Positions 1 to 64,000 of a stretch of 64,000 bases of DNA are shown here, in pieces. Both the position numbers and the translations under genes were made by a program. The DNA is taken from positions 186,001 to 250,000 of IMG/VR virus record IMGVR_UViG_3300035156_000206; one strand, given 5' to 3'. Under the pieces are notes generated by a model that saw only the letters and a program-made list of their open reading frames with translations, was not told the DNA's origin and made no database searches. Numbering within the stretch: the stretch's first letter is position 1; every line of letters begins with the position of its first letter.

Positions 1-375
1 GAGAACATGCCTGAATCAGGTCAGTTCATTTCTGAAGAAGGCAAGAACCGCATTGGTATGTCAACGACTACCCGCTCCAAGCTGAAGGCTTGTCTCAACT
101 TCAAGTCGCTGCTGGAATCAGGCAAGATCACCATCAAGTCGTCACTGCTTGTAACAGAGCTGAAGATGTTCGCTACAGGCAAAGGTTCATACATTGCTCT
201 GCCAGGCGGAACGGACGATATGGTTATGGCTTGTATGATTGTGGTGCGTCTGTTAAGCGAGATCGCTTCGTACGAACAAGAGGCTTTTGACAAGCTGTAT
301 GTGTACTCGGAAGAGGAGATGCAGTTTGGAGATGATGAGGGCAGTATTGAAGAGCCACTCGGAATGATATTCTAA
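1..375 (+). CDS. terL: Terminase large subunit, C-terminal nuclease end (T4 gp17-like); gene begins upstream of the window
   Basis: Frame is open from base 1. KACLNFKSLLESGKITI...ELKMF...GGTDDMVMA matches the T4 gp17 C-terminal pattern (LKDLIE..KL.I...EF.TF...HDDLVM). Confidence 0.85.
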   Translation, partial: ENMPESGQFISEEGKNRIGMSTTTRSKLKACLNFKSLLESGKITIKSSLLVTELKMFATGKGSYIALPGGTDDMVMACMIVVRLLSEIASYEQEAFDKLYVYSEEEMQFGDDEGSIEEPLGMIF

Positions 376-384
376 AGGAACAAG

Positions 385-921
385 ATGTTACTAGTCGAAA
401 TGACACACCTCCAACTGGACGAGATGACCACGTACCAGTTGGACCGAAGCACCCACACAGCGTTTGGAGACACTCGCGAAGCAAGTGCAGGCCGTACCCA
501 AATTGGTAACATTGAGTTTTCATCCACAACTGCAAAGGGTAAGCAGCAGCTCGTGGTGAAGTCAACTGTAACGGGACCTACAGGAAAAAAGTACACGACC
601 TTGATCATCTTTAAGAACGTCAAGTTCGAGCCGGAAGACACCCCACAGAACATCACCATACAAGGTGTGGATGGGCAACCTCTCCATATTGACCCATATA
701 GCACTGGGATGTCTGATGTTCAGGTGCGTTGCGACTGTATGGACTTCTACTGGCGCTTTGCAAACTGGAACTTCAAGCACCACGCACTCTCGGGTGATAA
801 ACCTCCTCCGTATGTGAAGGTGACAGATCGTCCTCCCGTCAATCCTCTCCAAAAAGCTGGTACGTGTAAGCACCTGTACAAGCTTGTTCAACAGATTCGC
901 GCTAAGCAACTAATTGGCTAG
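385..921 (+). CDS. SWIM-type zinc-finger protein
   Basis: CxC...CKH pattern (VRCDCMDF...GTCKHL); AAGGA RBS upstream. Confidence 0.7.
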   Translation: MLLVEMTHLQLDEMTTYQLDRSTHTAFGDTREASAGRTQIGNIEFSSTTAKGKQQLVVKSTVTGPTGKKYTTLIIFKNVKFEPEDTPQNITIQGVDGQPLHIDPYSTGMSDVQVRCDCMDFYWRFANWNFKHHALSGDKPPPYVKVTDRPPVNPLQKAGTCKHLYKLVQQIRAKQLIG

Positions 922-926
922 CAAGT

Positions 927-975
927 TGTTCCCTAGATGGGTCACACTAAATACAGTGATCTATTTAGGGAACAC
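927..975 (+). promoter_or_regulatory. Late promoter TAAATA (948-953) in the loop of a 19-bp RNA hairpin that sequesters the RBS of the fibre gene
   Basis: Arms TGTTCCCTAGATGGGTCAC / GTGATCTATTTAGGGAACA pair fully with three G-U pairs; AGGGA RBS lies in the 3' arm; ATG at 978. Confidence 0.8.
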
Positions 976-977
976 TA

Positions 978-3900
978 ATGAAACTAAAATTCCGCCAAGG
1001 CCTCGTTCGCTGCCAAACAGACAATAATAACAATCCTTTGTTCCTGCAACGCACGGGACATGCTGTTTCTCTGGTCGTATCACCTACCCCAACAATCGTC
1101 ACATTCGCTCACACCGATACAGACTATCTGTACACGGAAGGAAAGAATGTCCCTAGTGCTTGGCTAGGTCCTTTCCTTGCTGATAAAGATTATTGGCTGT
1201 ACTGGGATCTCAATATCATCACAGGACTGCGCACGTTCGGTCACACACTTCGCGCTCCAATCACATCAAGAACTCCTCCAGCACAGCCACTGGTGGATCA
1301 GCACTGGTTTGACTTAAACACAACATCAATGCGTGTGTGGAATGGTAACGTCTGGAATACTGTCATCCGCGTGTTTGCATGTAAGTATGCTCTAGGTACT
1401 GTGTTTGAAACAATGCTGAAGCCTCTGTCGAAGCAATTCACTGGCTCACAAGTGTCTCTTAATGTTCCATGCAAATCGGGAGCACTGATCTTCGATACGG
1501 TTGGAAAGCCCTTGAAGACGTCTACAAATACGTTCTTCACTACTGAAACGGGAGCTGCAGTATCCGGATTCGCAAGTGCCATCAACATCGCATCGTTGTT
1601 CAAGGAAGGTGAGGCTCAAGAAGTTATCCCAGCCTACTCAATGGTATACTTCTCAGGCTTCCACAAGCTCAAGCGTGCCAACAATAATACGTCACCGCTA
1701 ATCCCTGTTGGTATGGTCGAGACGGCGCTGACGCCTGGACAAGTTGGCCAAATGGTAACCGAAGGTTTGGTGGTTAGTGATCAATGGAATTGGACCACTG
1801 TCAACCAGCCTCTGTACATTGGAGTCAATGGGGAACTTACCGTAACACAAATGCAGCCTGATCAAGGTCCAATCGCATTCGTTATGTCACCTGACTCTGT
1901 TATGATCATTCGCACACAGTTATCACGTGGCGATCGAGGTAACGATGGTGTGATTGGTGTAGACGGAGCTGATGGTGCCCCAGGTCCCATTGGACCACAA
2001 GGTTTGCCTGGCGATCAAGGAGAAGTTGGTCCAGAAGGTCCAATCGGACCACAAGGTATTCCAGGTAATGATGGAGCAGATGGATCTCTAAACGCCGTAG
2101 CACGTGCGGGCGACGAGATGACTGGTGCACTGATTCTGCATGCTGATCCAATGACTTCGATGCAAGCTGCCACAAAGCAGTACGCAGACTCAGTATCTAC
2201 AGGCCACTTACGTATCCCATGCCGCGTTGGTTCAAAGACTGCACTGACTCTGTATGGCTCTCAAGTGGTAGACAATGTAGTGGTTGTCGTTGGTGATCGT
2301 GTGCTCGTCAAGAACCAAAGCGGAAATGGTCCGCACAAAGACAATGGTATCTACATAGTTACCAATGGCGAATGGACACGGGCAGGCGATGCTGCCACTA
2401 GCCAAAATATGGTTACTGGTATGATTGTCTATATCAGTGAAGGATCGACTCAAGCAGGACAGGCATTTGTTGTCAGCACTGTTGGTAATATTTTCGTCGG
2501 CACCACACCAATTCAATTTATCTCGTTCAACAACTCGCAGGTAATTGTACTGTCAGGTGCCGCTGGTGGATCGGGAACTACTTCGATCCCTGTCACACTG
2601 ACGAACTCTGGTGTAATCCCCGGCTCGTACACACAAGTGACTGTAAACACTGCTGGTCAAGTAACATATGGACAGAGTCCATCCACTATTGCTGGGTATG
2701 GTATTACCAATGCCGTCAACAAGCAAGGTGACAGCATGTCAGGATTCTTGCAGTTGGTAGCAGATCCAATCCTTGGAGACCATGCTGCGACCAAGAACTA
2801 TGTAGATACTCGCACGTCTGGTCCAGGATTTATCACAGCTGGTGGTCTAGCATTCAACGCAAATAGCCTCAGTGTAGTGTCTGTATCACAAAATCGGATT
2901 GTGGTGAATCCAGGTACCATTGACTTGGCATTGACGGGCGTATCTGCTGGTACATATAACAGCGTAACAGTTGACGGATATGGACGTATCACTGCTGGTT
3001 CGTCAGTAGGAAACTCACAGATCACACTAAGTGGAGATGCTACGGGTTCAGGCACATCCGCAATCAATGTGCAACTATCAAGTACTGGTGTTACAGCAGG
3101 TACGTACACTCAGGTGACAGTCGACGTCAAGGGCCGTATCACTACGGGATCTGCCCCAACAACACTTGCGGGATTCGGAATTACAGATGCGATAAAGAAG
3201 ACCGGCGACACGATGACCGGTAATCTGGTAATGGGTACTTCAGATACGGTATCAGCATCAAATCGTTGGATCCAGCGAGTTCGTGATCCTGTCAACCCAC
3301 AAGACGTTGCTACAAAGAACTATGTGGATACAGCAACTGGTGCGGTACTGACACCAGGCAATGGTTTAGCATTCGAAGGCAATCTACTGAACATTGTACC
3401 AGTAAGTACAAACCGAATCGTTGTTGCTCCAGGCACTATTGATTTAGCTACATCCGGAGCTGCTGCTGGAACATACCAACAAGTTACCGTCGACGTGTAT
3501 GGTCGTGTCACTAGTGGTGCTAATCCTCCACTGGTAAATGCAAACATCACACTATCTGGTGACGTGTCTGGTTCTGGTACTTCTGCAATTGCCGTTACGT
3601 TGGCGAACAGTGGCGTTTCGGCTGGTGCGAACTATACCAAGTTTACGGTCAACTCAAAAGGTATTGTAACTGCAGCTGCTACACCAACGACGTTTGCTGG
3701 ACTGGGGTTAGTAGATGGCCTAGATTCATTAAGTGATGTGGTACTAACTACACCTTCATCATTACAGGTATTGACGTACAATGGTGCCAACTGGATTAAC
3801 TCGTCACCAGCACAAGCAACTGACAAGTTGGTAGCTACCAGTTCTACAGATACTACCCCTGGATACTTACACAGCAAATTGGCATTAACACCACGGTTTT

Positions 3901-4877
3901 CGACATCAATCACTAGCCCAAGTGGAAATGAAACGTTTGCTGTTGACTTAGCCACAACGGGTGTGACGGCTGGTGGTCCATACAACACTTTCAATGTGGA
4001 TGCATATGGTCGCATCACTGTAGCCAATAACACATCTGGCTCTAACCAACCAATCACTCTGTCTGGTGATGCAACAGGAACCGGGTCAACAGCAATTACA
4101 GTAGCCCTGTCCAATACTGGTGTTCCAGCAGGGACGTACACTAAGGTCACTGTCGATGCTAAAGGACGTGTCACTAGTGCTGCCAACCCAACTACCATGT
4201 CTGGGTACGGGCTGACTGATGCTCAGCCATTGAATGGTTTCCTGTCGAACATATCTACAGGCAATGCCGGTATTGTTGCGAAGAACTCAACATCTGCCTA
4301 CTTCATATCGATTGTTGGTACTGCAGGACGAATCAACGTCACCAATGGTGTAGGGTATAATGGAAATCCAACTATCGATCTGGCTTCAGGTGTAATTCCA
4401 GTAGCTGGAACGTATACTAAGTTGACGGTTGATACGTACGGGCGGGTTATTGCTGGTCAAACTATTACAACATCAGATGTTGGTGGATTGGGAACCATTG
4501 CAGGACAGAATGCAAACAACGTAACCCTTACGGGCGGCAGCGTCACCAATACCAAAGTGTTGCCAAGAATTAGCACCGTAGCATATGCCGCAAACGTAAA
4601 TATCGACTGGGCAACTGCGGACATCGTAAGGGTGGTGTTGACGGGGAATATAAATATCACAAACATTGGGGCGGGACCAGGACAGAAATGTATCCTGGAA
4701 TTGATACAAGACGCCACAGGTGGACGTACGGTAACATTCACCACCGAGACCAGGTTTGGCACAGACATCACTGGATTTACCGCATCGACGGGCGCTAACA
4801 AGCTCGACCGCATCGGATTTATCTACAGTGAAATATACACGACATACGATGTCGTTGCAGTTATTCGAGGATTCTAA
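978..4877 (+). CDS. Long virion fibre protein (shared MKLxFRQG N-domain, short collagen segment, repeated ITLSGD.TG.GT / GTY..VTVD.KGR fibre units)
   Basis: 1299-aa ORF with GXY triplets near aa 320-370 and many fibre repeats; the N-terminal ~310 aa are paralogous to ORFs 10372 and 42122. Confidence 0.8.
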   Translation: MKLKFRQGLVRCQTDNNNNPLFLQRTGHAVSLVVSPTPTIVTFAHTDTDYLYTEGKNVPSAWLGPFLADKDYWLYWDLNIITGLRTFGHTLRAPITSRTPPAQPLVDQHWFDLNTTSMRVWNGNVWNTVIRVFACKYALGTVFETMLKPLSKQFTGSQVSLNVPCKSGALIFDTVGKPLKTSTNTFFTTETGAAVSGFASAINIASLFKEGEAQEVIPAYSMVYFSGFHKLKRANNNTSPLIPVGMVETALTPGQVGQMVTEGLVVSDQWNWTTVNQPLYIGVNGELTVTQMQPDQGPIAFVMSPDSVMIIRTQLSRGDRGNDGVIGVDGADGAPGPIGPQGLPGDQGEVGPEGPIGPQGIPGNDGADGSLNAVARAGDEMTGALILHADPMTSMQAATKQYADSVSTGHLRIPCRVGSKTALTLYGSQVVDNVVVVVGDRVLVKNQSGNGPHKDNGIYIVTNGEWTRAGDAATSQNMVTGMIVYISEGSTQAGQAFVVSTVGNIFVGTTPIQFISFNNSQVIVLSGAAGGSGTTSIPVTLTNSGVIPGSYTQVTVNTAGQVTYGQSPSTIAGYGITNAVNKQGDSMSGFLQLVADPILGDHAATKNYVDTRTSGPGFITAGGLAFNANSLSVVSVSQNRIVVNPGTIDLALTGVSAGTYNSVTVDGYGRITAGSSVGNSQITLSGDATGSGTSAINVQLSSTGVTAGTYTQVTVDVKGRITTGSAPTTLAGFGITDAIKKTGDTMTGNLVMGTSDTVSASNRWIQRVRDPVNPQDVATKNYVDTATGAVLTPGNGLAFEGNLLNIVPVSTNRIVVAPGTIDLATSGAAAGTYQQVTVDVYGRVTSGANPPLVNANITLSGDVSGSGTSAIAVTLANSGVSAGANYTKFTVNSKGIVTAAATPTTFAGLGLVDGLDSLSDVVLTTPSSLQVLTYNGANWINSSPAQATDKLVATSSTDTTPGYLHSKLALTPRFSTSITSPSGNETFAVDLATTGVTAGGPYNTFNVDAYGRITVANNTSGSNQPITLSGDATGTGSTAITVALSNTGVPAGTYTKVTVDAKGRVTSAANPTTMSGYGLTDAQPLNGFLSNISTGNAGIVAKNSTSAYFISIVGTAGRINVTNGVGYNGNPTIDLASGVIPVAGTYTKLTVDTYGRVIAGQTITTSDVGGLGTIAGQNANNVTLTGGSVTNTKVLPRISTVAYAANVNIDWATADIVRVVLTGNINITNIGAGPGQKCILELIQDATGGRTVTFTTETRFGTDITGFTASTGANKLDRIGFIYSEIYTTYDVVAVIRGF

Positions 4878-5813
4878 ATGACAGTCACAGTTTACAGATC
4901 AACAGATGCAGGAGCACCCACGTTGAATGGAGTCCGTGGCTCCTTCACGGCAGTGCTTCGTGCCTGTTTAGCAGATGGATATGGTACAAAACCATCTTCT
5001 GGTTGGACAGTCCCCTTTACGGGAACAAACCTTGCAGTACTGAAAATGCCAGCAACATCAAATGGCAGGTATCTTTGGGTTGATGAACAATCACAAGATA
5101 ACAATGTGGTAATGGTCGGCTTCGAGAACATGACCTCTCTTACTGCTGGAACGGGACGGTTTCCGCTTCCGTCAATGGTTCCTCCCATATTGACTAGATC
5201 GATTTCGTATGGTAGTGCGGCAACTCAGTCGTGGATGATTGTAGCATCGGATAAGATATTTTATATGTGGTGGAATGCTGGTGGCACAATTCCATCTGTG
5301 TACATGTACACGTTTGCATTTGGTGACTTTATCTCGTACTTGCCAAACGACATCTACAACACAATCATGATGTCCCCAACGAGCATAAACAGTTATGCTC
5401 TGCAACAGATCATTCCTACTGCAACAGACAGCACTGTATCACCGGGCCATTACATGCCAAGGAATTACACACAAACAGGTGGAGCTATCCAAGTAACTAA
5501 AACTTCGGACTATGCCAAGATTGGTGGATTGGTATTAGGTGCTCAAGGGATGCCATTTCCTAACCCAGTAGATGGCAAAATCTATGTAGCTCCACTATAC
5601 ATATCTGAGTCTGTTGGATCCACGTATGGCATTCTGCGAGGCGTTTTACCTGGTGTGCATGCACCTTGCTTTAAAGCAGCAGGCACCATTAATGACGGTG
5701 ACGTGCTAACAGATGTGATCGGGTTAGAGGGCAAAACGCTTGAATGCAAGACGGTCAATAGTGCAGGCCAAGGCATCGGTATGGTTATATTAGAAACATC
5801 AAACACGTGGTAA
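4878..5813 (+). CDS. Tail-fibre-associated protein, paralogue 1 of 4
   Basis: Starts MTVTVYRSTDAGAP, ends LETSNTW; directly abuts the upstream stop (TAAATG). Confidence 0.7.
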   Translation: MTVTVYRSTDAGAPTLNGVRGSFTAVLRACLADGYGTKPSSGWTVPFTGTNLAVLKMPATSNGRYLWVDEQSQDNNVVMVGFENMTSLTAGTGRFPLPSMVPPILTRSISYGSAATQSWMIVASDKIFYMWWNAGGTIPSVYMYTFAFGDFISYLPNDIYNTIMMSPTSINSYALQQIIPTATDSTVSPGHYMPRNYTQTGGAIQVTKTSDYAKIGGLVLGAQGMPFPNPVDGKIYVAPLYISESVGSTYGILRGVLPGVHAPCFKAAGTINDGDVLTDVIGLEGKTLECKTVNSAGQGIGMVILETSNTW

Positions 5814-5825
5814 CAGAGGAATTAT

Positions 5826-6752
5826 ATGCCAGTAACAGTTTATAGCTCCACAGACGTTGGAGCTCCAGTATTGACGGGTGCCGTAGGATCGATGATTACT
5901 GTGTTGGATGCAGTTCTCGTCAATGGATACGGAGCCAAGTTGGCAGCTGGATGGACCAAGCCTTATGCAGGCACCAACGTTGCAATGTATCGTCAAGGTA
6001 CAGGCAACCAGTTGTATATGCGCGTTGACGATACATCAACACTGTCCGCCAACGTGTATGGGTGCGAGACGAGCAACGGAATCAACAGTTTCACTAATAG
6101 GTTTCCAAATGCGGCCGCTTCTACATCAGGTCTATTCTTCAATAAGTCAAATGCAGCGGATACAACCGCTCGAGCTTGGATGATCATCGCAACATCAAAA
6201 GCACTGTACATGTGGGTAAACATTAACAATGAAGCTGGCAGTGCACTAGTAAACTCCGGGCTTGTGTTTTTTGGTGATATTCAACCTACCAAAGCGAATG
6301 ACATTTACCACACAATGATCATTGGCCATTATGCAGCAGGGTCAACTGGTAGTCAATTTCCATTCCTGGCAACATCATTGCCTGTAGGATTGTCTAGTCA
6401 CTTTATGGCTAGGTCATACACTCAAGTGGGTTCATCCGTACAGGTAAGTAAACACTCAGATTACATGCGTGGTGCCTCTGTTGTAGGTCGTGGGAACATT
6501 ACATTCCCCAACCCTATTGATGGTTCAGTTGTATTGGCGCCTATATGGGTTCATGAGAATTTGCTGAGCAGCTACCCCATCCGCGGCGTGATGCCAGGAG
6601 TGTGGAACATTTGCCACACTGCTCCATTTAACCACGGTGATGTGTTTCAAGGAACAGGACTGTTGGTCGGTAAGACATTCATGGCAGTCAACATGTGGTG
6701 GAATGGATCAACTGCTGCACAAGTAGCAATCGAAACATCGAACACGTGGTAA
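5826..6752 (+). CDS. Tail-fibre-associated protein, paralogue 2 of 4
   Basis: Starts MPVTVYSSTDVGAP, ends IETSNTW; GAGGA RBS. Confidence 0.7.
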   Translation: MPVTVYSSTDVGAPVLTGAVGSMITVLDAVLVNGYGAKLAAGWTKPYAGTNVAMYRQGTGNQLYMRVDDTSTLSANVYGCETSNGINSFTNRFPNAAASTSGLFFNKSNAADTTARAWMIIATSKALYMWVNINNEAGSALVNSGLVFFGDIQPTKANDIYHTMIIGHYAAGSTGSQFPFLATSLPVGLSSHFMARSYTQVGSSVQVSKHSDYMRGASVVGRGNITFPNPIDGSVVLAPIWVHENLLSSYPIRGVMPGVWNICHTAPFNHGDVFQGTGLLVGKTFMAVNMWWNGSTAAQVAIETSNTW

Positions 6753-6762
6753 AGGAGACCCA

Positions 6763-7728
6763 ATGACAGTTAGAGTATACAGATCTACAGACTTGAATGC
6801 CCCTCAGTTGAATATAAACGCGGGCAGTCTGATTACTGTACTGGACGCATGTTTAGTAAATGGGTACGGAGCAAAGACTGGGTCGGGATGGATTAAAACG
6901 CACAGTGGGACAAATGTAGCCGCATATCAGATGCCGTCGGGTACACTCAGGTACATGCGAATCAATGATACGGGTGATAGTGGTGGAGGTACAGCACGCG
7001 TTCGTGGGTTCGAAACTATCACCAACGTAACTACTGGTACCGGAACAGGGTTGTTCCCGACAGACCCTCAAATGTCTGGTGGGTTCAGCATTATGAAGTC
7101 GTATGGGGTTGGATCGGCCTCAACCACCTGGGTACTAATTGCCACCCAGACTATGTTCTATCTTTGGACTAACCCAACCAATAGCGCAAATATAACCAAT
7201 GAATCGTACGTTGGCCTATTTTGCTTTGGCGATCTTATCTCCTATGTGCCAGGAGACATTGGACATACCTATATGTGTGGTCAGGTATCTACAGAGGTAT
7301 ATGCAACATATGCTAACTTTGCAAGAACGATTGCAGGTGGATTTACTGCTACTCAAGGCCAAGTGTTGTGTCGTGGGTATGGACAAGTAACTTCTTCCAT
7401 CCCATGTGCCAAGTTTACGGATGTTTCGAAAAGTGCAGGGCATGGGTTTGCAGGGAACTATCCATTTTCTGTGCAACCATTTCCTGAACCCATAAATCAG
7501 ACCATAAACGTAAGTAAGTTTTGGGTAATCGAAAATAGTCAACCGTTAGTGCGAGGGCATGTGCCTGGTGCTTGGACGTTGCTGCATATTGACCCGTTCA
7601 AGATGGTGAGCGGGTCAGAAGGTAACACCCTCACATTTACCACAGGTGAAATGGCAGGTAAAACTATTGAGTGCTTCTACACTGGTAACAGCAGTAGAAT
7701 ATGGTTAGAAATATCAAATACATGGTAA
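6763..7728 (+). CDS. Tail-fibre-associated protein, paralogue 3 of 4
   Basis: Starts MTVRVYRSTDLNAP, ends LEISNTW; AGGAG RBS. Confidence 0.7.
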   Translation: MTVRVYRSTDLNAPQLNINAGSLITVLDACLVNGYGAKTGSGWIKTHSGTNVAAYQMPSGTLRYMRINDTGDSGGGTARVRGFETITNVTTGTGTGLFPTDPQMSGGFSIMKSYGVGSASTTWVLIATQTMFYLWTNPTNSANITNESYVGLFCFGDLISYVPGDIGHTYMCGQVSTEVYATYANFARTIAGGFTATQGQVLCRGYGQVTSSIPCAKFTDVSKSAGHGFAGNYPFSVQPFPEPINQTINVSKFWVIENSQPLVRGHVPGAWTLLHIDPFKMVSGSEGNTLTFTTGEMAGKTIECFYTGNSSRIWLEISNTW

Positions 7729-7738
7729 AGGTAACACA

Positions 7739-8662
7739 ATGACAGTCCGAGTTTATAGATCGACAGACGCCAGTGCACCAATTATGTCTGGCTCTCCTGG
7801 TGCACTAATTTCTCTGCTAGATGCATGTCTAGTGAATGGATATGGTTCGTCTGTCGCAGCTGGCTGGACAAAACCATTCTTCACGGGTGCTACCGTTGCT
7901 GCATACAAGCAAGGCGCTGGTAGCAATGGTATGTATTTTAAGTTTTTTGATACAGGGACTACGTGGTCAAATTGCTACGGCGCCGAGACTATGACTGACA
8001 TTAACACTACGACCGGAGATTTCCCAAGCCCAGGAACTCGCTCGGTATCTGGTTATAACCCAATTGTTTTCAAAAGCGCATATGGAGACTCAAGCGCTGT
8101 TCCATGGATGTTGGTAGCAAGCGAAAAGTGGTTCATGTTGTTCATAACCAGTGTGCGTGATGCGCTCGCTATTCCAAACTACATCACTGGTTTTTATTGT
8201 GGCGATATAGTATCAGAGCGGGCAAATGATGCGTACGCTACAGCGATCCTATCTGGTACATCATTCCAATACTATGACCAGCAGTTTGCAGCAACCCTAA
8301 ATAATTTGAATGGTATACAACCTGGTAACATGCTTGCACGAGCTTGGTATCAATTGGGAAATTGTGTTCACGTGAGTAAAACAGCAGATCCAGTGCGGGC
8401 GTACACAGGCACATACCCATCAATGACAGATAGCCAGATCTCTCTGTCCCCATGGGTTCTTATGGAAGGCGGCATTGTTCGTGGAAGAGTGCCAGGGATT
8501 TATGTTCCTACCTGGAACAATGGAAATGGTAATACATTTACCATGGTAGATGGACAGCGCGTAAGCTTTACAGAGGGTGAATTGGCTGGTAAAACGTTTG
8601 AAGCAAAATTCATAGCACCAAGCCAACAGTTTCTCTTAATCGAAATATCTAACACATACTGA
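7739..8662 (+). CDS. Tail-fibre-associated protein, paralogue 4 of 4
   Basis: Starts MTVRVYRSTDASAP, ends IEISNTY. Confidence 0.7.
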   Translation: MTVRVYRSTDASAPIMSGSPGALISLLDACLVNGYGSSVAAGWTKPFFTGATVAAYKQGAGSNGMYFKFFDTGTTWSNCYGAETMTDINTTTGDFPSPGTRSVSGYNPIVFKSAYGDSSAVPWMLVASEKWFMLFITSVRDALAIPNYITGFYCGDIVSERANDAYATAILSGTSFQYYDQQFAATLNNLNGIQPGNMLARAWYQLGNCVHVSKTADPVRAYTGTYPSMTDSQISLSPWVLMEGGIVRGRVPGIYVPTWNNGNGNTFTMVDGQRVSFTEGELAGKTFEAKFIAPSQQFLLIEISNTY

Positions 8663-8666
8663 TACC

Positions 8667-10157
8667 ATGACAGCACATACATACTGGAGACTGACCACAG
8701 AAACCAACAACGGTGGGGCAGTTCTGAACATTAGTGAGATTGAATTCCGTACATCACTAAATGGAGCAAACGTTGCTTTAGCATCGATGACTGCTGCTCC
8801 ATCAATAGTAAACAGGTCTAGCAACGTGTTAGGGGCAGCTGCCCTTACAATGATACAAAATGGATCCGTTGATGATAACTCATTAACTGTTCCACTGCCT
8901 TTCACGGTGTCATTCCTTGGTGTGAGCTACAATACCGTGTATGTTGGATCAAATAGCTATGTCACATTCGGGGCTTCAGCTGGTGGGCTGTATTCGGGAG
9001 TTACAGGGTCAAATCCTGCAATACCTAACATTCAAATATGTACAGGAGATCGCAGCTATCAACGCGTGTATACTGGTACCGAAAATAGTGGTGCTACATT
9101 TCGCATTCGCTGGGAAGGAAGCACCTCCACAGGTGGTACACCAGGCTCGCCTACTATGGTGTGGGAGATAACGTTCAATCGCGATACTCCTGATGTAATC
9201 CTGGTCGACATGGGAACAAATGCGGCAGAAGGCAGTGGAGCAACTGGTGTATCAGATTCGACTCAGTATGTTCTTGGTTTTGCAAATGGCACAACAAATA
9301 CTGGTTACACACTCGCACCCGGCAACACTAATCCAACTGGGTTCATTACTACATCAGCAGGGGGTGGGCTGGCAGCGTTTGATGGAGCACCAGGGACGGC
9401 TTGGTCTGTAGCACCAGGTGCTTGGATCCAATACAGATTTTCAGTAGCCAAAGACATTATCCAGCACGTAGTGCGTGCGGACAATATTGCAGTTAATGCA
9501 CCAAAGCGTTGGTCTATTTCTTATTCAGATGATGGTGTTTCTTGGACCAACACTGTGACCATTATGGCACAAGAAAATTGGGGACCTTCCGAGGCACGAA
9601 CATTTACTGATACACAGTGGCCACCAAAGGCAAATGCGGTTACGTATGGCACTGCTGAACCAATCCCAGGTGCAGTGTCGCCGTCCACAATTGGGACAAC
9701 TGCACCGAGACAGTTTTACGCCGCAAAGCTGACAAATGCTGGATGGCCAGCAACAATTGCACCTATTCAGGTAAAGCTTGATTTGAATTCAACCGCATCC
9801 AGGTATCGGTACCTTCCTTGGTGGGCAGTTGACTACAGAGGATACTTCCCAAATGATGCAACAACATTGAATCTGCCAGCATTCAATAACGGCTACACAT
9901 TGCCTTCGCAAGGTATTTCTGTATCTGGCACAATTTCTGGTCAAGTGCAAGAAGAAGGATTACCGGTAGCTGGGAAATTGGTAAGGTTGTACTACCGCCC
10001 AACAGGAGCATTGATTGCGAATGCAATATCGGATGCAACAGGACGATACACATTCAGGGGGCTAGAGCCTAGCGCGAATGTCTACGTAATCACAGCATTC
10101 AACCAAGCACCACTGCAATACGATGCAGTGATCCACGACAACATATCGGCACTATAA
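8667..10157 (+). CDS. Putative receptor-binding/adhesin protein (split discoidin F5/8-like fold, C-terminal carboxypeptidase-regulatory-like beta domain)
   Basis: YWRL...ISEIEF at the N-terminus, APKRWSISYSDDGVSWT discoidin-like motif, ISGQV...VRLYYR.TG...SDATGRYTF at the C-terminus. Confidence 0.55.
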   Translation: MTAHTYWRLTTETNNGGAVLNISEIEFRTSLNGANVALASMTAAPSIVNRSSNVLGAAALTMIQNGSVDDNSLTVPLPFTVSFLGVSYNTVYVGSNSYVTFGASAGGLYSGVTGSNPAIPNIQICTGDRSYQRVYTGTENSGATFRIRWEGSTSTGGTPGSPTMVWEITFNRDTPDVILVDMGTNAAEGSGATGVSDSTQYVLGFANGTTNTGYTLAPGNTNPTGFITTSAGGGLAAFDGAPGTAWSVAPGAWIQYRFSVAKDIIQHVVRADNIAVNAPKRWSISYSDDGVSWTNTVTIMAQENWGPSEARTFTDTQWPPKANAVTYGTAEPIPGAVSPSTIGTTAPRQFYAAKLTNAGWPATIAPIQVKLDLNSTASRYRYLPWWAVDYRGYFPNDATTLNLPAFNNGYTLPSQGISVSGTISGQVQEEGLPVAGKLVRLYYRPTGALIANAISDATGRYTFRGLEPSANVYVITAFNQAPLQYDAVIHDNISAL

Positions 10158-10158
10158 T

Positions 10159-10326
10159 ATGAGCTACAATGCACCGGTTACTCCAAATGTAACACTCAAC
10201 TTTGTGATCAAGCCGTATAACCCACCTGTCACTCCTAATGTGACGCTCAATTTCGGAGCGGTAGCTGGGGGCGGTTCGGGGGGAGGTAACGGCTTCACAT
10301 CATCAAACTTCTTTATGGTGATGTGA
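10159..10326 (+). CDS. 55-aa small protein with tandem YN(A/P)PVTPNVTLNF repeats (below the ORF-track cutoff)
   Basis: Hand translation MSYNAPVTPNVTLNFVIKPYNPPVTPNVTLNFGAVAGGGSGGGNGFTSSNFFMVM; ATG is 1 nt after the upstream stop. Confidence 0.7.
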   Translation: MSYNAPVTPNVTLNFVIKPYNPPVTPNVTLNFGAVAGGGSGGGNGFTSSNFFMVM

Positions 10327-10333
10327 GCTTGAG

Positions 10334-10339
10334 TAAATA
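10334..10339 (+). promoter_or_regulatory. Late promoter TAAATA
   Basis: TAAATA ~33 nt upstream of the fibre paralogue start at 10372; the same motif precedes other structural genes. Confidence 0.55.
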
Positions 10340-10371
10340 CGAGTATCAATCTAACAATCGAGGGTAAACCT

Positions 10372-12522
10372 ATGAAACTAACATTCCGTCAAGGTGTTGT
10401 ACAACACCAGACCGACTCGAACAAGAACCAATTGTTCCTACAGCCAAATGGGCAAGCTGTGACTCTTAACGTGTCGCCAACCCCAACGATCATCTCATTT
10501 GCGCACAAAGACGCCGACTACCTCTACACTGAAGGGACCACAGTACCTAATGCATGGCCTGGTCCGTTTGCACCTGGTGCTGAGTATTGGCTCTACTGGG
10601 ACCTGCACCCAATTACTGGCCTACGCACATTCGGTTACAGCACACGTGCACCAATCGTGTCGGCTATCAAGCCAGGCAGCGCTGCTACATCTCAACATTG
10701 GTTCGACTTAAAAGAGAACACAATGAAGGAGTGGAATGGATTCATCTGGAAGCCAGTGATCCGCGTATTCGCTGCGAAATACAAAGCAGGTGTTGGTTTT
10801 ACTACTGTCGCCCAAGGCGATTCGTTTACTGGTACCCAAGCTGGACTGCGTACTACGAACTTCTCAGGTGCGTTGATTTTTGATGGCCTGGGCAAAGCTG
10901 TTAAAACAGCAAACGGCACATTCTTCACGGCTGAGTCTGGTGCATCCGTTGCTGGTCTGTCAAGCGCTGTTAAGTACGCTGCTATGATGGTTGAAGCTGA
11001 AGTACAAGAACCAATTCCGCGCTACTCGTTTGTTTACTTCTCAGACTTTAGCCAAATTGAACTGGCTGACCCGACTACGTCTATCACTAAGCCAATCGGC
11101 ATGATCGAAGTTGATGCTGTTCAAGGAAATCTGGTACAAGTTATTACTTGTGGCCTGGTCACAAACAACTCGTGGAACTGGCTGGAAGTTAACAAGCGCA
11201 TCTACGTCGGTGATAACGGTACAGTACAAACAGAACCCGTATTCCCAGGACAACCGTCTGTAGGTTTTGTGGTTGCAAAAAATGCAATCTTGATTCGGGA
11301 CGCTGCAGCAGCTGCTACTGATGTGACAATCCCTGACACAGTGACGTACCCTGTGCTGTTCCGCGTTGGTGCAACAGAAGCGATACACAATCATAGTGCA
11401 GCTATGACATTGCTGCAAGCACGCGATTTGATCGAAGGCAATGTATCCCAAGTTGTTCTGACCACGTCAATTAATGGTGCATATGGCGGCGAATTGCACG
11501 ACCATGATATTACCGTTGTGTACAACTACGAAACTGACTGTATGGATGTCATTGACATCACCAACAATGATGGTGATAACCACATTGCAAAAGCAATTGA
11601 CGTTGGCTCTGGTGATACTATCGTAGGTGGATCTGGTGCGGCTGCAATGATCCGCATTGGTACTGATTGGACCGCAACAGACGACGAAAATGACTTGTGG
11701 ATGAACCATAATCACAGTGCTGTACTCTCAGTTGAGGATGCCGAGTCACTGATTCAAGGAACCGCATACGGTGGTGGAATTGAATTGCAGACAAGTTACT
11801 ATACAGGTAATAATCCTGGGCAAAATCATAACCACACAATTTATGTTACGTTCAATGAGCTCACAAACTGTTTCGAAATAGGTAACGTTTACAACAATCA
11901 CTCCGCATTGCCGCACGTGGGTACAGTGGTTGATATTGGTAGTGGCGGAAGTACGGTACCAATTCCAGGTCCAACTATCATGCCTACCGTGTACTACGAA
12001 GTGCCTTATAATGGACAATATGACGTGATGCCACAGACTGTTCAACGCCTGAAGGTACATAACCTCCGTAGATACACACCATTTGCAGGTGAGACACAAG
12101 ATGTAGGTTTTATGATTGACCACCCATGCGGATATGTGTATTCGTACCCGAATGGTCCCGATTACGGCGATGGACCTCCTATGGAGGGCCATTCCTTCAT
12201 GCCTCACAGCAATGGTTTGTATTTGATTGAGATTGGCTTAGTATTGGAGATTGCTACAGAGATCCCATTGCCTATTTCTGTGTCAATGTACAATGGTATG
12301 AATGGAGATACCATTCAGCAGGATATGTTCATTGCTTCGCGTTCACCTGCTCCAACAGAGTTCAAGCGATCGGTGACGTTTACTGGCTTCTTGGGCACGT
12401 ACATTCCATACGAACTGAGCATTGAGAACTTGTCGGCCGTAGATACCTTCGCCGTAAAAGGATACACGTACTTGAAAGCGATTCGATTGTCTGATACTGA
12501 CCTGGCAGAGGTTCCAGGATAA
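10372..12522 (+). CDS. Virion fibre paralogue with MKLxFRQG N-domain and two His-x-His repeat modules
   Basis: First ~310 aa align with ORF 978; HNH...HDH and HNH...HNH repeat units follow. Confidence 0.7.
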   Translation: MKLTFRQGVVQHQTDSNKNQLFLQPNGQAVTLNVSPTPTIISFAHKDADYLYTEGTTVPNAWPGPFAPGAEYWLYWDLHPITGLRTFGYSTRAPIVSAIKPGSAATSQHWFDLKENTMKEWNGFIWKPVIRVFAAKYKAGVGFTTVAQGDSFTGTQAGLRTTNFSGALIFDGLGKAVKTANGTFFTAESGASVAGLSSAVKYAAMMVEAEVQEPIPRYSFVYFSDFSQIELADPTTSITKPIGMIEVDAVQGNLVQVITCGLVTNNSWNWLEVNKRIYVGDNGTVQTEPVFPGQPSVGFVVAKNAILIRDAAAAATDVTIPDTVTYPVLFRVGATEAIHNHSAAMTLLQARDLIEGNVSQVVLTTSINGAYGGELHDHDITVVYNYETDCMDVIDITNNDGDNHIAKAIDVGSGDTIVGGSGAAAMIRIGTDWTATDDENDLWMNHNHSAVLSVEDAESLIQGTAYGGGIELQTSYYTGNNPGQNHNHTIYVTFNELTNCFEIGNVYNNHSALPHVGTVVDIGSGGSTVPIPGPTIMPTVYYEVPYNGQYDVMPQTVQRLKVHNLRRYTPFAGETQDVGFMIDHPCGYVYSYPNGPDYGDGPPMEGHSFMPHSNGLYLIEIGLVLEIATEIPLPISVSMYNGMNGDTIQQDMFIASRSPAPTEFKRSVTFTGFLGTYIPYELSIENLSAVDTFAVKGYTYLKAIRLSDTDLAEVPG

Positions 12523-12524
12523 CC

Positions 12525-12550
12525 AAGAGGAGCCAAGTGCTCCTCTTTTT
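12525..12550 (+). terminator. Rho-independent terminator
   Basis: GAGGAGC-CAAGT-GCTCCTC followed by T5. Confidence 0.85.
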
Positions 12551-12563
12551 CCGTCTGTCACTT

Positions 12564-12602
12564 CCTCCGCCTAAATAAGTCAAAACCCGTCGTACGCGGA
12601 GG
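12564..12602 (+). promoter_or_regulatory. Late promoter TAAATA (12572-12577) inside an RBS-sequestering hairpin
   Basis: CCTCCGC (12564-70) pairs with GCGGAGG (12596-602), which contains the GGAGG RBS; TTG start at 12608. Confidence 0.7.
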
Positions 12603-12607
12603 TACCA

Positions 12608-13348
12608 TTGTCTTTACCAACAACACCAGCTTTTAGTTCCGAAGAGATCATCTCCGCCGAACACATACGCCTGATTCAAGCGTACACAGAGTGCATCACA
12701 TCCTTACATAAGTTACTTGGATACAATGCATCACATAACAATTGTTACAGAGAGAAGGCGGCTGTAGCACTTGATCAATCGATCTATCCTCACCTACAGA
12801 TCAAACACAACACCAAAATGACTGGACCGGATGCCACAGACAATGTGGGTCGTGCAAGAGAATACAAGAAGATTGAACTTGGTCCAGGATACAAAAAGCC
12901 ATTTGATCGCACCTATCTAAAAGACTCCACTGTCAAGAAGCACCGCAAGGGCGAGAATGGTTTCCAACCATCAAAGCTGTTTGTGATGCTTAGTAGGTTC
13001 AGAGATGAAGCATCACAAGAGCTATTCATCGCAAATAATGTACTTGTTATTAGTGCCTTCTTTGCAGAGAACGCTATGCCATCAATTAGTTATGTTGTGG
13101 GAGGAATTGACAACTTACGAAAGGTAGTCGAGTTCTACAATAAGAAGGTGATTGATTCCCCAACAGGGACAAATAAATGGGCACACAACAACGTCAGAAT
13201 ACCGGTGTCGTGGATGCTTGAAAATCTAGACCACAAGCACATAGACGTCATCGTAATGGTGAACGGCAAGCACAAGAAGATCTCAGTTGACCATCACAAT
13301 ACCAAGTACGTGGGAGCCAATCTGAATCCCACTGGTTTTTATGTCTGA
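12608..13348 (+). CDS. Hypothetical protein
   Basis: 246-aa ORF with GGAGG RBS and TTG start; no recognised family. Confidence 0.65.
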   Translation: MSLPTTPAFSSEEIISAEHIRLIQAYTECITSLHKLLGYNASHNNCYREKAAVALDQSIYPHLQIKHNTKMTGPDATDNVGRAREYKKIELGPGYKKPFDRTYLKDSTVKKHRKGENGFQPSKLFVMLSRFRDEASQELFIANNVLVISAFFAENAMPSISYVVGGIDNLRKVVEFYNKKVIDSPTGTNKWAHNNVRIPVSWMLENLDHKHIDVIVMVNGKHKKISVDHHNTKYVGANLNPTGFYV

Positions 13349-13381
13349 TCAAAATAGTTGTCTTGGTTCATCAATTAAGCG

Positions 13382-13584
13382 TTGTGTTCGTGTTTCAACC
13401 GATGCATAATGCTCCTCATTGGATCGGTTCCAACAACACGGAACCGACAGGGTCGAAATACCCCATTTCCTCGTAGTAAATCAAGTATAAATAGAGACAC
13501 GACACAAGCAATTGTGAAGTATTGAAAATTAGACCTGAATAGTAAAACTTAACCTTAGACAAACTTAGAACTGGAAACAATATC
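13382..13584 (+). promoter_or_regulatory. SSB gene leader: sigma70-like promoter, two hairpins, TATAAATA late promoter and an A-rich repeat tract
   Basis: TTGTGT-17-CATAAT (13382-13410); hairpin TCGGTTCC/GGAACCGA (13424-13447); TATAAATA (13486-93); repeats AAATTAGAC, AAACTTAAC, CTTAGAC, AAACTTAGAAC before the ATG. Confidence 0.6.
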
Positions 13585-14547
13585 ATGGCAAAATCCTCAT
13601 TTGACGCGATCAAATCGCGCTTCTCAGCACAAAGCGGCAACGCAAACACCAACAACTATTACCCTTTCTTCAAGATGCCAGACGACGCTCAAGCTCGTAT
13701 TCGCTTCCTGCCGGACGGTAACGAAGACAATCCACTTGGCTTCCTGGTTGAAAAGCTGACCCACTCGCTGAAAGTAAATGGCGAAAACAAGACTGTTCCT
13801 TGCTTAACACCACACGGTGAAGAGTGCCCAGTCTGCAAAGTTGCAAAAGACTACTACGACCGTGACGACAAGGTCAACGGTAAACTGTACTACAAGAAAC
13901 GCACCTACCTGGCTCAAGCTCTGGTTGTCGAAGATCCAATCGTCGATGGCAAGCATGAGAACTGCGAAGGTAAAGTCAAACTGATCTCGATCGGCTACAG
14001 CCTGTTCAAGATCATCAAAGACGCGTTTGAATCAGGTGAACTGGACGATGCTCCATTCGCGTACGAAGGTGGTACCGATTTCCTGATCAAGAAAACCAAG
14101 CAAGGTGAGTTCGCTTCTTACACTCTGTCAAAGTTCGCTCGTAAATCGACCGATCTGGACGCTGAGCAGCAAGAGCACGTCAAGGCCGGCCTGGTGGATC
14201 TGTCGACTCTGTTGCCTAAAAAGCCAGACGTCAAGTTCGTTGAAAACGTCCTCGAAGCAGCCCTGACCGGCAAGAGCATCAAGGGTGAAGACGACGAGAC
14301 CGACGAAGACGACATGGGTGCCTTCGCCAAGATGAAAGCCAAAGCAGCTGCAAAGCCTGCCAAAGCTGATTCGGATGACGAAGATGAAGAGTTCGTGAAG
14401 CCTGTAAAAGCAGAAGCTGCGAAACCAGCACCTAAAGCAGCTCCTGCTGCTGATATGGATGAAGATGACGAAGCTGAGGCCCTGCTGGCCCAACTGAAGG
14501 CAAAACGCGAAGCAGCAAAGCGTGCAGCCGCAGGCAGCGACGACTAA
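13585..14547 (+). CDS. Single-stranded DNA-binding protein (T4 gp32-like)
   Basis: ARIRFLP, CL..HGEECPVC, YY...YLAQ.LVVEDP, GKVKL...G..LF..I, F.IKK..QG.FA.Y..SKF motifs and an acidic C-terminal tail. Confidence 0.9.
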   Translation: MAKSSFDAIKSRFSAQSGNANTNNYYPFFKMPDDAQARIRFLPDGNEDNPLGFLVEKLTHSLKVNGENKTVPCLTPHGEECPVCKVAKDYYDRDDKVNGKLYYKKRTYLAQALVVEDPIVDGKHENCEGKVKLISIGYSLFKIIKDAFESGELDDAPFAYEGGTDFLIKKTKQGEFASYTLSKFARKSTDLDAEQQEHVKAGLVDLSTLLPKKPDVKFVENVLEAALTGKSIKGEDDETDEDDMGAFAKMKAKAAAKPAKADSDDEDEEFVKPVKAEAAKPAPKAAPAADMDEDDEAEALLAQLKAKREAAKRAAAGSDD

Positions 14548-14576
14548 TCTCTCATCGAGATGATCTGACCTAAAAT

Positions 14577-14605
14577 AAGGGTGGCTTTGGTCACCTTTAT
14601 TTTTT
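14577..14605 (+). terminator. Rho-independent terminator
   Basis: AAGGGTGGC-TTTG-GTCACCTTT followed by a T-run. Confidence 0.75.
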
Positions 14606-14636
14606 GGGTAAACGCAACTGGTACAGGAGTATAAAC

Positions 14637-15746
14637 ATGGCAGTAAGTATGAGTTTTCTGGCAGACTTCGAGAAAGAAGTCTCCAAAATTGAGGGCGTGA
14701 CTGGTCAATCCATTCCACCTCGTAACTGGTTCAGCTTTGGGAATTATGTTCTCAATCGCGTGATGTCCGGTTCGTTCCGTCGCGGAACACCACAAGGTCG
14801 CATTACTTGTGTAGCAGGTCCATCGGGATCTGGCAAATCATTCGTTGTTGGCAATCTTGTCAAGAACGCACAAATGGCAGGTGCTTATATCCTGGTTATT
14901 GACTCAGAGAATGCTCTGGACAATGATTACATGGAAGGCATTGGAGTTGATACCAATGATGGTTACAACTACAAAGACGTGTCCACGATCAACCAAGTTG
15001 TAAATGTGGTCTCCAAGTTTATCAAAGGTTACCATAAAGCATATGGTACGATTATCGAGAATCCTGATCAACCACCAGTCCTGATCGCAATCGACTCACT
15101 CGATATGTTGTCAACGGACACAGAGCAAGACCACTTTGCTAAGGGTGATGCCAAGGGTGACCAAGGTCAGCGGTCGAAGCAACTGAAAGCAATGTTACGC
15201 AACTTCGTGACTGCAATCAAACACCTGAACATTCAGATGGTAGTGACACACCAAGTGTACCGCGCATCACAAGAGCAGATTCTTGCTGGTGAAGGTGTTT
15301 GGAAAGTCGGCGATGCAATCCGTTACGCATGCTCGCAGATTCTGCTGGTAACAAAGCTGAAGTTGAAAGCAGAGACCGGTGGTGCAATCACGGGTATCCG
15401 AATGAAGTGCGAAGGATTCAAGACGCGCTTTGCTCTGCCATTCCAAACGGTAACGATTGAAGTGCCGTACACTACAGGCATGGATCCGAACTCAGGTATC
15501 ATTGAAGCGTTCGAAGCTGCTGGAATTCTGAAACGTGGTGGTTCGTGGTATTCGGTACCTGATACCGAAATCAAGTTCCAATCCAAAGATCTGGACACGT
15601 ACGTGGACCGTCTGTTGAAGATTGCCGATGACCGCGAAGGACTATCACTGATCGCTTCAGAAGAGGATGACGAAGAGCAAGGCAAGGAAACCTCGAAAGA
15701 CTTGAAGCTCAAGCGTAAGAATGTTGCAGCAGGTACTGAGGAGTAA
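14637..15746 (+). CDS. uvsX: RecA-like recombinase UvsX
   Basis: Walker A GPSGSGKS, IDSE, IAIDSL, HQVY and Y..SQI motifs; start placed at ATG 14637 after an AGGAG RBS. Confidence 0.92.
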   Translation: MAVSMSFLADFEKEVSKIEGVTGQSIPPRNWFSFGNYVLNRVMSGSFRRGTPQGRITCVAGPSGSGKSFVVGNLVKNAQMAGAYILVIDSENALDNDYMEGIGVDTNDGYNYKDVSTINQVVNVVSKFIKGYHKAYGTIIENPDQPPVLIAIDSLDMLSTDTEQDHFAKGDAKGDQGQRSKQLKAMLRNFVTAIKHLNIQMVVTHQVYRASQEQILAGEGVWKVGDAIRYACSQILLVTKLKLKAETGGAITGIRMKCEGFKTRFALPFQTVTIEVPYTTGMDPNSGIIEAFEAAGILKRGGSWYSVPDTEIKFQSKDLDTYVDRLLKIADDREGLSLIASEEDDEEQGKETSKDLKLKRKNVAAGTEE

Positions 15747-15750
15747 CTGA

Positions 15751-16173
15751 ATGGATAAGGTCGACGTGCTGTATCATGCTCTCCTGGCTCGTGAGGTGGA
15801 GTGGACAAACCGCACCACCGAGATCTTCTCCAAAGCGGAGTATCTCACACAGGGGATTATTAATTACCTAGACCTACCTATTGCATCCATCAAGTGGGAA
15901 TCAATCGATGTATTCGGTCAAGAAATGATGATTCAGGTATCAATCCCGAACACAGATCGTTTCGAGTACGTCGAGCCTGGTGAACGAAATATCCAAACCT
16001 TAACCATTGTGCTTCCAGTATCAGTGGTTGAGGCAGAGGACACAGACTTGATCACGGCATTCCTGCATGATACCGAGGATGTACGAAAGGACGACCACCT
16101 TCAACCTGATACTGAAGAATCAGCTCAGGGCATCGTGGCTTATTCACTGGCTTCAAAGGAAACAATACATTGA
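15751..16173 (+). CDS. Hypothetical protein
   Basis: 140-aa ORF tightly packed between uvsX and uvsY. Confidence 0.65.
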   Translation: MDKVDVLYHALLAREVEWTNRTTEIFSKAEYLTQGIINYLDLPIASIKWESIDVFGQEMMIQVSIPNTDRFEYVEPGERNIQTLTIVLPVSVVEAEDTDLITAFLHDTEDVRKDDHLQPDTEESAQGIVAYSLASKETIH

Positions 16174-16628
16174 GTCTGATCGACCGATTAGGCGAGAATG
16201 CTGCAGGACTGCCAGGAATTGTTGATGAGTACGAGGAGCACCTTAGTGGTGCTGCTCGGCATCTCAACATGAAGGGGAAGACAGCCCAAGAAGCAAACGC
16301 CGAACATGCAACATGGCTGTACTTTTACGACCAGAAACGAATTGAGCTGTACATCCTAAAGAAGCACATGGAAAAGGAAGTATCCCGCATCAGAGGTAAA
16401 CTCTGGAAGGAATACACCGAAACACACTCTCGTGAACTGAACGCTCGTGACAAGGACAATTATATCAACCAGGAGAAAGCTTTCCTGAACAAGGACGAGT
16501 TGATGCTGATTGTGCAAGAACTTCATGATCATTACCAAGCCGTAGTCGACGCATTCAAAGCTCGTGGCTATGCCTTGAACAACATCACGAAGCTGCGCAC
16601 CAGTGCAATCGAAAACGATGTCATCTAA
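16170..16628 (+). CDS. uvsY: Recombination mediator UvsY-like
   Basis: Helical ~150-aa protein with Y.E...R.L...D...YI..E and AF..RG..L.NI motifs; lies between uvsX and uvsW. Confidence 0.75.
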   Translation: MSLIDRLGENAAGLPGIVDEYEEHLSGAARHLNMKGKTAQEANAEHATWLYFYDQKRIELYILKKHMEKEVSRIRGKLWKEYTETHSRELNARDKDNYINQEKAFLNKDELMLIVQELHDHYQAVVDAFKARGYALNNITKLRTSAIENDVI

Positions 16629-18123
16629 AAGAACAACCTGCTACATCAAAATTGAGGATGAGGTCAACTGTTTAATCACTGGCCTCCATCCAACCGACGA
16701 ATTAAAGCTGTACAACCAATACGGCTTATTCGCACCGAATCACTTTTTCAACCCACGCTTTAAACTGGGCATCTGGGATGGCAAGCTCCGATTCTTTCAG
16801 AAGTCGGGGCAAACCCTCGTGTATCTGTTGGATGAGATCATTCCAAAGCTCGTCAAGATGGGCTATTCGCCAGAGATCAAGGACCAGCGCAAAGGTCCCT
16901 ATGTCAATGCGAAGAACATTACCAAAGATGTGTTTGCTCATGTACTGAAGGGTGACACACCAATGGAACTGCGTTACTACCAAGTAGATGCAGTGAATGC
17001 CTTGCTGGCTGAAGGCAAGGGAATGATCGAAGCGTCTACCAGTGCTGGTAAGACATGGATCAATGCTGCACTCGTCAATGCATACGGATTGGAAGGGCTG
17101 CGCACAATTACGATCGTGCCTAGTACATCACTGGTCATTCAAACGATCAAGGACTTTCGGGATGCTGGGTTAGACGTAGGTGAGTACACCGGCAAAACAA
17201 AAGACCTTGAGCACCAGCACATTATCTCAACTTGGCAAGCACTGAAGAACCACCCAGAGATTATGCACAACTTCCAGGTTGTTGTCGTCGATGAAGTGCA
17301 CCAAGCAAAGAGTAAGATCCTCAATGAGCTGGTGAACATCCATGGAGCCAACACTCCGTACCGCTTTGGCTTGACTGGTACCTTGCCTAAAGATCCAGTG
17401 GAACGATTGACAATTCACAATGCCTTTGGTGAAGTGAAGTATACAATCCCAGCACACGAGCTAATTGAGCAGGACTATATTTCCTCAGTGGAAGTAACAA
17501 TCGCACAATTGTTTGAGAATCATCCGAAAGGCTACTTCCCAGACTTCACAGCTGAAAAGTCCTACCTACAGATCCGCAAGGAACGTCTGGAGTGGATTGC
17601 TGACAAGGTGATTGAGCGAGCGGCTCTACCCAAAGGTAATGCAATGGTTCTGGTGTCAAGCGTTGGCATCGGTAAGAAGTTGCAGAAGCTGATCCCAAAT
17701 TCGATCTTCTTGCATGGTACGGATAGTGCCGAAGACCGGAAGAAGGTATACGACCTGTTTGAGACGAACGACAACATGACCGTCATAGCGACAGTTCAGA
17801 TTGCTGGTACCGGTTTGAGTATTGACCGCATCTTCAACCTGTTCCTAATCGACATCGGTAAGTCATTCACTCGCGTGATTCAGGCGATCGGACGAGGCCT
17901 ACGTCGCAATAGTAGCGATAAAGACCACGTCAATGTGTTTGACATTTGCAGCAACCTCAAGTATAGTAAGAACCACTTGCTGATGCGAATCCAGTACTAC
18001 ACGGATGCAAAGTACCCGTTCACTAAGAATGTTGTAAAATACCGCAACTACGATGACAAGTTCAGCGAGACGCAGGATGACATTTTAAAGCAGATCGAAA
18101 GTGAAACATCGCTTGACTATTGA
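16618..18123 (+). CDS. uvsW: SF2 DNA helicase UvsW
   Basis: LRYYQ, STSAGKT, VVDEVH, GLTGT, GTGLSI and QAIGRGLR helicase motifs. Confidence 0.92.
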   Translation: MSSKRTTCYIKIEDEVNCLITGLHPTDELKLYNQYGLFAPNHFFNPRFKLGIWDGKLRFFQKSGQTLVYLLDEIIPKLVKMGYSPEIKDQRKGPYVNAKNITKDVFAHVLKGDTPMELRYYQVDAVNALLAEGKGMIEASTSAGKTWINAALVNAYGLEGLRTITIVPSTSLVIQTIKDFRDAGLDVGEYTGKTKDLEHQHIISTWQALKNHPEIMHNFQVVVVDEVHQAKSKILNELVNIHGANTPYRFGLTGTLPKDPVERLTIHNAFGEVKYTIPAHELIEQDYISSVEVTIAQLFENHPKGYFPDFTAEKSYLQIRKERLEWIADKVIERAALPKGNAMVLVSSVGIGKKLQKLIPNSIFLHGTDSAEDRKKVYDLFETNDNMTVIATVQIAGTGLSIDRIFNLFLIDIGKSFTRVIQAIGRGLRRNSSDKDHVNVFDICSNLKYSKNHLLMRIQYYTDAKYPFTKNVVKYRNYDDKFSETQDDILKQIESETSLDY

Positions 18124-18174
18124 TCCAACTGGATGTATAGTTGACTCATCAACTGTAATGGGAATAGAAGCAAC

Positions 18175-18663
18175 ATGCTAATTTTTGACGAAAACTACCA
18201 GACGATTATCTTGGACAGCATCCATACACCGGTGCGTTCGGATTACTTCTGGTGTCTGGACACAGACGACAAGGATTTCATGCTGGCGCAACTTCTGGTT
18301 CTCGAAGAGATTACCGCTCCAACGTTCACATTGAACTTGGGCGGTTTCGAATTCGATGTTCCAGCAAGTTGGAATGTACTGATTTACGATGCAGAGACAA
18401 TGCAAATTGATAGTGTAGAACTGGCAAATGCGGCTGGTAAAGACTTCACAGCCTTTATCTATGGACCACGAGAGAATCATCAACGCGGTGAGATTATCAC
18501 CATCACCGGTTACAAGCCAGTGAGCAAGTCGGTGGCTCCTCTGCTTAACAAGCACCAAATGCTATGTCACCCTATCTCTCCAAAGCACTGGATCTGCATT
18601 ACGCCACATGATGTCCAAAAACACCTTAAAAACGTGTTTGTGGGAACCATTCTGAACTTTTAA
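18175..18663 (+). CDS. Hypothetical protein downstream of uvsW
   Basis: 162-aa ORF with an upstream TTGACT-17-TATAGT promoter. Confidence 0.65.
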   Translation: MLIFDENYQTIILDSIHTPVRSDYFWCLDTDDKDFMLAQLLVLEEITAPTFTLNLGGFEFDVPASWNVLIYDAETMQIDSVELANAAGKDFTAFIYGPRENHQRGEIITITGYKPVSKSVAPLLNKHQMLCHPISPKHWICITPHDVQKHLKNVFVGTILNF

Positions 18664-18672
18664 GGAACCAGG

Positions 18673-18867
18673 ATGTTTTTTGACAGCAAAGCAGAATACA
18701 CAGGTCCACAAGAGTGCCCAGCTTGTGGCACTCTAGACTGTGGTCATACAACAAATGAAATGCAAGGATTTGCACTCGATGCACTAGTCGAAGCGAGTCA
18801 ACTCATGGGGTTGTATGATATCGAACCAACAAAAGGAGAAACAAATGGCAAAGAAAAAAGCGACTGA
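18673..18867 (+). CDS. Small hypothetical protein with a CPACG..DC motif
   Basis: AAGGA RBS; 64 aa. Confidence 0.5.
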   Translation: MFFDSKAEYTGPQECPACGTLDCGHTTNEMQGFALDALVEASQLMGLYDIEPTKGETNGKEKSD

Positions 18868-19207
18868 CGGAGTCACTCTAGCAGAGTTCCGCGCTTGGCT
18901 GCAAGGTGTAGAAGAAATGCAAGGTGCTGATTGGGCCCCTTCCGCTGAACAGTGGCGTAAGATCAAAGCTAAGTTCAATGATATCGTAGAAGAGGAAGCT
19001 TCTGCCCCTGTATTGGCACCACAGGGGCACACTCTACGCCAGCCGTATCAGCCACCACCATTCCAACAATTTGCACCAGGAACGATGCCAGCGCCGGAAC
19101 GTCCATCAATGCCTCAGCCACTCCCACAAGGATTGCAGTCAGGACTTGGCGGAACAAAGACGCCTGATATCGATTCGACAAACGGTTACTCATCGAGCCT
19201 CGTATGA
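18845..19207 (+). CDS. Hypothetical protein (EFRAWLQGVEEMQ N-domain, Pro/Gln-rich tail)
   Basis: AAGGAG RBS before ATG 18845. Confidence 0.65.
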   Translation: MAKKKATDGVTLAEFRAWLQGVEEMQGADWAPSAEQWRKIKAKFNDIVEEEASAPVLAPQGHTLRQPYQPPPFQQFAPGTMPAPERPSMPQPLPQGLQSGLGGTKTPDIDSTNGYSSSLV

Positions 19208-19671
19208 AATACTTTGAATGTCCAGCCATCTTCCGATCCTCCTTGCATGACGACTTCTGTGTCTTCATGGGTGGAGGAATCACCGGATGCCCAGATTGGC
19301 AAGCCGACGCGGTGGACTACCTTAAAGATGTGGCTGACCTCGCATTGGTGAACCCTCGACGTGCAAGCTTCGATGTTACGAATGCCAACATGACAGTTGA
19401 GCAAATTGCATGGGAACATCATCACCTGACCAATGCGGACGCCATCATGTTTTGGTTTCCTTGTGAGACCCTTTGCCCGATCACCCTATTCGAGTTAGGT
19501 GTTTATGCAGCTAAAGGGTACAACATCTTTGTGGGCTGTCATCCTGACTATGCACGCAAGGTTGATGTAATCGAACAGCTGAAGAACCTACGACCAGATG
19601 TCAAAGTGCATCAACACTTGCATAACATGCTTGATGATGTACACGAACGCGTTAAGGCCATATTCGGATGA
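19204..19671 (+). CDS. Nucleoside 2-deoxyribosyltransferase-like protein
   Basis: FMGGGITGCPDWQ, NPRR, QIAWE, IMFWFP.ETLCPITLFELG motifs. Confidence 0.85.
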   Translation: MKYFECPAIFRSSLHDDFCVFMGGGITGCPDWQADAVDYLKDVADLALVNPRRASFDVTNANMTVEQIAWEHHHLTNADAIMFWFPCETLCPITLFELGVYAAKGYNIFVGCHPDYARKVDVIEQLKNLRPDVKVHQHLHNMLDDVHERVKAIFG

Positions 19672-20201
19672 AGACACAGCTCAAGTCATACGAACTTTGG
19701 TATGATGGGGACGTGGTAATTAAGGCCAATGACATCGAACGGTTCATTACTAAAGTACCAAGTAATAAGCTGTTCGTTGACAAGGTCACTAAAGATATCA
19801 AGCAGTTCAATGCTCTGATGTCACGAGACGATGCGATCACAACCAAAGAAGAATGCAAGCCACTCAACTTTGATTGGGACCTACCTGAGTATTATTTGAC
19901 CCTAGACGTAAAGTCACATGTGTTGCGTAAGCTTGAGCAGGAAAAGCTGACATCTGATGAAGAGCTGGAAGAACGGTTTGCACGCGTTTTGACGGAGGTT
20001 AAAGCGTTTGCCAAACTTAACTTGATCAATCTGCTACGTTGCCTGATTTATATCGTGGATACGTTTACCAAATGTGGCATCGTTTGGGGAGTGGGTCGTG
20101 GAAGTAGCGTTTCGTCGTATGTCCTGTATCTCATTGGGGTTCATGACATTGACAGCGTGCAATTTGAGCTGCCATTCACAGATTTTGTGAAACACGAGTA
20201 A
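19668..20201 (+). CDS. DNA polymerase III alpha (DnaE)-like, N-terminal fragment
   Basis: GVGRGSSVSSYVLYLIGVHDIDSVQFELPFTDF corresponds to the DnaE GxGRGS...L.F.RF segment. Confidence 0.85.
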   Translation: MKTQLKSYELWYDGDVVIKANDIERFITKVPSNKLFVDKVTKDIKQFNALMSRDDAITTKEECKPLNFDWDLPEYYLTLDVKSHVLRKLEQEKLTSDEELEERFARVLTEVKAFAKLNLINLLRCLIYIVDTFTKCGIVWGVGRGSSVSSYVLYLIGVHDIDSVQFELPFTDFVKHE

Positions 20202-20202
20202 G

Positions 20203-20227
20203 TATTTATGTTTTCAGGACATAAATA
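20203..20227 (+). promoter_or_regulatory. Late promoter TAAATA (20222-27) within an 8-bp inverted repeat
   Basis: TATTTATG...CATAAATA; AGGAG RBS and ORF 20256 follow. Confidence 0.55.
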
Positions 20228-20255
20228 GGCGATAGAACTTTATAGGAGCAGCTCC

Positions 20256-20471
20256 ATGACAAAGATGGTACGTAGCGCACGAGGCGATTTGGTCGACTTC
20301 GATTTAATCAAACTCAAGCAACAACTGGCAGACGCGCCAGCCCCAACCGAAGTAGCGGCCAGGGAGAATTTCGTCGAGAAGCGTCTCAAGCGCAAACTCA
20401 GAACTAAAACCGTGCCAGCAGTTACACCTGTTGGCAAAGATGAATCAGAAAAAGAGGAAGCATCAGAATGA
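20256..20471 (+). CDS. Small hypothetical protein
   Basis: 71 aa with an AGGAG RBS; coupled to groES. Confidence 0.6.
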   Translation: MTKMVRSARGDLVDFDLIKLKQQLADAPAPTEVAARENFVEKRLKRKLRTKTVPAVTPVGKDESEKEEASE

Positions 20472-20758
20472 ATGTAACAACAATGCGCAACAACATCCTG
20501 TTCCACTTCAAGGACAAAGTCAAAGACGGCAAGTTCGTCGAAGTCACTGAATCAGGATTGTATCTGGGTTTCCAGGCAGTCGACAGCAGCCAGAAGCCGC
20601 GCGAAGGGATTGTCCTCGTTGTTGGTCCAAAGTGCACTGACGTCAAGGTGGGTGATACTATCCTGATCGAACCACTGAAGTGGACTGAGGAAACAAAGTT
20701 TGGTGGCGAGAAGTTTTGGCTCACTACCGAAGACAATGTAATTGGTATCGTGACCTAA
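20468..20758 (+). CDS. groES: Co-chaperonin GroES-like (capsid assembly chaperone)
   Basis: TESGLYL mobile loop, REGIVLVVGP..DVKVGD..L motifs; 96 aa. Confidence 0.8.
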   Translation: MNVTTMRNNILFHFKDKVKDGKFVEVTESGLYLGFQAVDSSQKPREGIVLVVGPKCTDVKVGDTILIEPLKWTEETKFGGEKFWLTTEDNVIGIVT

Positions 20759-20769
20759 AAAGAGAGCCT

Positions 20770-22233
20770 ATGTTATTCATCGCCTTAATGCTTATAACCA
20801 CCACCTGCGTTGCAGGAGCTGCTGCATTCTTCAGTGTGTACGGGCTTGCCCACACATTTGCTGCTTCGTTCTGGTCTGTTGTATTCATGGGCGGTTCTCT
20901 GGAGGCTGGCAAACTAATGCTGGCCTCCTATTTGTACCGTTTCAAGGATGCAATAACCTACAAGACCAAAGCTCTTGGTTACGTCTTCGTCGTGGTACTG
21001 ATGCTAATCACATCATTAGGTATCTACGGATATCTTGCTGAGGCGTATCAAGCCGGCTCTACAGACATGAAGCAAGTCAACGCCTCCATGGACCTGAAGA
21101 AGCAGGAGCAGGCAACCCTGCAAAAACGTAAGGGCGAAATTGACGCCCAGATTGCCCAAGTACCTGTAAAGGACGTTCGTGGCAAGCAACGTTTGATGAA
21201 ACAATTTGGACCAGAAGTAAACACCATCAATACCCGCCTGATTGCACTAACATCCGAAGTCCAAGTAGAAGCACAAAAGCAGATCACCACTGATTCACAT
21301 GTGGGACCTATTGTCTTTGTGGCCAAGATTGTTGGCATCGAGCCGGATAATGCAATCAGCTTGCTGATCCTCGCAATTGTGTTCGCATTTGACCCACTTG
21401 CTATCTACCTGACCATTGCATGCAACACAGCAATTGCCAAGTACAAAGCCAAGAAGGCTGAACCCGAAGATGAACCACCAATGGAAGATTATTGGTCAAC
21501 GGACCCCGATCCTGTCCATACTGCAGACTTCAGGAAAGAGTTCGTGGACAAGTTCAAGGCTGATATGGGGGACACTATCCTTGATGTCAAGCTTGCTGAG
21601 CAGCAGGACGACAATCCTGAGCACATCGATCTTCTAATCAAGCCAATCCCAGCTGCTGAATACGTCACCATGCCTCCAATGGGAGACTTGTCAGAGTTTG
21701 TAGAAGTTGATGCTCTTCCTGAGCCACTCACATTCCCTGAGATCGATTTGGACCTGCCTGGTGTCCCACTAGTTGAAGAGGATACTATTCATGTACCAGA
21801 AGAGATTGTGAAACGGGCAGCGGACATTGATGTTGTCGGAGCAACTTTTGATGACAGCATGTCGACCGATGAAGTACACGAGAAGTTCAACCAGCTGGTA
21901 AAAGAATCACGAGCTAGATTGGTTTCTCCTGGTGTACCTGTAATCATGACAGAGGTCAATGAGTGGTGGGATGGGATGAAGCGGCCTCGAGAACCAATCG
22001 CTGACATGAAAGCATTGGGCGAACTTTTCTCGAAAGAGGAAACAGAAGACGTCACTTTCGAAGAAGGTACAGAAGCACCTCCAGTCCAACAACTGGTTAA
22101 AATCTATGAAGAGACTGCAGCGAAAGATGTTGCAGAGCAAACTCCGATGGATATCGAGACGATGGATCGCATCACGCGATTCTTCAAGCGTCAAGAACTT
22201 ATCAAAAATGTTCGCAGTGGTACAGTGGAATAA
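20770..22233 (+). CDS. Membrane protein with three N-terminal TM helices, coiled coil, further TM and long acidic tail
   Basis: AAFFSVYGLA...LEAGKL hydrophobic segments, a coiled coil, VFAFDPLAI, then a D/E/P-rich tail. Confidence 0.7.
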   Translation: MLFIALMLITTTCVAGAAAFFSVYGLAHTFAASFWSVVFMGGSLEAGKLMLASYLYRFKDAITYKTKALGYVFVVVLMLITSLGIYGYLAEAYQAGSTDMKQVNASMDLKKQEQATLQKRKGEIDAQIAQVPVKDVRGKQRLMKQFGPEVNTINTRLIALTSEVQVEAQKQITTDSHVGPIVFVAKIVGIEPDNAISLLILAIVFAFDPLAIYLTIACNTAIAKYKAKKAEPEDEPPMEDYWSTDPDPVHTADFRKEFVDKFKADMGDTILDVKLAEQQDDNPEHIDLLIKPIPAAEYVTMPPMGDLSEFVEVDALPEPLTFPEIDLDLPGVPLVEEDTIHVPEEIVKRAADIDVVGATFDDSMSTDEVHEKFNQLVKESRARLVSPGVPVIMTEVNEWWDGMKRPREPIADMKALGELFSKEETEDVTFEEGTEAPPVQQLVKIYEETAAKDVAEQTPMDIETMDRITRFFKRQELIKNVRSGTVE

Positions 22234-22268
22234 CTGTTGAACCCCTTGGTGGGGACGATACTTCTCAA

Positions 22269-22294
22269 TAAATACCTCCTTCGTGGAGGTATTT
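22269..22294 (+). promoter_or_regulatory. Late promoter overlapping a hairpin that occludes the endonuclease RBS
   Basis: TAAATA (22269-74); AAATACCTCC-TTCGT-GGAGGTATTT 10-bp stem contains GGAGG; TTG start at 22299. Confidence 0.8.
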
Positions 22295-22298
22295 TCTT

Positions 22299-22976
22299 TT
22301 GGCACACATTTACAAAATAACAAACGCGGTTGATGGTAAGGTATATGTAGGCAAGACCAACCGTACGATCAGCAAGCGATTCAAGCTGCATATATCAAAA
22401 CACAACACCGGCACCACTTATTTGTATAGAGCAATGCGGTTGCATGGACTGGCTAACTTTAGTATATCAGAAATTGAAGAAGTGTGTGAAGTGGATGCAT
22501 CAACACGAGAACAGTTCTGGATAGTAAAACTTGGTACCAAAGTACCTTTGGGATATAATATGACAAATGGTGGGGATGGTGGCGACACTAGTGATTCTCC
22601 ACAATTCCAGAAATATTTAGCCAACCGTGACTATCGTGGTGTTAAAAATCCAATGTACGGTAAACGTGGGAAGGAAAATCCCAACTATGGCAGCTGTCGA
22701 TCAGATGAACAGAAGATAAACATGTCAGTTGGGCTGACTACTGCATGGGAAGCAAATGCCGACCGCAAGGACAAACAGTCCAATAAAATGCAAGGTGTGG
22801 GTAACCCCATGTTTGGGAAAAAGCCTAAAAACACCAAACGTGTTGTCTTTGACGGTGTTCTGTACGATAGTATCGCGGACTGCATGAAAGCAACAAAACG
22901 GTCCTCCTATTATATACAACGACACGGGCACATACAACATGACATTACTACACAAGCTTTGGCAGGAGAAATATAG
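22299..22976 (+). mobile_element. Free-standing GIY-YIG homing endonuclease with NUMOD3-like NPMYGK repeats
   Basis: HIYKITN..GKVYVGKT, RF..H, REQFWI, GYNMTNGGDG, and NPMYGK/NPNYG/NPMFGKK. Confidence 0.88.
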
Positions 22977-23874
22977 GCCAACTGAAGTCGAAGACTACCT
23001 TTTCCAGAACAAAGCGCAAAAATCCAAGTTTCTCAAAATGATTCTTGACCAGTCGATTCCACACCTACTGCTTTCGGGTGTGCAAGGAACCGGCAAGACA
23101 TCACTCGCATGGCTGCTGATGAAGCAGATTGGCGTGGATGAAGACGACATCCTGGTAATCGATTGCTCACTGACCACGTCGGTTGATGTAGTCCGAAACG
23201 ACATCGATTGCTTCATCAAGCAGTTTCCAACTGGCGACTTCCGTGTAGTTCTGATGGAAGAAGCGGACCAGTTTACTCCTGCAGCCCAGAAGGCTCTCAA
23301 AGTCACGCTGGAAGAGTATGCCGATGTAGTTCGATTCATCTTCACAACCAATCACGAACAGAAGATTCTGCCAGCAATCAAGTCGCGTTGCACACACGCT
23401 CGCTTCAAAGCACACAATGTCCCGCAAGTGACTAATCTGTGCATGAACATTCTTGAAGCTGAGGGAATGCTGTACGACCCGGACGAAGTGGACAAGTATA
23501 TTGCGTTGTGCTATCCAGACATTCGCAAGACGATTGGCATGTTACAAGATAACTGCCCGAATGGCAAACTGCTTCCAGCTTCGGACTCGACCTCCGAAAA
23601 TTCTGACTATAAGTACAAGATGCTCGAGATGATCGAGAGCGATGCGTGGGATCAATTGCGCATTGAAGTACTGCCAAGCATTGCCACCGAAGAGTGGGAT
23701 GATGCGTACCGGTTCTTGTATGAGAACATCCATCGTAGTCCAAAAATGGTTGAAGATGTAGCGAACATGAAACAAGCGGTTGTCGCAATCGCTGAATATC
23801 TGTATCGTCACTCATTCTTTGCCGACCCCATCATCAATGCCTCTGCCTTGATGATCCGAATCTCCGATATTTAA
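22939..23874 (+). CDS. Sliding-clamp loader large subunit (T4 gp44/RFC-like)
   Basis: LWQEKYRP, GVQGTGKTS, MEEAD, FIFTTN, IKSRC and PDIRKTI motifs. Confidence 0.92.
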   Translation: MTLLHKLWQEKYRPTEVEDYLFQNKAQKSKFLKMILDQSIPHLLLSGVQGTGKTSLAWLLMKQIGVDEDDILVIDCSLTTSVDVVRNDIDCFIKQFPTGDFRVVLMEEADQFTPAAQKALKVTLEEYADVVRFIFTTNHEQKILPAIKSRCTHARFKAHNVPQVTNLCMNILEAEGMLYDPDEVDKYIALCYPDIRKTIGMLQDNCPNGKLLPASDSTSENSDYKYKMLEMIESDAWDQLRIEVLPSIATEEWDDAYRFLYENIHRSPKMVEDVANMKQAVVAIAEYLYRHSFFADPIINASALMIRISDI

Positions 23875-23882
23875 GGAACACC

Positions 23883-24218
23883 ATGAGCACACTTGACGAC
23901 CAAACCGAACAAACCAAAGAAGACCGCGCCATCCTTGAGACGATTGCTGGTCACGCCGTAAAAGGCGAGATCGCTGCCTGGAATCGCAAACGCAAGTCCA
24001 TCGAGCGCATCATTACCAACAACATCCATCCGCTTGAGCAAAAGTTGATCGAGCTGAATGCACAGTTGATGCCACTGTACGATGAGCTGAAGTCGGCCCG
24101 ATCTGCCATGATCGAGTTTTGCATCCACCCTATTGACATGTTGGTCAAAGTTGAAGGCCATGTAGAATGTAAATTCTGTGATGCCAAGATGGTTGTGCCA
24201 GCAAAGGCAGCAGAATAA
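23883..24218 (+). CDS. Hypothetical coiled-coil protein with C-terminal CxH/CxxC
   Basis: 111 aa with an AAGGA RBS; FCIHP...ECKFC. Confidence 0.6.
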   Translation: MSTLDDQTEQTKEDRAILETIAGHAVKGEIAAWNRKRKSIERIITNNIHPLEQKLIELNAQLMPLYDELKSARSAMIEFCIHPIDMLVKVEGHVECKFCDAKMVVPAKAAE

Positions 24219-24619
24219 TGAGCATTCGACCACTTAAACTGAAGGATCCTACCCTACCTTCTAACCAACAGGGTATGTACGAGAAGTTTGTTGTTGCTCG
24301 TACTGATGGCAGTGATGAGCCGGGCGGTAAGCATGAAGACTGTGACTACTTTGTGCTTGATCTGACACACGACAAGCATGCTGTAGCTGCACTAGCGGCG
24401 TATGCTGTATCGTGCAAAGATACGCACCCACAGTTACATGCTGATATTACCAAACGGCTCTTCAAGATCATGCCATACACTCGAGAGGATATCCTGGTGG
24501 GTGCATATTCCTTGAACCTCGAAAAAGGTATTGGGTTTGATTCCCTCGAGATGCAAGAGTCCGTCAACAAAACTATGGCTGAATATGATGATCTGGTCGA
24601 AGCGACGAAAAAAGGTTAG
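24218..24619 (+). CDS. Hypothetical phage protein (KF.V.RTDG...GGKH..C.YFVLDL.HD domain)
   Basis: Coupled by a TAATG overlap; the motif resembles a phage domain of unknown function recalled from memory. Confidence 0.65.
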   Translation: MSIRPLKLKDPTLPSNQQGMYEKFVVARTDGSDEPGGKHEDCDYFVLDLTHDKHAVAALAAYAVSCKDTHPQLHADITKRLFKIMPYTREDILVGAYSLNLEKGIGFDSLEMQESVNKTMAEYDDLVEATKKG

Positions 24620-24620
24620 T

Positions 24621-24803
24621 GTGCAGCCACAGGATGACAGTTCTGATATTGTGAAGGAACTGTTCTCTGAGTATATTAGAGCTAGCGTGAGAACCGCAAT
24701 GGCGAAGCTGTATGACAAGGCACAGTATGTACCACGTCTGAAGGAAGAGATGGATGCGTTCAATCTCTTCATGTACCAATTCAAGAGAGAGAACCAAGAC
24801 TAA
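24621..24803 (+). CDS. Small hypothetical protein
   Basis: Probable GTG start just after the preceding stop; coupled to the gp62-like gene. Confidence 0.45.
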   Translation: MQPQDDSSDIVKELFSEYIRASVRTAMAKLYDKAQYVPRLKEEMDAFNLFMYQFKRENQD

Positions 24804-25288
24804 TGAGCGAAGACACAAAAGCCAGGCCTCTTGACATCTTTGAGGCATTGGACCGGATCAACCACAACGACTTCGGCTACTTTGCCACTCTATCGGAAGA
24901 GCAGCAGAAGTCATTCTCACCTTACGTGGCGATGAAGTGGATGCAAGGTACCAACAAGAAGAAGCAACTGGTTCGCCTGAACAACCGCGTCAATCCGTAC
25001 GTGTTTGCTTTAGGCAACAATCACAAGCAGTTGATGTTCATGCTGATGTGCTCCTGCACTGAAGGCAATGGGCAACGTTACACATGGTCCAAAGGATCTA
25101 CAAAGGCACCTGCCAAGGCACATTCCGTTGGAGTGATCATGGAAGCCTACAAGTACACACAGAAGCAAGCGCGTGAAGTACTTCATATGTTCAATATGGA
25201 CGAAATATTAGAACTGGCACAATACCTCGGAAGACAAACGGATGAGCTTACAAAAATTAAGTCTGAACACAAATCAAAGTCAAAATAG
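24803..25288 (+). CDS. Clamp loader small subunit (T4 gp62-like)
   Basis: FSPYVAMKWM...N..VN, Y.W.K, Y.Y....A.E.L pattern; near gp44. Confidence 0.75.
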   Translation: MSEDTKARPLDIFEALDRINHNDFGYFATLSEEQQKSFSPYVAMKWMQGTNKKKQLVRLNNRVNPYVFALGNNHKQLMFMLMCSCTEGNGQRYTWSKGSTKAPAKAHSVGVIMEAYKYTQKQAREVLHMFNMDEILELAQYLGRQTDELTKIKSEHKSKSK

Positions 25289-25295
25289 AGTCCCA

Positions 25296-25988
25296 ATGCC
25301 ACTGATCGCAAAAGAGAAGCCAGTTTACGAGTGCACGTGGTGTAAGAAAAACTACACGCGCGAGAAGGCTTTCATGGAACACAAGTGCCCTGTCCGTGCT
25401 CGGATGGAGCAACTGCGTTCGCCTCTTGGTCAGGCAGCATATATGTTCTATGCAAAGTGGATGCACGCTTCAAAGCGAGCTATCCCTGAACAGGCAACAT
25501 TCATGACATCCAAGTTCTACGAATCGTTTATTCGGTTTGCCAAGTTCAACAAGGCTCTGCAGTTGCCATCGACTGAGCTGTACGTGCAAGTGATGATGCA
25601 AAAAGACATCCCTCCTAACCTCTGGACGGACGATCGGGCGTATTCCATTTACCTGGAGCATATGGAGTATCACATTGATCCAAAGCTGTCGATCATTATG
25701 ACATCTGAAAGTTTGGCAAAGCTGTGTAAGGAGTATGAATGCGAGATTAGCGATGTTTTCGCTCGTGTTAATAAGAATGATGTTATACAATTGATTCGTG
25801 AGCGAAAGTTGTCGCCTTGGATTCTGTTGCGTAGCCCACGCTTTCACGAGTTCTTGGGTGATTGTTCACGTGAGCAGTTGGCCATGATTGAGACATTGAT
25901 TGATGCTCCGTTCTGGAAGAAGAAGTTTAAGGCTGACCCAAAGACTACCAAGTTTGTTGGCCTCTGCATACAAGAGTTAGGACTGTAA
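25296..25988 (+). CDS. C2H2/C zinc-finger protein
   Basis: YECTWCKKNYTREKAFMEHKC at the N-terminus. Confidence 0.7.
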   Translation: MPLIAKEKPVYECTWCKKNYTREKAFMEHKCPVRARMEQLRSPLGQAAYMFYAKWMHASKRAIPEQATFMTSKFYESFIRFAKFNKALQLPSTELYVQVMMQKDIPPNLWTDDRAYSIYLEHMEYHIDPKLSIIMTSESLAKLCKEYECEISDVFARVNKNDVIQLIRERKLSPWILLRSPRFHEFLGDCSREQLAMIETLIDAPFWKKKFKADPKTTKFVGLCIQELGL

Positions 25989-25989
25989 A

Positions 25990-26568
25990 TTGGATATCGA
26001 CATTGATCTTCCCACCAACTTCGACCCAAAGAAGATTTTCACCAGCGTTAGGGTGGCATCGATGCTGAAGGGTTCGGAATTTGTGAAGCATCCGTGTGGT
26101 GCATACTTCCAAGGCATTGCGGTAGATCCAATAACGGGACTGGCTGCAATTCCCCACAAGGAGGCACAAGACTTAGGCTTCTTCAAGATCGACTTCCTGC
26201 ACCTGAGTGTATTGGATGACTTTACCACAAAGGAACAGATTCGGAAGCTGATGAAGTACAAGCCAGACTGGACCTTGCTAAATAGTCAGGAGGTAGTGGA
26301 GAAGCTCTTCCACATCAAGAACCACTTCGATTTAGTAAATAGGGTAAAGCCTACGTCAGTACAAGAACTGGCAGACATTATGGCATTGATTCGTCCTGGC
26401 AGGCGCCAGCTGGTAGATCAGTACATGATGAACAAGGAAGCTGTACGAAAGAAACAACTGTATGAACGCCAGGCTCATGATGAGTATTCGTTCAAACGCA
26501 GTCACGCAATTGCGTATGCCTACAATGTGGTATTGCAGTTGCACCTAATCAAAAAAGGTCTACTATGA
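25990..26568 (+). CDS. DNA polymerase III alpha (DnaE)-like, catalytic C-terminal fragment
   Basis: Begins MDIDID (PDxDxD), then KHPCG, GFFKIDFL, ALIRPG and YSFKRSHAIAYA, all DnaE motifs. Confidence 0.88.
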   Translation: MDIDIDLPTNFDPKKIFTSVRVASMLKGSEFVKHPCGAYFQGIAVDPITGLAAIPHKEAQDLGFFKIDFLHLSVLDDFTTKEQIRKLMKYKPDWTLLNSQEVVEKLFHIKNHFDLVNRVKPTSVQELADIMALIRPGRRQLVDQYMMNKEAVRKKQLYERQAHDEYSFKRSHAIAYAYNVVLQLHLIKKGLL

Positions 26569-26909
26569 AATTAACAGAAGTGGTAATGCCATCGAACAAC
26601 CAAATGACGTCACATCAGCAAGTGGCTCTACTGTCGGTGTTCATTGCACTATCTAATTCGCCAGAAGCTGGTGCAGAAGCACTGAAGGGCGACGAGAAGA
26701 AAATGGCTGCAGGTGAGTATCTCATCCAACGTGGATTGGTACAAGTATCTGGTGCAGGTATCTCAATCACCCAACGTGGCGTCACAGAACTGACATCAAT
26801 GGGGTTGATCCAGCAGGGCATGGTCACTGACAAAGGTCAACAACTGATCAACCCCAAGGCGAAGGCAGTCCCAGCACCAACACAACAACCAAAAGGATTG
26901 GAATTATGA
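26565..26909 (+). CDS. Hypothetical protein (MKLTE start, possible winged-helix)
   Basis: 114 aa; YLIQRGLV...ITQRG pattern. Confidence 0.55.
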   Translation: MKLTEVVMPSNNQMTSHQQVALLSVFIALSNSPEAGAEALKGDEKKMAAGEYLIQRGLVQVSGAGISITQRGVTELTSMGLIQQGMVTDKGQQLINPKAKAVPAPTQQPKGLEL

Positions 26910-27097
26910 CAACCGAAGTTGAGAGACTGAAGCAACGCCTGATCGAAGGTGGGATCAGTCTCATTAGTGTGTTCCCGGGCACAAACCCAATGACAACACG
27001 GGAAGACTTGGCAGCAGAAATGAACAAAGCACTCGACATGATAGAAGCAGGCGAGTTTAAAGAATCAACATTTAACGACAGGGAGTTAGTAGAATGA
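26906..27097 (+). CDS. Small hypothetical protein
   Basis: 63 aa; ATGA-coupled on both sides. Confidence 0.5.
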   Translation: MTTEVERLKQRLIEGGISLISVFPGTNPMTTREDLAAEMNKALDMIEAGEFKESTFNDRELVE

Positions 27098-27441
27098 ACC
27101 AAGTACCATTAGAGGACTATGTCCGTGTAGGAAACATCATCAAAATTATCGATGGTGACACAATTGATGTTGACACGGACATGGGATGTGATATCCGCCT
27201 CAAGCAGCGCATCCGCTTGTACGGTATCAATGCACCAGAACGCCGTGAAGCTGCAGGAATGGCTGCAAAAGCATTCCTGGAACAGCTGTTAGCTGGTCAC
27301 ACTCTGATTGTTCTGAAGACGCACAAGAACAGGAAAGAGAAGTACGGGCGTTACCTGGGCGAGATCTTTATCCCAGGTGAGTCAGTCAGCATCAACATGC
27401 AAATGGTCAATGCTGGACACGCAGTAGAATTTATGGTTTGA
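27094..27441 (+). CDS. Thermonuclease (SNase-like)
   Basis: IIDGDTIDV, RIRLYGINAPE, EKYGRYLG and MVNAGHA motifs. Confidence 0.9.
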   Translation: MNQVPLEDYVRVGNIIKIIDGDTIDVDTDMGCDIRLKQRIRLYGINAPERREAAGMAAKAFLEQLLAGHTLIVLKTHKNRKEKYGRYLGEIFIPGESVSINMQMVNAGHAVEFMV

Positions 27442-27443
27442 TT

Positions 27444-27872
27444 TTAGACGGTTTCGTCTGATTGAACTTTTGGGAATGGCTTACGTTTGCGGCGTTTGAT
27501 GGTTTGGCACTGGCTAATGGTGTACTTGTTAGCTGGTCCAATAAATCGCGTTACGAAGTTGATGTTGAGGATTCGGTAGATGCGTGATGTCTCAGAGATG
27601 AGGTTATGCTTCGCGAACTCGATGGAGATGGGATAATTGTCTCGGCTATTCTCAAACCAATCCATAGCAACACGCAACATCATCTGCTCATCCACACGTT
27701 CCGGGCCGCAATAGTCCAGCACATACGCCATAATCTTGGCATCATCCATATTATCGACGATAGCTAGCAGCGTTTGATCCTGGTATTGGATCAACGAAAT
27801 GAATGGATAGCCGTTATACTCCCGCGGGTGGGATTCAATCAATAACGAACACTTGGGTTTTCTTGTTGCCAA
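27444..27872 (-). CDS. Hypothetical protein
   Basis: 142 aa with an AGGAGG RBS, TTG start and its own TAAATA promoter. Confidence 0.7.
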   Translation of the reverse strand: MATRKPKCSLLIESHPREYNGYPFISLIQYQDQTLLAIVDNMDDAKIMAYVLDYCGPERVDEQMMLRVAMDWFENSRDNYPISIEFAKHNLISETSRIYRILNINFVTRFIGPANKYTISQCQTIKRRKRKPFPKVQSDETV

Positions 27873-27895
27873 AATACGTACCTCCTAGATGTGTA

Positions 27896-27916
27896 TATTT
27901 AGTTTGGTTATAAATA
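27896..27916. promoter_or_regulatory. Back-to-back divergent late promoters
   Basis: TATTTA (27896-901, TAAATA on minus) and TATAAATA (27909-16, plus) between divergent genes. Confidence 0.65.
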
Positions 27917-27947
27917 GTCCGATAGATCCTCACTAAAGGTTACAACA

Positions 27948-28868
27948 ATGAAAAATCCATTCACCGCGATGTTAGCTGAACTGAACATCTCCCTGGGCAA
28001 CAAACTGATCGCTCCTTCCTCGAGCAGTGAAGTTGATGCCCTGAGCGACAAAGAAGAAGACAAAGTAGGTGGTATGGAGTTGCCATCTGACGAAGAGGTC
28101 ACAGACCTTGATGATGCCGAAACAGATCTGAGCAAACTAACACTTGACCAGATTATTGCTGCCCTGCAAGCTATCAAGAAAAGCCAAGAACAAGAGGCTG
28201 ATATTGGTGGTCAACGCATTGAGCCACACAGCGACTTTGCAGATGTGGACCCAATGGATCCTCCTGAGAATGTCAATCCTGCTGACAACCGTATGCCAGA
28301 TGAGAATCTGCTGGACGATGAAGGTATCCCTGCTCTGCCAGGTATGCGTCGTTCCCCAGAAGATGAACAGCTTGCTGGTCCTAAGAAGTCCAATCCTTTT
28401 AGCAACGACGAAGAGGAAGACAATTTGGACGATCCAGAAGGCGCGTCTTTTGATGGCTTTGATGCCGATCCTGAAGGCGATGCTGGTGATGTTGACCTCG
28501 ACAAAGAAGGCGACGATGCCGACCCAGTAGATGACTTCGGAGCTGATGTTACCAAAGGTGAAGACCCGATGGGTGGTGATGACATGGGTGCTGAAGATGA
28601 GCCCGATGAAAACCACATGGGAACTATCCGTGCTGTTAAGGGTGCCCACTTAGTCTACAAGCGCCAAGCTGGTGACGGTACATTCTCTGAGCTGTGGACG
28701 TACAACATTGGCGAACACGTCAATGATGCTATTGCCATCAAAAAAGCTATTGTTGCTGGTACAGATATCCCAGAAAACAAGCTACGTTCAGATGACGGTA
28801 CTCAGTCATATGAGCTGGTCACCATGGGTAATGCTCAGTTGCTGAAAATTACTGGACTGCCTAACTAA
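27948..28868 (+). CDS. Highly acidic late protein, probable internal head protein
   Basis: D/E-rich disordered body with a folded C-terminal ~80 aa; late promoter; MLAE near the N-terminus. Confidence 0.6.
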   Translation: MKNPFTAMLAELNISLGNKLIAPSSSSEVDALSDKEEDKVGGMELPSDEEVTDLDDAETDLSKLTLDQIIAALQAIKKSQEQEADIGGQRIEPHSDFADVDPMDPPENVNPADNRMPDENLLDDEGIPALPGMRRSPEDEQLAGPKKSNPFSNDEEEDNLDDPEGASFDGFDADPEGDAGDVDLDKEGDDADPVDDFGADVTKGEDPMGGDDMGAEDEPDENHMGTIRAVKGAHLVYKRQAGDGTFSELWTYNIGEHVNDAIAIKKAIVAGTDIPENKLRSDDGTQSYELVTMGNAQLLKITGLPN

Positions 28869-28875
28869 TTAGGTG

Positions 28876-28940
28876 TTGCCTTTCCGGTCTGGAACAGATA
28901 TAATGTGTCCAACACATTATTATCCCCGGTTCCGGAAAGG
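28876..28940 (+). promoter_or_regulatory. Sigma70-like early promoter with an RBS-overlapping inverted repeat
   Basis: TTGCCT-17-TATAAT (28876-28904); CCTTTCCGG/CCGGAAAGG arms (28879-87 / 28932-40). Confidence 0.65.
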
Positions 28941-28946
28941 ACTAAC

Positions 28947-29555
28947 ATGCTAGTACCAGTATCAGGCAGTCAAGGCTGCGGCAAGACAACCATTATCAAT
29001 GAGTTGTATAAAGCAGGCCACCCAATCATCCAACGCAAGACCTCGCGATCTATTCTGAGTGAATGGGGCGTATCCCTAAACGAAGTCAACCAAGATCCAC
29101 AGTTGACGATGAAGTTCCAGGAAGAAATCATCCGTCGCAAGTTTCTGGACGAAAAAGAAGCCATTGAATCAGACCAAATCGTGTTCACCGAGCGTACGTA
29201 CGCCGACTTGTTCACGTATGCATTGGTTGCATTAGGTCGTGATAACGACTTTGATGACTGGCTTCGTGACTACTACCTTCGGTGTATGACTTACCAACAG
29301 TCGTACTCGATGGTGTTCTATCTCACTGCTGGACACTTCACAGTGCAAAAGGATGGCGTGCGTGCATCCAACAAACAGTACAGCACACTGGTTGACTTGA
29401 GCATGCAAGAGTTCACCCGACAAATGACGTCGCACAATCGACTAAATATCGTCTCCACACCAGTTCTGCAAGAGCGCAAGACCATCATCGAAGTACAGAC
29501 GCTGTCAGCGCTCAACCCAGCTGCATTCAATTTGAACCTTCTCCAGTCGCTGTAA
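28947..29555 (+). CDS. P-loop nucleotide kinase (AAA_28/dNMP-kinase-like)
   Basis: GSQGCGKTT, FTERTYAD, Y.MVFYL and DGVR motifs. Confidence 0.75.
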   Translation: MLVPVSGSQGCGKTTIINELYKAGHPIIQRKTSRSILSEWGVSLNEVNQDPQLTMKFQEEIIRRKFLDEKEAIESDQIVFTERTYADLFTYALVALGRDNDFDDWLRDYYLRCMTYQQSYSMVFYLTAGHFTVQKDGVRASNKQYSTLVDLSMQEFTRQMTSHNRLNIVSTPVLQERKTIIEVQTLSALNPAAFNLNLLQSL

Positions 29556-29672
29556 CATCATAGCAAGGACACCAGTCGAACAAATAATTGGTGTCTTTGT
29601 TCAGAACATGATGTATCATGCGTAGCGTCAGCAGTCTACAAATTGACCAAACATTTGAAAACAGGAAATTAC

Positions 29673-30698
29673 ATGGAATACAACAAAATTCGCAGCACGG
29701 ACTACTCGGAAAAGATGGACGACACCATCTTCACATACGACGAGCAGTTCTACCCACTGGACAGTGACCTACCAGATCCTCAGGTCGATCCTGTGATTCC
29801 TGGCAAGCGTGTCATGATCCAGAAAGTTGGTATTGCTCCAGTCGATCTGCCAGTGAAGTTGCTGCGTCGTGATGGTGGTGTACAGGTTCTCCAGACAGAA
29901 GCATCGCTGTATTGCTCACTGGATGACATGAACGCAAAAGGCCTAAACCTGAGCCGTCTGTATCTGATCATGCACGACACGATCGAAAACCAACTGTCAC
30001 TCGATGGCATCAAGGCAGCTCTGCACAATCTGGCAACCAAGCAAGGTAGCAAGAATGCATACTGCAAGCTGCGCTTCAAGTACCCATGGCATCAGGAAGC
30101 TCTGCGTACCCGTAAGGAACTTGCGGCAATCCCTGAAGGCGCAGTTCACGATCCAATGCTGACGCAGACTCTGTCTGATGGCACTGTGATCAACCGTGAG
30201 AAGATGGTTGGCCACATCGCTTATAAGACCGAGATCGAAGGTCAATACATCGACGGCAAGTACAAGTTCTTCCTGACGGTGGACTATGTGTACTCTTCAA
30301 CTTGCCCATGCAGCTTCGAACTGTCACACAATGCTCGCAACTATCGCAAGCAAGCGGCCAATGCACACAGCCAGCGTTCGATCGCAAAAGTCAAAGTGCA
30401 ATTCAATCCAGACAACGTTGTGTGGGTCGAAGATGTGGTTGAACTGTGCCGTCATCAGATCCCAACGGAAGTTCAGATCGTGGTCAAGCGTCGTGATGAA
30501 CAAGCATTTGCTGAACTGAACGGTTCGAACCTGCTGTTCTCGGAAGACACGGCCCGCCTGTTGTACGAATCACTCGATCAGTGGTACGACTCAGGCAAGA
30601 TCAGCGACTTCAGTGTATCGATCTCCCACGAAGAGTCGTTGCACCCATGGAACGCAATCGCGGTTGTCTACAAAGACATCCCAGGCGGTCTGCGCTAA
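29673..30698 (+). CDS. folE2: GTP cyclohydrolase IB (FolE2)
   Basis: IQKVGI..V.LPV, SSTCPCS.ELS, AHSQRS, KR.DEQ.FAE and HEESLH motifs. Confidence 0.92.
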   Translation: MEYNKIRSTDYSEKMDDTIFTYDEQFYPLDSDLPDPQVDPVIPGKRVMIQKVGIAPVDLPVKLLRRDGGVQVLQTEASLYCSLDDMNAKGLNLSRLYLIMHDTIENQLSLDGIKAALHNLATKQGSKNAYCKLRFKYPWHQEALRTRKELAAIPEGAVHDPMLTQTLSDGTVINREKMVGHIAYKTEIEGQYIDGKYKFFLTVDYVYSSTCPCSFELSHNARNYRKQAANAHSQRSIAKVKVQFNPDNVVWVEDVVELCRHQIPTEVQIVVKRRDEQAFAELNGSNLLFSEDTARLLYESLDQWYDSGKISDFSVSISHEESLHPWNAIAVVYKDIPGGLR

Positions 30699-30703
30699 TC
30701 AAT

Positions 30704-30719
30704 AGGCCCTTCGGGGCCT
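30704..30719 (+). terminator. UUCG tetraloop hairpin (terminator or stabilising stem)
   Basis: AGGCCC-TTCG-GGGCCT followed by GTTTT. Confidence 0.6.
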
Positions 30720-30742
30720 GTTTTAACTAACAAAGGAACAAC

Positions 30743-31222
30743 ATGTCAGAAGTAAAGAAACCAATTTATGTCAGTACGAAAACTTACGGTGCTGAGCGTG
30801 GATTCGCAGTAGCATACCGTCAGTTCAAAGCAGAAAGCCATTGCAACCTAATTCACGGTTATGCGATGGGCTTCCACTTTGAGTTCGAGTCGACCGAACT
30901 AGACGTGCGCAATTGGGTAGTTGACTTTGGCTCACTGAAGACTCTCAAAGAAAAGCTGGACGACTGGTTCGATCATACGTGCCTTGTTGCAACAGACGAT
31001 CCAGAGATCGAGCTGTTCAAGGAAATGCACAAGCGTAAGCTGATCAAGATGGTCGAAGTTGAGCGTACTGGCTGCGAAGGCCTGGCAACGTTCCTCGCAG
31101 AGTACATCAACGAAATCTGGATGGAAGAGAATGGATACCACGGGCGCGTGAAGCTGCGCAAGGTGGAAGTCCGCGAAACCCCAAGCAATTCGGCCATGTG
31201 GCTGAATCCAGACCGCGCTTAA
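30743..31222 (+). CDS. queD: 6-carboxy-5,6,7,8-tetrahydropterin synthase QueD
   Basis: HCNLIHGY (CxxxHG), WVVDFG, FDH and VEVRETPSN motifs. Confidence 0.9.
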   Translation: MSEVKKPIYVSTKTYGAERGFAVAYRQFKAESHCNLIHGYAMGFHFEFESTELDVRNWVVDFGSLKTLKEKLDDWFDHTCLVATDDPEIELFKEMHKRKLIKMVEVERTGCEGLATFLAEYINEIWMEENGYHGRVKLRKVEVRETPSNSAMWLNPDRA

Positions 31223-31282
31223 ACGCCTTATAGATGTGATCTTATAGTGTATAAGATCACATCTATCATCCACAGAGGAAGT

Positions 31283-31603
31283 ATGAATATTAGCCTAGAT
31301 TATGACGATACCTACACACGAGATCCCGCAACTTGGGATAAGGTTATACAAACCTTTCGTGAAGCTGGCAGCAAAGTGTACATAGTCACCTGGCGGTTTG
31401 ACAAACAAACCGCCTTTGATTATGGTGGGCTGTTCGGTGACGAAAGTGGTGTGGTTCGCGAAGCTCTGGATGGTAAAGTCGACGGGATGTTCTTTACAGG
31501 ACGCACAGCTAAGGCAATGTTTATGTATAACCAAGGCATACGAATTGACGTGTGGATTGACGATGACCCACAAGCAATCCTCAGAAACATGCAAGGGCAT
31601 TAA
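31283..31603 (+). CDS. Small HAD-superfamily phosphatase-like protein
   Basis: ISLDYDDT (motif I), IVTWR (motif II), WIDDDP (motif IV). Confidence 0.7.
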   Translation: MNISLDYDDTYTRDPATWDKVIQTFREAGSKVYIVTWRFDKQTAFDYGGLFGDESGVVREALDGKVDGMFFTGRTAKAMFMYNQGIRIDVWIDDDPQAILRNMQGH

Positions 31604-31645
31604 ACTGCAGTAACCCTAACAAGATCAATTTGTTTTAGAAACATG

Positions 31646-31674
31646 TTGATCTTGTTCACGTCCTACCCTATAAT
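31646..31674 (+). promoter_or_regulatory. Sigma70-like early promoter
   Basis: TTGATC-17-TATAAT upstream of the Acb2-like gene. Confidence 0.75.
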
Positions 31675-31705
31675 GTTCTGATCGCCACCACACCTGAGAT
31701 CGAAC

Positions 31706-31957
31706 ATGGACAGCAACATTGCACAAGACGTATTCCACACCACCTACCGTGACCTTACGGAAGAAGAGGTGCAACAACTGACCTTGATCAAGCAAACGGC
31801 AGCATTGCTGTATTCACAGATCAGCCAAATTGCCTACATGCACACTGAAATCAACGTGGTGCGTGAGGTACAAATTGCCCAAGAACGTCTTGAAGAAGCC
31901 ATTATGTGGGCTGGCAAGGCAATGTCGAGCCAACTTTACAACTTGAAGCACAATTAA
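31706..31957 (+). CDS. Acb2/Tad1-hairpin-like cyclic-nucleotide sponge (putative anti-CBASS)
   Basis: YRDLTEEE....IK and RE..IA...LEEAIMWA.KA resemble Acb2 (YRDLSQEE...RVK; RW..I.KT.IQ..MM.IIRAI) and Tad1 (EEALMW). Confidence 0.7.
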   Translation: MDSNIAQDVFHTTYRDLTEEEVQQLTLIKQTAALLYSQISQIAYMHTEINVVREVQIAQERLEEAIMWAGKAMSSQLYNLKHN

Positions 31958-31969
31958 GAACAACACCTG

Positions 31970-31998
31970 TTGATATTGTTCTGAACCTCACCTATAAT
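31970..31998 (+). promoter_or_regulatory. Sigma70-like early promoter
   Basis: TTGATA-17-TATAAT upstream of the dpdL-like gene. Confidence 0.75.
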
Positions 31999-32027
31999 AT
32001 TCGTACAGTAACTTAACAAGGAAACAC

Positions 32028-32435
32028 ATGCCATACATCACAAAAGAAGACGGCTCCAAGTGGCGCATCACTGACACCAAAGTTGTGTTTGCATCATTGC
32101 AGTTCCAAGGCATCCACAACTGGCCTGGTTGTCCGTTTGACGAAGTCGCCTATCTGCGCGACCCACACCGTCATATGTTCCACATCAAAGCCTACAAGGA
32201 AGTCTTCCATGACGACCGCGACGTCGAGTTCATCATGCTCAAGAATGCCATCCAAAAGTACATTGGGGAAACGTATCCTAATGGTGTGTTGGGTGCCAAG
32301 TCGTGCGAAATGCTCGCAGTAGAACTGATCGAAAAGTTCGAGCTCTGCCAGTGTGAAGTAAATGAAGATAACGAGAACGGTGCGATCGTTACTCGCGAAA
32401 CAATGCAACTCGGTAGCCTGTGCGTGGAGCCTTAA
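32028..32435 (+). CDS. dpdL: QueD-paralogue T-fold protein, DpdL-like (putative CDG decarboxylase)
   Basis: LRDPHRHMF matches the LxxxHRHxF signature, plus HDDRDVEFI, SCEMLA and EDNENGA. Confidence 0.75.
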   Translation: MPYITKEDGSKWRITDTKVVFASLQFQGIHNWPGCPFDEVAYLRDPHRHMFHIKAYKEVFHDDRDVEFIMLKNAIQKYIGETYPNGVLGAKSCEMLAVELIEKFELCQCEVNEDNENGAIVTRETMQLGSLCVEP

Positions 32436-32436
32436 T

Positions 32437-33288
32437 ATGATGAACCCATCTATCCCTCTCCAGTCCAATCTGGTCAAAGAGCCACAGTTTTGCATCATCA
32501 CTCCAACGGCATATCTGGAGCAGTACGCTTCACAATCGTCGATGCACCTGATTCTTGCTCACCTGGTTGATACTGATGATGCGTATGCTGCTTACTACGC
32601 AAATCGTGACACCGACGAACTGAAGATCATGGACAACGGCGCCTTTGAATTGGGTCAGTCGTATGATCCAGAAAAGCTGATTGAGCTGGCTCGCAAGTGC
32701 CGTGCTGATGCAATCGTGCTGCCAGACTATCCAGGCCAGAATCAAGACAAGACCATCGAAGCAGCTATCGAATGGGCACCAAAGGTCAAAGCAGCTGGAT
32801 TCAAGACGATGTTCGTTCCTCAGTCGGTAGTTGGTGACACTGAAGGCTGGATCGAAGCATACACTTGGGCTACTCTCGACAACGACCTGATTGATATCAT
32901 CGGTATGTCGATTCTGGGTATCCCGAATGCGCTTCCACGCATTAACCGTGCATATGCTCGTGTTGTGATGACGTCGATGTTGATTGACCAGAACATCTTC
33001 AACTTCCAGAAGCATCACCACTATCTGGGCCTCAATTCGGGACCAGCACTGGAGATTCCTTCGTTGATCAATATGGGTGCTCTCGGATCGTGCGATAGCT
33101 CGAGCCCTGTATGGGCTGGTATTTGTGCAAACGAGTATTCAGAGAACACTGACAGCTTCATGTCAACCAAGAAGATCTCGAAGCATGTTGACTTCAATTA
33201 CCCAATGGTCAAGGATCCAAACGTACACCGTATGATCCAGCGCAACGTTGACCTCACCCTCAGCCTCTTTAAAAAGGAAACAAAGTAA
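32437..33288 (+). CDS. dpdA: TGT-fold deazaguanine DNA transglycosylase-like protein (DpdA family, possibly DpdA3)
   Basis: IMDNGAFE, VLPD, FVPQ, HYLG and SCDSS TIM-barrel motifs, adjacent to dpdL/queD/folE2. Confidence 0.7.
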   Translation: MMNPSIPLQSNLVKEPQFCIITPTAYLEQYASQSSMHLILAHLVDTDDAYAAYYANRDTDELKIMDNGAFELGQSYDPEKLIELARKCRADAIVLPDYPGQNQDKTIEAAIEWAPKVKAAGFKTMFVPQSVVGDTEGWIEAYTWATLDNDLIDIIGMSILGIPNALPRINRAYARVVMTSMLIDQNIFNFQKHHHYLGLNSGPALEIPSLINMGALGSCDSSSPVWAGICANEYSENTDSFMSTKKISKHVDFNYPMVKDPNVHRMIQRNVDLTLSLFKKETK

Positions 33289-33500
33289 TGACCACAGCAG
33301 TTGAAGTCCAAGCAATGGACGAATTGTGGGTCGAAATCGTCGGTTTCGTCCCAAAAAAAGAGCAGAAAGACCTAGCTCTGAAGGTTGTCCGCATCTTCGA
33401 AGATAACCTAGATGCCAATGGCGCCGAATCAGACCACCCGATGCTGCGTAAGGCATCGAATGAGCTGAATGGTGAAGAAGACGAAGAGGACGAAGACTGA
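33288..33500 (+). CDS. Small acidic hypothetical protein
   Basis: 70 aa; TAATG/TGATG coupled. Confidence 0.6.
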   Translation: MTTAVEVQAMDELWVEIVGFVPKKEQKDLALKVVRIFEDNLDANGAESDHPMLRKASNELNGEEDEEDED

Positions 33501-34018
33501 TGTTGGCGAACCCTACCGATATGATCGCGCAGGGGTTCGTCAAGAACCTCAAAGACGTGAACAAGCAAGTACAGCCAAATGCAATCGACTTCACTGTTGA
33601 CCAGATCCAGATGATCGGTGATGGCACATCAGAGCACGATTGCATCATTGGCGAGAGCAAGAAAGAGATGGCTCCACAAACGCCAATCGCTGCGAATATG
33701 GAGGGATTCTTTCCTCTAATTGCCAACCGGTCGTACGATATCTCGTCAGATATGTACGTTGAAGTGCCAGCGGGATATGCTGCCATCCTAGTGCTACGGT
33801 CGACCTTTGTTCGAAACGGTATGATCTTGGCATCCGGTCTCTATGACAGTGGCTTCAAAGGCAACATTGGTGCTGTTCTGCACACCAACAATGCAAATGC
33901 ACTGGTTGAAAAGGGCGTTCGCATTGGCCAAATCATGTTTGTTGAATCCAACTCACATGGCGTCTATGCAGGTGGCTACAACACAGCAGATGGCATTCAC
34001 TGGAAAGACAAAGCATGA
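33500..34018 (+). CDS. Trimeric dUTPase/dCTP-deaminase superfamily protein
   Basis: QVQPNAID, RST..RNG, SGLYDSGFKG, RIGQI and Y.GGY motifs. Confidence 0.85.
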   Translation: MLANPTDMIAQGFVKNLKDVNKQVQPNAIDFTVDQIQMIGDGTSEHDCIIGESKKEMAPQTPIAANMEGFFPLIANRSYDISSDMYVEVPAGYAAILVLRSTFVRNGMILASGLYDSGFKGNIGAVLHTNNANALVEKGVRIGQIMFVESNSHGVYAGGYNTADGIHWKDKA

Positions 34019-34386
34019 TCAATGTTACTCCTACTACAATGAGCCTCAAGCCAGGAGAAGTTCTGGTATTGACGGTCGATGTAGCCAACCTACCTGCACA
34101 AAAGGCAGCCGAAGTAATGAGGCACGTCAAGGAGTTCAACGAATTGGCGGTGCATGCCCGGGAGAACGGCAACGTTGTATTGGTAAAATCCAACCGGGTG
34201 CAAGCAGAAGTGCTGTCGTATGGTCCAGAAGATCGTGTTGTGGCATACGTAGATATTGGTAATCTGCCTAGACAGGCGGCCGAAAAGTATCTGGAGCATG
34301 TGCGGGAGCAGTTGAAAGAATCGATCCCGTCGGACCAAACGTTGGTGGTAGCCAAGGGCAACAAGTTTGAGGTCCAGAAAGCATGA
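34015..34386 (+). CDS. Small protein made of two portal-clip-like repeats
   Basis: TVDVANLPAQKAAEVMRHV and YVDIGNLPRQAAEKYLEHV resemble T4-type portal [19 protein letters not shown] (recalled from memory). Confidence 0.6.
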   Translation: MINVTPTTMSLKPGEVLVLTVDVANLPAQKAAEVMRHVKEFNELAVHARENGNVVLVKSNRVQAEVLSYGPEDRVVAYVDIGNLPRQAAEKYLEHVREQLKESIPSDQTLVVAKGNKFEVQKA

Positions 34387-34646
34387 AAACGATCATTCAC
34401 GTCAACCAACACGTCATCAAGTCGAACCGTAAGGATGGGGTGAATGATCCTGTTCTTACAGTCAAGACCTACAAGGACAACACATACGCGCACAGCGTCG
34501 AAATCAAAGGCGATAGCAAGGTGGTATATAGCCCTGACAAGCCTTTGAGTTGTGGGGCCCACGTATGGATTGAGACCCATGCAGAGGTTATCTGCCACCT
34601 AAACCCAACAGAAGAAGAAAATGAAAAAACGACCAGCAATGTTTGA
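34383..34646 (+). CDS. Hypothetical phage protein (IIHVNQH.I...P.LTVK...PLSCGA.VWIET)
   Basis: 87 aa; motif familiar from phage hypotheticals; function unknown. Confidence 0.7.
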   Translation: MKTIIHVNQHVIKSNRKDGVNDPVLTVKTYKDNTYAHSVEIKGDSKVVYSPDKPLSCGAHVWIETHAEVICHLNPTEEENEKTTSNV

Positions 34647-35244
34647 CCTAGTCCTGGCACTAGATTCTGAAACGTCCGGAATTGCCATGGGCTCTCTTGA
34701 TCCCACTTACAGGTCCGATCCGGGCGTGGGTGCCGAACGGTACCAAGCCGTATCCTTTGGACTGATTGTGGCAGATGTCCACACTCTGAAACCTATCGAT
34801 TCGTTGTACGTCGAGATTAAGCACGATGACAACTACTACAATTGGTCCGATGGCGCTGAGCGAGTGCACGGCCTGTCCCGTGAATACCTGGAAGCTAACG
34901 GCATGTCACTGGTTGACGCCGCCACTAAAATCCTGAACTTCATCGAAAAGTACTTCGGTCCGTATCAGGCAATCCGTAAGCTGCCAATGCTCGGCCACAA
35001 CGTAGCCACATTCGACCGCTACTTTTTGCATGACCTACTGAGCCACATCGACGTTGAGATCCAATTCGGCAATCGACACATCGATACGTTCTCGCTGGGT
35101 GTAGTTCTGATGGATCTATTTTCTTCGGATGAACTGTTTGACTTTTTCGAACTAAAGCGTGATGCTGAGAAGCATAATGCACTTGATGATGCGAAGTATG
35201 CTCTCAAGGTGGCTCGTCTGATGAAAAAGAACTTCCAAGCCTAA
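34639..35244 (+). CDS. DEDDh 3'-5' exonuclease (DnaQ/epsilon-like)
   Basis: LDSETSG, GHNVATFD, IDT and HNALDDA motifs. Confidence 0.88.
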   Translation: MFDLVLALDSETSGIAMGSLDPTYRSDPGVGAERYQAVSFGLIVADVHTLKPIDSLYVEIKHDDNYYNWSDGAERVHGLSREYLEANGMSLVDAATKILNFIEKYFGPYQAIRKLPMLGHNVATFDRYFLHDLLSHIDVEIQFGNRHIDTFSLGVVLMDLFSSDELFDFFELKRDAEKHNALDDAKYALKVARLMKKNFQA

Positions 35245-35254
35245 GGGGAACCGT

Positions 35255-35704
35255 ATGACCGTAGCAAAAATTCGTTATTCGTACAACCAAATCACGCAGA
35301 TGTGCGAAGATCTGGCTGAAATTATTAACGACATGGATGAAGCCGAGAAGCCAAAGACTATCGTTGGCTTGATCCGTGGTGGTTGCATTCCAGCTGTGAT
35401 CTTGTCGCACTTGACCAAGATCCCTTGCAAGATGTTGTCCTATTCTTCGCATCAAGGATTTGGCGGCGGTGAGAATGACAACCAGATCCCAGGTGACATT
35501 CTGGAAGGTGTGATGCAACTGTTTGTAGATGATATCTGCGATTCAGGCTACACCCTGAAAGAAGTGATGGAAGCGTGTGGTGAAGGTATGGGCAACCTAT
35601 CAGCCTCATTGATCTACCGTGATCACACTAAGTCACAATTCGATCCAGACATGTATGCCACGCGCATCACCGATTCAAGCTGGGTAGTGTTTCCCTGGGA
35701 ATAA
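35255..35704 (+). CDS. Purine phosphoribosyltransferase (Gpt-like)
   Basis: IVGLIRGGCIPA, LFVDDICDSGYTL (PRPP-binding) and WVVFPWE motifs. Confidence 0.88.
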   Translation: MTVAKIRYSYNQITQMCEDLAEIINDMDEAEKPKTIVGLIRGGCIPAVILSHLTKIPCKMLSYSSHQGFGGGENDNQIPGDILEGVMQLFVDDICDSGYTLKEVMEACGEGMGNLSASLIYRDHTKSQFDPDMYATRITDSSWVVFPWE

Positions 35705-35746
35705 TCCCAAGCATTGCCCATCCACTACAATAGTACAAGGTATAAA

Positions 35747-36199
35747 ATGAAATTAAGCTCCACACTGTCATGGGCCGATAAGCTGGTCCTGGTTAGCCGC
35801 TACGAATTGAGCGAGACCGAAGCATGTACCGCATTTGGCGTCACCAAGCAAGAGCTAGTCGTCGCAAAGAATCTGCTCGCTAAAGGTGTGTTTGCACCGA
35901 ATGAAACGCTGAATACATCCATTTACAGCGACTTCTTTGTCAAGCTCCGCAGTGGTGAATTGGATCACCTTCAGAAGACGTTTAAACCGAAAGGTGCACG
36001 TCCAAGCAAGATCACGATGGCATTTGAAGCCATCACGGATTCGCCACAAAAGGTATCCGAGATCATCGAGCGCTATGGCGTATCTTTGGCAGTACTACGG
36101 CAGAGCAAGCGCTTTGACAAAGGCAACGTTGGTCAAATCCATATCCGGAAGGATAAGGATACCAGCGAATTGATGGTGTGGCGCGACAAACAGGACTAA
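35747..36199 (+). CDS. Hypothetical protein
   Basis: ORF in operon context. Confidence 0.6.
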   Translation: MKLSSTLSWADKLVLVSRYELSETEACTAFGVTKQELVVAKNLLAKGVFAPNETLNTSIYSDFFVKLRSGELDHLQKTFKPKGARPSKITMAFEAITDSPQKVSEIIERYGVSLAVLRQSKRFDKGNVGQIHIRKDKDTSELMVWRDKQD

Positions 36200-36201
36200 A
36201 C

Positions 36202-36402
36202 ATGAACATTACTGAAGCGTTTGCTCCCCAAATTGGGGATGAAAGTACCAACTTGTATTTTGTTGGGTTTGCCGAAGGCAAAATGGAAATCCTGAAGGTC
36301 AAGGAAAGCGACCTTCCTTCGATGGATGCTAAGTGGGAACTGATGGACCCCGCATATGATGTTGGGTCCGTACTGCCACGACTGAAACAGAAGCTGGATT
36401 GA
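36202..36402 (+). CDS. Small hypothetical protein
   Basis: AGGA RBS; 66 aa. Confidence 0.5.
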   Translation: MNITEAFAPQIGDESTNLYFVGFAEGKMEILKVKESDLPSMDAKWELMDPAYDVGSVLPRLKQKLD

Positions 36403-36404
36403 AT

Positions 36405-36821
36405 ATGAGCATACTTGAGCAACCAATGTATTCAAAAGACTTCACTATTCAGTTCACTGATCTTGATGGAGTACCGCATGAGGCAACTGTAGCATTGGGG
36501 CGCAACGTCGTGGCGATATCAAAAATCGATTACGCCGAAGCCTCATTTGGGATAGGCGTAGGTAGTACGGATGTCAAATTCTACGATAGTGTGGGTGCAC
36601 TAAAGGGGTTGGACTTTTTGGTTGCTGAAGGTGCCTTTAATGTTGTGATCCACCTAATGGATAAGCACCACAACGTCAAAGTGGTTCGGACACTGCAAGG
36701 CTGTGGGATTCGGAAGACCGTCTTTCAGTCTCTACTGGCTCATTCGTGCAATGATGTGATGGGGACATCCTTCGGAATCATGTTCAACACATACACAAAC
36801 ACTTACCCAGATACGGAGTAA
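36405..36821 (+). CDS. Hypothetical protein, possibly tail-tube-like beta fold
   Basis: F.IQF...RNVV.ISK...VKFYD...IHLMD...L.GC.I pattern is loosely similar to T4 gp19-like tubes. Confidence 0.4.
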   Translation: MSILEQPMYSKDFTIQFTDLDGVPHEATVALGRNVVAISKIDYAEASFGIGVGSTDVKFYDSVGALKGLDFLVAEGAFNVVIHLMDKHHNVKVVRTLQGCGIRKTVFQSLLAHSCNDVMGTSFGIMFNTYTNTYPDTE

Positions 36822-36825
36822 TACC

Positions 36826-37356
36826 ATGGTAGTAAACACAGGCGAGATGATCCTCTTCTGGCAACCCGATTCGATCTACTCGAACTGGTATCCAAACACT
36901 CCGTTGGTGCTAGCCGAGTACCCAAAGCTGAAGTTTGACAACTCTGAGGCAGCATTCATGTTCCTCAAAGCAAAGGCCTTTGGGGATGATGTGATGGCTC
37001 TCATGATTCTGAACAACCAGGATCCTTGGGAGACCAAGAAGATGGGTCGCCGCATCAATGCGTACAATGAAGAAAAGTGGGCAGAAGTTCGCGAAGATGC
37101 GATGTTTGCGGCCTGCTACGCAAAGTTCTCCCAGAATGAAGACCTGAAAGCAGAGTTGCTTTCAACTGGTACTTTGCTGTTGGTCGAAGCAAGTCCAGTA
37201 GATAAGATCTGGGGAATCGGCCTGGCACCTAATGAGCCAAGGGCTCGTCGAGTTGAAACGTGGCAGGGCCTCAATCTGTTGGGTAAAATCCTGATGGAAG
37301 TACGGACGGTACTTGTCAATGAAATGGCTCGCGATGTAGCGGAGACGGCACAATGA
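36826..37356 (+). CDS. NADAR (YbiA/DUF1768) hydrolase
   Basis: YSNWY, SEAAFM..KA..F.D, KK.GR, AKFSQN..L...LL.TG, LVEASP.D.IWGIG and G.NLLG.ILM motifs. Confidence 0.92.
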   Translation: MVVNTGEMILFWQPDSIYSNWYPNTPLVLAEYPKLKFDNSEAAFMFLKAKAFGDDVMALMILNNQDPWETKKMGRRINAYNEEKWAEVREDAMFAACYAKFSQNEDLKAELLSTGTLLLVEASPVDKIWGIGLAPNEPRARRVETWQGLNLLGKILMEVRTVLVNEMARDVAETAQ

Positions 37357-37619
37357 GGATCGACACACTAATTTCACTGTGCCAGATGTATTCACGAGAA
37401 GGACACTCCATTCATGAACAAATGGATGATGTGATGGAGGGGAGGGACCTGGAAGAACTGAACCCAAACGCTCTAAAAATCATTCGTGCATTCTTTGAGA
37501 GAGCAGCCCGTGCCGACGTGGATGGTGCTGACGGTCTGGCAGAGATGATCGAGGATCACCAAGCCACGCTTGTCGTTTCTGACAATCGCATATATAATAG
37601 TTCATTATCACAGGAGTAA
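37353..37619 (+). CDS. Hypothetical protein
   Basis: 88 aa; ATGA coupled. Confidence 0.55.
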   Translation: MRIDTLISLCQMYSREGHSIHEQMDDVMEGRDLEELNPNALKIIRAFFERAARADVDGADGLAEMIEDHQATLVVSDNRIYNSSLSQE

Positions 37620-37624
37620 TTTTT

Positions 37625-38524
37625 ATGGCAAAGTACGAATGGTCGGAAGTATTTCAATCGATCGAAGGTGAGGCTCGATATTCAGGCCACCCAACGGCTT
37701 ATATCCGTTTCACGATGTGCAACTTCCAATGCCGTGGGTTCAACAACCCAGAGAAGCTGGATACCACATCACTAGACGTGTTGGGTTTCAACCCAGCCGA
37801 CTACAAAGACATCTACTCGATCCCGCTGATCACGCGCGGCTGCGACTCGATCTATTCGTGGGATGACAAATTCAAGCATATGTGGAAGAAAGGCACTCAG
37901 GATGACCTCGTAAAGGAACTGATTGAAGTGCTGCCACACAACAGCTTCGTTAATCCTAATTCGGGCAAGCGCACTATTCTGTCGTTGACGGGCGGAGAGC
38001 CAACGCTGCGCATGAAGTTCATCCCTGAGCTGCTTGCGCACCCAGACATGAAAGAATGTCGCCACATCCTGATCGAGACGAACTGCTCTGTCAAGCTGAA
38101 AGAAGAGCACATGCACCAACTGGCTGAATGGGCAGGCGATCATGGCGGGCGTGGTCCCGGACGCGTAACGTGGAGCAATTCACCAAAGCTGTCGGTGAGT
38201 GGTGAAGACTGGTCGGAAGCAATTCGTCCTGAAATTGCTGTGATGCAATTGCAATCAGCGTCGATGTCTGGTTATTTTGACCAGTACTTCAAGTTCGTAT
38301 GTGGACCAAACGAAGCAGACTTCGCTGAAGTGGAGAATGCGATGGAAGAGTACTACAGTGCTGGCATTTCGCGCGACACTGATGTGTACGTAATGCCAAC
38401 TGCTTGTACCGAAGAGCAACAGCAGACTGTGTCCGCTACAGTGGCCAACATGTGCATTCAACGTGGTTACATCTACTGCCACCGCATCCAGAACTCTGTA
38501 TTCGGAAACGGTGTGGGGACATAA
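37625..38524 (+). CDS. queE: 7-carboxy-7-deazaguanine synthase QueE (radical SAM)
   Basis: FQSIEGE.RY.G.P, CNFQCRGF...CDS, LTGGEP, IETN, SPKL, YFKFV and YVMP motifs. Confidence 0.92.
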   Translation: MAKYEWSEVFQSIEGEARYSGHPTAYIRFTMCNFQCRGFNNPEKLDTTSLDVLGFNPADYKDIYSIPLITRGCDSIYSWDDKFKHMWKKGTQDDLVKELIEVLPHNSFVNPNSGKRTILSLTGGEPTLRMKFIPELLAHPDMKECRHILIETNCSVKLKEEHMHQLAEWAGDHGGRGPGRVTWSNSPKLSVSGEDWSEAIRPEIAVMQLQSASMSGYFDQYFKFVCGPNEADFAEVENAMEEYYSAGISRDTDVYVMPTACTEEQQQTVSATVANMCIQRGYIYCHRIQNSVFGNGVGT

Positions 38525-38886
38525 TGACAAATTGGACAATTACGCACCCAATCTCGGGTGCAACTATTCAAGTTGCAACCGTAGGGTATCCACAGTTAGT
38601 ATTTGAAGAAGTGGACGTATTCACGGGCAATTCTTCTACAGCTTGGGTTGCAGGTGCAATGGCATGGCAACCAATCGAATTGGTCGCTGATTCACAACAA
38701 CCATTGAAAGATTTCCTGGTAGCACAGGGAGCTGTTGTGGGATTCACCATGCTTGAAATTGGAGGTGTGGAGAACGATCCTTGTCATTACGTTGTGGGAG
38801 GTCTAACCACGGCCGGGGCATACTTGTCCAAAGACGGAACACACATCCACTCCCAACAGATCACCCGAGTGATGAACCTTAAATAA
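38524..38886 (+). CDS. Tail-tube-like (T4 gp19-family) paralogue, tentative
   Basis: P.L.FEEV.V...NS....AG...W.PI.L pattern of T4-type tube proteins. Confidence 0.45.
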   Translation: MTNWTITHPISGATIQVATVGYPQLVFEEVDVFTGNSSTAWVAGAMAWQPIELVADSQQPLKDFLVAQGAVVGFTMLEIGGVENDPCHYVVGGLTTAGAYLSKDGTHIHSQQITRVMNLK

Positions 38887-38894
38887 GGAGTAAT

Positions 38895-39176
38895 ATGGAA
38901 CAGTACCAACTTCAGATCATGGTTGCCGGCTGTGCCGGCACAGGAAAGTCTGCAGTAGCTCAGCTGATTGCTGATACACTGAAGGCAAATGGGTTTAATG
39001 TCGATCTCGTGGAAGAGGAGCATGCTCCTCGTACGCCAGAGATGTTGGCCCAGATTGTCCAGACCATGAGCGCGCGTGATACCAAACTGGCGATCAAGAT
39101 GACCGAAATGAGGATCACAGTTGGTTCTGTTCAATTAGCTCGTGATTCAGCCCCATCGTGGCGGGTAGTATCATGA
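38895..39176 (+). CDS. Small protein with an isolated P-loop motif
   Basis: IMVAGCAGTGKSAVAQLIADTLKANGF. Confidence 0.6.
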   Translation: MEQYQLQIMVAGCAGTGKSAVAQLIADTLKANGFNVDLVEEEHAPRTPEMLAQIVQTMSARDTKLAIKMTEMRITVGSVQLARDSAPSWRVVS

Positions 39177-39421
39177 GTAACGTTGAGATTGTCATTTCCG
39201 GGCCCGGTGGGTGCATTGAATTTGAAGCAGAGCTTGTGATCCAGGCTCTGCAAAAAGCCGGCTTTTCGGTTAGCACCGAAACGAACCACAAGCGTGATTC
39301 AACAGTCGAAGGCACCGAGGAGTACATGGCTCGGCGCCACAAGCTCCTTCAAGATCGATTGGCCCAAGGCAAGGAAGAGACCATCCACGTCCGAATCAAT
39401 CACTGTCCATGGGGCGGCTAA
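39173..39421 (+). CDS. Small paralogue-like protein with a degenerate P-loop
   Basis: IVISGPGG...ELVIQALQKAGFSV mirrors the upstream ORF. Confidence 0.55.
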   Translation: MSNVEIVISGPGGCIEFEAELVIQALQKAGFSVSTETNHKRDSTVEGTEEYMARRHKLLQDRLAQGKEETIHVRINHCPWGG

Positions 39422-39699
39422 TGAAATCTGAATGCCAATGTAAGATACACATCCGCCAACGAGCAATCGAAGCTCGGATGGAAGGCCTCTGTCCAGATCA
39501 CAAGGAGTTGGTAGAAGATCTTATGGAGATCTTGTACGAAGCTGAAATGGATCGCGATTACTACCGTGCATTGTGTCGTGGAGTATGGCCCAATTCCGAT
39601 GAAGTGATCAAAAGCATTCGGCACGTCCATGCCATTAAGAACCCACCAATTCCAGGAGAAGATAATGCCGCAGCTGTACATCCCACCACTCCGGGTTAA
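39421..39699 (+). CDS. Hypothetical protein
   Basis: TAATG coupling; CxC...C.H motif. Confidence 0.5.
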   Translation: MKSECQCKIHIRQRAIEARMEGLCPDHKELVEDLMEILYEAEMDRDYYRALCRGVWPNSDEVIKSIRHVHAIKNPPIPGEDNAAAVHPTTPG

Positions 39700-40009
39700 G
39701 TTCATCCTGCTCGAAGATTGGACATTCCCTCTTCATGTCGAGATGCGGAATCGTGTGTTTGCTGAATTCATAGAAGCAAAGTATGAGCTAAATGAATCTG
39801 GTTACGTGGCCTATGATTCGCCACCCGTGAATGTCACTGTTCCGAAAGGTACTGTCATGCACATCGAGCGGTACTACATCAAGAATGGCGGTCGAGACGA
39901 TTTCGATAGCGTCACATTCAGAGCATGGTTCGGAAAGAAGTCACAACGATTCTGGAGTAAGTTGGCGGATGCCAATAGAATCCAGGCAGTCTTTACTGTT
40001 CCTGCATAA
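39665..40009 (+). CDS. Hypothetical phage protein (LYIP...DWTF.L..E.RN...RFW.KL)
   Basis: GGAG RBS; motif familiar from phage hypotheticals. Confidence 0.7.
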   Translation: MPQLYIPPLRVKFILLEDWTFPLHVEMRNRVFAEFIEAKYELNESGYVAYDSPPVNVTVPKGTVMHIERYYIKNGGRDDFDSVTFRAWFGKKSQRFWSKLADANRIQAVFTVPA

Positions 40010-40012
40010 AAC

Positions 40013-40036
40013 AAAGCCGCATTGTGCGGCTTTTTT
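40013..40036 (+). terminator. Rho-independent terminator
   Basis: AAAGCCGC-ATTGT-GCGGCTTT followed by TTT. Confidence 0.85.
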
Positions 40037-40057
40037 GTTACCTGGACACAAAAAGCA

Positions 40058-40083
40058 TAAATAGCCCTATCGTGGAATAAATA
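40058..40083 (+). promoter_or_regulatory. Two tandem late promoters TAAATA
   Basis: TAAATA at 40058-63 and 40078-83, after the terminator and before ORF 40135. Confidence 0.6.
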
Positions 40084-40134
40084 TCGGAAACACATGCCAC
40101 ATGTTTCACACACAATACCGTACAGGAGAAATAC

Positions 40135-41418
40135 ATGAAATTACTACTCGCCCTTTTACAAGAGGCTAAGAAAAGTGAGATGGACCCATCTCAAGTGACT
40201 GCTTCGGACGTATCAGCTTATGTTCGCCAGGTCAAATCAGCTCTGAAGGGCCAGAAGATGACCAAAGGTTCTATCGGAAGTGCTGTTCGTGACATCGCAG
40301 AAGATGATCCAAAGTTTGGTGCCCATCCAGGTGCTCTGTCGAAATTGGCCGCTGCTGTTGCTGCAAAGCTCCTAGTTGTGCCTGTCAAAGAAGGCCTGGA
40401 TGACGAAGACTTTAGTGCACCAGCTGCAACTGAGCCTCCAGCACCCAAGCAACCAGATGCTGCTACTATTGCTGCCCTGTCACTGCAATTCACAGCTGGT
40501 GAGATCTCATTTGATGAGTTCAAGGCCCAACTGGCAAGTCTGGAAGCCGGCCCTGAAGCAACTACTGATGCACCACACGGTGAGCACCCAACTGGTGGTA
40601 TGGATGATGATCTCGATGGCATGGACGATGATGAATTCGATTCACACCGCTATAATGAGAGCGCAGATGCTGACGATGAAGATGATTCAATTCCTGCCAA
40701 GTTCTCTGCATCGTCTACAAAGGCTGAACTGAGCAAGCAAGCTTCGTACCTGAAGGCTGAAATCGCCAAAGCTAGTGATCGTATGTTGGCTGCTAAGCTG
40801 AAGCAGGCACTAACCAAGATCCAAGGATTCCAGAAGTCACAAGTATCGGAAAGCCTGTCGCCACGTGCTGAGAAAGCCTTGTCAAACAAGCTTTCAAAGG
40901 TGTCTGAGAGCGCTGACAGTGCTTCCAAAGAAGTTGTTGAAGAGTCTAGCCATATCGACGTGGATGAACTGACTACGACTGAAATCAGTTCGAAGTTGCT
41001 GGCTGCTGCTAAAGCTGGACACCCTGGTGTTGAAGGTATGAAGGTACATGCCGATGCAACAATGATGCGTGTTGAAGTACCTGGCACAGATCGTTGCTAC
41101 GCAACCCTGAATCTGGACACTGGCGCATTGACGGTGCTCAAAGAAGGTTGGGACTCGGAAGAGGAAGAAGAAGCCTGTGATGGTAAAGAAATGGCTGCTG
41201 CAAAGAAGCCAAAAACTAAACTGTCACCACGTGCTACAGTCGCCATGACCAAGAAATTGGCTAAGGCACCAAAGAAAGTAGCCGAAACTGTTGAAGTCAA
41301 GCCTGAAGTTGCAGTAGTAGAAGAGAAGGTTGCTGAAGTTAAAGTGGTAGAAGCAGCAGCGCCTAAAACTCTGGGACGTTTTGCTCAATCTATCGTGGAT
41401 GCCAAATCTGCTGAGTAA
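40135..41418 (+). CDS. Probable internal head/scaffold-like protein with repeated (L/V)xE protease sites
   Basis: LLQE, VKE, YNE, VSE (x2), VEE, LKE and VAE motifs separate small domains; late promoter; AGGAG RBS. Confidence 0.6.
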   Translation: MKLLLALLQEAKKSEMDPSQVTASDVSAYVRQVKSALKGQKMTKGSIGSAVRDIAEDDPKFGAHPGALSKLAAAVAAKLLVVPVKEGLDDEDFSAPAATEPPAPKQPDAATIAALSLQFTAGEISFDEFKAQLASLEAGPEATTDAPHGEHPTGGMDDDLDGMDDDEFDSHRYNESADADDEDDSIPAKFSASSTKAELSKQASYLKAEIAKASDRMLAAKLKQALTKIQGFQKSQVSESLSPRAEKALSNKLSKVSESADSASKEVVEESSHIDVDELTTTEISSKLLAAAKAGHPGVEGMKVHADATMMRVEVPGTDRCYATLNLDTGALTVLKEGWDSEEEEEACDGKEMAAAKKPKTKLSPRATVAMTKKLAKAPKKVAETVEVKPEVAVVEEKVAEVKVVEAAAPKTLGRFAQSIVDAKSAE

Positions 41419-41440
41419 AGGGTAGGACGGCTAGGTAGCC

Positions 41441-41473
41441 TAAATAGAAGGGATCCATTTGGATCCCTTTTTT
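41441..41473 (+). terminator. Terminator with TAAATA immediately 5' of the stem
   Basis: TAAATA (41441-46), then AAGGGATCC-ATTT-GGATCCCTT and a T-run. Confidence 0.8.
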
Positions 41474-41486
41474 ATTGGGTAGCCCT

Positions 41487-41681
41487 ATGTCAATCTTTGA
41501 CCCGAAATCTGTTTCACACGCGTTCTATGCCGAGTTGTTTACAAAAATCTCCATCAATCAGCTACTAGCGGAATCTGGACACTGCAAGCTCATCAAGGAC
41601 ATGACCAAAGGTGAATTTATCAGCTACCAGATGTATCTCCTAGAAAGCGTGAACGATGTTCAGAAGCCCTTGAAGAAATAG
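41487..41681 (+). CDS. Small hypothetical protein
   Basis: 64-aa ORF after the terminator/late promoter. Confidence 0.4.
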   Translation: MSIFDPKSVSHAFYAELFTKISINQLLAESGHCKLIKDMTKGEFISYQMYLLESVNDVQKPLKK

Positions 41682-41943
41682 CACGGCCATGCAAACGGCC
41701 TGATCGTACTTCAAATTCGTCCCCAACTTGTGGAGCGAAATCGAGGCGATCAGCCCTAGGTTCCTTTCGGTCCGAACTCTTTTGGACCCACCACACGTCG
41801 TAGCCAACCAATACTGGCATATTACAACCCTGACAGCTCGCACGCACGTAGTGTGGCTTGACCGCAACCACAATTGCAGGCTCAGCCGCATAAGTAGCTG
41901 TAACAGACATCGTTGCAATAAGCAAAAACAGCAATCGTTTCAT
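41620..41943 (-). CDS. Small exported protein (signal peptide, CxxC)
   Basis: MKRLLFLLIATMSVTATYA signal peptide; GGGAG RBS; TTGACA-16-TATAAT promoter near 41969-41996. Confidence 0.7.
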   Translation of the reverse strand: MKRLLFLLIATMSVTATYAAEPAIVVAVKPHYVRASCQGCNMPVLVGYDVWWVQKSSDRKEPRADRLDFAPQVGDEFEVRSGRLHGRAISSRASEHRSRFLGDTSGS

Positions 41944-42077
41944 AATGACTCCCAGTTATTAATCTTCATTATATACAAAATTTTATTTTTGTCAACGATG
42001 TCGATACTGCCGAGGACTTGCGGTACCTGCGCACCATTATGACGATTGTAAACTCAAACCCGCCGAACGTACGGCGG

Positions 42078-42095
42078 TCGTGATAAATACCACGA
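42078..42095 (+). promoter_or_regulatory. Late promoter TAAATA (42084-89) in a small hairpin loop
   Basis: TCGTG-ATAAATAC-CACGA upstream of the collagen fibre ATG at 42122. Confidence 0.6.
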
Positions 42096-42121
42096 TCAAT
42101 ACTAGAACGGAGCAAAAATTA

Positions 42122-45454
<3,333 letters not shown>

Positions 45455-45486
45455 ACACAACAAACAAGCAATCTGAGTTCATTACC

Positions 45487-45521
45487 TAAATAGGGGAGTA
45501 GAGAAATCTACTCCCTTTTTT
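45487..45521 (+). terminator. Terminator with TAAATA immediately 5' of the stem
   Basis: TAAATA (45487-92), then GGGAGTAGA-GAAA-TCTACTCCC and T6. Confidence 0.85.
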
Positions 45522-45551
45522 ATTCGATCAAACAGTTCTTAGGAGACAAGC

Positions 45552-46100
45552 ATGGAATACAACAAAGTAAGAGACACGCTCAAGGATGGACAAGTTGTGT
45601 TCATCCTGGCGAAGACCTGGAAACAAAAATTAATCTGCTTGGTGACAGGTGGGCGATTCTCACACGTTGGATTCCTCGTGTGGATGTATGATGGATTAGG
45701 GCGGAAACGTCTCATGTGCATCGAATCAAACTTCGGCGGAGCACGTCTTGTGCAAGCAAGTGCATACATTCCACGTGGAATGACAGTGCTCGACATAGGA
45801 ATCGATTGGACAGAATACGAGGACAGTGCATTTGGAGATACAGGCAAGTTGCCGTACAGCATACCGAACTTAGTACTGATCGGCATGAAGACCTTGCTGA
45901 ATAAGGTGGGTTTGCGCAAGCTGGCAAAACTGGTACCACGTGATCACCACGGTGAGGTGTGCAGTGAGTATGTTGCTACCTTGCTTGTTGAAGTTGGTAG
46001 ATACCAACTGGATGCATTTATCAGCCCACACGAACTATATGAAATGCTGATGTCTGCACCTGTGTTGCGGGGCGTGACGGTAATTGAAGCGGTTGACTAA
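45552..46100 (+). CDS. Permuted papain-like amidase (YaeF/YiiX, NlpC/P60 superfamily)
   Basis: G.FSHVG (His before Cys), IES, Y.D and CSEYVA motifs. Confidence 0.8.
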   Translation: MEYNKVRDTLKDGQVVFILAKTWKQKLICLVTGGRFSHVGFLVWMYDGLGRKRLMCIESNFGGARLVQASAYIPRGMTVLDIGIDWTEYEDSAFGDTGKLPYSIPNLVLIGMKTLLNKVGLRKLAKLVPRDHHGEVCSEYVATLLVEVGRYQLDAFISPHELYEMLMSAPVLRGVTVIEAVD

Positions 46101-46231
46101 AAGGGCTTTCCTTTATGTTGATAACGCATAACCCATAGTTTATCCCCCTCATTCCACATCGCAAACCGTTTCCAAAATGATAAACGTTTACGCGATTATC
46201 ATTTGTTTTGGAATGCTAATCCACCAGACGT

Positions 46232-46257
46232 AAAAAAAGCCCCGAAGGGCTTTTTTT
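46232..46257. terminator. Bidirectional terminator at the strand switch
   Basis: A7-GCCC-CGAA-GGGC-T7 (UUCG loop on the minus strand). Confidence 0.9.
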
Positions 46258-46272
46258 ATTGCTTGTGTGGTA

Positions 46273-46866
46273 TTAACCCTTGACGTTGCCGCCGTAGCCG
46301 ATGACGAATTCTGCCAGGCCCATCGCATAGCCGGCGCCGACCGCTTTGAAGGTCCAGTCGCCCGACGATTTCTTGTAGACCGAACCGAACTGGACAGCGG
46401 TTTCGTTGCTAAAGTCGTCTTCCAGTTTGTAACCGCCGATGATGTCGTTGGTTTCGTCGTTGAACAGCGTAATCGATGCTTTGGAAACCTGGCCGAAGTT
46501 CTGGCGGCGCGCTTCGGCGTCGTGGATGGTAACAACGAATGCGATCTCGTCGACTGCTGCATCCAGCTTGGTGAAGTCGACAACTGCATCTTCGCCATCG
46601 CCACCGCCGGTGGTGTTGTCTGGGCTCTTGACCACGGAACCGTTCGGGAGCGCCAGCATGTTGTAGAAGACGAAGTGGCCATCATCGATCAGCTTTGGAT
46701 CGCCAGCGGTATCGTAGTGGCAAACGAAGATGCTCAGGTCGAGATCGAAGTCGCTTCCGGTATCGGTTGCGTTTGTAGTCCACTTCAATTCCGCGCGAAC
46801 GCGATTCAGGCCGACGACTTTGGACAGGTCAATGCGACCGCCTTTGGAAAGATTGATTCCCGACAT
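46273..46866 (-). CDS. terD: TerD/TerZ-family stress protein
   Basis: INLSKG..IDL, FDLDLS, FVFYN, PDNTTG.GDGED and NFGQV motifs. Confidence 0.92.
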   Translation of the reverse strand: MSGINLSKGGRIDLSKVVGLNRVRAELKWTTNATDTGSDFDLDLSIFVCHYDTAGDPKLIDDGHFVFYNMLALPNGSVVKSPDNTTGGGDGEDAVVDFTKLDAAVDEIAFVVTIHDAEARRQNFGQVSKASITLFNDETNDIIGGYKLEDDFSNETAVQFGSVYKKSSGDWTFKAVGAGYAMGLAEFVIGYGGNVKG

Positions 46867-46971
46867 AATAACTCCAGTGTGATGTTTTGTGAGATTGGGC
46901 GTCATCGCTGACAACACCCACTTTACTGCAAGCTGACAAAATTGTCAACAATTACTTTTTACTACTGTCGA

Positions 46972-47616
46972 TCAGATCGAGTCAAACTTGGCATCGGACA
47001 TGCGCTGGAAGTGACCGCTAACTGCACGGTAGATTGCTTCTGCCAGTTCGGTGACCAGATCTGCAACGATGAACCAGATGACCGAGATTGGCCAGTAAGC
47101 GATCCAGATCACGATCGATCCTTTGTTCGTGCTCGCTTGTGGAGCCACCAGCTTCAGCAGTTCCGACATCTTGGTGATATCTGCCCAGTTGGTCCCACGT
47201 GGAGCACCATACTTGATTTCTTTGACAAATGATGCCAGCATTTCAGCATCTGCTGAGTGAGCCTTGAAGTAGTCCAATGGCAGATTCTTCTGCCTCAGGA
47301 ACGCTGCGCGCGAAGCAACAAACGCTTCGGCCTTCTTGGTCAGAAAGTTTGACCACTTGTATCGTGCCCAAAGTACCCCAATCACGGCATACAGTACGAG
47401 GGCGCCGGCCACGTAGAGTGGATTGGTGATGAAGTCGATGACTACTGGGAACTTTGCGGCAATGGCCACGCCCAGTGCGATGGTGGCAATTGTTGCCCAA
47501 CCTCCGCGTTCGTGGACAACGAAACACCAGAGAATGATCGTGATGATTGCCAATGGCACCCAGAAAATTGGGAGTAAGGCAAGTAGTGCCAAATCTGCGA
47601 AAAGGGATGTGATCAT
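46972..47616 (-). CDS. Multi-pass membrane protein
   Basis: Three N-terminal hydrophobic helices and a C-terminal IVIWIAYWP.SVIW segment. Confidence 0.7.
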   Translation of the reverse strand: MITSLFADLALLALLPIFWVPLAIITIILWCFVVHERGGWATIATIALGVAIAAKFPVVIDFITNPLYVAGALVLYAVIGVLWARYKWSNFLTKKAEAFVASRAAFLRQKNLPLDYFKAHSADAEMLASFVKEIKYGAPRGTNWADITKMSELLKLVAPQASTNKGSIVIWIAYWPISVIWFIVADLVTELAEAIYRAVSGHFQRMSDAKFDSI

Positions 47617-47640
47617 TTGAGATCCTGTAAGTGGGGTTAG

Positions 47641-47671
47641 AAAAAGGCTTGCTAGATTCAGCAAGCCTCTT
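47641..47671 (-). terminator. Rho-independent terminator
   Basis: AGGCTTGCT-6nt-AGCAAGCCT with T5 on the minus strand. Confidence 0.8.
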
Positions 47672-47682
47672 GGTGTTTCAGA

Positions 47683-48753
47683 TCAGTACTCGTTGGTTAC
47701 TGGCTCGTAAGGTGGCTTGATGACAGCACGGTCTTTGCGATTGTGCATGATCGATGAGATCAGCGCGACGACAATGAATGCTGCACCAATTGTTCCCGAT
47801 ACCAGCTCGGACATGTGGTGGAATGTGCTGATGAACATGATCGTTGCCAGAGCACCAATTGCGTAGAACGCACCGTGTTCAAGGTATCGGAATTCAGCCA
47901 GCGTGCCCTTGTCGACGAGATACAGTGTCATTGACCGGACGAACATTGCACCAACACCCAGGCCAAGCGCAATCACGAGCAGGTTGTTTGTCACAGCAAA
48001 TGCACCAATCACACCATCGAACGAGAAGGACGCATCCAACACTTCGAGGTACAAGAAGCCCATCAGACCGTTCTTTGCAACCATCACGGCCGTGCCGTTG
48101 GTAACAACTTCCTCTTCCTCGTTACCAGTGAACAACTCGAGGCTATCAACAAGCACGTATGTGATGATGCCAGCCCCGCCTGCCATGAGGAACGAGATAG
48201 CTTCTGCAGGGATCGCAATATATTTGCTGACGATGTACAGGATAGCCATGGTAATGACGATCTGGATGGATTCAGCATTGCCGATCTTGGCGAGCGGTTT
48301 CTCAATCATAGCAACCCAGTGCGTATCTTTCTCAGCGTCCAGAAAGAACTTGAGGAAGACCAACATCAGGAATGCTCCACCAAAGCCGGCGATCATGGAA
48401 TGGGTTGCGGTCAATGTAGCAGCGTACTTGGCAGGATCATTCATTGCCATGACACTAACATCCCACATGCCCATGCCTGTCGTGATTGCCACGATCAAGA
48501 TAGGGAACACGATCCGCATGCCAAATACAGCGATCACCATACCGACGGTGAGGAACATCTTGCGCCAGAATGGCGTCATTTTGTTCAACTGCTTTGCATT
48601 TACCACCGCGTTGTCGATAGACAGCGATGTTTCGAGCAGACCCAACATCAGGACTGCGTAGAGGCCTGGCATACCACCGAAGTAGTAGCCCGCCCCTACA
48701 GCCAAGATCGTGAAAACGAACGACCAGTTAAAATAGCTGAGGGTGGACTTCAT
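47683..48753 (-). CDS. TerC-like integral membrane protein (DUF475 type)
   Basis: LETSLSIDNAVVNA, IAVFGMR, FLYLEVLDASFSFDGVIGAFA and YLEHGA.YAI motifs. Confidence 0.9.
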   Translation of the reverse strand: MKSTLSYFNWSFVFTILAVGAGYYFGGMPGLYAVLMLGLLETSLSIDNAVVNAKQLNKMTPFWRKMFLTVGMVIAVFGMRIVFPILIVAITTGMGMWDVSVMAMNDPAKYAATLTATHSMIAGFGGAFLMLVFLKFFLDAEKDTHWVAMIEKPLAKIGNAESIQIVITMAILYIVSKYIAIPAEAISFLMAGGAGIITYVLVDSLELFTGNEEEEVVTNGTAVMVAKNGLMGFLYLEVLDASFSFDGVIGAFAVTNNLLVIALGLGVGAMFVRSMTLYLVDKGTLAEFRYLEHGAFYAIGALATIMFISTFHHMSELVSGTIGAAFIVVALISSIMHNRKDRAVIKPPYEPVTNEY

Positions 48754-48757
48754 GGTA

Positions 48758-49543
48758 TTAGGCGCCCGTCTTTGCTTTGTACCATTCGATGAATTCGCGG
48801 TTCAGCAGCTTGCCGTACAGGTCTTCATCGGACATATTTTCGATCTGGTTGGCATTGAAGAAGCCAACATTGTCGTACTTGTCTGCCATGCGCTGCAGGA
48901 AGCGGAACGCGCAGCCCGAACCTGGGTCGCTGATGCCGATGAACTGGTAGTAGACGGCGGCATCTTTGAATTCTTCGAACAGCGTTTCGGTGGCCGTTTC
49001 GTCACCATTGTCACCATCGGTTACGATGATTGCGTAAGCTGGTGGCTTGGCTTTACCAGTAGCAGCCGGGGCAACAGGCTCAGGAGCCGGGGTCGCTTTG
49101 CCAAACAGCTTGCCGAGGATGCCCTTTGCTGCGGTAGTGGCGCCGGCAATACTGGCCGAGACGGCACTTGGCTTGTAACGATCGTTGATCAGGCGCAGCA
49201 GTGGCGAATAGTTGGTGCCGGACCAAAGACGCAGGGAGCTGTTGTTCAGGATATGCTTGTTGACGTAGTCACCGAACATTGATTCTTTGACGTCCGGTGC
49301 TTCTTGTGCGTTTGAACCGAACACGAATGCATCGAGCGTTGCATTGTCGTCGAACTTCATGGCCAGCGGGAAGACGCGCTGCACGGTGTTGTGCATGACG
49401 CCGCGCGAGAACAACCCTTGGGCGGAGCCGGACACGTCCAGCGAAATGCTGACCTGGGCACAGATTTTCGGTGCCGAGCGTTTCATCAGGATGATATCGA
49501 CTTTCTTGCGCAGGTCGATGAGGTTTGGTTGGTCAATGGCCAT
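48758..49543 (-). CDS. vWA-domain protein (TerF-associated type)
   Basis: LDVSGS MIDAS motif, GTNYSP, IVTDGD and QFIGI. Confidence 0.88.
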   Translation of the reverse strand: MAIDQPNLIDLRKKVDIILMKRSAPKICAQVSISLDVSGSAQGLFSRGVMHNTVQRVFPLAMKFDDNATLDAFVFGSNAQEAPDVKESMFGDYVNKHILNNSSLRLWSGTNYSPLLRLINDRYKPSAVSASIAGATTAAKGILGKLFGKATPAPEPVAPAATGKAKPPAYAIIVTDGDNGDETATETLFEEFKDAAVYYQFIGISDPGSGCAFRFLQRMADKYDNVGFFNANQIENMSDEDLYGKLLNREFIEWYKAKTGA

Positions 49544-49545
49544 GG

Positions 49546-50694
49546 TTATTTCCTTTGGATAAGTTTGGTTTGCAACTCTTTTTGCATCTCGGCTACGCGG
49601 TTTGACACGAGCTTACGATGTTTGGCACCTTCTTCGGTGATCTGGAATACTCCCTGGATCCCCGAAATAAGTTCTGATTGGACATGCTCGATCGTTGTTA
49701 GATCGATAATGCCACGCTGACTTTGTTGCGCAACCGCAATGGACGTCTGCTTCAGCTTGGTAGCTGTATCGCGAGCCATTTGGTTGGTAAAGTCATTGAT
49801 TTGGGTTGACAGCTGGGCACCACGAGCTTGCTCGTCTACCATCATCCCGACCATGAACTGACGCTTCCAGTTCGGGACAACGTGTGCCTTCACGAGCTTG
49901 AACTGCTCGATCAGGTGAACACCATTCTGTTGCATCAAGCGAATTGCCGGTGCCGTTTGATAGGCAGCCATTTTCAGGCGCTCGAAGTTCGATGCCTTCA
50001 TGTCGAGACTTACCAAATAGTTCTTGGCATCATTGACTTGTTGGACATCGTAAGGATCTGGGTTGGGGCCAAGGCTGGCTACGAAGGCATCGGTCTCGAC
50101 CTGCAGCTCTTCAATCGCCAAGCGGGAAGCAAGCACGAGCTTGTCCAGAGCATGGTACTGATCCATGTTGGCTTCGTACAGGTCTTCCATGATGTCGAGT
50201 CGCTTGCTGATGCCCGAGGAGAATACATCCACCTCATTGACGATCTTTTCCACCTGGGTGGTAGCCAAATCAAATTGGCCAACGACGCGATCTTTTGTAT
50301 TGCGGAATTTGTCGAGCCAGCCACCAATGACAGGCAGGCGGCTCTTCTGGTTCAGCACACCAATGTTGATACCTTTGGCTGCGATGATGATGTTAGTGAG
50401 CTTGTCACCAACAAAGTCCAAATCGCTGGACTTGCTGTGTTGCAGCATATTGTCTGCCATATCGGCAATACGATCCTGCACATCATCACCGAACGCTACC
50501 AGAGCCGTAGGATCTACCTTCACCAGCTGATCCTTGAGCTTACGGATCTCGGCCATTCCTTCTGAGCTGTACTTGGCCATCGCCGTGTTTAATACAGAAG
50601 GACTACCGTTCAGCGAAGCATTTGTCGCTACAGCGGATGAGCCAAAAGGACTCGATTCGCTTGTGCGCGCAGACTGCGATTTGAACTGTTTCAT
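49546..50694 (-). CDS. telA: Toxic-anion resistance protein TelA/KlaA
   Basis: Coiled coil with L.....E.N...Y..L..., AP.IR..Q.N..L and VP.WK.Q motifs. Confidence 0.88.
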   Translation of the reverse strand: MKQFKSQSARTSESSPFGSSAVATNASLNGSPSVLNTAMAKYSSEGMAEIRKLKDQLVKVDPTALVAFGDDVQDRIADMADNMLQHSKSSDLDFVGDKLTNIIIAAKGINIGVLNQKSRLPVIGGWLDKFRNTKDRVVGQFDLATTQVEKIVNEVDVFSSGISKRLDIMEDLYEANMDQYHALDKLVLASRLAIEELQVETDAFVASLGPNPDPYDVQQVNDAKNYLVSLDMKASNFERLKMAAYQTAPAIRLMQQNGVHLIEQFKLVKAHVVPNWKRQFMVGMMVDEQARGAQLSTQINDFTNQMARDTATKLKQTSIAVAQQSQRGIIDLTTIEHVQSELISGIQGVFQITEEGAKHRKLVSNRVAEMQKELQTKLIQRK

Positions 50695-50781
50695 TCGATC
50701 TCCCTTAACAATGACATCATTATACGGATGGGCTATACGAAAAGTCAACAAATATTTCTGCTAACTTTGAAACTGAAGGGT

Positions 50782-52026
50782 CTAAGCCAGAATTTGTTTC
50801 AGGGAGGTGAACGATTGCTCGATTTCAGCCAATACACCTTTCTTGCGAATGAACTGCTTATCCATCTGCAAGTCGGCGATCTTGGATGCCGAGGATGTCT
50901 CGAGAGCGGACATCAACACAACACATTGCTGTTTCCACGTGGGAACAACTGTCTGCGATATTTGTTGAATTCGATCTGCCTTGTCTTTACTTGCCATCTG
51001 CAACATTCGGATCGCAGGTGCATTCAGAATAACTGAGTGGGCAAGCTTTTCAAGTTCAGTGACCTTACGCTCAAACCGAGTAACACTGTCACGGAAGTAT
51101 GCCAAGTCCTGCCCAGCAAAAATGTTGGTAGTATCGACTGTCTTTTCCATTTCAGGAAGAGTCTTGGTGAGGTGACGTTCTGTAATGATCTTGCCAGCAA
51201 TAACGTGCAGGTTCAATAAGGTGAAGTTGTCACGATTGTTCTTGAATACATCATCAAACGAATCAATCAATTTGAGCAGTTCAGACACGCTAGACTTCAG
51301 TTCCACAACCAGCACGTCCACTCTATTGATATTGTTTTGGAACTTCTGTACAACTTCGTTAACGGAAGGTACGTACGCTCCTTGACGGATCCAACGCATC
51401 AGACCAGATTCTTGTGGAGTGGTGAGGATGGTGGTGAGCTCTTTGGATGCTTCCATTGTGATCAATAGGTCTTGGATCTTGTCATTGACCTGGGAAGTCT
51501 TACCAGATGTCTGCTCTTTGATGATCCCATCGATCAGCGTACCAAACCGAACGCGCTGCTCGTCGGAATAATGCAACACGTAGGATGCGTCTGCAATGTC
51601 GGCAGCATCAACGATGTTACGTACTCGAGCTATGTCTTTGTGGGAGAGTTTAACACAAAGTGGGTGGTCGCGGTAGAATGGATCCACCACATCAACACCA
51701 ACAGCTTTACTCGGGAAAAGTACTTTCCCGGCAGTGCCCTTGGGAGCAGGCTTAGGTATAGGTATAGGTATAGGTATAGGGGATTTTGGTGCCCGTTCGA
51801 GTTCCATCCGCTTCTGCAATTCCTCCCGGACCATGCGCCGTTGTTCTTCGAGGCGCAGATGTTCTTCGTTGGTCATTACCGATTTGGTAGGATCGTCTAC
51901 AACAGGAGAAGGCTTTGGTGCTGGAGTAGGCATAGTCCGCGCAGGAGCGGACTTGAATACCTGCTTCGGTTTGTTTGGTTGTGCCATGGTCGTTACTTTA
52001 TTTGGGAAGAGCGGTTTCGGTTCCAT
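50782..52026 (-). CDS. Divergent TelA paralogue with a Pro/Lys-rich N-terminus
   Basis: F.NN..N...L...I.AG, APAIR..Q and VPTWKQQ mirror the adjacent TelA. Confidence 0.7.
   Translation of the reverse strand: MEPKPLFPNKVTTMAQPNKPKQVFKSAPARTMPTPAPKPSPVVDDPTKSVMTNEEHLRLEEQRRMVREELQKRMELERAPKSPIPIPIPIPKPAPKGTAGKVLFPSKAVGVDVVDPFYRDHPLCVKLSHKDIARVRNIVDAADIADASYVLHYSDEQRVRFGTLIDGIIKEQTSGKTSQVNDKIQDLLITMEASKELTTILTTPQESGLMRWIRQGAYVPSVNEVVQKFQNNINRVDVLVVELKSSVSELLKLIDSFDDVFKNNRDNFTLLNLHVIAGKIITERHLTKTLPEMEKTVDTTNIFAGQDLAYFRDSVTRFERKVTELEKLAHSVILNAPAIRMLQMASKDKADRIQQISQTVVPTWKQQCVVLMSALETSSASKIADLQMDKQFIRKKGVLAEIEQSFTSLKQILA
51753..51780 (+). repeat. In-frame hexanucleotide tandem repeat (TAGGTA)4+
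   Basis: Encodes PIPIPIPKP in the TelA paralogue. Confidence 0.85.
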
Positions 52027-52039
52027 TACACAACTTTGG

Positions 52040-52510
52040 TTACTTCCCTGAGGCTAATTTGTAGATGTCGAGCCAAGTGCCCTCGTGGTAGATCTTTTCG
52101 ACCGTCACTGGGTTGATAATCGTCTCGCTGTGTATTGGAGGAGTGAAATCCACCGCAGCATTGCCGGTCACTTCACGGGCGGCAATACGCTCTGGTTCCA
52201 CAAGCATTACGATGTATGAGGACTTTTTGCCAGTGATCTTAATAACATCACCTGGCTTAAGCTGAGTTACAGCCCAACGGCCGCAAATGGATTGCATGGT
52301 AGCTTTCCGGGCAGTTTTGGCGGCAGCAGCTTTCTCGCGCACCTTGTTCCAGCCATTAGCTTTTTCGCTGATGTGTTCGTCTAACATCACATTCAATGCC
52401 TTCTTGAAGGCAACCATCTGACCTTTGTTCTTGAAAGGCAAAGACTTAAATCGGCCTACCATTCCTTGAATGATAGTTGCATGTGGTACTACTTTTGTTT
52501 CGTCAGTCAT
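52040..52510 (-). CDS. Hypothetical protein
   Basis: 156 aa; AAGGA RBS; TTGACT-17-TACAGT promoter upstream. Confidence 0.65.
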   Translation of the reverse strand: MTDETKVVPHATIIQGMVGRFKSLPFKNKGQMVAFKKALNVMLDEHISEKANGWNKVREKAAAAKTARKATMQSICGRWAVTQLKPGDVIKITGKKSSYIVMLVEPERIAAREVTGNAAVDFTPPIHSETIINPVTVEKIYHEGTWLDIYKLASGK

Positions 52511-52580
52511 GATGTCCTTTAGGGAATCGCTTCACAATTACCTATACTGTAAAGCAATTCCTCTTAATAGTCAACAAAAA

Positions 52581-52913
52581 TTAGCAGGTGAGAATGTTCT
52601 TCCCAATGCCTGGCATCATCGGTGGATTGACGTCTACTGGATGATACGGAAACTGTGGGTACACCGGGAGGACATTAGGTGATGGTGCCTGCTTGTCAAT
52701 CTCCTTCATCAGGCGCTGAAGCGCTTCATTAGGAGACACCTTAACTGTACCTGGTGCTACTACCGCTGCTGGCTTAGCCAATGGCGGTGTTGTTTTTGTC
52801 AACACAGTGTCCAAATGTTGACAAATCGATAACCATTGCTCTGGTGTAGGGACTTTGTCCCCCGCCAGCTCAACGAAACCTGTTAACCAATATGCGAATT
52901 GTTCTGGGTTCAT
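52581..52913 (-). CDS. Hypothetical phage protein (MNPEQFAYWL.GF.E)
   Basis: ATGA overlap with the RNA ligase stop. Confidence 0.7.
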   Translation of the reverse strand: MNPEQFAYWLTGFVELAGDKVPTPEQWLSICQHLDTVLTKTTPPLAKPAAVVAPGTVKVSPNEALQRLMKEIDKQAPSPNVLPVYPQFPYHPVDVNPPMMPGIGKNILTC

Positions 52914-53941
52914 GCTATTTCCTTTCCGATGTTTGCGATATACCAATCTTTACCTACACGATTGACCTTGCCCATTACTTCTTTTGCGACCAGACCACTT
53001 GCTTCAATGGTATCCAGTTCTTCTTTGATGACGTCCGAACCCAGGAACTTCAGGAATGTTCCGATGTTCTTCACATCATCAGCATCTAGGCCCATTTCGA
53101 CCACTTTGCCCTTCATCTGCATCAGACGGTTCTCCGTAACCACTTTGGTTGCGAATTCGTTGATGCTGTTGACCTTCTCCACATCCACCTCAGCCAGAAC
53201 TTTGACCTTCGATGCCGAGTGCTTCTCGCCTTTTACTTTGAACAGAAGTCCACGCTGGTAAAAACGCTCGTCTGTGTCTACACAGCTCCAAACAATGCCT
53301 TCACCTACGCCATTGTCAACGCCAAAGTGCTTAGCTACTGGGCACTCTGTTTCGACCTCAATTGTCAGTTCAACCAGTTTGTTTTGGCTCAGCTCAGGGT
53401 TGGTGAAATCAATGTCCATCTCCCAAGTTGGGAATTCGAAGATTGAGTACACGTTCTGTGAACTGAATGCTTCGCCCATTGCTGAGAAGAGTTCGTCCTG
53501 GATGTTTTTGCCTAGGTAGCGAGTTGTTTCGCCCGTGCCGTGACGGATACCAAAGATCACAAACATCTTTGGTAAGCCACTGATCCCAACACCCTTTTGG
53601 ATGTTGCCACCGCACCACTCACCGTAGATCGTGAGGGTTTCATCAGTACCCAGGCCGGCCAGTTGGCGGATATTGCCGAAAGCCAGTTCCCACATTGCTG
53701 TACGGGTGTGGACATACTGAGCAAACCCTGCATTGTCACTTTCAGGTGTGATGATGCGCTCACGCGATTGAGCCCAAAGTACACCGGACTCTTGCACCAC
53801 TGACGAATTGGTTCCGTGCAGCTTAACAGTTCCACGGAACTTCAGCACCGGAGCTGGGATTGTGTGATAGTTGCACATATCACGGACGTGTTTGACGATC
53901 GAGCGAAATTGGTCGATCGATGGGTATTTAATGTGTTCCAT
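52910..53941 (-). CDS. Rnl2-like RNA ligase
   Basis: KLHGTN (motif I), RERI, YGEWCG, FVIF, GEGIV and LFKVK nucleotidyltransferase motifs; AAGGAG RBS. Confidence 0.85.
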   Translation of the reverse strand: MEHIKYPSIDQFRSIVKHVRDMCNYHTIPAPVLKFRGTVKLHGTNSSVVQESGVLWAQSRERIITPESDNAGFAQYVHTRTAMWELAFGNIRQLAGLGTDETLTIYGEWCGGNIQKGVGISGLPKMFVIFGIRHGTGETTRYLGKNIQDELFSAMGEAFSSQNVYSIFEFPTWEMDIDFTNPELSQNKLVELTIEVETECPVAKHFGVDNGVGEGIVWSCVDTDERFYQRGLLFKVKGEKHSASKVKVLAEVDVEKVNSINEFATKVVTENRLMQMKGKVVEMGLDADDVKNIGTFLKFLGSDVIKEELDTIEASGLVAKEVMGKVNRVGKDWYIANIGKEIA

Positions 53942-53943
53942 GG

Positions 53944-54144
53944 TCATTCTCCTTGTTTGGGGACCCAATAAAATATGGGATTGTTTCGTTTGTGTTGGCG
54001 TTGCCGCTCTTCTACGCCGTACCAATAGGTGCCGCTCCATTCCATCAGAAAGCTCACCACTCCACACCGCAGTTGCATCACTACAATATAATGCCCCGGG
54101 TTGATTGGTGTTCTTTCGTATATCCCAAAGCGGCGGTTACTCAT
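53944..54144 (-). CDS. Small hypothetical protein
   Basis: 66 aa, packed between neighbouring genes. Confidence 0.5.
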   Translation of the reverse strand: MSNRRFGIYERTPINPGHYIVVMQLRCGVVSFLMEWSGTYWYGVEERQRQHKRNNPIFYWVPKQGE

Positions 54145-54503
54145 TTTGAATTGTGCTGATCGTACCAGCTCACATGGAAGTGATCATCAACCGTCTGCAC
54201 AATATCGCTCACATTGAATCGCAACGCTTGTTGGATATTGGCAAACAGCGTCTTCGCATCATCTCCAAACCACAAAAATCCATAGCCTGGTAACCCATAG
54301 TTGGTATTTGGCTTGATGATGCCGCTGAACCGATCGCACACCAACTCCAGATGTTTGCCTTGTACTTCAATTGACTCGACTTGTTCCGGACGAATCCACG
54401 TCTTGAATTGTGCGATCACTGTCTCGTACTCTTCTCGCTTGTACTCGTATGGAAGGTCCGAGAGCGTTACTCCACGACCACCTTCTGTAGTGACGATGAT
54501 CAT
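54141..54503 (-). CDS. Hypothetical protein
   Basis: 120 aa; ATGA coupled. Confidence 0.6.
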   Translation of the reverse strand: MIIVTTEGGRGVTLSDLPYEYKREEYETVIAQFKTWIRPEQVESIEVQGKHLELVCDRFSGIIKPNTNYGLPGYGFLWFGDDAKTLFANIQQALRFNVSDIVQTVDDHFHVSWYDQHNSK

Positions 54504-55033
54504 TCTGGTACCCTGTCAGCTACACTATCTCCCACCGGGTCAAACTGCAGCAGGAAGTTGAGCACTTGAGCCCAGCTCTGGTATTCGTTCTGGTGACCAT
54601 AAGTCAACAGAGTGCCAGCAAACTCTTCGATGTGAGCCTTGTGTGGCCGATCATCGATCAGGAAGTCCCGCTGGGTACCAAGAGTACCTTTATTTGGGGT
54701 GATGATCACACTTTTGAACAGCTCAGGGATGTGCTCTTGGACCCAGAACAGCTTTTCGGCCGCTGCATACGGGTTATCATGAGGAATCTTGGTAGCGATC
54801 CAGACATCAAACCCATGAGCGATCAGGATGCGTATGCTGTCGATTGCGTGAGGAAGGGGCTTCAGATTGCGGTATGCACCAGGACGAAGTTTGAACTCTT
54901 CAGAGGTAAGACCGGATTTGTCTCGGCATGAGCCGAAGTCAGCAGTGACACCATCAAGGTCAACGAAGACGCGACGGGCGCCACCATTGTAGCCTTTGGC
55001 GGTATAGAATTTGCGACGGGTAATGTTGGACAT
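54500..55033 (-). CDS. 5'(3')-deoxyribonucleotidase (HAD, NT5C-like)
   Basis: VFVDLDGV.ADF, EK..WV..H, NK and LIDD motifs; TTGACA-17-TATAGT promoter upstream. Confidence 0.88.
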   Translation of the reverse strand: MSNITRRKFYTAKGYNGGARRVFVDLDGVTADFGSCRDKSGLTSEEFKLRPGAYRNLKPLPHAIDSIRILIAHGFDVWIATKIPHDNPYAAAEKLFWVQEHIPELFKSVIITPNKGTLGTQRDFLIDDRPHKAHIEEFAGTLLTYGHQNEYQSWAQVLNFLLQFDPVGDSVADRVPE

Positions 55034-55104
55034 CGATGTCTCTCAGGTTGTTTGTTCCAGATGGAACTATACGACAACCTGATCAACATGTCAACTGAGG
55101 GAAA

Positions 55105-55299
55105 CTACTTTTTCTTTGGAAAGGTGTCTAACCAGCACTCGTGGACGAACGGAGGCACTTGAGTCGTAGGCTCAGAGCGACCATTGCACAACAGTTGCAT
55201 GGTAGTTACTTGCCAATAAATCTTGAAGCATAGCAGGACAGCAATGATGCATGAGACAGCAAAGACTAGGCCAGCAAAGACGCGTAGAAGCTTCTTCAT
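55105..55299 (-). CDS. Small membrane-anchored protein
   Basis: One hydrophobic helix; GGAGG RBS. Confidence 0.6.
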   Translation of the reverse strand: MKKLLRVFAGLVFAVSCIIAVLLCFKIYWQVTTMQLLCNGRSEPTTQVPPFVHECWLDTFPKKK

Positions 55300-55360
55300 A
55301 ATGTACCTCCATATTTAGGGTATATTGGTATATAGTACCATATCCCTAAACAATGGACGG

Positions 55361-55385
55361 AAAAAAAGCCCCGAAGGGCTTTTTT
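55361..55385 (-). terminator. Terminator identical to that at 46232
   Basis: A7-GCCCCGAAGGGC-T6. Confidence 0.88.
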
Positions 55386-55391
55386 GATGTC

Positions 55392-55820
55392 TTAGTGAAT
55401 GCGCTTGTATCCACGTTTCAGGCGAGCAAGTGCCAGATCCTTGTGTTCTTGTTTTGTTACAGATCCCCACTTCCGGCCTAGGTGATTATCCCACAACCCA
55501 CTTCCATACGGCGTGAAGTATTTGTCCCAGGCTTCTTTACCAAACAGATACTCTGCAGCGTCCTCTTGATACATCTCTTCGCCATTGGCAAGCTTGAGAT
55601 ATACTTGGCCTTGGCTCAGAAACAATCCTTGAGCAGTGAAGTATGGGTGCATGGACAGCCAACCAAACGTACAACCAATAGTACCACATGTTGGTTTGGT
55701 TGTACGATTGTTTGAACAGATTTTGTCCAGGTCAAAGTTCTTAGGTGGGATACCACCGACAATCGAAAAAGCTACCGCAAGGTTTTCCTTGCGGACGGCC
55801 ATAGGCAACATCTTGGTCAT
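55392..55820 (-). CDS. CGTxGC-motif protein, paralogue 3 of 3
   Basis: ENLAVAFSIVGGIP, CGTIGCTFGWL and LALARLKRGY. Confidence 0.7.
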   Translation of the reverse strand: MTKMLPMAVRKENLAVAFSIVGGIPPKNFDLDKICSNNRTTKPTCGTIGCTFGWLSMHPYFTAQGLFLSQGQVYLKLANGEEMYQEDAAEYLFGKEAWDKYFTPYGSGLWDNHLGRKWGSVTKQEHKDLALARLKRGYKRIH

Positions 55821-56329
55821 TTTGGAACTTCCAGTTTGGAGTTGAACTTCGAGTAGTAACCACGCTTAAGACGAGCTAGGGCAAGTGCTTTATGTTCCTG
55901 TTGGGTCCCACTGCCATAATCTTTGGGCTGGTTTAGTTCTTTGAGTAGAAACTTATCAGCTGCACCATCCCCGTATGCATCGAAGAATCGATTGAAGGCA
56001 CGCCGTCCAAACAAGCGTTGTGCAATTAATTCAACGTCGGTGCCGTAACCGTACCCATAACCATGTGGGTTATCAGCAGTATCAATCACACTGCCGTTGC
56101 GCAGCCCCAGTCCTTGGGCAGTAAAGTACGGGTGAATAGCTAGCCATCCCAAGGTACACCCAATGGTACCACAGCGGTGCTTACTGGCAACCTCAATATC
56201 TTCTGGTTTTTGGACCTTGTAACTATTACAGAAAGTGTCCAGATTGAACTGTTCTGGCGGAATACCACCAATGATGGAATAGGCTACGGCGATGTTTTCG
56301 CGTTGTTGTTCCGGTGTAATACGTTTCAT
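55817..56329 (-). CDS. CGTxGC-motif protein, paralogue 2 of 3
   Basis: ENIAVAYSIIGGIP, CGTIGCTLGWL and LALARLKRGYYSKFNSKLEVPK. Confidence 0.7.
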   Translation of the reverse strand: MKRITPEQQRENIAVAYSIIGGIPPEQFNLDTFCNSYKVQKPEDIEVASKHRCGTIGCTLGWLAIHPYFTAQGLGLRNGSVIDTADNPHGYGYGYGTDVELIAQRLFGRRAFNRFFDAYGDGAADKFLLKELNQPKDYGSGTQQEHKALALARLKRGYYSKFNSKLEVPK

Positions 56330-56807
56330 TTTGGGACTTCCAGTTTGGAGTTGAACTTCGAGTAGTAGCCACGCTTCAGCCGTGCAAGAGCTAGCGTCTT
56401 TTGTTGTTCTTTGGTGGCATCATGATCACAGTACTCATGATCATATGGAAGACCCAACTCCTTGCACAATGCAGAATCAGCCGAACCACCACCATACGGC
56501 TCAAAGAAACGCTTGAATGCGCGGCGCCCGAACAGTGCATCAGCAATGTAAACTACATTGACCTTCTGGTAATAATACTTGTCCTGGTCACCATCACGAA
56601 TTACTTCGCCTTGGTGCAAGCGGATACCTTGGGACACAAAGTGTGGGTGAGTAGCGAGCCAGCCTAACGTACAACCAGTTGAGCCACAAGACTTTACAAT
56701 GTCTTCTGCTGTTGTGGCACTTGATGTGCTACAAAAACTGTCTAGGTCGAAGTGCTTCGCTGGGATACCACCAATGATGGAATAGGCTACGGCAATGTTT
56801 TCGCGTT
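55817..56807. repeat. Near-identical direct repeats at the paralogue ends
   Basis: 55817-55867 vs 56326-56376 (51 nt, 2 mismatches); 56262-56304 vs 56765-56807 (43 nt, 1 mismatch). Confidence 0.85.
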
Positions 56808-56832
56808 TTTGTGCTGCGGAGAGTCGTTTCAT
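56326..56832 (-). CDS. CGTxGC-motif protein, paralogue 1 of 3
   Basis: ENIAVAYSIIGGIP, CGSTGCTLGWL and the same C-terminus as paralogue 2. Confidence 0.7.
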   Translation of the reverse strand: MKRLSAAQKRENIAVAYSIIGGIPAKHFDLDSFCSTSSATTAEDIVKSCGSTGCTLGWLATHPHFVSQGIRLHQGEVIRDGDQDKYYYQKVNVVYIADALFGRRAFKRFFEPYGGGSADSALCKELGLPYDHEYCDHDATKEQQKTLALARLKRGYYSKFNSKLEVPK

Positions 56833-57059
56833 AATTTGAGTCCAATTTGTTGAAGACAGATGCAAACTGTAGATGAAACAAAACTACAAGTCAACAACTT
56901 TTTGTTCAAGTTGCGACTGAAGCTCACGGATTGTGTACAACAGCTGGTCAACTATGATCTCGTGGTCTGTATGGTACACAAGATGTCCATGAGCAGCAGG
57001 GAGAACACATTCAACTACATCTGGGTTGGTATCGTACCGGGTGATATCTGGTGCTTCGA

Positions 57060-57278
57060 TCATGTGTGTAGGAACTTTTTGTAAAAGGCTTCGAAATGGC
57101 GTTCACAAGCAATCAGCACCATCTCTTCTTCGGATGGGCGACCTTTTAGTGACTTACGGCGACGGCGGATCTCTTCGAAATCCTGCTGCATCTTGGAATA
57201 GAACTCCTTATCAAAGAAGTCCTTGTTGGGCATGGGAGGCTTATAAGGCTTCTCGTGCTCTTCTTTACTTGGCTTCAT
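57060..57278 (-). CDS. Small basic hypothetical protein
   Basis: 72 aa; overlaps the upstream ORF end. Confidence 0.45.
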   Translation of the reverse strand: MKPSKEEHEKPYKPPMPNKDFFDKEFYSKMQQDFEEIRRRRKSLKGRPSEEEMVLIACERHFEAFYKKFLHT

Positions 57279-57507
57279 TTCGTGCCTTCATCCATTCAGA
57301 ACATTGCAAATGGCCTCCACGTGAATCCAACCGTGGGATGATGCCACCGAACATCCCGCCGCTGATATACTGCAAGCCAGTCCGCTGATCGGTGTAGACG
57401 GTCAGCCCACTACGACGTCTCCCAGTCTTTGGGTCACTATCGTCCCGTGGGGCAAGGCGGCCATTGATCACCATTACGACAATGACAACCACAATCAAAT
57501 AAAACAT
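57265..57507 (-). CDS. Small membrane-anchored protein (DDSD....RSGL.VYTD..TG.QY)
   Basis: Hydrophobic N-terminus; AAGGA RBS. Confidence 0.65.
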   Translation of the reverse strand: MFYLIVVVIVVMVINGRLAPRDDSDPKTGRRRSGLTVYTDQRTGLQYISGGMFGGIIPRLDSRGGHLQCSEWMKARNEAK

Positions 57508-57515
57508 GCTGTTCC

Positions 57516-57779
57516 TTAAATTGAACCATCGATCATTGTGAATTTGGTATACTTCATTGATGCTTCAGAAAAGGTATCGTACGACACACTTTCAAACTCA
57601 ACATCAATGATGTTCATATTACGCAGCTTGCTCCAACGAGACAACCGCTTTTGTGATGAGGCTACAGTCCTCGCTTGCACGAACAGGTGATTCTTACCCA
57701 CACCATTTGAATACACAAACCATTGCATTGCACTATTCCTTTGTTTCGGGCATTTCGTGAGTTGACCAGGCTTTGCCAT
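57516..57779 (-). CDS. Small hypothetical protein
   Basis: 87-aa ORF in the operon. Confidence 0.45.
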   Translation of the reverse strand: MAKPGQLTKCPKQRNSAMQWFVYSNGVGKNHLFVQARTVASSQKRLSRWSKLRNMNIIDVEFESVSYDTFSEASMKYTKFTMIDGSI

Positions 57780-57893
57780 CCCATTTCCAAAGCTTACCCC
57801 AGATTACCATTTCCATCGGAAATACAACTGGTGGTAGGGTTGGCGCTTTTGGTAAATTGCCCATCATTATGTTGAACATGCTCAGACCGGACA

Positions 57894-58085
57894 TCATGAT
57901 TGTTCCTTTGGAACATAGATCACACCACTCTTGCCCTTGTCCTGGATTTGTGCAACGCCCTCAACTTCGTAGTTGTCTTCGTTGACGCGCTTATATGTGA
58001 AGCCCCCGTATTCGGAGGTATCTTCAATGATGTTCTGTTTGATCTTCTCGATGATGTCGAGTAGGGCGAATTTGTCGATTAGCAT
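57894..58085 (-). CDS. Small hypothetical protein
   Basis: 63 aa; coupled to neighbours. Confidence 0.5.
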   Translation of the reverse strand: MLIDKFALLDIIEKIKQNIIEDTSEYGGFTYKRVNEDNYEVEGVAQIQDKGKSGVIYVPKEQS

Positions 58086-58297
58086 GAGGCAGCCTGTATG
58101 AGTTGTACGTTGCGGATCACATCTTGGGCACGCATCTCTTTTAGAACAGCACCAACACGGACACGAGTGGGAAGCGACAGCGTCTGCTCCTTCCAGGTAT
58201 TACCTGATTTGGTCTCGTATGTGATGACGTGTTTATCGATAGTTTGCTTGGACATTTGTGGCTCCGTGATTGAATTTGTGCAATAATCATAGAACAA
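58079..58297 (-). CDS. Small hypothetical protein (true start probably MSKQ)
   Basis: GGAG RBS before MSKQ; TTGTCT-17-TATGAT promoter at 58286-58314. Confidence 0.5.
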   Translation of the reverse strand: MFYDYCTNSITEPQMSKQTIDKHVITYETKSGNTWKEQTLSLPTRVRVGAVLKEMRAQDVIRNVQLIQAASC

Positions 58298-58390
58298 AAC
58301 ACAGAATGAGACAACAAATTTTGCTGTGGATTCAGCTGAATGCCAAAATCGTTAGATAGCTTGTAAGCAGGGGAAATGTAAAATGTTCGG

Positions 58391-58879
58391 CTATTCGATT
58401 GAAGCCTGAAGGTAGTTGATGGCTGATTGGAGCCGCAGAATATCGTCCTTAGCCAATCCAATCATCTTATTGCACTTACCACATAATAGCCCACGCACAT
58501 TACCTGTACTATGGCAATGATCTAAGTTGGCGGCTGTAGATTGGTTTCCTGTCCCAATGAACAGTTGAAAACATATTGCACATTTGTGATCTTGTTTTGC
58601 CAACAAAGTGGCATGTTGCTCTAATGTGATCCCATAGTTTCGGAGCAAGTGATTACGACGGGTAGAGAGTTTGACTTGGTCTGTCTGAAGGTATTCTTGA
58701 TAGTTCTTGCTGGCTCTGTACTTAGCCCTGGCTGCGGTCTTGGCCTCAGAAGGAATGTAGGTGCATTCAATACACCTGCCAGAGACGTGGCGCTCACCTA
58801 TGTGACCACGCTTGCATGGTGTGGTTGACATGTATTTGGTTAAGCCTGCAGCAATGGCTTGTTGTCTTGGTGAATTCAT
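58391..58879 (-). mobile_element. HNH / endonuclease-VII-type homing endonuclease
   Basis: CKRGH...RCIEC, YGITLE, Q...CAIC and DHCHSTG.VRGLLC..CN..IG motifs. Confidence 0.88.
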
Positions 58880-58905
58880 TATTGCTTTCCGGTTCTGGAA
58901 TAGGT

Positions 58906-58936
58906 GAAGGCCCGACACTAACCTGGCCGGGCCTTC
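58906..58936 (-). terminator. Strong hairpin between the RNA modules and the HNH gene
   Basis: GAAGGCCCG-13nt-CGGGCCTTC 9-bp stem; no U-tract, so it may be a processing or protective stem. Confidence 0.6.
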
Positions 58937-58947
58937 TATTTGATTTG

Positions 58948-59067
58948 ATGACAAGTCAATGTGTTTACCAATTTCACCAACCCCGCATCAGAAGTACTCT
59001 GCTGATGCAACGCACTTTTGGTGCGGGGTGAAGGACTCGAACCTCCAAGGAGTTAACTATATGTCAT
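58948..59067 (-). ncRNA. Circularly permuted tRNA-like module B
   Basis: 5'-ATGACA-tata-GTTAA-ctcctt-[GGAGG TTCGAGT CCTTC]-ACCCCGC-A-CCA-linker-GCGGGGT-TG-[GTG AAATTGGTAAA CAC]-A-TTGAC-t-TGTCAT; the acceptor strands pair 7/7. Confidence 0.75.
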
Positions 59068-59090
59068 TGGTTCCAGATTATGTATCACGT

Positions 59091-59226
59091 CGACTGCTGA
59101 GCTTTGCTAATAAAATGGCACTCTACCTCTGAGCTACCAGCCACCAAAAGAGACTATTGCGAATCTGTTTTGGTTGGCCGGGATGGATTCGAACCACCGA
59201 CTTCCGATTTGGGACTCAACACCGCG
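59091..59226 (-). ncRNA. Circularly permuted tRNA-like module A
   Basis: 5'-TGTTGAGT..AAATCGG-aagtc-[GGTGG TTCGAAT CCATC]-CCGGCCA-A-CCA-linker-TGGCTGG-TA-[GCTC AGAGGTA GAGT]-G-CCATTT..GCTCAGCA; the acceptor strands pair 7/7 with one G-U. Confidence 0.75.
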
Positions 59227-59391
59227 CTTTATTGTACAATCCAATAAACCGATAAAGCTGTATAGGCAAGAAACTAAGGCTGACTAGATACTAAATGTAC
59301 CTGTTAAGCTAAGACTAATGATAAAGCTACCTATTCTTTAATACCTTGCGTGCGGTGGGAATCACTAACTATGACCCCACCCACATATTTC
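59227..59391 (-). ncRNA. Structured non-coding segment preceding the tRNA-like modules
   Basis: Long GTGGGTGGG/CCCACCGCA hairpin after the upstream stop, a TTAG-repeat tract, and a TTTATTG/CAATAAA hairpin; no credible ORF. Confidence 0.5.
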
Positions 59392-60192
59392 TTAGAAGCC
59401 TTCTGGGTGCAAGAACGAGATCAGCTTTTGCCCGATCTTGGTCTGGCGCACTGGCGTCGCGTTTGCACGCATACGCGCTTGCTTCGTGGCCTGGATCAGA
59501 TCGTCCAGACGACCCAGCAAGGCCGATTTTTCGGTGGTGGTCATTGCCGACGACCAGGTTTCTTTGGTGAAGGTGCCGACGTTGACGGTCTCTTCCCACT
59601 TTTCGATCTGTGCCGGATGCTTGTCCGTTGGAGCGACCAGCACTTTGTGCTTGATTTCTTTCGCGGTCTTGGCGCGAACTTCGGCATTTGCCTGGCGGAA
59701 GACGTGCTTGCCGCGGGCCGAATCAGGAACCCAGTTGATGCCTGGCGCCAGCGTAGGAATGACTTCGTACACGGTGCGCAGCGCTTTCAGCTTGGTTTCC
59801 ATGCCCAGCAGGAAGCCGACTGGCAGCTTTTCTGCCAACACGGTGCCGTCAGTCAGGACCAGGTCAGCGACGGCGTCTTGATTCGTTGCTTCTTTTTGCA
59901 GCACGACGTCGTAGTAACGGGTGACGCCGTCGAGTACGTACTGCAGCTTTTCGTGGACGGTGGTAACCATTTCCAGGTGCTGCTCTTCAGCCTTTTCCGT
60001 TGCTGCGGTTGCCGCTTCGTTACTGGCGTCGCCGGAGAACATTTTCAGGGTACGATGCGAACCGGTGAAGTGGGTTGCTTTGTCCGAGAAGGTCTTGATT
60101 GCTTCAGGGATGATCTTGTTTGCAACGCCTTGAACATCGACTTCAACTGCCAGAATCTCATGCAGCATTGGTGCTTTTTTGTTATCGCTCAT
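59392..60192 (-). CDS. Coiled-coil protein of unknown function (DUF7873-like, recalled from memory)
   Basis: LHEILAVE, KATHF.G..RT, TTV.EKL, QKEATNQ.A.ADL, IPTL.PG..W, HPAQI and AR.RAN motifs; strongly C/G-ending codons; GAGG RBS. Confidence 0.8.
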   Translation of the reverse strand: MSDNKKAPMLHEILAVEVDVQGVANKIIPEAIKTFSDKATHFTGSHRTLKMFSGDASNEAATAATEKAEEQHLEMVTTVHEKLQYVLDGVTRYYDVVLQKEATNQDAVADLVLTDGTVLAEKLPVGFLLGMETKLKALRTVYEVIPTLAPGINWVPDSARGKHVFRQANAEVRAKTAKEIKHKVLVAPTDKHPAQIEKWEETVNVGTFTKETWSSAMTTTEKSALLGRLDDLIQATKQARMRANATPVRQTKIGQKLISFLHPEGF

Positions 60193-60268
60193 ATACCCTC
60201 AAAATGGTTACGTGTTAATCTGATATTTGTTGTTCAGAGGATTTCTCTCTCAAAACATCATGAAGTGC

Positions 60269-60306
60269 ACTTTAAACTGTTTACTTCATTTTGACAACGA
60301 TTATTT
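60269..60306 (-). promoter_or_regulatory. Early promoter with AAATAATCG upstream element
   Basis: AAATAATCG-TTGTCA-17-TAAAGT. Confidence 0.7.
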
Positions 60307-60443
60307 CAACTGATTTTTCAACAACTCTTGGGAGTGGATATGCTTCTTCGGACCGCACTCCCAAAACTACTTACTACCGCCCTTCCTCCTACAAACCATC
60401 CGCATGCACATCTCTGTAGGCAGTCTCTAACGTGACAGAGATC

Positions 60444-60482
60444 AGTATATAGAAATCTCCGTTTGGTTGACAACGATTATTT
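60444..60482 (-). promoter_or_regulatory. Early promoter with AAATAATCG upstream element
   Basis: AAATAATCG-TTGTCA-18-TATACT. Confidence 0.7.
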
Positions 60483-61520
60483 TTATGGACGAAAGTGGCG
60501 TGGTGGCATCTCTGCCAGCTGTTTGATGCGGTTCTTTTTGCTGGACGTAAATCCGAAGTCGCCTTCCGATTCTGATGATGAGGGGCTCTCAGTCATCATA
60601 GCACGCAGCTTCTGTGCCGCCCAATCGACATCACGCCGGAACACACGGGTCAGAATGATGAACTCGCGCAGGTGGGCAATCGAGAACCCTTCTGACAGGT
60701 TTACGTACTTTTCCACTTCCTCTGCTGTCAGCCCTGGCTCTTTGGCTTTCAGGTAAATTGCCCGCGCCGCTGATGTTGGCATACCAACCTTGATCACCGA
60801 ATCGAAACGGGATGGACGGTCGATGAACCGACGATCCATTCGTTCAGGGTAGTTTGTGGTAGCAACAAAGATGATGTTGTCCACTTGGTTCTCCCCGTCC
60901 AGAATGGAAAGGTAGTTTGCTTCACCGTATGTTTGTACCAGTGCATCCATATCTTCCAACAGCGCCACGATTTGGCGATGTGGTTCGATTTTTCGGATCA
61001 GCTTCAGGCACTCAGCGGCATAATGTGGATGACCAACCACAAATGCGATACCTTGCATTTTGTTGATAACGATATCTACCAGCTGGGCAAGGGTAGACGT
61101 CTTTCCTGAACCAGGAGGACCCCACAGAAAAATACCACGCTTGTAGATCATCTTGCGGGCAATGAATTCAGGCTTGAGGTCAGCAAACTCCTCAATCTCA
61201 CGCAGTACCGATTCGGACGCGCTATCAGGGAGATGAATGAGGCCATCAGTGGCATTCTCTACCTTGGTCAGGTAGAATCCAGCAGCATCTGAGTGGCCCC
61301 CTGTATACATGCCACATTCGAGAGCTGGAGTAGAATCTTGCACACCCCAGTAAGTCTTACCACTTCGTGCCCAACGAGATGGGTTATTGGAGCTGGAAAT
61401 ATCAGACGAGTTGGTAGAGACAGGTGTCTCTGATACCGCCACACAGTCTCCGCTAGACGTTGGTTTGAGATCGGTACCAACTGTGGACATCAACTCACTG
61501 ATTTCATCTACATTACTCAT
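60483..61520 (-). CDS. AAA+ ATPase
   Basis: GIFLWGPPGSGKT, LLEDMD, LDG, ATTNYPE and RPSRFD motifs. Confidence 0.9.
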   Translation of the reverse strand: MSNVDEISELMSTVGTDLKPTSSGDCVAVSETPVSTNSSDISSSNNPSRWARSGKTYWGVQDSTPALECGMYTGGHSDAAGFYLTKVENATDGLIHLPDSASESVLREIEEFADLKPEFIARKMIYKRGIFLWGPPGSGKTSTLAQLVDIVINKMQGIAFVVGHPHYAAECLKLIRKIEPHRQIVALLEDMDALVQTYGEANYLSILDGENQVDNIIFVATTNYPERMDRRFIDRPSRFDSVIKVGMPTSAARAIYLKAKEPGLTAEEVEKYVNLSEGFSIAHLREFIILTRVFRRDVDWAAQKLRAMMTESPSSSESEGDFGFTSSKKNRIKQLAEMPPRHFRP

Positions 61521-61556
61521 TATTGCTCCAGGGTGTGTTGTGGAAAACTAAGGTGA

Positions 61557-61595
61557 ACTATATCTTTTTTCGTTGCTGGTGGACAACGATTATTT
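61557..61595 (-). promoter_or_regulatory. Early promoter with AAATAATCG upstream element
   Basis: AAATAATCG-TTGTCC-18-TATAGT. Confidence 0.7.
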
Positions 61596-62138
61596 CTTCG
61601 GATGTTTGGCTAATATGTCCTTCATGATGAAGTGGCTCATGATACGAGTCTCTATCATCTGCCTGTTAGGGTTATCAATCTTAGCCAATTTTGGATCCCC
61701 ATCGTACGCCTCCCACCAAGCCTGCATCTCCTTCATCAGAGCAAGACCTTCAGATCGTTTGAAGTACCCTGCTTGGTCCGTTAAATGCCAACTTGGTCTG
61801 TAGCCATCAATGGTTGGGTGACCACGAACGATTCCCTCAAAGGAACACCAATGAAATGTACCATCGGTATCTTCTGTGTATTCGTGAAGCATTGTCCGGA
61901 CTTCTGTAGCATTCTCAGGTGTGTCTGGCTTATACATAGCATGGTAATCGTCAGCAGATGCATTCATGTATTGCCCCGGCGCCCGATATGTTGCTAAACG
62001 GACGTCTACAAGTTGCCAACACCTGGTGCCTTCGTAAAGTTCCATTAGAGCTACTCTATCACTTTCCCATGGCTTCATATCTGGATTGACTAGGATTAGG
62101 GCAATCTGTCCCCGGCGCATTATGATTCTGGTTTTCAT
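61590..62138 (-). CDS. Hypothetical protein
   Basis: ORF between a terminator and the AAA+ promoter. Confidence 0.6.
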   Translation of the reverse strand: MKTRIIMRRGQIALILVNPDMKPWESDRVALMELYEGTRCWQLVDVRLATYRAPGQYMNASADDYHAMYKPDTPENATEVRTMLHEYTEDTDGTFHWCSFEGIVRGHPTIDGYRPSWHLTDQAGYFKRSEGLALMKEMQAWWEAYDGDPKLAKIDNPNRQMIETRIMSHFIMKDILAKHPKK

Positions 62139-62150
62139 TATTGTGCTCAC

Positions 62151-62175
62151 AAAAAAGGCGCACAAGGCGCCTTTT
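62151..62175 (-). terminator. Rho-independent terminator
   Basis: AAAAGGCGC-5nt-GCGCCTTTT with T6 on the minus strand. Confidence 0.8.
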
Positions 62176-62177
62176 GG

Positions 62178-62609
62178 TTACAGAGATGCCATCAGGCGTT
62201 CGACCTCAATCCGACGACGCTCATCTGGTGATAGTACCGTGTTGAGACGGTCTTCAAGTTCATCCAGTGCCTTCTTTTCTTCACGGATGGTAATACCAGC
62301 AAGGCGCTTCTTGCTGTCTTCTACCCACGAGTTGAATGTGTAGCCTTGATAGCTCTTCGGTGGATCCAGCTCCAACAGCATTGCAGCCTCTTCACGAGCC
62401 TTGCGCTGGATCATCAGATCAGCCACCACATCAAGTACTTGGCTAGCAGTGCTAGTGCCAAGGCTCACAGGGGTGGTAGATCCCAGCAGACGGTAGCTGC
62501 AATTTGTAGTCCAGCTTTTTGCCAGCTGGGATTCCAATTCGGCTACTTTTGCCTTGCGTGCATTCAGTTTGTCGAATAGGGTACGAATTTGGTCGTCAAG
62601 TGTTGACAT
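62178..62609 (-). CDS. Hypothetical coiled-coil phage protein
   Basis: W.TNC...W..D.K.R...L...E..L...LS..E.R motif; AAGGAG RBS. Confidence 0.7.
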   Translation of the reverse strand: MSTLDDQIRTLFDKLNARKAKVAELESQLAKSWTTNCSYRLLGSTTPVSLGTSTASQVLDVVADLMIQRKAREEAAMLLELDPPKSYQGYTFNSWVEDSKKRLAGITIREEKKALDELEDRLNTVLSPDERRRIEVERLMASL

Positions 62610-62623
62610 ATTATTTCTCCTTG

Positions 62624-63970
62624 TTAGTAAATTTGTGTTTTGCTTACATGGCTATTCTGCAGAATTGCATACAGATCACCGAAGTTGTGTGCCCGCGCTA
62701 CGGCAATTAACCTTTCCAGGCCATGGAGAATATCCTCGGTTAGTGGAGCAGCGCCATGGTGCATTGGTACCCAGCCCACCAGAGCTTCTGTGAAGTCATT
62801 ATGCACACCATTGATTCGCTCAGCAACACCAGGGGTGCGCTCATTGAAGTCTTCCAATACCAATTTGGGCTGATTGCGACCGTAGTAGCCAGTTGCACCG
62901 GGATTGCTGAACCGCACCCGACGTTCAGCAGGATCATACACTGCCACACGAGAATACGTGACCGAATATTTTGGTGGTTGTGGGCCCGGGGCGTAGTGCG
63001 ACGATGGGTGTAGATCAATCTCCACACAGATCTCGATGAAGCGCGTCTCGTCGAATTGGATCCAATGGTTGCCCTTGACTGAGTGGTCAATCCCGTTGCT
63101 GCAGGCATAATATCCCAGGTTTTGAGTGTATGAATCATGATCCTTGTAGTGCTTGAGGAAATCATCATTGCGCACATCAGGGAAATTATTGGGCACCAGT
63201 TTGACACCGATCATTGGTTGTGACGAGTACAGCTTGTAGAAGGTGTCCATGAGCTCAGCGTACTGAGGATGGCACTCTTCGCTCACCACTTGAGCCAGGT
63301 ACTGGGTTGGCGACTTGAATTCCACTGCACCAGTTTCGGGGTTGATGAAGACGTGTTGCGGCTTCTTATCTACCTGGGTGCTTGTTAGACTACTACCCCA
63401 ATTTTCAGCACGTTCGCTCACCATGTCGTACGTAGGAAAGCGACCCAAATACACCACTTGTTTGCGGTCAGTTTTGATCTCGTAGGTGTACCCAATGCCC
63501 AGTTCTTTAGCACCAACCTTCATTCCTTGCTTGTCAGTGTGTGTTACGGATTCTTGGTATTCCACGGAGTTCGTAGGCAACAATACCAAGTCGGCGCCAT
63601 GCCAAGCATATACGCACGGCTCGACGATATCACGCTTTGACACATCTGAGTGCATCAGGATGCCAATAAGGTTGTCGACCTCAATTTCCATCTCGAAGTT
63701 GCGTGGATCCCAGACGCGAATCTTGGACCGACCACTACCCCAATGGCCATCGCGTTGGATACCCTTGTTGAATGTGAAGTTTGGTTGTGGCGTGTTGTCG
63801 AAAGTCTCGACCTCGATATTCTTATCGCGCCAGTTTTCCCAGGACGTTTGCTTACGCAGTTTGCCCTTGTGATCCGTGTAGATGACGTACGCCAGCTTTC
63901 CTGTGAATGTATCGGGGCGTGATACGTACCCTACGGTAATTGTTTTTGGTATATAGAGATCTGTTTTCAT
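62624..63970 (-). CDS. Hypothetical phage protein (GKLAYVIY.D.KG.LRK..SW...DPR.FE.EI N-domain)
   Basis: 448-aa ORF; the N-terminal motif is familiar from large-phage hypotheticals. Confidence 0.75.
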   Translation of the reverse strand: MKTDLYIPKTITVGYVSRPDTFTGKLAYVIYTDHKGKLRKQTSWENWRDKNIEVETFDNTPQPNFTFNKGIQRDGHWGSGRSKIRVWDPRNFEMEIEVDNLIGILMHSDVSKRDIVEPCVYAWHGADLVLLPTNSVEYQESVTHTDKQGMKVGAKELGIGYTYEIKTDRKQVVYLGRFPTYDMVSERAENWGSSLTSTQVDKKPQHVFINPETGAVEFKSPTQYLAQVVSEECHPQYAELMDTFYKLYSSQPMIGVKLVPNNFPDVRNDDFLKHYKDHDSYTQNLGYYACSNGIDHSVKGNHWIQFDETRFIEICVEIDLHPSSHYAPGPQPPKYSVTYSRVAVYDPAERRVRFSNPGATGYYGRNQPKLVLEDFNERTPGVAERINGVHNDFTEALVGWVPMHHGAAPLTEDILHGLERLIAVARAHNFGDLYAILQNSHVSKTQIY

Positions 63971-64000
63971 TCGGCCAATATGATGGGGAGTTAGTAAAAA

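What the first reader, a model, noticed from the sequence alone, without database searches (positions are those of the whole stretch)
58906..60482. Protein-plus-structured-RNA cassette: coiled-coil gene with twin early promoters and a ~450-nt non-coding tail
Seen: two AAATAATCG-type promoters drive a 266-aa coiled-coil gene with strongly biased codons. It is followed, with no U-tailed terminator, by a long hairpin, a TTAG-repeat tract, the two permuted tRNA-like modules and a closing 9-bp hairpin. Inference: the protein and RNA may form a ribonucleoprotein, or the tRNA-like folds may be processing/stability signals for this mRNA. An HNH endonuclease sits directly behind it, as homing endonucleases often do beside tRNA loci.
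Basis: partly seen in the sequence, partly recalled or inferred. Interest (0 to 1): 0.72.

Follow-up and report, generated by a model that had tools for sequence, protein, structure and literature searches.

The report
Phage protein with tRNA-mimic RNAs
A jumbo phage carries a gene for an unknown protein (DUF7873) followed by two non-coding RNAs built like tRNAs with their halves swapped, and the same pairing recurs in well over a hundred phages of unrelated hosts, so it is probably an undescribed phage ribonucleoprotein related in design to bacterial Y RNAs.

Summary
On the minus strand, two sigma-70-like promoters precede a 266-aa gene (Pfam DUF7873). A ~490-nt gene-free tail follows. It holds a post-stop hairpin, a conserved leader, two circularly permuted tRNA-like modules (X, Y) and a closing hairpin.

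In each module the order is T-arm, 3' acceptor strand, discriminator, CCA, linker, complementary 5' acceptor strand, D-arm. ARAGORN calls no tRNA here. Rfam gives only sub-threshold YrlA (Y RNA-like) and permuted-tmRNA matches.

Comparison settles it. In 58 of 75 unique IMG/VR loci with a DUF7873 gene, a covariance model finds the module about 165 nt downstream on the same strand. It is also the best hit in each whole genome of five cultured phages. All 16 core pairs covary (98.9% paired against 65% shuffled), as does the G15:C48/A15:U48 tertiary pair. The flanks form a closing rod. No other neighbouring protein family is conserved.

This record has no Ro60/TROVE, DUF2828 or RtcB gene.

Best reading: a co-transcribed protein-RNA pair of Y-RNA (YrlA) design with a new protein partner. 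Host RNase P probably nicks the RNA into a two-piece, CCA-ended tRNA mimic. Binding, processing and biological role are untested.

The parts
60444..60482 (-). Upstream promoter-like site: the 16-mer AAATAATCGTTGTCAA (60467-60482) overlapping TTGTCA-18-TATACT.
   Evidence: Relatives keep CGTTGTC/A-N17-TAtAAT sites before the gene, in two copies in L105 and L107.
60269..60306 (-). Proximal promoter-like site: the same 16-mer (60291-60306) overlapping TTGTCA-17-TAAAGT.
59392..60192 (-). DUF7873 gene, 266 aa, with strongly biased codons. Function unknown. Proposed protein partner of the RNAs.
   Evidence: Pfam PF25283 at E 4.7e-64. GC3 0.68. AF2 model pLDDT 82.9, alpha/beta. Only uncharacterised structural relatives: 3kdq at Z 9.6, and AFDB 'uncharacterized' entries.
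59350..59384 (-). Hairpin just after the stop codon (GTGGGTGGG / CCCACC(G)CAC). Probably a 3' stabiliser of the processed mRNA (inference).
   Evidence: Sequence. Each of 7 relatives has its own hairpin of different sequence at the same place. RNAalifold gave no consensus because the stems are out of register.
59253..59340 (-). It ends in TTGCCTATACAGCTTTA. Possible endonuclease processing region (inference).
   Evidence: Near-invariant blocks in 7 relatives. The motifs are unique to this locus in the genome. A related CAGCTTYAGG lies 5' of the rod in distant loci.
59086..59228 (-). RNA X (type 1). Closing rod 59228-59213 pairs with 59101-59086. T-arm 59198-59182. Acceptor 3' strand 59181-59175. 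Discriminator A 59174. CCA 59173-59171. Linker hairpin to 59144. Acceptor 5' strand 59143-59137. D-arm 59134-59120. Conserved TTAGCAAAG loop.
   Evidence: Own scan, 7/7 acceptor. CM R1 60.6 bits at 59090-59230. RNAalifold on 7 relatives: 23 of 42 pairs compensatory. Rfam YrlA 28.1 bits, below the gathering score.
58906..59046 (-). RNA Y (type 2, class-II/Leu-like D-arm). T-arm 59046-59030. Acceptor 3' strand 59029-59023. A 59022. CCA 59021-59019. Linker hairpins. Acceptor 5' strand 58986-58980. D-arm 58977-58961. AU-rich hairpin 58960-58944. Long GC hairpin 58936-58906 with conserved loop AGGTTAG.
   Evidence: 19 of 39 pairs compensatory. RNAfold z-score -5.2. R1 32.6 bits. The same type occurs in L049, L059, L074, L089, phiRSL1 and FBKp24.
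58391..58879 (-). Endonuclease VII/HNH-type gene. A mobile insertion behind the cassette, not part of it.
   Evidence: PF02945 at E 9e-23 and PHROG endonuclease VII. Present in 3 of 7 relatives only.
60483..61595 (-). AAA ATPase gene (60483-61520), preceded by the third copy of the 16-mer (61580-61595). Possibly co-regulated with the cassette in this clade. It is not a general partner.
   Evidence: A homologue (29% id, E 8e-33) directly precedes permuted modules in L158. Otherwise it was found only in L109.

Best explanation
The cassette is one transcription unit driven by two sigma-70-like promoters. It encodes an abundant phage protein of unknown fold family (DUF7873) and two structured non-coding RNAs that mimic tRNA in circularly permuted order.

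Shown: the RNAs keep the tRNA elbow and acceptor end. These are the T-arm, the D-arm, U8, A14, the 15:48 tertiary pair, a 7-bp acceptor stem, a discriminator base and usually CCA. In type 1 (X) the anticodon arm is replaced by a long rod formed by the RNA's own 5' and 3' flanks. This is the design of bacterial YrlA Y RNAs.

Shown: gene and RNA are inherited together across phages of Proteobacteria, Actinobacteria and Cyanobacteria, and nothing else in the neighbourhood is conserved.

Inferred:
1. The primary transcript is cut in the conserved single-stranded leader, which separates the hairpin-capped mRNA from the RNAs.
2. Host RNase P cuts 5' of the acceptor 5' strand, helped by the 7-bp stem and the encoded RCCA. 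Host exonucleases then trim the linker back to CCA. The product is a nicked two-piece tRNA-like RNA, as was shown experimentally for Mycobacterium smegmatis YrlA.
3. DUF7873 binds this RNA, taking the place that Ro60 has in Rsr-YrlA loci.
4. The particle presents a tRNA-shaped surface to a host tRNA-binding activity, as a decoy or to recruit it. Which activity is unknown.
For: Linkage.
- CM R1 gives hits of 52 bits or more downstream on the same strand in 58 of 75 unique IMG/VR DUF7873 loci. The median distance from stop codon to T-arm is 165 nt, and only one strong hit lies elsewhere in these loci.
- It is the top hit in each whole genome tested: own genome, RHph_Y65, phiRSL1, FBKp24, Vibrio D505 and Gordonia Guey18. 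Ordinary tRNA-tRNA junctions score 38 bits or less.
- All nine loci from the bacterial/archaeal genome collection also have it.
- No other protein family recurs within 1.5 kb on either side in 84 loci.

Structure.
- 16 of 16 core pairs have compensatory changes. 98.9% of cells are paired against 65% in shuffles and 40-48% when slid.
- Levitt pair: G15:C48 in 36, A15:U48 in 21, other combinations in 9.
- Cognate flanks pair at 28.6 bp against 16.5 bp for swapped flanks, p = 1e-10.
- CCA follows the discriminator in 51 of 66 modules.

Precedent. YrlA is a permuted tRNA-like RNA bound by Ro60. The M. smegmatis RNA, with a 7-bp acceptor stem, is cut by RNase P and carries CCA in vivo (PMC4201824).

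Partner swap. The same RNA core (52-62 bits) follows a phrog_850 'RNA-binding protein' with a vWA domain in L125.

Expression. Codon bias and conserved promoters, including twin copies in some relatives.
Against: - There is no direct evidence that the RNA is made, cut or bound. No RNA-seq run was listed, and the complex predictor does not fold protein-RNA jobs.
- The protein is neutral (pI 7.1) and has no recognisable RNA-binding domain or informative structural relative.
- Four of seven independently found permuted modules have no DUF7873 gene nearby, so the RNA does not strictly need this protein.
- 17 of 75 loci lack a strong hit. Four of those are truncated, and most of the rest have weaker hits or modules found by my own scan.
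- The covariation alignment was fitted to the model.
- The discriminator and acceptor sequences vary freely, so no common aminoacylation identity exists.
Confidence: 0.6

Rival explanations
1. Cis-acting 3' processing and stability module. The tRNA-like folds exist to recruit RNase P (and RNase E in the leader). This gives the DUF7873 mRNA a defined, protected 3' end, as the mascRNA tRNA-like element does for MALAT1. The released RNAs are by-products, and the protein has an unrelated job.
For: The RNAs always lie downstream on the same strand, with no U-tailed terminator between gene and RNA. A hairpin follows the stop codon in every relative. The 7-bp acceptor stem plus RCCA are RNase P determinants (PMC4201824).
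Against: One tRNA-like hairpin would suffice for processing. Instead, the family conserves a full elbow with tertiary pairs, a long closing rod with conserved internal-loop sequences, and often a second module. In L015/L042 the module lies upstream of the gene. The same RNA follows unrelated genes in other phages.
Confidence: 0.15
2. An ordinary Ro60-type Y RNA (YrlA). It works with a Ro60 supplied by the host, or encoded in the missing 16% of the genome, and DUF7873 is a bystander.
For: Rfam YrlA is the best family match (28.1 bits here; up to 38.6 in relatives). The architecture is the same. The record is only 84% complete.
Against: All matches fall below the gathering score of 69. No TROVE, DUF2828 or RtcB is found in the record. 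The Ro60-binding motif GNCGAAN0-1G is present in only 3 of 66 5' flanks. The tight, widespread linkage to DUF7873 is unexplained by this reading.
Confidence: 0.07
3. A working permuted tRNA or two-piece tmRNA that takes part in translation after processing.
For: Permuted order, 7-bp acceptor stem and encoded CCA. Rfam's permuted beta_tmRNA model matches the T-arm/acceptor/linker part. Y has a hairpin where an anticodon arm would be.
Against: X has no anticodon loop. Y's hairpin loop is not conserved in length or sequence among 7 relatives. There is no tag frame or pseudoknots, and ARAGORN calls nothing here although it finds the genome's real permuted tmRNA at 8650-9044. Position 3:70 is G:U in only 2 of 70. 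The discriminator is variable.
Confidence: 0.03
4. Debris: fragments of tandem tRNA genes broken by deletions or by the neighbouring homing endonuclease.
For: Tandem identical tRNAs can look permuted, and one such chance junction was seen (L150). An endonuclease gene is adjacent.
Against: There is no paralogy to the phage's own 29 tRNAs. Order and structure are conserved with compensatory changes across about 70 lineages. The element is present whether or not the endonuclease gene is there.
Confidence: 0.01

Closest known systems
YrlA (Y RNA-like) RNAs with Ro60/Rsr in bacteria and mycobacteriophages (Rfam RF02553; Chen et al. 2014, PMC4201824)
   Same: Circularly permuted tRNA-like domain in the order T-arm, acceptor-like stem, D-arm. 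G15:C48 / A15:U48 covariation. 5' and 3' ends pair into a stem. Encoded next to its protein partner on the same strand. Often two RNAs per locus.
   Different: No Ro60/TROVE gene in the record. The partner gene is DUF7873 (about 250 aa, alpha/beta, unrelated). The Ro60-binding GNCGAAN0-1G motif is absent. Scores lie far below Rfam's gathering threshold. A 7-bp acceptor stem with encoded CCA is the rule here, whereas among characterised YrlAs only the M. smegmatis RNA has it.
M. smegmatis YrlA processing (RNase P cleavage plus CCA, two halves held together)
   Same: A 7-bp acceptor stem closed by a loop. The predicted RNase P site is at the 5' end of the acceptor 5' strand.
   Different: Here the CCA is already encoded in 51 of 66 modules. 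Processing has not been tested.
Two-piece tmRNA from permuted genes, with SmpB
   Same: Permuted gene order. A tRNA-like domain without an anticodon loop, from which a long helix emerges. A small dedicated protein partner is conceivable by analogy.
   Different: No tag reading frame, no pseudoknots and no G3:U70 alanine identity. The phage has a separate real tmRNA gene.
MALAT1/mascRNA-type tRNA-like 3'-end processing elements
   Same: A tRNA-like fold downstream of a long transcript that RNase P could use to make a 3' end.
   Different: That system is eukaryotic, not permuted, has one element and no closing rod.
Permuted tRNA genes of Cyanidioschyzon merolae
   Same: The 3' half is encoded upstream of the 5' half.
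   Different: Those give complete decoding tRNAs through a circular intermediate and the splicing endonuclease. Here there is no conserved anticodon loop.

Membership tests
YrlA / bacterial Y RNA (RF02553) | Match reaches Rfam's gathering score (69 bits) | tested here: not met
   28.1 bits for X. Relatives score 29-38.6 bits. The same score is reached by an ordinary tRNA-Arg/tRNA-Thr junction in this genome.
YrlA / bacterial Y RNA (RF02553) | tRNA-like domain in permuted order (T, acceptor-like stem, D) with tRNA tertiary signatures, including 15:48 covariation | tested here: met
YrlA / bacterial Y RNA (RF02553) | 5' and 3' ends pair into a stem below the tRNA-like domain | tested here: met
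   16-bp rod with compensatory changes in 7 relatives. Cognate flanks pair more than swapped flanks, p = 1e-10.
YrlA / bacterial Y RNA (RF02553) | Encoded within about 4 kb of a Ro60 (TROVE) gene on the same strand | tested here: not met
   No TROVE (PF05731) or DUF2828 match in the 292-kb record, which is 84% complete. None appears among called neighbours of relatives.
YrlA / bacterial Y RNA (RF02553) | GNCGAAN0-1G Ro60-binding motif near the 5' end | tested here: not met
   Absent from X. Present in 3 of 66 5' flanks across the family.
YrlA / bacterial Y RNA (RF02553) | Bound by Ro60; modified by TruB/DusA; (M. smegmatis) cut by RNase P | not testable with these tools
   Needs experiments.
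Two-piece (permuted) tmRNA | Tag reading frame, pseudoknots and full-length model match | tested here: not met
   Rfam beta_tmRNA matches only model positions 86-150 of 331. ARAGORN calls none here but does call one at genome 8650-9044.
Two-piece (permuted) tmRNA | G3:U70 alanine identity pair | tested here: not met
   X has G3:C70 and Y has G3:C70. In the family, position 3:70 is G:U in 2 of 70 (pair 52/178).
Functional permuted tRNA gene | Complete anticodon arm with a conserved 7-nt loop | tested here: not met
   X: replaced by the rod. Y: the hairpin loop varies in length and sequence among relatives.
Pfam DUF7873 (PF25283) | HMM score above the curated cut-off over the full length | tested here: met
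   216.9 bits against a cut-off of 27, covering residues 9-262.
Endonuclease VII / HNH-type homing endonuclease (neighbour gene) | Domain match, and presence/absence polymorphism at one site among relatives | tested here: met
   PF02945 at E 9e-23. Present in the window, L104 and L106; absent in L105 and L107-L109.

The most novel reading that the evidence does not exclude
DUF7873 plus its nicked, CCA-ended tRNA mimic is a widespread phage device aimed at the host's tRNA biology. It would be a protein-held decoy. It could soak up defence toxins that attack tRNA acceptor ends or elbows. Alternatively it could capture a tRNA-processing or translation factor for the phage. Ro60-like proteins and an AAA ATPase would serve as alternative partners of the same RNA in other phages.
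Probability: 0.2. Interest if true: 0.9.

Novelty: new variant of a known kind. Interest (0 to 1): 0.78.

Why it matters
The RNA and the protein are both unannotated. Every homologue is labelled 'hypothetical protein'. No paper in the searched library mentions DUF7873. In GenBank records the RNA region is left blank, covered by tiny CDSs, or mis-called as a suppressor tRNA.

The pair nevertheless occurs in well over a hundred phage lineages. These include culturable phages of Klebsiella, Ralstonia, Vibrio, Rhizobium, Gordonia, Arthrobacter and cyanobacteria.

It extends the Y-RNA/tRNA-mimic design beyond Ro60. It would give DUF7873 a first functional context. It also offers tractable systems for asking what tRNA-shaped decoys do during infection, a question tied to the current interest in tRNA-targeting anti-phage defences.

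Tried and rejected
- blastn of the region against GenBank phages gave no match.
- RNA-seq evidence: no RNA run was listed for the locus.
- Complex prediction on protein plus RNA X was not folded by the tool and is no evidence either way.
- Fold searches gave only proteins of unknown function: PDB 3kdq (Z 9.6) and uncharacterised AFDB and Atlas clusters. Weak Pur-alpha/FliF rows were discarded. A PDB sequence-profile search found nothing. PHROGs, NCBIfam and PADLOC gave no usable match for the protein.
- RNAalifold on the post-stop hairpin gave no consensus because the stems are out of register. The hairpins were read by eye instead.
- AAA ATPase as a general third partner: rejected. It is found only in the window, L109 and L158.
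- A genome-wide 'AAATAATCG promoter class': rejected. There are three copies, all local.
- The leader as a phage promoter: rejected. Its motifs are unique to this locus, and no conserved -10 element follows TTGCCT.
- Using the Rfam YrlA score as proof of identity: rejected, because an ordinary tRNA junction scores the same.
- Homology of the L125 protein to solved Ro60 structures was not detected by sequence, so 'Ro60-like' there rests on domain architecture and the PHROG name only.
Full report
SETTING. The window is bases 186001-250000 of a 291,967-bp IMG/VR jumbo-phage record, estimated 84% complete. Its DNA is held by a biocrust metagenome. The genome carries 29 tRNA genes and a permuted tmRNA gene elsewhere, but ARAGORN finds none in the window. 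All genes at the locus run on the minus strand.

OBSERVATION CHECK.
- The exact 16-mer AAATAATCGTTGTCAA occurs at 60291-60306 and 60467-60482. A one-mismatch copy lies at 61580-61595. That is 3 matches against 0.09 expected.
- The first two overlap sigma-70-like hexamer pairs, TTGTCA-17-TAAAGT and TTGTCA-18-TATACT.
- Close relatives keep CGTTGTC/A-N17-TAtAAT sites in front of the gene, in two copies in L105 and L107.
- The 16-mer is not a genome-wide promoter class. These three copies are the only ones in the genome, and the third sits in front of the neighbouring AAA ATPase gene.
- The ORF 59392-60192(-) is a full-length member of Pfam DUF7873 (E 4.7e-64).
- Its GC is 57% against about 46% around it. 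GC3 is 0.68 against a genome median of 0.54, and the codon choice is that of a highly expressed gene.
- It is not a plain coiled coil. The AlphaFold model (pLDDT 82.9) has four long helices packed on beta hairpins.
- No U-tailed terminator follows on the minus strand.

THE TAIL. Reading 59391 to 58906 on the minus strand gives five elements.
1. A hairpin right after the stop codon.
2. A leader with AGCTTTA-like repeats.
3. Module X: T-arm GGTGG-TTCGAAT-CCATC, acceptor 3' strand CCGGCCA, A, CCA, a 30-nt linker hairpin, acceptor 5' strand TGGCTGG, TA, D-arm GCTCAGAGGTAGAGT.
4. Module Y: GGAGG-TTCGAGT-CCTTC, ACCCCGC, A, CCA, linker, GCGGGGT, TG, and a Leu-like D-arm GTGAAATTGGTAAACAC. An AU-rich hairpin follows.
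5. The GC hairpin 58936-58906.

In both modules the two acceptor strands are 7/7 complementary across the linker. The modules have no close paralogue among the phage's own tRNAs. Rfam gives only sub-threshold matches: YrlA at 28.1 bits (gathering score 69), and the permuted beta_tmRNA model over its T-arm/acceptor part. That YrlA score alone means little, because a normal tRNA-Arg/tRNA-Thr junction in this genome scores the same.

COMPARATIVE EVIDENCE.
- A protein-based scan of IMG/VR returned 10 and then 80 loci with DUF7873 homologues at 34-54% identity.
- A strict scan of my own required a 5/5 T-stem, a T-loop, a 7/7 acceptor, a linker of 3-60 nt and a D-arm. It found a permuted module in 64 of the 80 loci. 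Nearly all lay on the gene's strand just downstream, and only about three hits lay elsewhere in those loci.
- A covariance model (R1) built from 28 of these modules finds hits of 52 bits or more downstream on the same strand in 58 of 75 unique loci. The median distance from stop codon to T-arm is 165 nt (IQR 134-215).
- Of the 17 loci without a strong hit, 4 are truncated and most of the rest have weaker hits or modules found by my own scan.
- In cultured phages the homologues are all 'hypothetical protein'. There are 75 GenBank records: Vibrio, Rhizobium, Gordonia, Klebsiella/Serratia, Arthrobacter, Ralstonia phiRSL1, Pseudanabaena and Microcoleus.
- In five of them that were fetched, the module sits in the unannotated gap after the gene.
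- It is also the best R1 hit in each whole genome (50-80 bits), while tRNA junctions score 38 bits or less.
- In 185,579 bacterial and archaeal genomes only nine loci were found, mostly small MAG contigs plus four Myxococcota. All have an R1 hit downstream.
- No other protein family recurs within 1.5 kb on either side in 84 loci.

STRUCTURE.
- RNAalifold on 25 modules predicts the T-arm, the 7-bp acceptor stem and the D-arm, with compensatory changes at all 16 pairs.
- On 70 model-aligned hits, 98.9% of cells pair, against 65% in shuffles and 40-48% when partners are slid. There are 356 double-change cells against 80 in shuffles, reached by 0 of 500 shuffles. The caveat is that this alignment was fitted to the model.
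- tRNA tertiary signatures are kept: U8 in 65 of 66 modules, A14 in 64 of 66, and a TTCRANY T-loop.
- The Levitt pair covaries: G15:C48 in 36, A15:U48 in 21, and G15 never with U48.
- CCA follows the discriminator in 51 of 66 modules, and the discriminator can be any base.
- Constrained folding shows that the 5' flank pairs with the 3' flank to form an anticodon-stem equivalent and then a long rod.
- Cognate flanks make 28.6 inter-flank pairs, against 16.5 when 3' flanks are swapped between loci (p = 1e-10).
- Recurrent sequence in the rod's loops (ATTAGC on the 3' side; AGTAATTGG ... TCAATGAAAG) was seen by eye. It has not been tested statistically.

CLOSE RELATIVES OF THE WINDOW. Six jumbo-phage contigs whose protein is 61-77% identical align with the window over the whole tail.
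- For X, RNAalifold gives the T-arm, the acceptor stem continued by the linker hairpin (CCA pairs with UGG), the D-arm and a 16-bp closing rod. 23 of 42 pairs are compensatory.
- For Y it gives the T-arm, acceptor stem, linker hairpin, D-arm and the long terminal hairpin, whose loop AGGTTAG is conserved. 19 of 39 pairs are compensatory.
- Y alone folds far better than shuffles (z = -5.2). X is less distinct (z = -1.8).
- The type-2 design (Leu-like D-arm, then a short hairpin, then a GC hairpin) recurs in distant phages, before or after the type-1 RNA.
- The endonuclease VII gene is present in only 3 of the 7, so it is a mobile insertion.

WHAT IT IS. The type-1 RNA has the architecture that Chen et al. 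described for YrlA. That architecture is a permuted tRNA-like domain on top of a stem formed by the RNA's ends, encoded beside its protein partner (PMC4201824).

It fails the membership tests for YrlA proper:
- it is below the Rfam gathering score;
- there is no TROVE, DUF2828 or RtcB in the record;
- the Ro60-binding motif is absent.

It is not a tmRNA: no tag frame, and no G3:U70. It is not a decoding tRNA: there is no conserved anticodon loop.

An independent DNA-pattern scan of IMG/VR gave 83 matches.
- 75 were ordinary tRNA junctions with non-complementary acceptor strands. None of these lay near a DUF7873 gene.
- 8 had 7/7 complementary acceptor strands. One of them (L150) was a chance junction between tRNA-Asp and tRNA-Ala.
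- The remaining 7 were true permuted modules.

Of these seven:
- three follow a DUF7873 gene;
- one (L125) follows a 484-aa DUF2828+DUF7788+vWA protein of phrog_850, 'RNA-binding protein';
- one (L158) follows a ligase gene and an AAA ATPase homologous to the window's (29% id, E 8e-33);
- two follow small ORFs.

So one RNA design is paired with different proteins in different phages, and DUF7873 is the commonest partner seen here.

HOW IT PROBABLY WORKS.
- Shown: the conserved structure, the linkage, and the promoter-like sites.
- Inferred from the anatomy and from the M. smegmatis precedent, the following steps:
  - The unit is transcribed from the twin promoters.
  - The hairpin after the stop codon and the conserved single-stranded leader allow the mRNA and the RNAs to be separated.
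  - RNase P cuts at the 5' end of the acceptor 5' strand, since a 7-bp stem and RCCA are its determinants.
  - The linker is trimmed to CCA, leaving a nicked two-piece tRNA mimic.
  - DUF7873 binds this RNA.
- What the particle does is open. The options are a decoy or hijacker of a tRNA-binding host activity, a Y-RNA-like adaptor for RNA decay or repair, or merely an mRNA 3'-end device.

I put about 0.95 on a real conserved ncRNA family. I put 0.85 on functional coupling to DUF7873, and about 0.55-0.6 each on direct binding and on RNase P processing.

NOVELTY. No paper in the searched library mentions DUF7873. Searches for permuted tRNA or tRNA-like RNAs in phages returned nothing on this pair. 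The jumbo-phage survey by Iyer et al. mentions only ROT/TROVE proteins with a tRNA-like partner in a few phages (PMC7824862). I rate the finding a new variant of a known kind: YrlA-type design with a new partner, a new sequence family, and a broad phage distribution.

Noticed in passing
Genome G000:C1:8650-9044 (outside the window); tRNAs at 2.4-5.8 kb and 258-272 kb: The phage encodes a permuted (two-piece) tmRNA with tag ANDSQFKVAAYA, and 29 tRNAs including tandem duplicates.
   Followed up: partly
window 60291-60306, 60467-60482, 61580-61595 (-): The 16-mer AAATAATCGTTGTCAA occurs only at these three places in the 292-kb genome. Two copies lie before the DUF7873 gene and one before the AAA ATPase gene. 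This suggests local co-regulation rather than a general promoter class.
   Followed up: yes
window 60483-61520 (-); L158:6271-7446 (-); L109:1-1670: The AAA ATPase upstream of the cassette is homologous (29% id, E 8e-33) to an AAA ATPase that directly precedes two permuted tRNA-like modules in an unrelated contig lacking DUF7873. That contig has an ATP-dependent ligase gene next door. In L109 the ATPase gene carries an intein.
   Followed up: partly
L125:4644-6098 (+) and modules at L125:6337-6464 and 6785-6904: A 484-aa DUF2828+DUF7788+vWA protein (phrog_850, 'RNA-binding protein') is followed by two R1-type permuted modules. This looks like a Ro60-style locus using the same RNA core. Homology to Ro60 was not shown by sequence.
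   Followed up: partly
L101 (Klebsiella phage vB_KpM_FBKp24, MW394391.1) 3004-3088; L102 (Vibrio phage D505) 2781-3023: The annotated 'tRNA-Sup-TTA' in FBKp24 ends exactly at the CCA of the type-1 module. It is a mis-call made of rod, T-arm and acceptor 3' strand. The small CDSs VPHD505_0060/0061 lie in the gene-to-RNA tail, and 0060 overlaps the start of the RNA.
   Followed up: yes
window 58391-58879 (-): The Endonuclease VII/HNH-type gene is present at this site in only 3 of 7 related phages. This fits a homing endonuclease that has inserted just beyond the terminal hairpin of RNA Y.
   Followed up: yes
L242, L243, L244, L246 (Myxococcota contigs, incl. Paraliomyxa miuraensis NZ_JAOVZF010000158.1): DUF7873 homologues occur on large Myxococcota contigs, each with a weaker core-only R1 hit about 240-350 nt downstream. 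Whether these are prophages or chromosomal copies was not resolved.
   Followed up: no
W01 (Rhizobium phage RHph_Y65, MN988525.1) 138803-138925: A second 60-bit R1 hit lies 4.4 kb downstream of the main one, inside the tRNA region. It may be a further module or a tandem-tRNA junction; this was not examined.
   Followed up: no

What the first reader, a model, noticed from the sequence alone, without database searches (positions are those of the whole stretch)
58948..59226. Two tandem circularly permuted tRNA-like RNAs (T-arm/CCA half upstream of its own acceptor/D-arm half)
Seen: on the minus strand each module runs T-arm (GGTTCGAATCC/GGTTCGAGTCC type), acceptor 3' strand, discriminator A, encoded CCA, a ~30-nt linker, the exactly matching acceptor 5' strand, then a D-arm. 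Module A pairs CCGGCCA/TGGCTGG and module B pairs ACCCCGC/GCGGGGT; cross-pairing between modules fails. The anticodon loop is replaced by an open-ended stem made by the module ends (B: GTTAA/TTGAC plus ATGACA/TGTCAT; A: AAAT-C-GG/CCATTT with a bulged C plus TGTTGAGT/GCTCAGCA). In A the CCA is itself paired to a TGG in the linker hairpin. Known: this topology occurs in permuted tRNA genes (red algae, some archaea), two-piece tmRNA and bacterial YrlA Y RNAs, but YrlA normally lacks an internal CCA. Inference: RNase P and 3' trimming could release chargeable two-piece tRNA mimics with no cleavable anticodon (decoys for anticodon nucleases, or RelA/aaRS modulators), or phage ligase substrates. B has a Leu-type D-arm and A73. 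I do not know of this arrangement being described in phages.
Basis: partly seen in the sequence, partly recalled or inferred. Interest (0 to 1): 0.92.

Follow-up and report, generated by a model that had tools for sequence, protein, structure and literature searches.

The report
Phage tRNA-shaped RNAs beside DUF7873
Two neighbouring genes in this giant phage encode small RNAs folded like a tRNA whose two halves are swapped and whose anticodon loop is replaced by a closed stem, and the same RNA sits next to the same unknown protein (DUF7873) in about 90% of the related phage loci examined, so it is a real, widespread and apparently undescribed phage RNA family related in design to bacterial YrlA "Y RNAs".

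Summary
On the minus strand, module A (59227-59087) and module B (59067-58948) each run closing-stem strand, T-arm, acceptor 3' strand, A, CCA, structured linker, matching acceptor 5' strand, D-arm, closing-stem strand.

They are not chance or misassembly. A covariance model built only from 39 distant relatives hits exactly these two places (73.5 and 46.9 bits; E 1e-28 and 1e-17) and nothing else in 64 kb.

The modules lie directly downstream of a DUF7873 gene. In 75 unrelated phage contigs with DUF7873, 66 have a T-loop within 700 nt downstream, and 57 of those have a perfect 7-bp acceptor complement (chance 6%). Isolated Klebsiella, Ralstonia, Rhizobium and Vibrio phages carry them, unannotated.

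Architecture matches YrlA, but the Ro60-binding motif and Ro60 gene are absent, and Rfam's YrlA score is 28 against a threshold of 69.

Acceptor stems and discriminators vary freely, which argues against specific aminoacylation. Function and processing remain inferred.

Verdict: a real, Ro60-independent phage variant of the permuted tRNA-mimic class, with a new candidate protein partner.

The parts
59087..59227 (-). Module A: complete permuted tRNA-like RNA. Order: outer closing stem, internal loop, inner stem, variable loop, T-arm, acceptor 3' strand-A-CCA, linker hairpin, acceptor 5' strand, D-arm, inner stem, UAUUAGCAAAG loop, outer stem.
   Evidence: Sequence. R1 covariance model 73.5 bits, E 1.8e-28 at 59095-59220. 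Rfam YrlA full-length sub-threshold hit, 28.1 bits. RNAalifold on 9 lineage members gives 39 pairs, 23 with compensatory changes. Folding z = -2.6.
58948..59067 (-). Module B: second permuted tRNA-like RNA, with a class II (Leu-like) 3-bp D-stem and long D-loop.
   Evidence: Sequence. R1 46.9 bits, E 6.7e-17 at 58936-59068. The minimum-free-energy fold equals the proposed structure, z = -3.0. RNAalifold on 8 lineage members gives 33 pairs, 15 compensatory. Both closing helices covary.
59182..59198 (-). A: T-arm GGTGG TTCGAAT CCATC.
   Evidence: G53, T54, T55, C56, A58 and C61 are invariant in the family alignment.
59171..59181 (-). A: acceptor 3' strand CCGGCCA, discriminator A, CCA.
   Evidence: 7/7 complement to 59143-59137.
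59144..59170 (-). A: 27-nt linker. It forms a hairpin that extends the acceptor helix; CCAAAA pairs with TTTTGG and the discriminator is bulged.
   Evidence: Folds. The pairing is kept by the compensatory change CCA:TGG to CTA:TAG in L096 and L100.
59120..59143 (-). A: acceptor 5' strand TGGCTGG, U8 A9, D-arm GCTC AGAGGTA GAGT.
   Evidence: The D-stem is 96% paired, with 4 of 4 pairs showing compensatory changes across 39 relatives.
59030..59046 (-). B: T-arm GGAGG TTCGAGT CCTTC.
59019..59029 (-). B: acceptor 3' strand ACCCCGC, discriminator A, CCA.
   Evidence: ACCA is invariant in 8 of 8 lineage members.
58987..59018 (-). B: 32-nt linker with a conserved hairpin CATCAG...CTGATG ending at position -1 of the acceptor.
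58961..58986 (-). B: acceptor 5' strand GCGGGGT, U8 G9, D-arm GTG AAATTGGTAAA CAC.
58906..58936 (-). G+C-rich hairpin after module B. It is the likely 3' end or terminator of the RNA unit, but no T-run follows it.
   Evidence: Fold. Comparable hairpins follow module B in relatives. Not called by the terminator scan.
59253..59269 (-). Conserved box TTGCCTATACAGCTTTA upstream of module A. Family consensus is TTGACCCACAGCTTTAG, 61-72 nt before the T-arm. It could be a promoter or a leader element.
   Evidence: about 25 loci carry the box at this fixed distance. There is no comparable match elsewhere in the window.
59392..60192 (-). DUF7873 gene (266 aa), the conserved genomic partner of the RNA.
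   Evidence: Pfam PF25283, E 4.7e-64. Linkage statistics. AlphaFold2 pLDDT 84 with no significant fold match in PDB or BFVD. 443 homologues, all single-domain and unnamed.

Best explanation
The two modules are genes for small structured non-coding RNAs. They belong to a widespread family of phage-encoded tRNA mimics.

Each RNA folds into a tRNA-like L-shape, with T-arm, D-arm and a 7-bp acceptor helix, but in circularly permuted order. The acceptor end is closed by a linker. The place of the anticodon loop is taken by a long two-part stem made from the RNA's own 5' and 3' ends. This is the topology of bacterial YrlA Y RNAs.

The family is genetically coupled to the phage protein DUF7873, encoded immediately upstream on the same strand. 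It is not coupled to Ro60.

Proposed mechanism (inferred, not shown):
- The RNA presents a generic tRNA elbow plus acceptor helix to proteins that recognise tRNA shape rather than tRNA identity. Candidates are RNase P, CCA-adding and 3'-trimming enzymes, T- and D-loop modification enzymes, or host factors that attack or sense tRNA.
- The closing stem and its conserved internal loop (UUAGC-type motif) serve as the handle for a partner, most likely DUF7873. The result would be a Y-RNA-like ribonucleoprotein acting during lytic infection.
- Cleavage by RNase P at the 5' side of the acceptor strand, followed by trimming to CCA, would give a nicked two-piece form. This is plausible for members with long linkers, about 40% likely. 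It is not required by the data.
For: Shown:
1. Exact anatomy.
2. An independent covariance model hits only these two sites in the window, at 73.5 and 46.9 bits.
3. In 75 unique DUF7873 loci, 66 have a T-loop motif within 700 nt downstream on the same strand, at a median of about 150 nt. In 57 of those 66 the next 7 nt have a perfect complement 4-70 nt on, against a 6.4% null. The model adds further loci that the pattern scan missed.
4. No other neighbour of the window's DUF7873 gene is conserved across loci.
5. Covariation score is 0.786 against 0.231 in shuffles (0 of 500 shuffles reach it). The D-stem, which was never used for selection, is 96% paired with 4 of 4 pairs compensatory.
6. The universally conserved tRNA core nucleotides are invariant: U8, A14, G18, G19, G53, T54, T55, C56, A58, C61.
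7. Cognate 5' and 3' flanks pair better than non-cognate flanks, -15.0 against -10.4 kcal/mol, p = 2e-10.
8. In 8 closer relatives both closing helices of A and of B change by compensatory substitutions. Examples: ATGACA/TGTCAT to ATAACA/TGTTAT, ATCAT/ATGAT, AACAG/CTGTT; GTTAA/TTGAC to CAATG/CATTG, TGACG/CGTCA.
9. The family is present but unannotated in isolated phages: Klebsiella KpLz-2_45, Ralstonia phiRSL1, Rhizobium RHph_Y65 and Vibrio D505.
10. Encoded NCCA occurs in 74% of modules against 77% of ordinary tRNA genes in the same loci. Position -1 is T in 37 of 68 modules. Both are compatible with tRNA-type end processing.
11. Precedent: M. smegmatis YrlA is cut by RNase P in vivo and carries CCA (PMC4201824).
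12. The pair persists where no ordinary tRNA gene lies within 3 kb.
Against: - No expression, processing or binding data exist for any member.
- DUF7873 is near-neutral, with pI about 7, and has no recognisable RNA-binding fold. The ribonucleoprotein idea rests on gene linkage alone.
- In an unbiased sample, 5 of 12 permuted modules had no DUF7873 upstream, so the RNA can exist without it.
- Linker length runs from 2 to 61 nt. In A's lineage the CCA is selected as a paired element. This does not fit a universal need for a free CCA end.
- No sigma-70-type promoter was found, so the RNA might be part of the DUF7873 transcript.
Confidence: 0.6

Rival explanations
1. They are ordinary Y RNAs of the YrlA family. 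They work by binding a Ro60 (Rsr/TROVE) protein, either from the host or encoded elsewhere in the 292-kb phage genome, and tether it to an exonuclease as in Deinococcus and Salmonella.
For: Same permuted topology. Module A gives a full-length YrlA alignment in Rfam at 28.1 bits, and a relative gives 29 bits. YrlA RNAs are known in phages that carry Ro60 (PMC4201824). A subset of jumbo phages encode TROVE proteins (PMC7824862).
Against: The Rfam score is far below the gathering score of 69. The Ro60-binding motif GNCGAAN0-1G is present in only 3 of 89 5' flanks. There is no TROVE domain among the 12 largest ORFs of the window, nor among the unassigned proteins of 360 aa or more in the complete 77.7-kb Vibrio phage D505, which carries DUF7873 and a module. 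The conserved neighbour is DUF7873, not Ro60.
Confidence: 0.12
2. They are cis-acting parts of the DUF7873 transcript or of the tRNA operon. In this reading a tRNA-shaped processing and stability element is cut by RNase P, which separates the mRNA from downstream RNAs and caps its 3' end with an exonuclease-resistant tRNA-like structure.
For: The modules lie directly downstream of DUF7873 on the same strand in about 90% of loci. No sigma-70-like promoter lies in between. Ordinary tRNAs often follow. T is preferred at position -1, and CCA is retained as in tRNA genes.
Against: A hairpin follows the DUF7873 stop codon, and a conserved box sits at a fixed 61-72 nt before the T-arm, which suggests a separate unit. 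Two distinct module types (A and B) are kept in tandem across very distant phages. The elaborate covarying closing stems and the conserved internal loop are not needed for a cleavage signal. 5 of 12 modules in an unbiased sample lack DUF7873.
Confidence: 0.15
3. They are true permuted tRNA genes. In this reading the ends are cut and joined, for instance by the phage RNA ligase at 52910-54067, to make an anticodon loop, and the acceptor end is then opened. This would yield decoding tRNAs, as in the red alga Cyanidioschyzon merolae.
For: All tRNA core nucleotides, a 7-bp acceptor stem and CCA are kept. The modules often lie in tRNA arrays. An Rnl-type RNA ligase lies 5 kb away. A few B-type relatives have a closed hairpin at the anticodon-arm position.
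Against: The ends form long helices that covary as helices. The internal loops vary in size and sequence, with no conserved U33 or purine-37 pattern. No bulge-helix-bulge motif was noticed on reading the sequences, but none was formally searched for. The ligase is not linked to the modules in other loci. ARAGORN reports no tRNA here.
Confidence: 0.04
4. The finding is a chance resemblance, decayed tRNA pseudogenes, or a misassembly that shuffled tRNA halves.
For: None beyond the tRNA-like sequence itself.
Against: The same arrangement occurs in more than 70 independent assemblies and four isolate genomes. Covariation is strong. E-values are 1e-28 and 1e-17 from a model trained on other genomes.
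Confidence: 0.01

Closest known systems
YrlA (Y RNA-like A; Rfam RF02553), the tRNA-mimicking Y RNA of bacteria and some phages
   Same: Same circular permutation: closing stem, T-arm, acceptor helix closed at its end, D-arm, closing stem. The T- and D-loop nucleotides of tRNA are conserved. The mycobacterial member has a 7-bp acceptor stem, is cleaved by RNase P and ends in CCA (PMC4201824). Module A aligns over the full Rfam model.
   Different: The score is 28 bits against a gathering score of 69. The Ro60-binding motif is absent (3 of 89). No Ro60 gene is adjacent. The conserved neighbour is DUF7873. NCCA is genomically encoded in about three quarters of members. The linker is often long and structured, up to 61 nt. 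Carriers are lytic phages, including jumbo and N4-like phages.
Two-piece (circularly permuted) tmRNA of alpha- and beta-proteobacteria and cyanobacteria (Rfam RF01850 and relatives)
   Same: The gene order T-arm, acceptor 3' strand, CCA, intervening segment, acceptor 5' strand is the same. Both modules match positions 86-150 of the beta_tmRNA model (27.5 and 21.3 bits).
   Different: There is no mRNA-like reading frame and no pseudoknots. The size is only about 120-140 nt. ARAGORN calls no tmRNA. The G3:U70 alanine identity pair is present in 1 of 89 modules. A true D-arm is present.
Permuted tRNA genes of Cyanidioschyzon merolae and some other algae and archaea (from my own knowledge of the literature)
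   Same: The 3' half of the tRNA is encoded upstream of the 5' half, with a short intervening sequence at the acceptor end.
   Different: Those genes mature to normal decoding tRNAs through a circular intermediate made by the splicing endonuclease and ligase, and CCA is not encoded. Here there is no anticodon loop, and the ends form a long covarying helix.
Stable small RNAs of unknown function encoded in the phage T4 tRNA gene cluster (species 1 and species 2 RNAs; recalled from memory, not tested here)
   Same: Phage-encoded stable RNAs associated with tRNA genes and matured by tRNA-processing enzymes.
   Different: No sequence comparison was made here. As far as I know they are not described as permuted tRNA mimics or as linked to DUF7873.

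Membership tests
YrlA / bacterial Y RNA | Reaches the curated Rfam gathering score for RF02553. | tested here: not met
   28.1 bits against a gathering score of 69 for module A. Module B is not matched. A relative, L008, scores 29 bits.
YrlA / bacterial Y RNA | tRNA-like domain in permuted order (T-arm, closed acceptor helix, D-arm) held by a stem formed from the 5' and 3' ends. | tested here: met
YrlA / bacterial Y RNA | Ro60-binding motif GNCGAAN0-1G on the 5' strand of the closing stem (PMC4201824). | tested here: not met
   Found in 3 of 89 module 5' flanks. Absent from both window modules.
YrlA / bacterial Y RNA | Encoded next to, and bound by, a Ro60/Rsr (TROVE) protein. | tested here: not met
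   No TROVE domain in the window's 12 largest ORFs, nor in the complete Vibrio phage D505 genome. The neighbour is DUF7873. Binding itself cannot be tested with these tools. The remaining roughly 228 kb of this phage contig was not scanned.
Two-piece tmRNA | mRNA-like tag reading frame with resume codon, plus pseudoknots. | tested here: not met
   ARAGORN finds no tmRNA. The Rfam match covers only the junction, model positions 86-150 of 331.
Two-piece tmRNA | G3:U70 alanine identity in the acceptor stem. | tested here: not met
   Both window modules have G3-C70. G3:U70 occurs in 1 of 89 family members.
Permuted tRNA gene giving a decoding tRNA | The ends can be joined into a 7-nt anticodon loop with U33 and a purine at 37, and the tRNA has a defined identity. 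| tested here: not met
   The ends form 11-20 bp of covarying helix with variable internal loops. Discriminator and acceptor sequences are unconstrained.
Canonical tRNA | Detected as a tRNA by a standard tRNA finder or by the Rfam tRNA model. | tested here: not met
   ARAGORN finds 0 genes in the window. There is no RF00005 hit even at E up to 10.
DUF7873-linked permuted tRNA-like RNA (family defined here) | Match to covariance model R1, built from 39 other phage loci, and location downstream of a DUF7873 gene on the same strand. | tested here: met
   73.5 and 46.9 bits. The DUF7873 gene is at 59392-60192 on the minus strand.

The most novel reading that the evidence does not exclude
DUF7873 and these RNAs form a new kind of phage ribonucleoprotein. 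In it, a nicked, CCA-ended, anticodon-less tRNA mimic (made by host RNase P and 3' trimming) is used during lytic infection to capture, block or redirect a host factor that recognises tRNA shape. Such a factor could be a tRNA-directed defence nuclease or transferase, or a tRNA-processing enzyme. This would be a counter-defence or takeover device parallel to, but independent of, the Ro60/Y RNA system.
Probability: 0.2. Interest if true: 0.9.

Novelty: new variant of a known kind. Interest (0 to 1): 0.78.

Why it matters
Bacterial tRNA-mimicking Y RNAs are known only as partners of Ro60, and what their tRNA-like domain is for is still open.

Here the same RNA design is kept by selection in lytic phages of very different kinds: jumbo phages of Klebsiella, Ralstonia and Rhizobium, and N4-like Vibrio phages. 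It occurs without Ro60 and with a different, phage-restricted protein of unknown fold.

That separates the tRNA-mimic module from Ro60. It also gives a second, experimentally tractable system in cultured phages for asking what a tRNA-shaped RNA without an anticodon does.

Two practical consequences follow:
- It assigns a first functional context to Pfam DUF7873.
- It explains several hundred bases of unannotated, or wrongly ORF-annotated, intergenic DNA in published phage genomes.

Tried and rejected
- ARAGORN and Rfam at gathering thresholds found nothing.
- DNA similarity search of the region against 50,697 phage records found nothing.
- DUF7873 function:
  - No PDB sequence match.
  - No significant Foldseek match in PDB or BFVD, despite a confident model.
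  - No NCBIfam, PHROG or meaningful PADLOC match.
  - No paper mentions it.
  - All 443 homologues are single-domain and unnamed.
- Sigma-70 promoter and intrinsic terminator scans gave nothing convincing around the RNAs.
- An inner closing helix placed at fixed alignment columns across distant relatives was only 52% paired, because its register and bulge vary. I therefore assessed it per sequence and within the close lineage.
- Possible link to a Ro60-like protein: one DUF7873-less module (L223) lies upstream of a DUF2828 + DUF7788 (vWA) protein. Only 4 of 49 loci with that protein have a module, and at variable distances, so I do not claim a link. That protein has no PDB sequence match.
- Supplementary tables of the YrlA paper and the 2020 Ro60 review were not available.
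- The B-type module in some distant phages has a closed hairpin where the anticodon arm would be. I considered complete permuted tRNAs and rejected that reading because the loops are 4-8 nt with no consistent anticodon-loop pattern.
- I did not resolve what the conserved upstream box is.
Full report
**1. What is there**

Module A runs as follows:
- closing-stem 5' strand (GCGCGG)TGTTGAGT, 59227-59214
- CCC
- AAATCGG, 59210-59204
- a 5-nt variable loop, AAGTC
- T-arm GGTGG-TTCGAAT-CCATC, 59198-59182
- acceptor 3' strand CCGGCCA, discriminator A, CCA, 59181-59171
- a 27-nt linker
- acceptor 5' strand TGGCTGG, 59143-59137
- TA
- D-arm GCTC-AGAGGTA-GAGT
- G
- CCATTT
- an 11-nt loop, TATTAGCAAAG
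- GCTCAGCA(GTCGACGT), ending at 59087

Module B has the same plan over 59067-58948. Its acceptor pair is ACCCCGC/GCGGGGT. It has a 3-bp D-stem with a long D-loop of the class II (Leu-like) type. Its closing helices are GTTAA/TTGAC and ATGACA/TGTCAT.

Cognate acceptor strands pair 7/7; cross-module pairing gives 2/7. Unconstrained folding of B returns exactly this structure (z = -3.0). Folding of A returns the outer stem, the T-arm and an acceptor helix that continues into the linker with CCA paired to TGG (z = -2.6).

ARAGORN finds no tRNA or tmRNA in the whole window. Rfam finds nothing at gathering thresholds. With permissive thresholds the only meaningful hits are:
- a full-length alignment of A to YrlA, at 28.1 bits against a gathering score of 69;
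- alignments of both modules to the junction region of permuted beta-proteobacterial tmRNA, positions 86-150.

**2. Context**

The window is part of a 292-kb IMG/VR phage contig. All genes around the RNAs are on the minus strand.
- Directly upstream lies a 266-aa protein matching Pfam DUF7873, E 5e-64.
- Further upstream are an AAA ATPase and unknown proteins.
- Downstream is an endonuclease VII/HNH gene.
- An RNA ligase lies 5 kb away.

No DNA-level relative exists among deposited phages. DUF7873 homologues occur in Rhizobium, Ralstonia, Klebsiella/Serratia, Vibrio, Gordonia and other phages. In Rhizobium phage RHph_Y65 the gene sits inside a tRNA gene array.

**3. The RNA is a family, and it travels with DUF7873**

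I fetched 80 IMG/VR loci encoding DUF7873 homologues of 34-54% identity.

To avoid circular reasoning I located only the T-loop motif GTTCRANYC downstream of the gene. I then asked whether the seven bases after the T-stem find a complement nearby.
- Of 75 unique loci, 66 have such a T-loop within 700 nt on the same strand, at a median of about 150 nt after the stop codon.
- In 57 of those 66 there is a perfect 7/7 complement 4-70 nt further on, against 6.4% for shuffled heptamers.
- That complement is followed by U8-A9 and a D-arm.
- The acceptor sequences all differ.

None of the window's other neighbouring genes is conserved beside DUF7873 in these loci. The gene and the RNA are therefore the conserved pair.

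A covariance model (R1) was built from 39 of these distant modules with no window sequence included. It hits the window only at 59095-59220 (73.5 bits, E 1.8e-28) and 58936-59068 (46.9 bits, E 6.7e-17). It also finds high-scoring modules in loci my pattern had missed. Junctions of ordinary tandem tRNAs score only 20-37 bits.

Tandem A-type plus B-type pairs recur in very distant phages.

Cultured, sequenced phages carry the modules in stretches left unannotated, or covered by tiny doubtful ORFs:
- Klebsiella phage KpLz-2_45: B then A
- Ralstonia phage phiRSL1: B then A
- Rhizobium phage RHph_Y65
- the N4-like Vibrio phage D505

DUF7873 is essentially absent from 185,579 bacterial and archaeal species genomes; only three short metagenome-bin contigs match. 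It is therefore a protein of lytic phages.

The reverse association is weaker. In a generic pattern scan of IMG/VR, 12 of 120 matches had a perfect acceptor complement. Seven of those had DUF7873 immediately upstream and five did not.

**4. Structure and covariation**

On the 39-sequence alignment:
- The T, acceptor and D stems give a covariation score of 0.786 against 0.231 in shuffles (0 of 500 shuffles reach it). The score collapses when partners are slid by one to three columns.
- T and acceptor pairing were used to find the sequences, so the independent evidence is the D-stem. It is 96% paired and 4 of 4 pairs show changes on both sides.
- The universally conserved tRNA core nucleotides are invariant: U8, A14, G18, G19, G53, T54, T55, C56, A58, C61.

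For the closing stem, each module's own 5' and 3' flanks pair far better than flanks swapped between modules: -15.0 against -10.4 kcal/mol, p = 2e-10.

Eight closer relatives (61-78% protein identity) keep both modules. RNAalifold finds 39 pairs for A, 23 with compensatory changes, and 33 pairs for B, 15 with compensatory changes.

- A's outer helix TGTTGAGT/GCTCAGCA becomes TACGAAGGC/GCCTTTGTA, TACGATAG/CTATCGTG, TATCGAGA/TCTCGATA and others.
- A's inner helix GG/CC + AAAT/ATTT becomes GA/TC + ATAC/GTAT.
- B's ATGACA/TGTCAT becomes ATAACA/TGTTAT, ATCAT/ATGAT, TCAAT/ATTGA, AACAG/CTGTT.
- B's GTTAA/TTGAC becomes ATATG/CGTAT, CAATG/CATTG, TGACG/CGTCA.

The linker is not a passive spacer in this lineage.
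- In A it forms a hairpin coaxial with the acceptor helix, with the discriminator bulged. Where CCA has become CTA (L096, L100), the partner TGG has become TAG.
- In B a hairpin ATCAG...CTGAT abuts position -1.

**5. What it is not**

*Not a canonical YrlA.*
- The Rfam score is well below threshold.
- The Ro60-binding motif occurs in 3 of 89 flanks.
- No TROVE protein is found among the window's large ORFs.
- None is found in the complete genome of Vibrio phage D505.

*Not tmRNA.* There is no tag reading frame, and G3:U70 occurs in 1 of 89 modules.

*Not a permuted gene for a decoding tRNA.* The ends make covarying helices, and the internal loops vary.

*Not a by-product of tRNA arrays.* In the window's lineage, in KpLz-2_45 and in phiRSL1 no ordinary tRNA lies within 3 kb.

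*Not a misassembly.* The arrangement recurs in more than 70 independent assemblies.

**6. How it probably works**

Shown: these are conserved, structured, tRNA-shaped RNAs without an anticodon loop, genetically coupled to DUF7873.

Inferred: the family conserves only shape determinants, namely the elbow, a 7-bp helix and, usually, NCCA. Acceptor sequences and discriminators are free (A 21, T 21, G 19, C 7). The RNA is therefore more likely read by proteins that recognise tRNAs generically than by a particular aminoacyl-tRNA synthetase.

Several features are compatible with RNase P cleavage and 3' trimming into a nicked two-piece form:
- Encoded NCCA is as frequent as in the phages' own tRNA genes, 74% against 77%.
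- T is preferred at position -1.
- M. smegmatis YrlA is a precedent.

Three observations show that a free CCA end cannot be the whole story:
- linkers as short as 2-6 nt;
- members without CCA;
- selection for CCA:TGG pairing.

The closing stem with its conserved internal loop is the obvious handle for a partner. A UUAGC-type motif lies at a fixed position, +25 to +27 after the acceptor 5' strand, in 21 of 89 modules. DUF7873 is the candidate by linkage only. It has a confident but unmatched fold and is not basic.

**7. Novelty**

The design (permuted tRNA mimic, YrlA-like) is known, including RNase P cleavage, a CCA end and occurrence in Ro60-encoding phages.

Four things appear new:
- a large, Rfam-unrepresented family in lytic phages;
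- its independence from Ro60;
- its coupling to DUF7873, on which no paper exists;
- the recurrent A + B tandem.

I rate it a new variant of a known kind, of considerable interest. The function is still open.

Noticed in passing
window 59253-59269 (-); also about 25 related loci, e.g. L017, L018, L033, L058: A conserved box lies at a fixed 61-72 nt upstream of the T-arm of the first module. The consensus is TTGACCCACAGCTTTAG; the window has TTGCCTATACAGCTTTA. It has no comparable match elsewhere in the window, so it is not a general promoter of this phage. It could be a dedicated promoter, a leader element or a protein-binding site.
   Followed up: partly
window 59308-59331 (-); L096-L103 about 125-145 nt upstream of module A: A second intergenic box, GGCAGCYTYATCATYAGCTTYAGC (window: GGTAGCTTTATCATTAGTCTTAGC), is conserved among the close relatives. 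It lies between the DUF7873 stop codon and the RNA.
   Followed up: no
related loci, e.g. L036, L039, L020, L028, L056, L058, L061, L081: In a subfamily, the base of the closing stem is flanked by 5' AAGUA and 3' YGAAAG. This arrangement resembles a sarcin-ricin/loop E (bulged-G) motif. It is not present in the window's modules, and part of it may overlap a -10-like element.
   Followed up: partly
window 58391-58954 (-), probable start ATG near 58880: An endonuclease VII/HNH-type gene lies directly after the RNA unit, probably a free-standing homing endonuclease. The same arrangement occurs in relatives L096 and L098, while other relatives have a radical-SAM or WYL_2 gene there.
   Followed up: partly
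window 52910-54067 (-): RNA ligase gene (Pfam RNA_ligase PF09414; phrog_548), 5 kb from the RNAs. It is not conserved next to DUF7873 in other loci.
   Followed up: partly
window 47683-52026 (-): A cluster of two TelA-like (toxic anion/tellurite resistance) proteins and a membrane protein (phrog_30252). Vibrio phage D505, another carrier of the RNA, also has a tellurite-resistance-type gene and a membrane transporter near its DUF7873 region.
   Followed up: no
window 978-4877 (+) and 42080-45454 (+): Two very large proteins (1299 and 1124 aa) with collagen triple-helix repeats, presumably fibre or structural proteins.
   Followed up: no
L223:3451-4854 (-) and 275 relatives in IMG/VR (L229-L308): A 467-aa phage protein with DUF2828 + DUF7788 (vWA-like) domains is common in tRNA-array regions. 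Its helical-plus-vWA domain order recalls Ro60, but that was not tested. A permuted module lies upstream of it in only 4 of 49 loci.
   Followed up: partly
L093 (Vibrio phage D505, OZ195742.1 60380-60622): Two tiny annotated CDSs (VPHD505_0060 and VPHD505_0061, 31 and 44 aa) lie over or beside the permuted tRNA-like RNA. They are probably spurious gene calls.
   Followed up: no
window 60483-61520 (-): AAA+ ATPase with weak similarity to IetA/IteA and TRIP13-type ATPases of defence systems. It is two genes upstream of the RNAs and not conserved with them.
   Followed up: no
L051, L038, L026, L024, L005: In some relatives the module spans 160-240 nt because the linker at the acceptor end is very long. 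The content of these long inserts was not examined.
   Followed up: no
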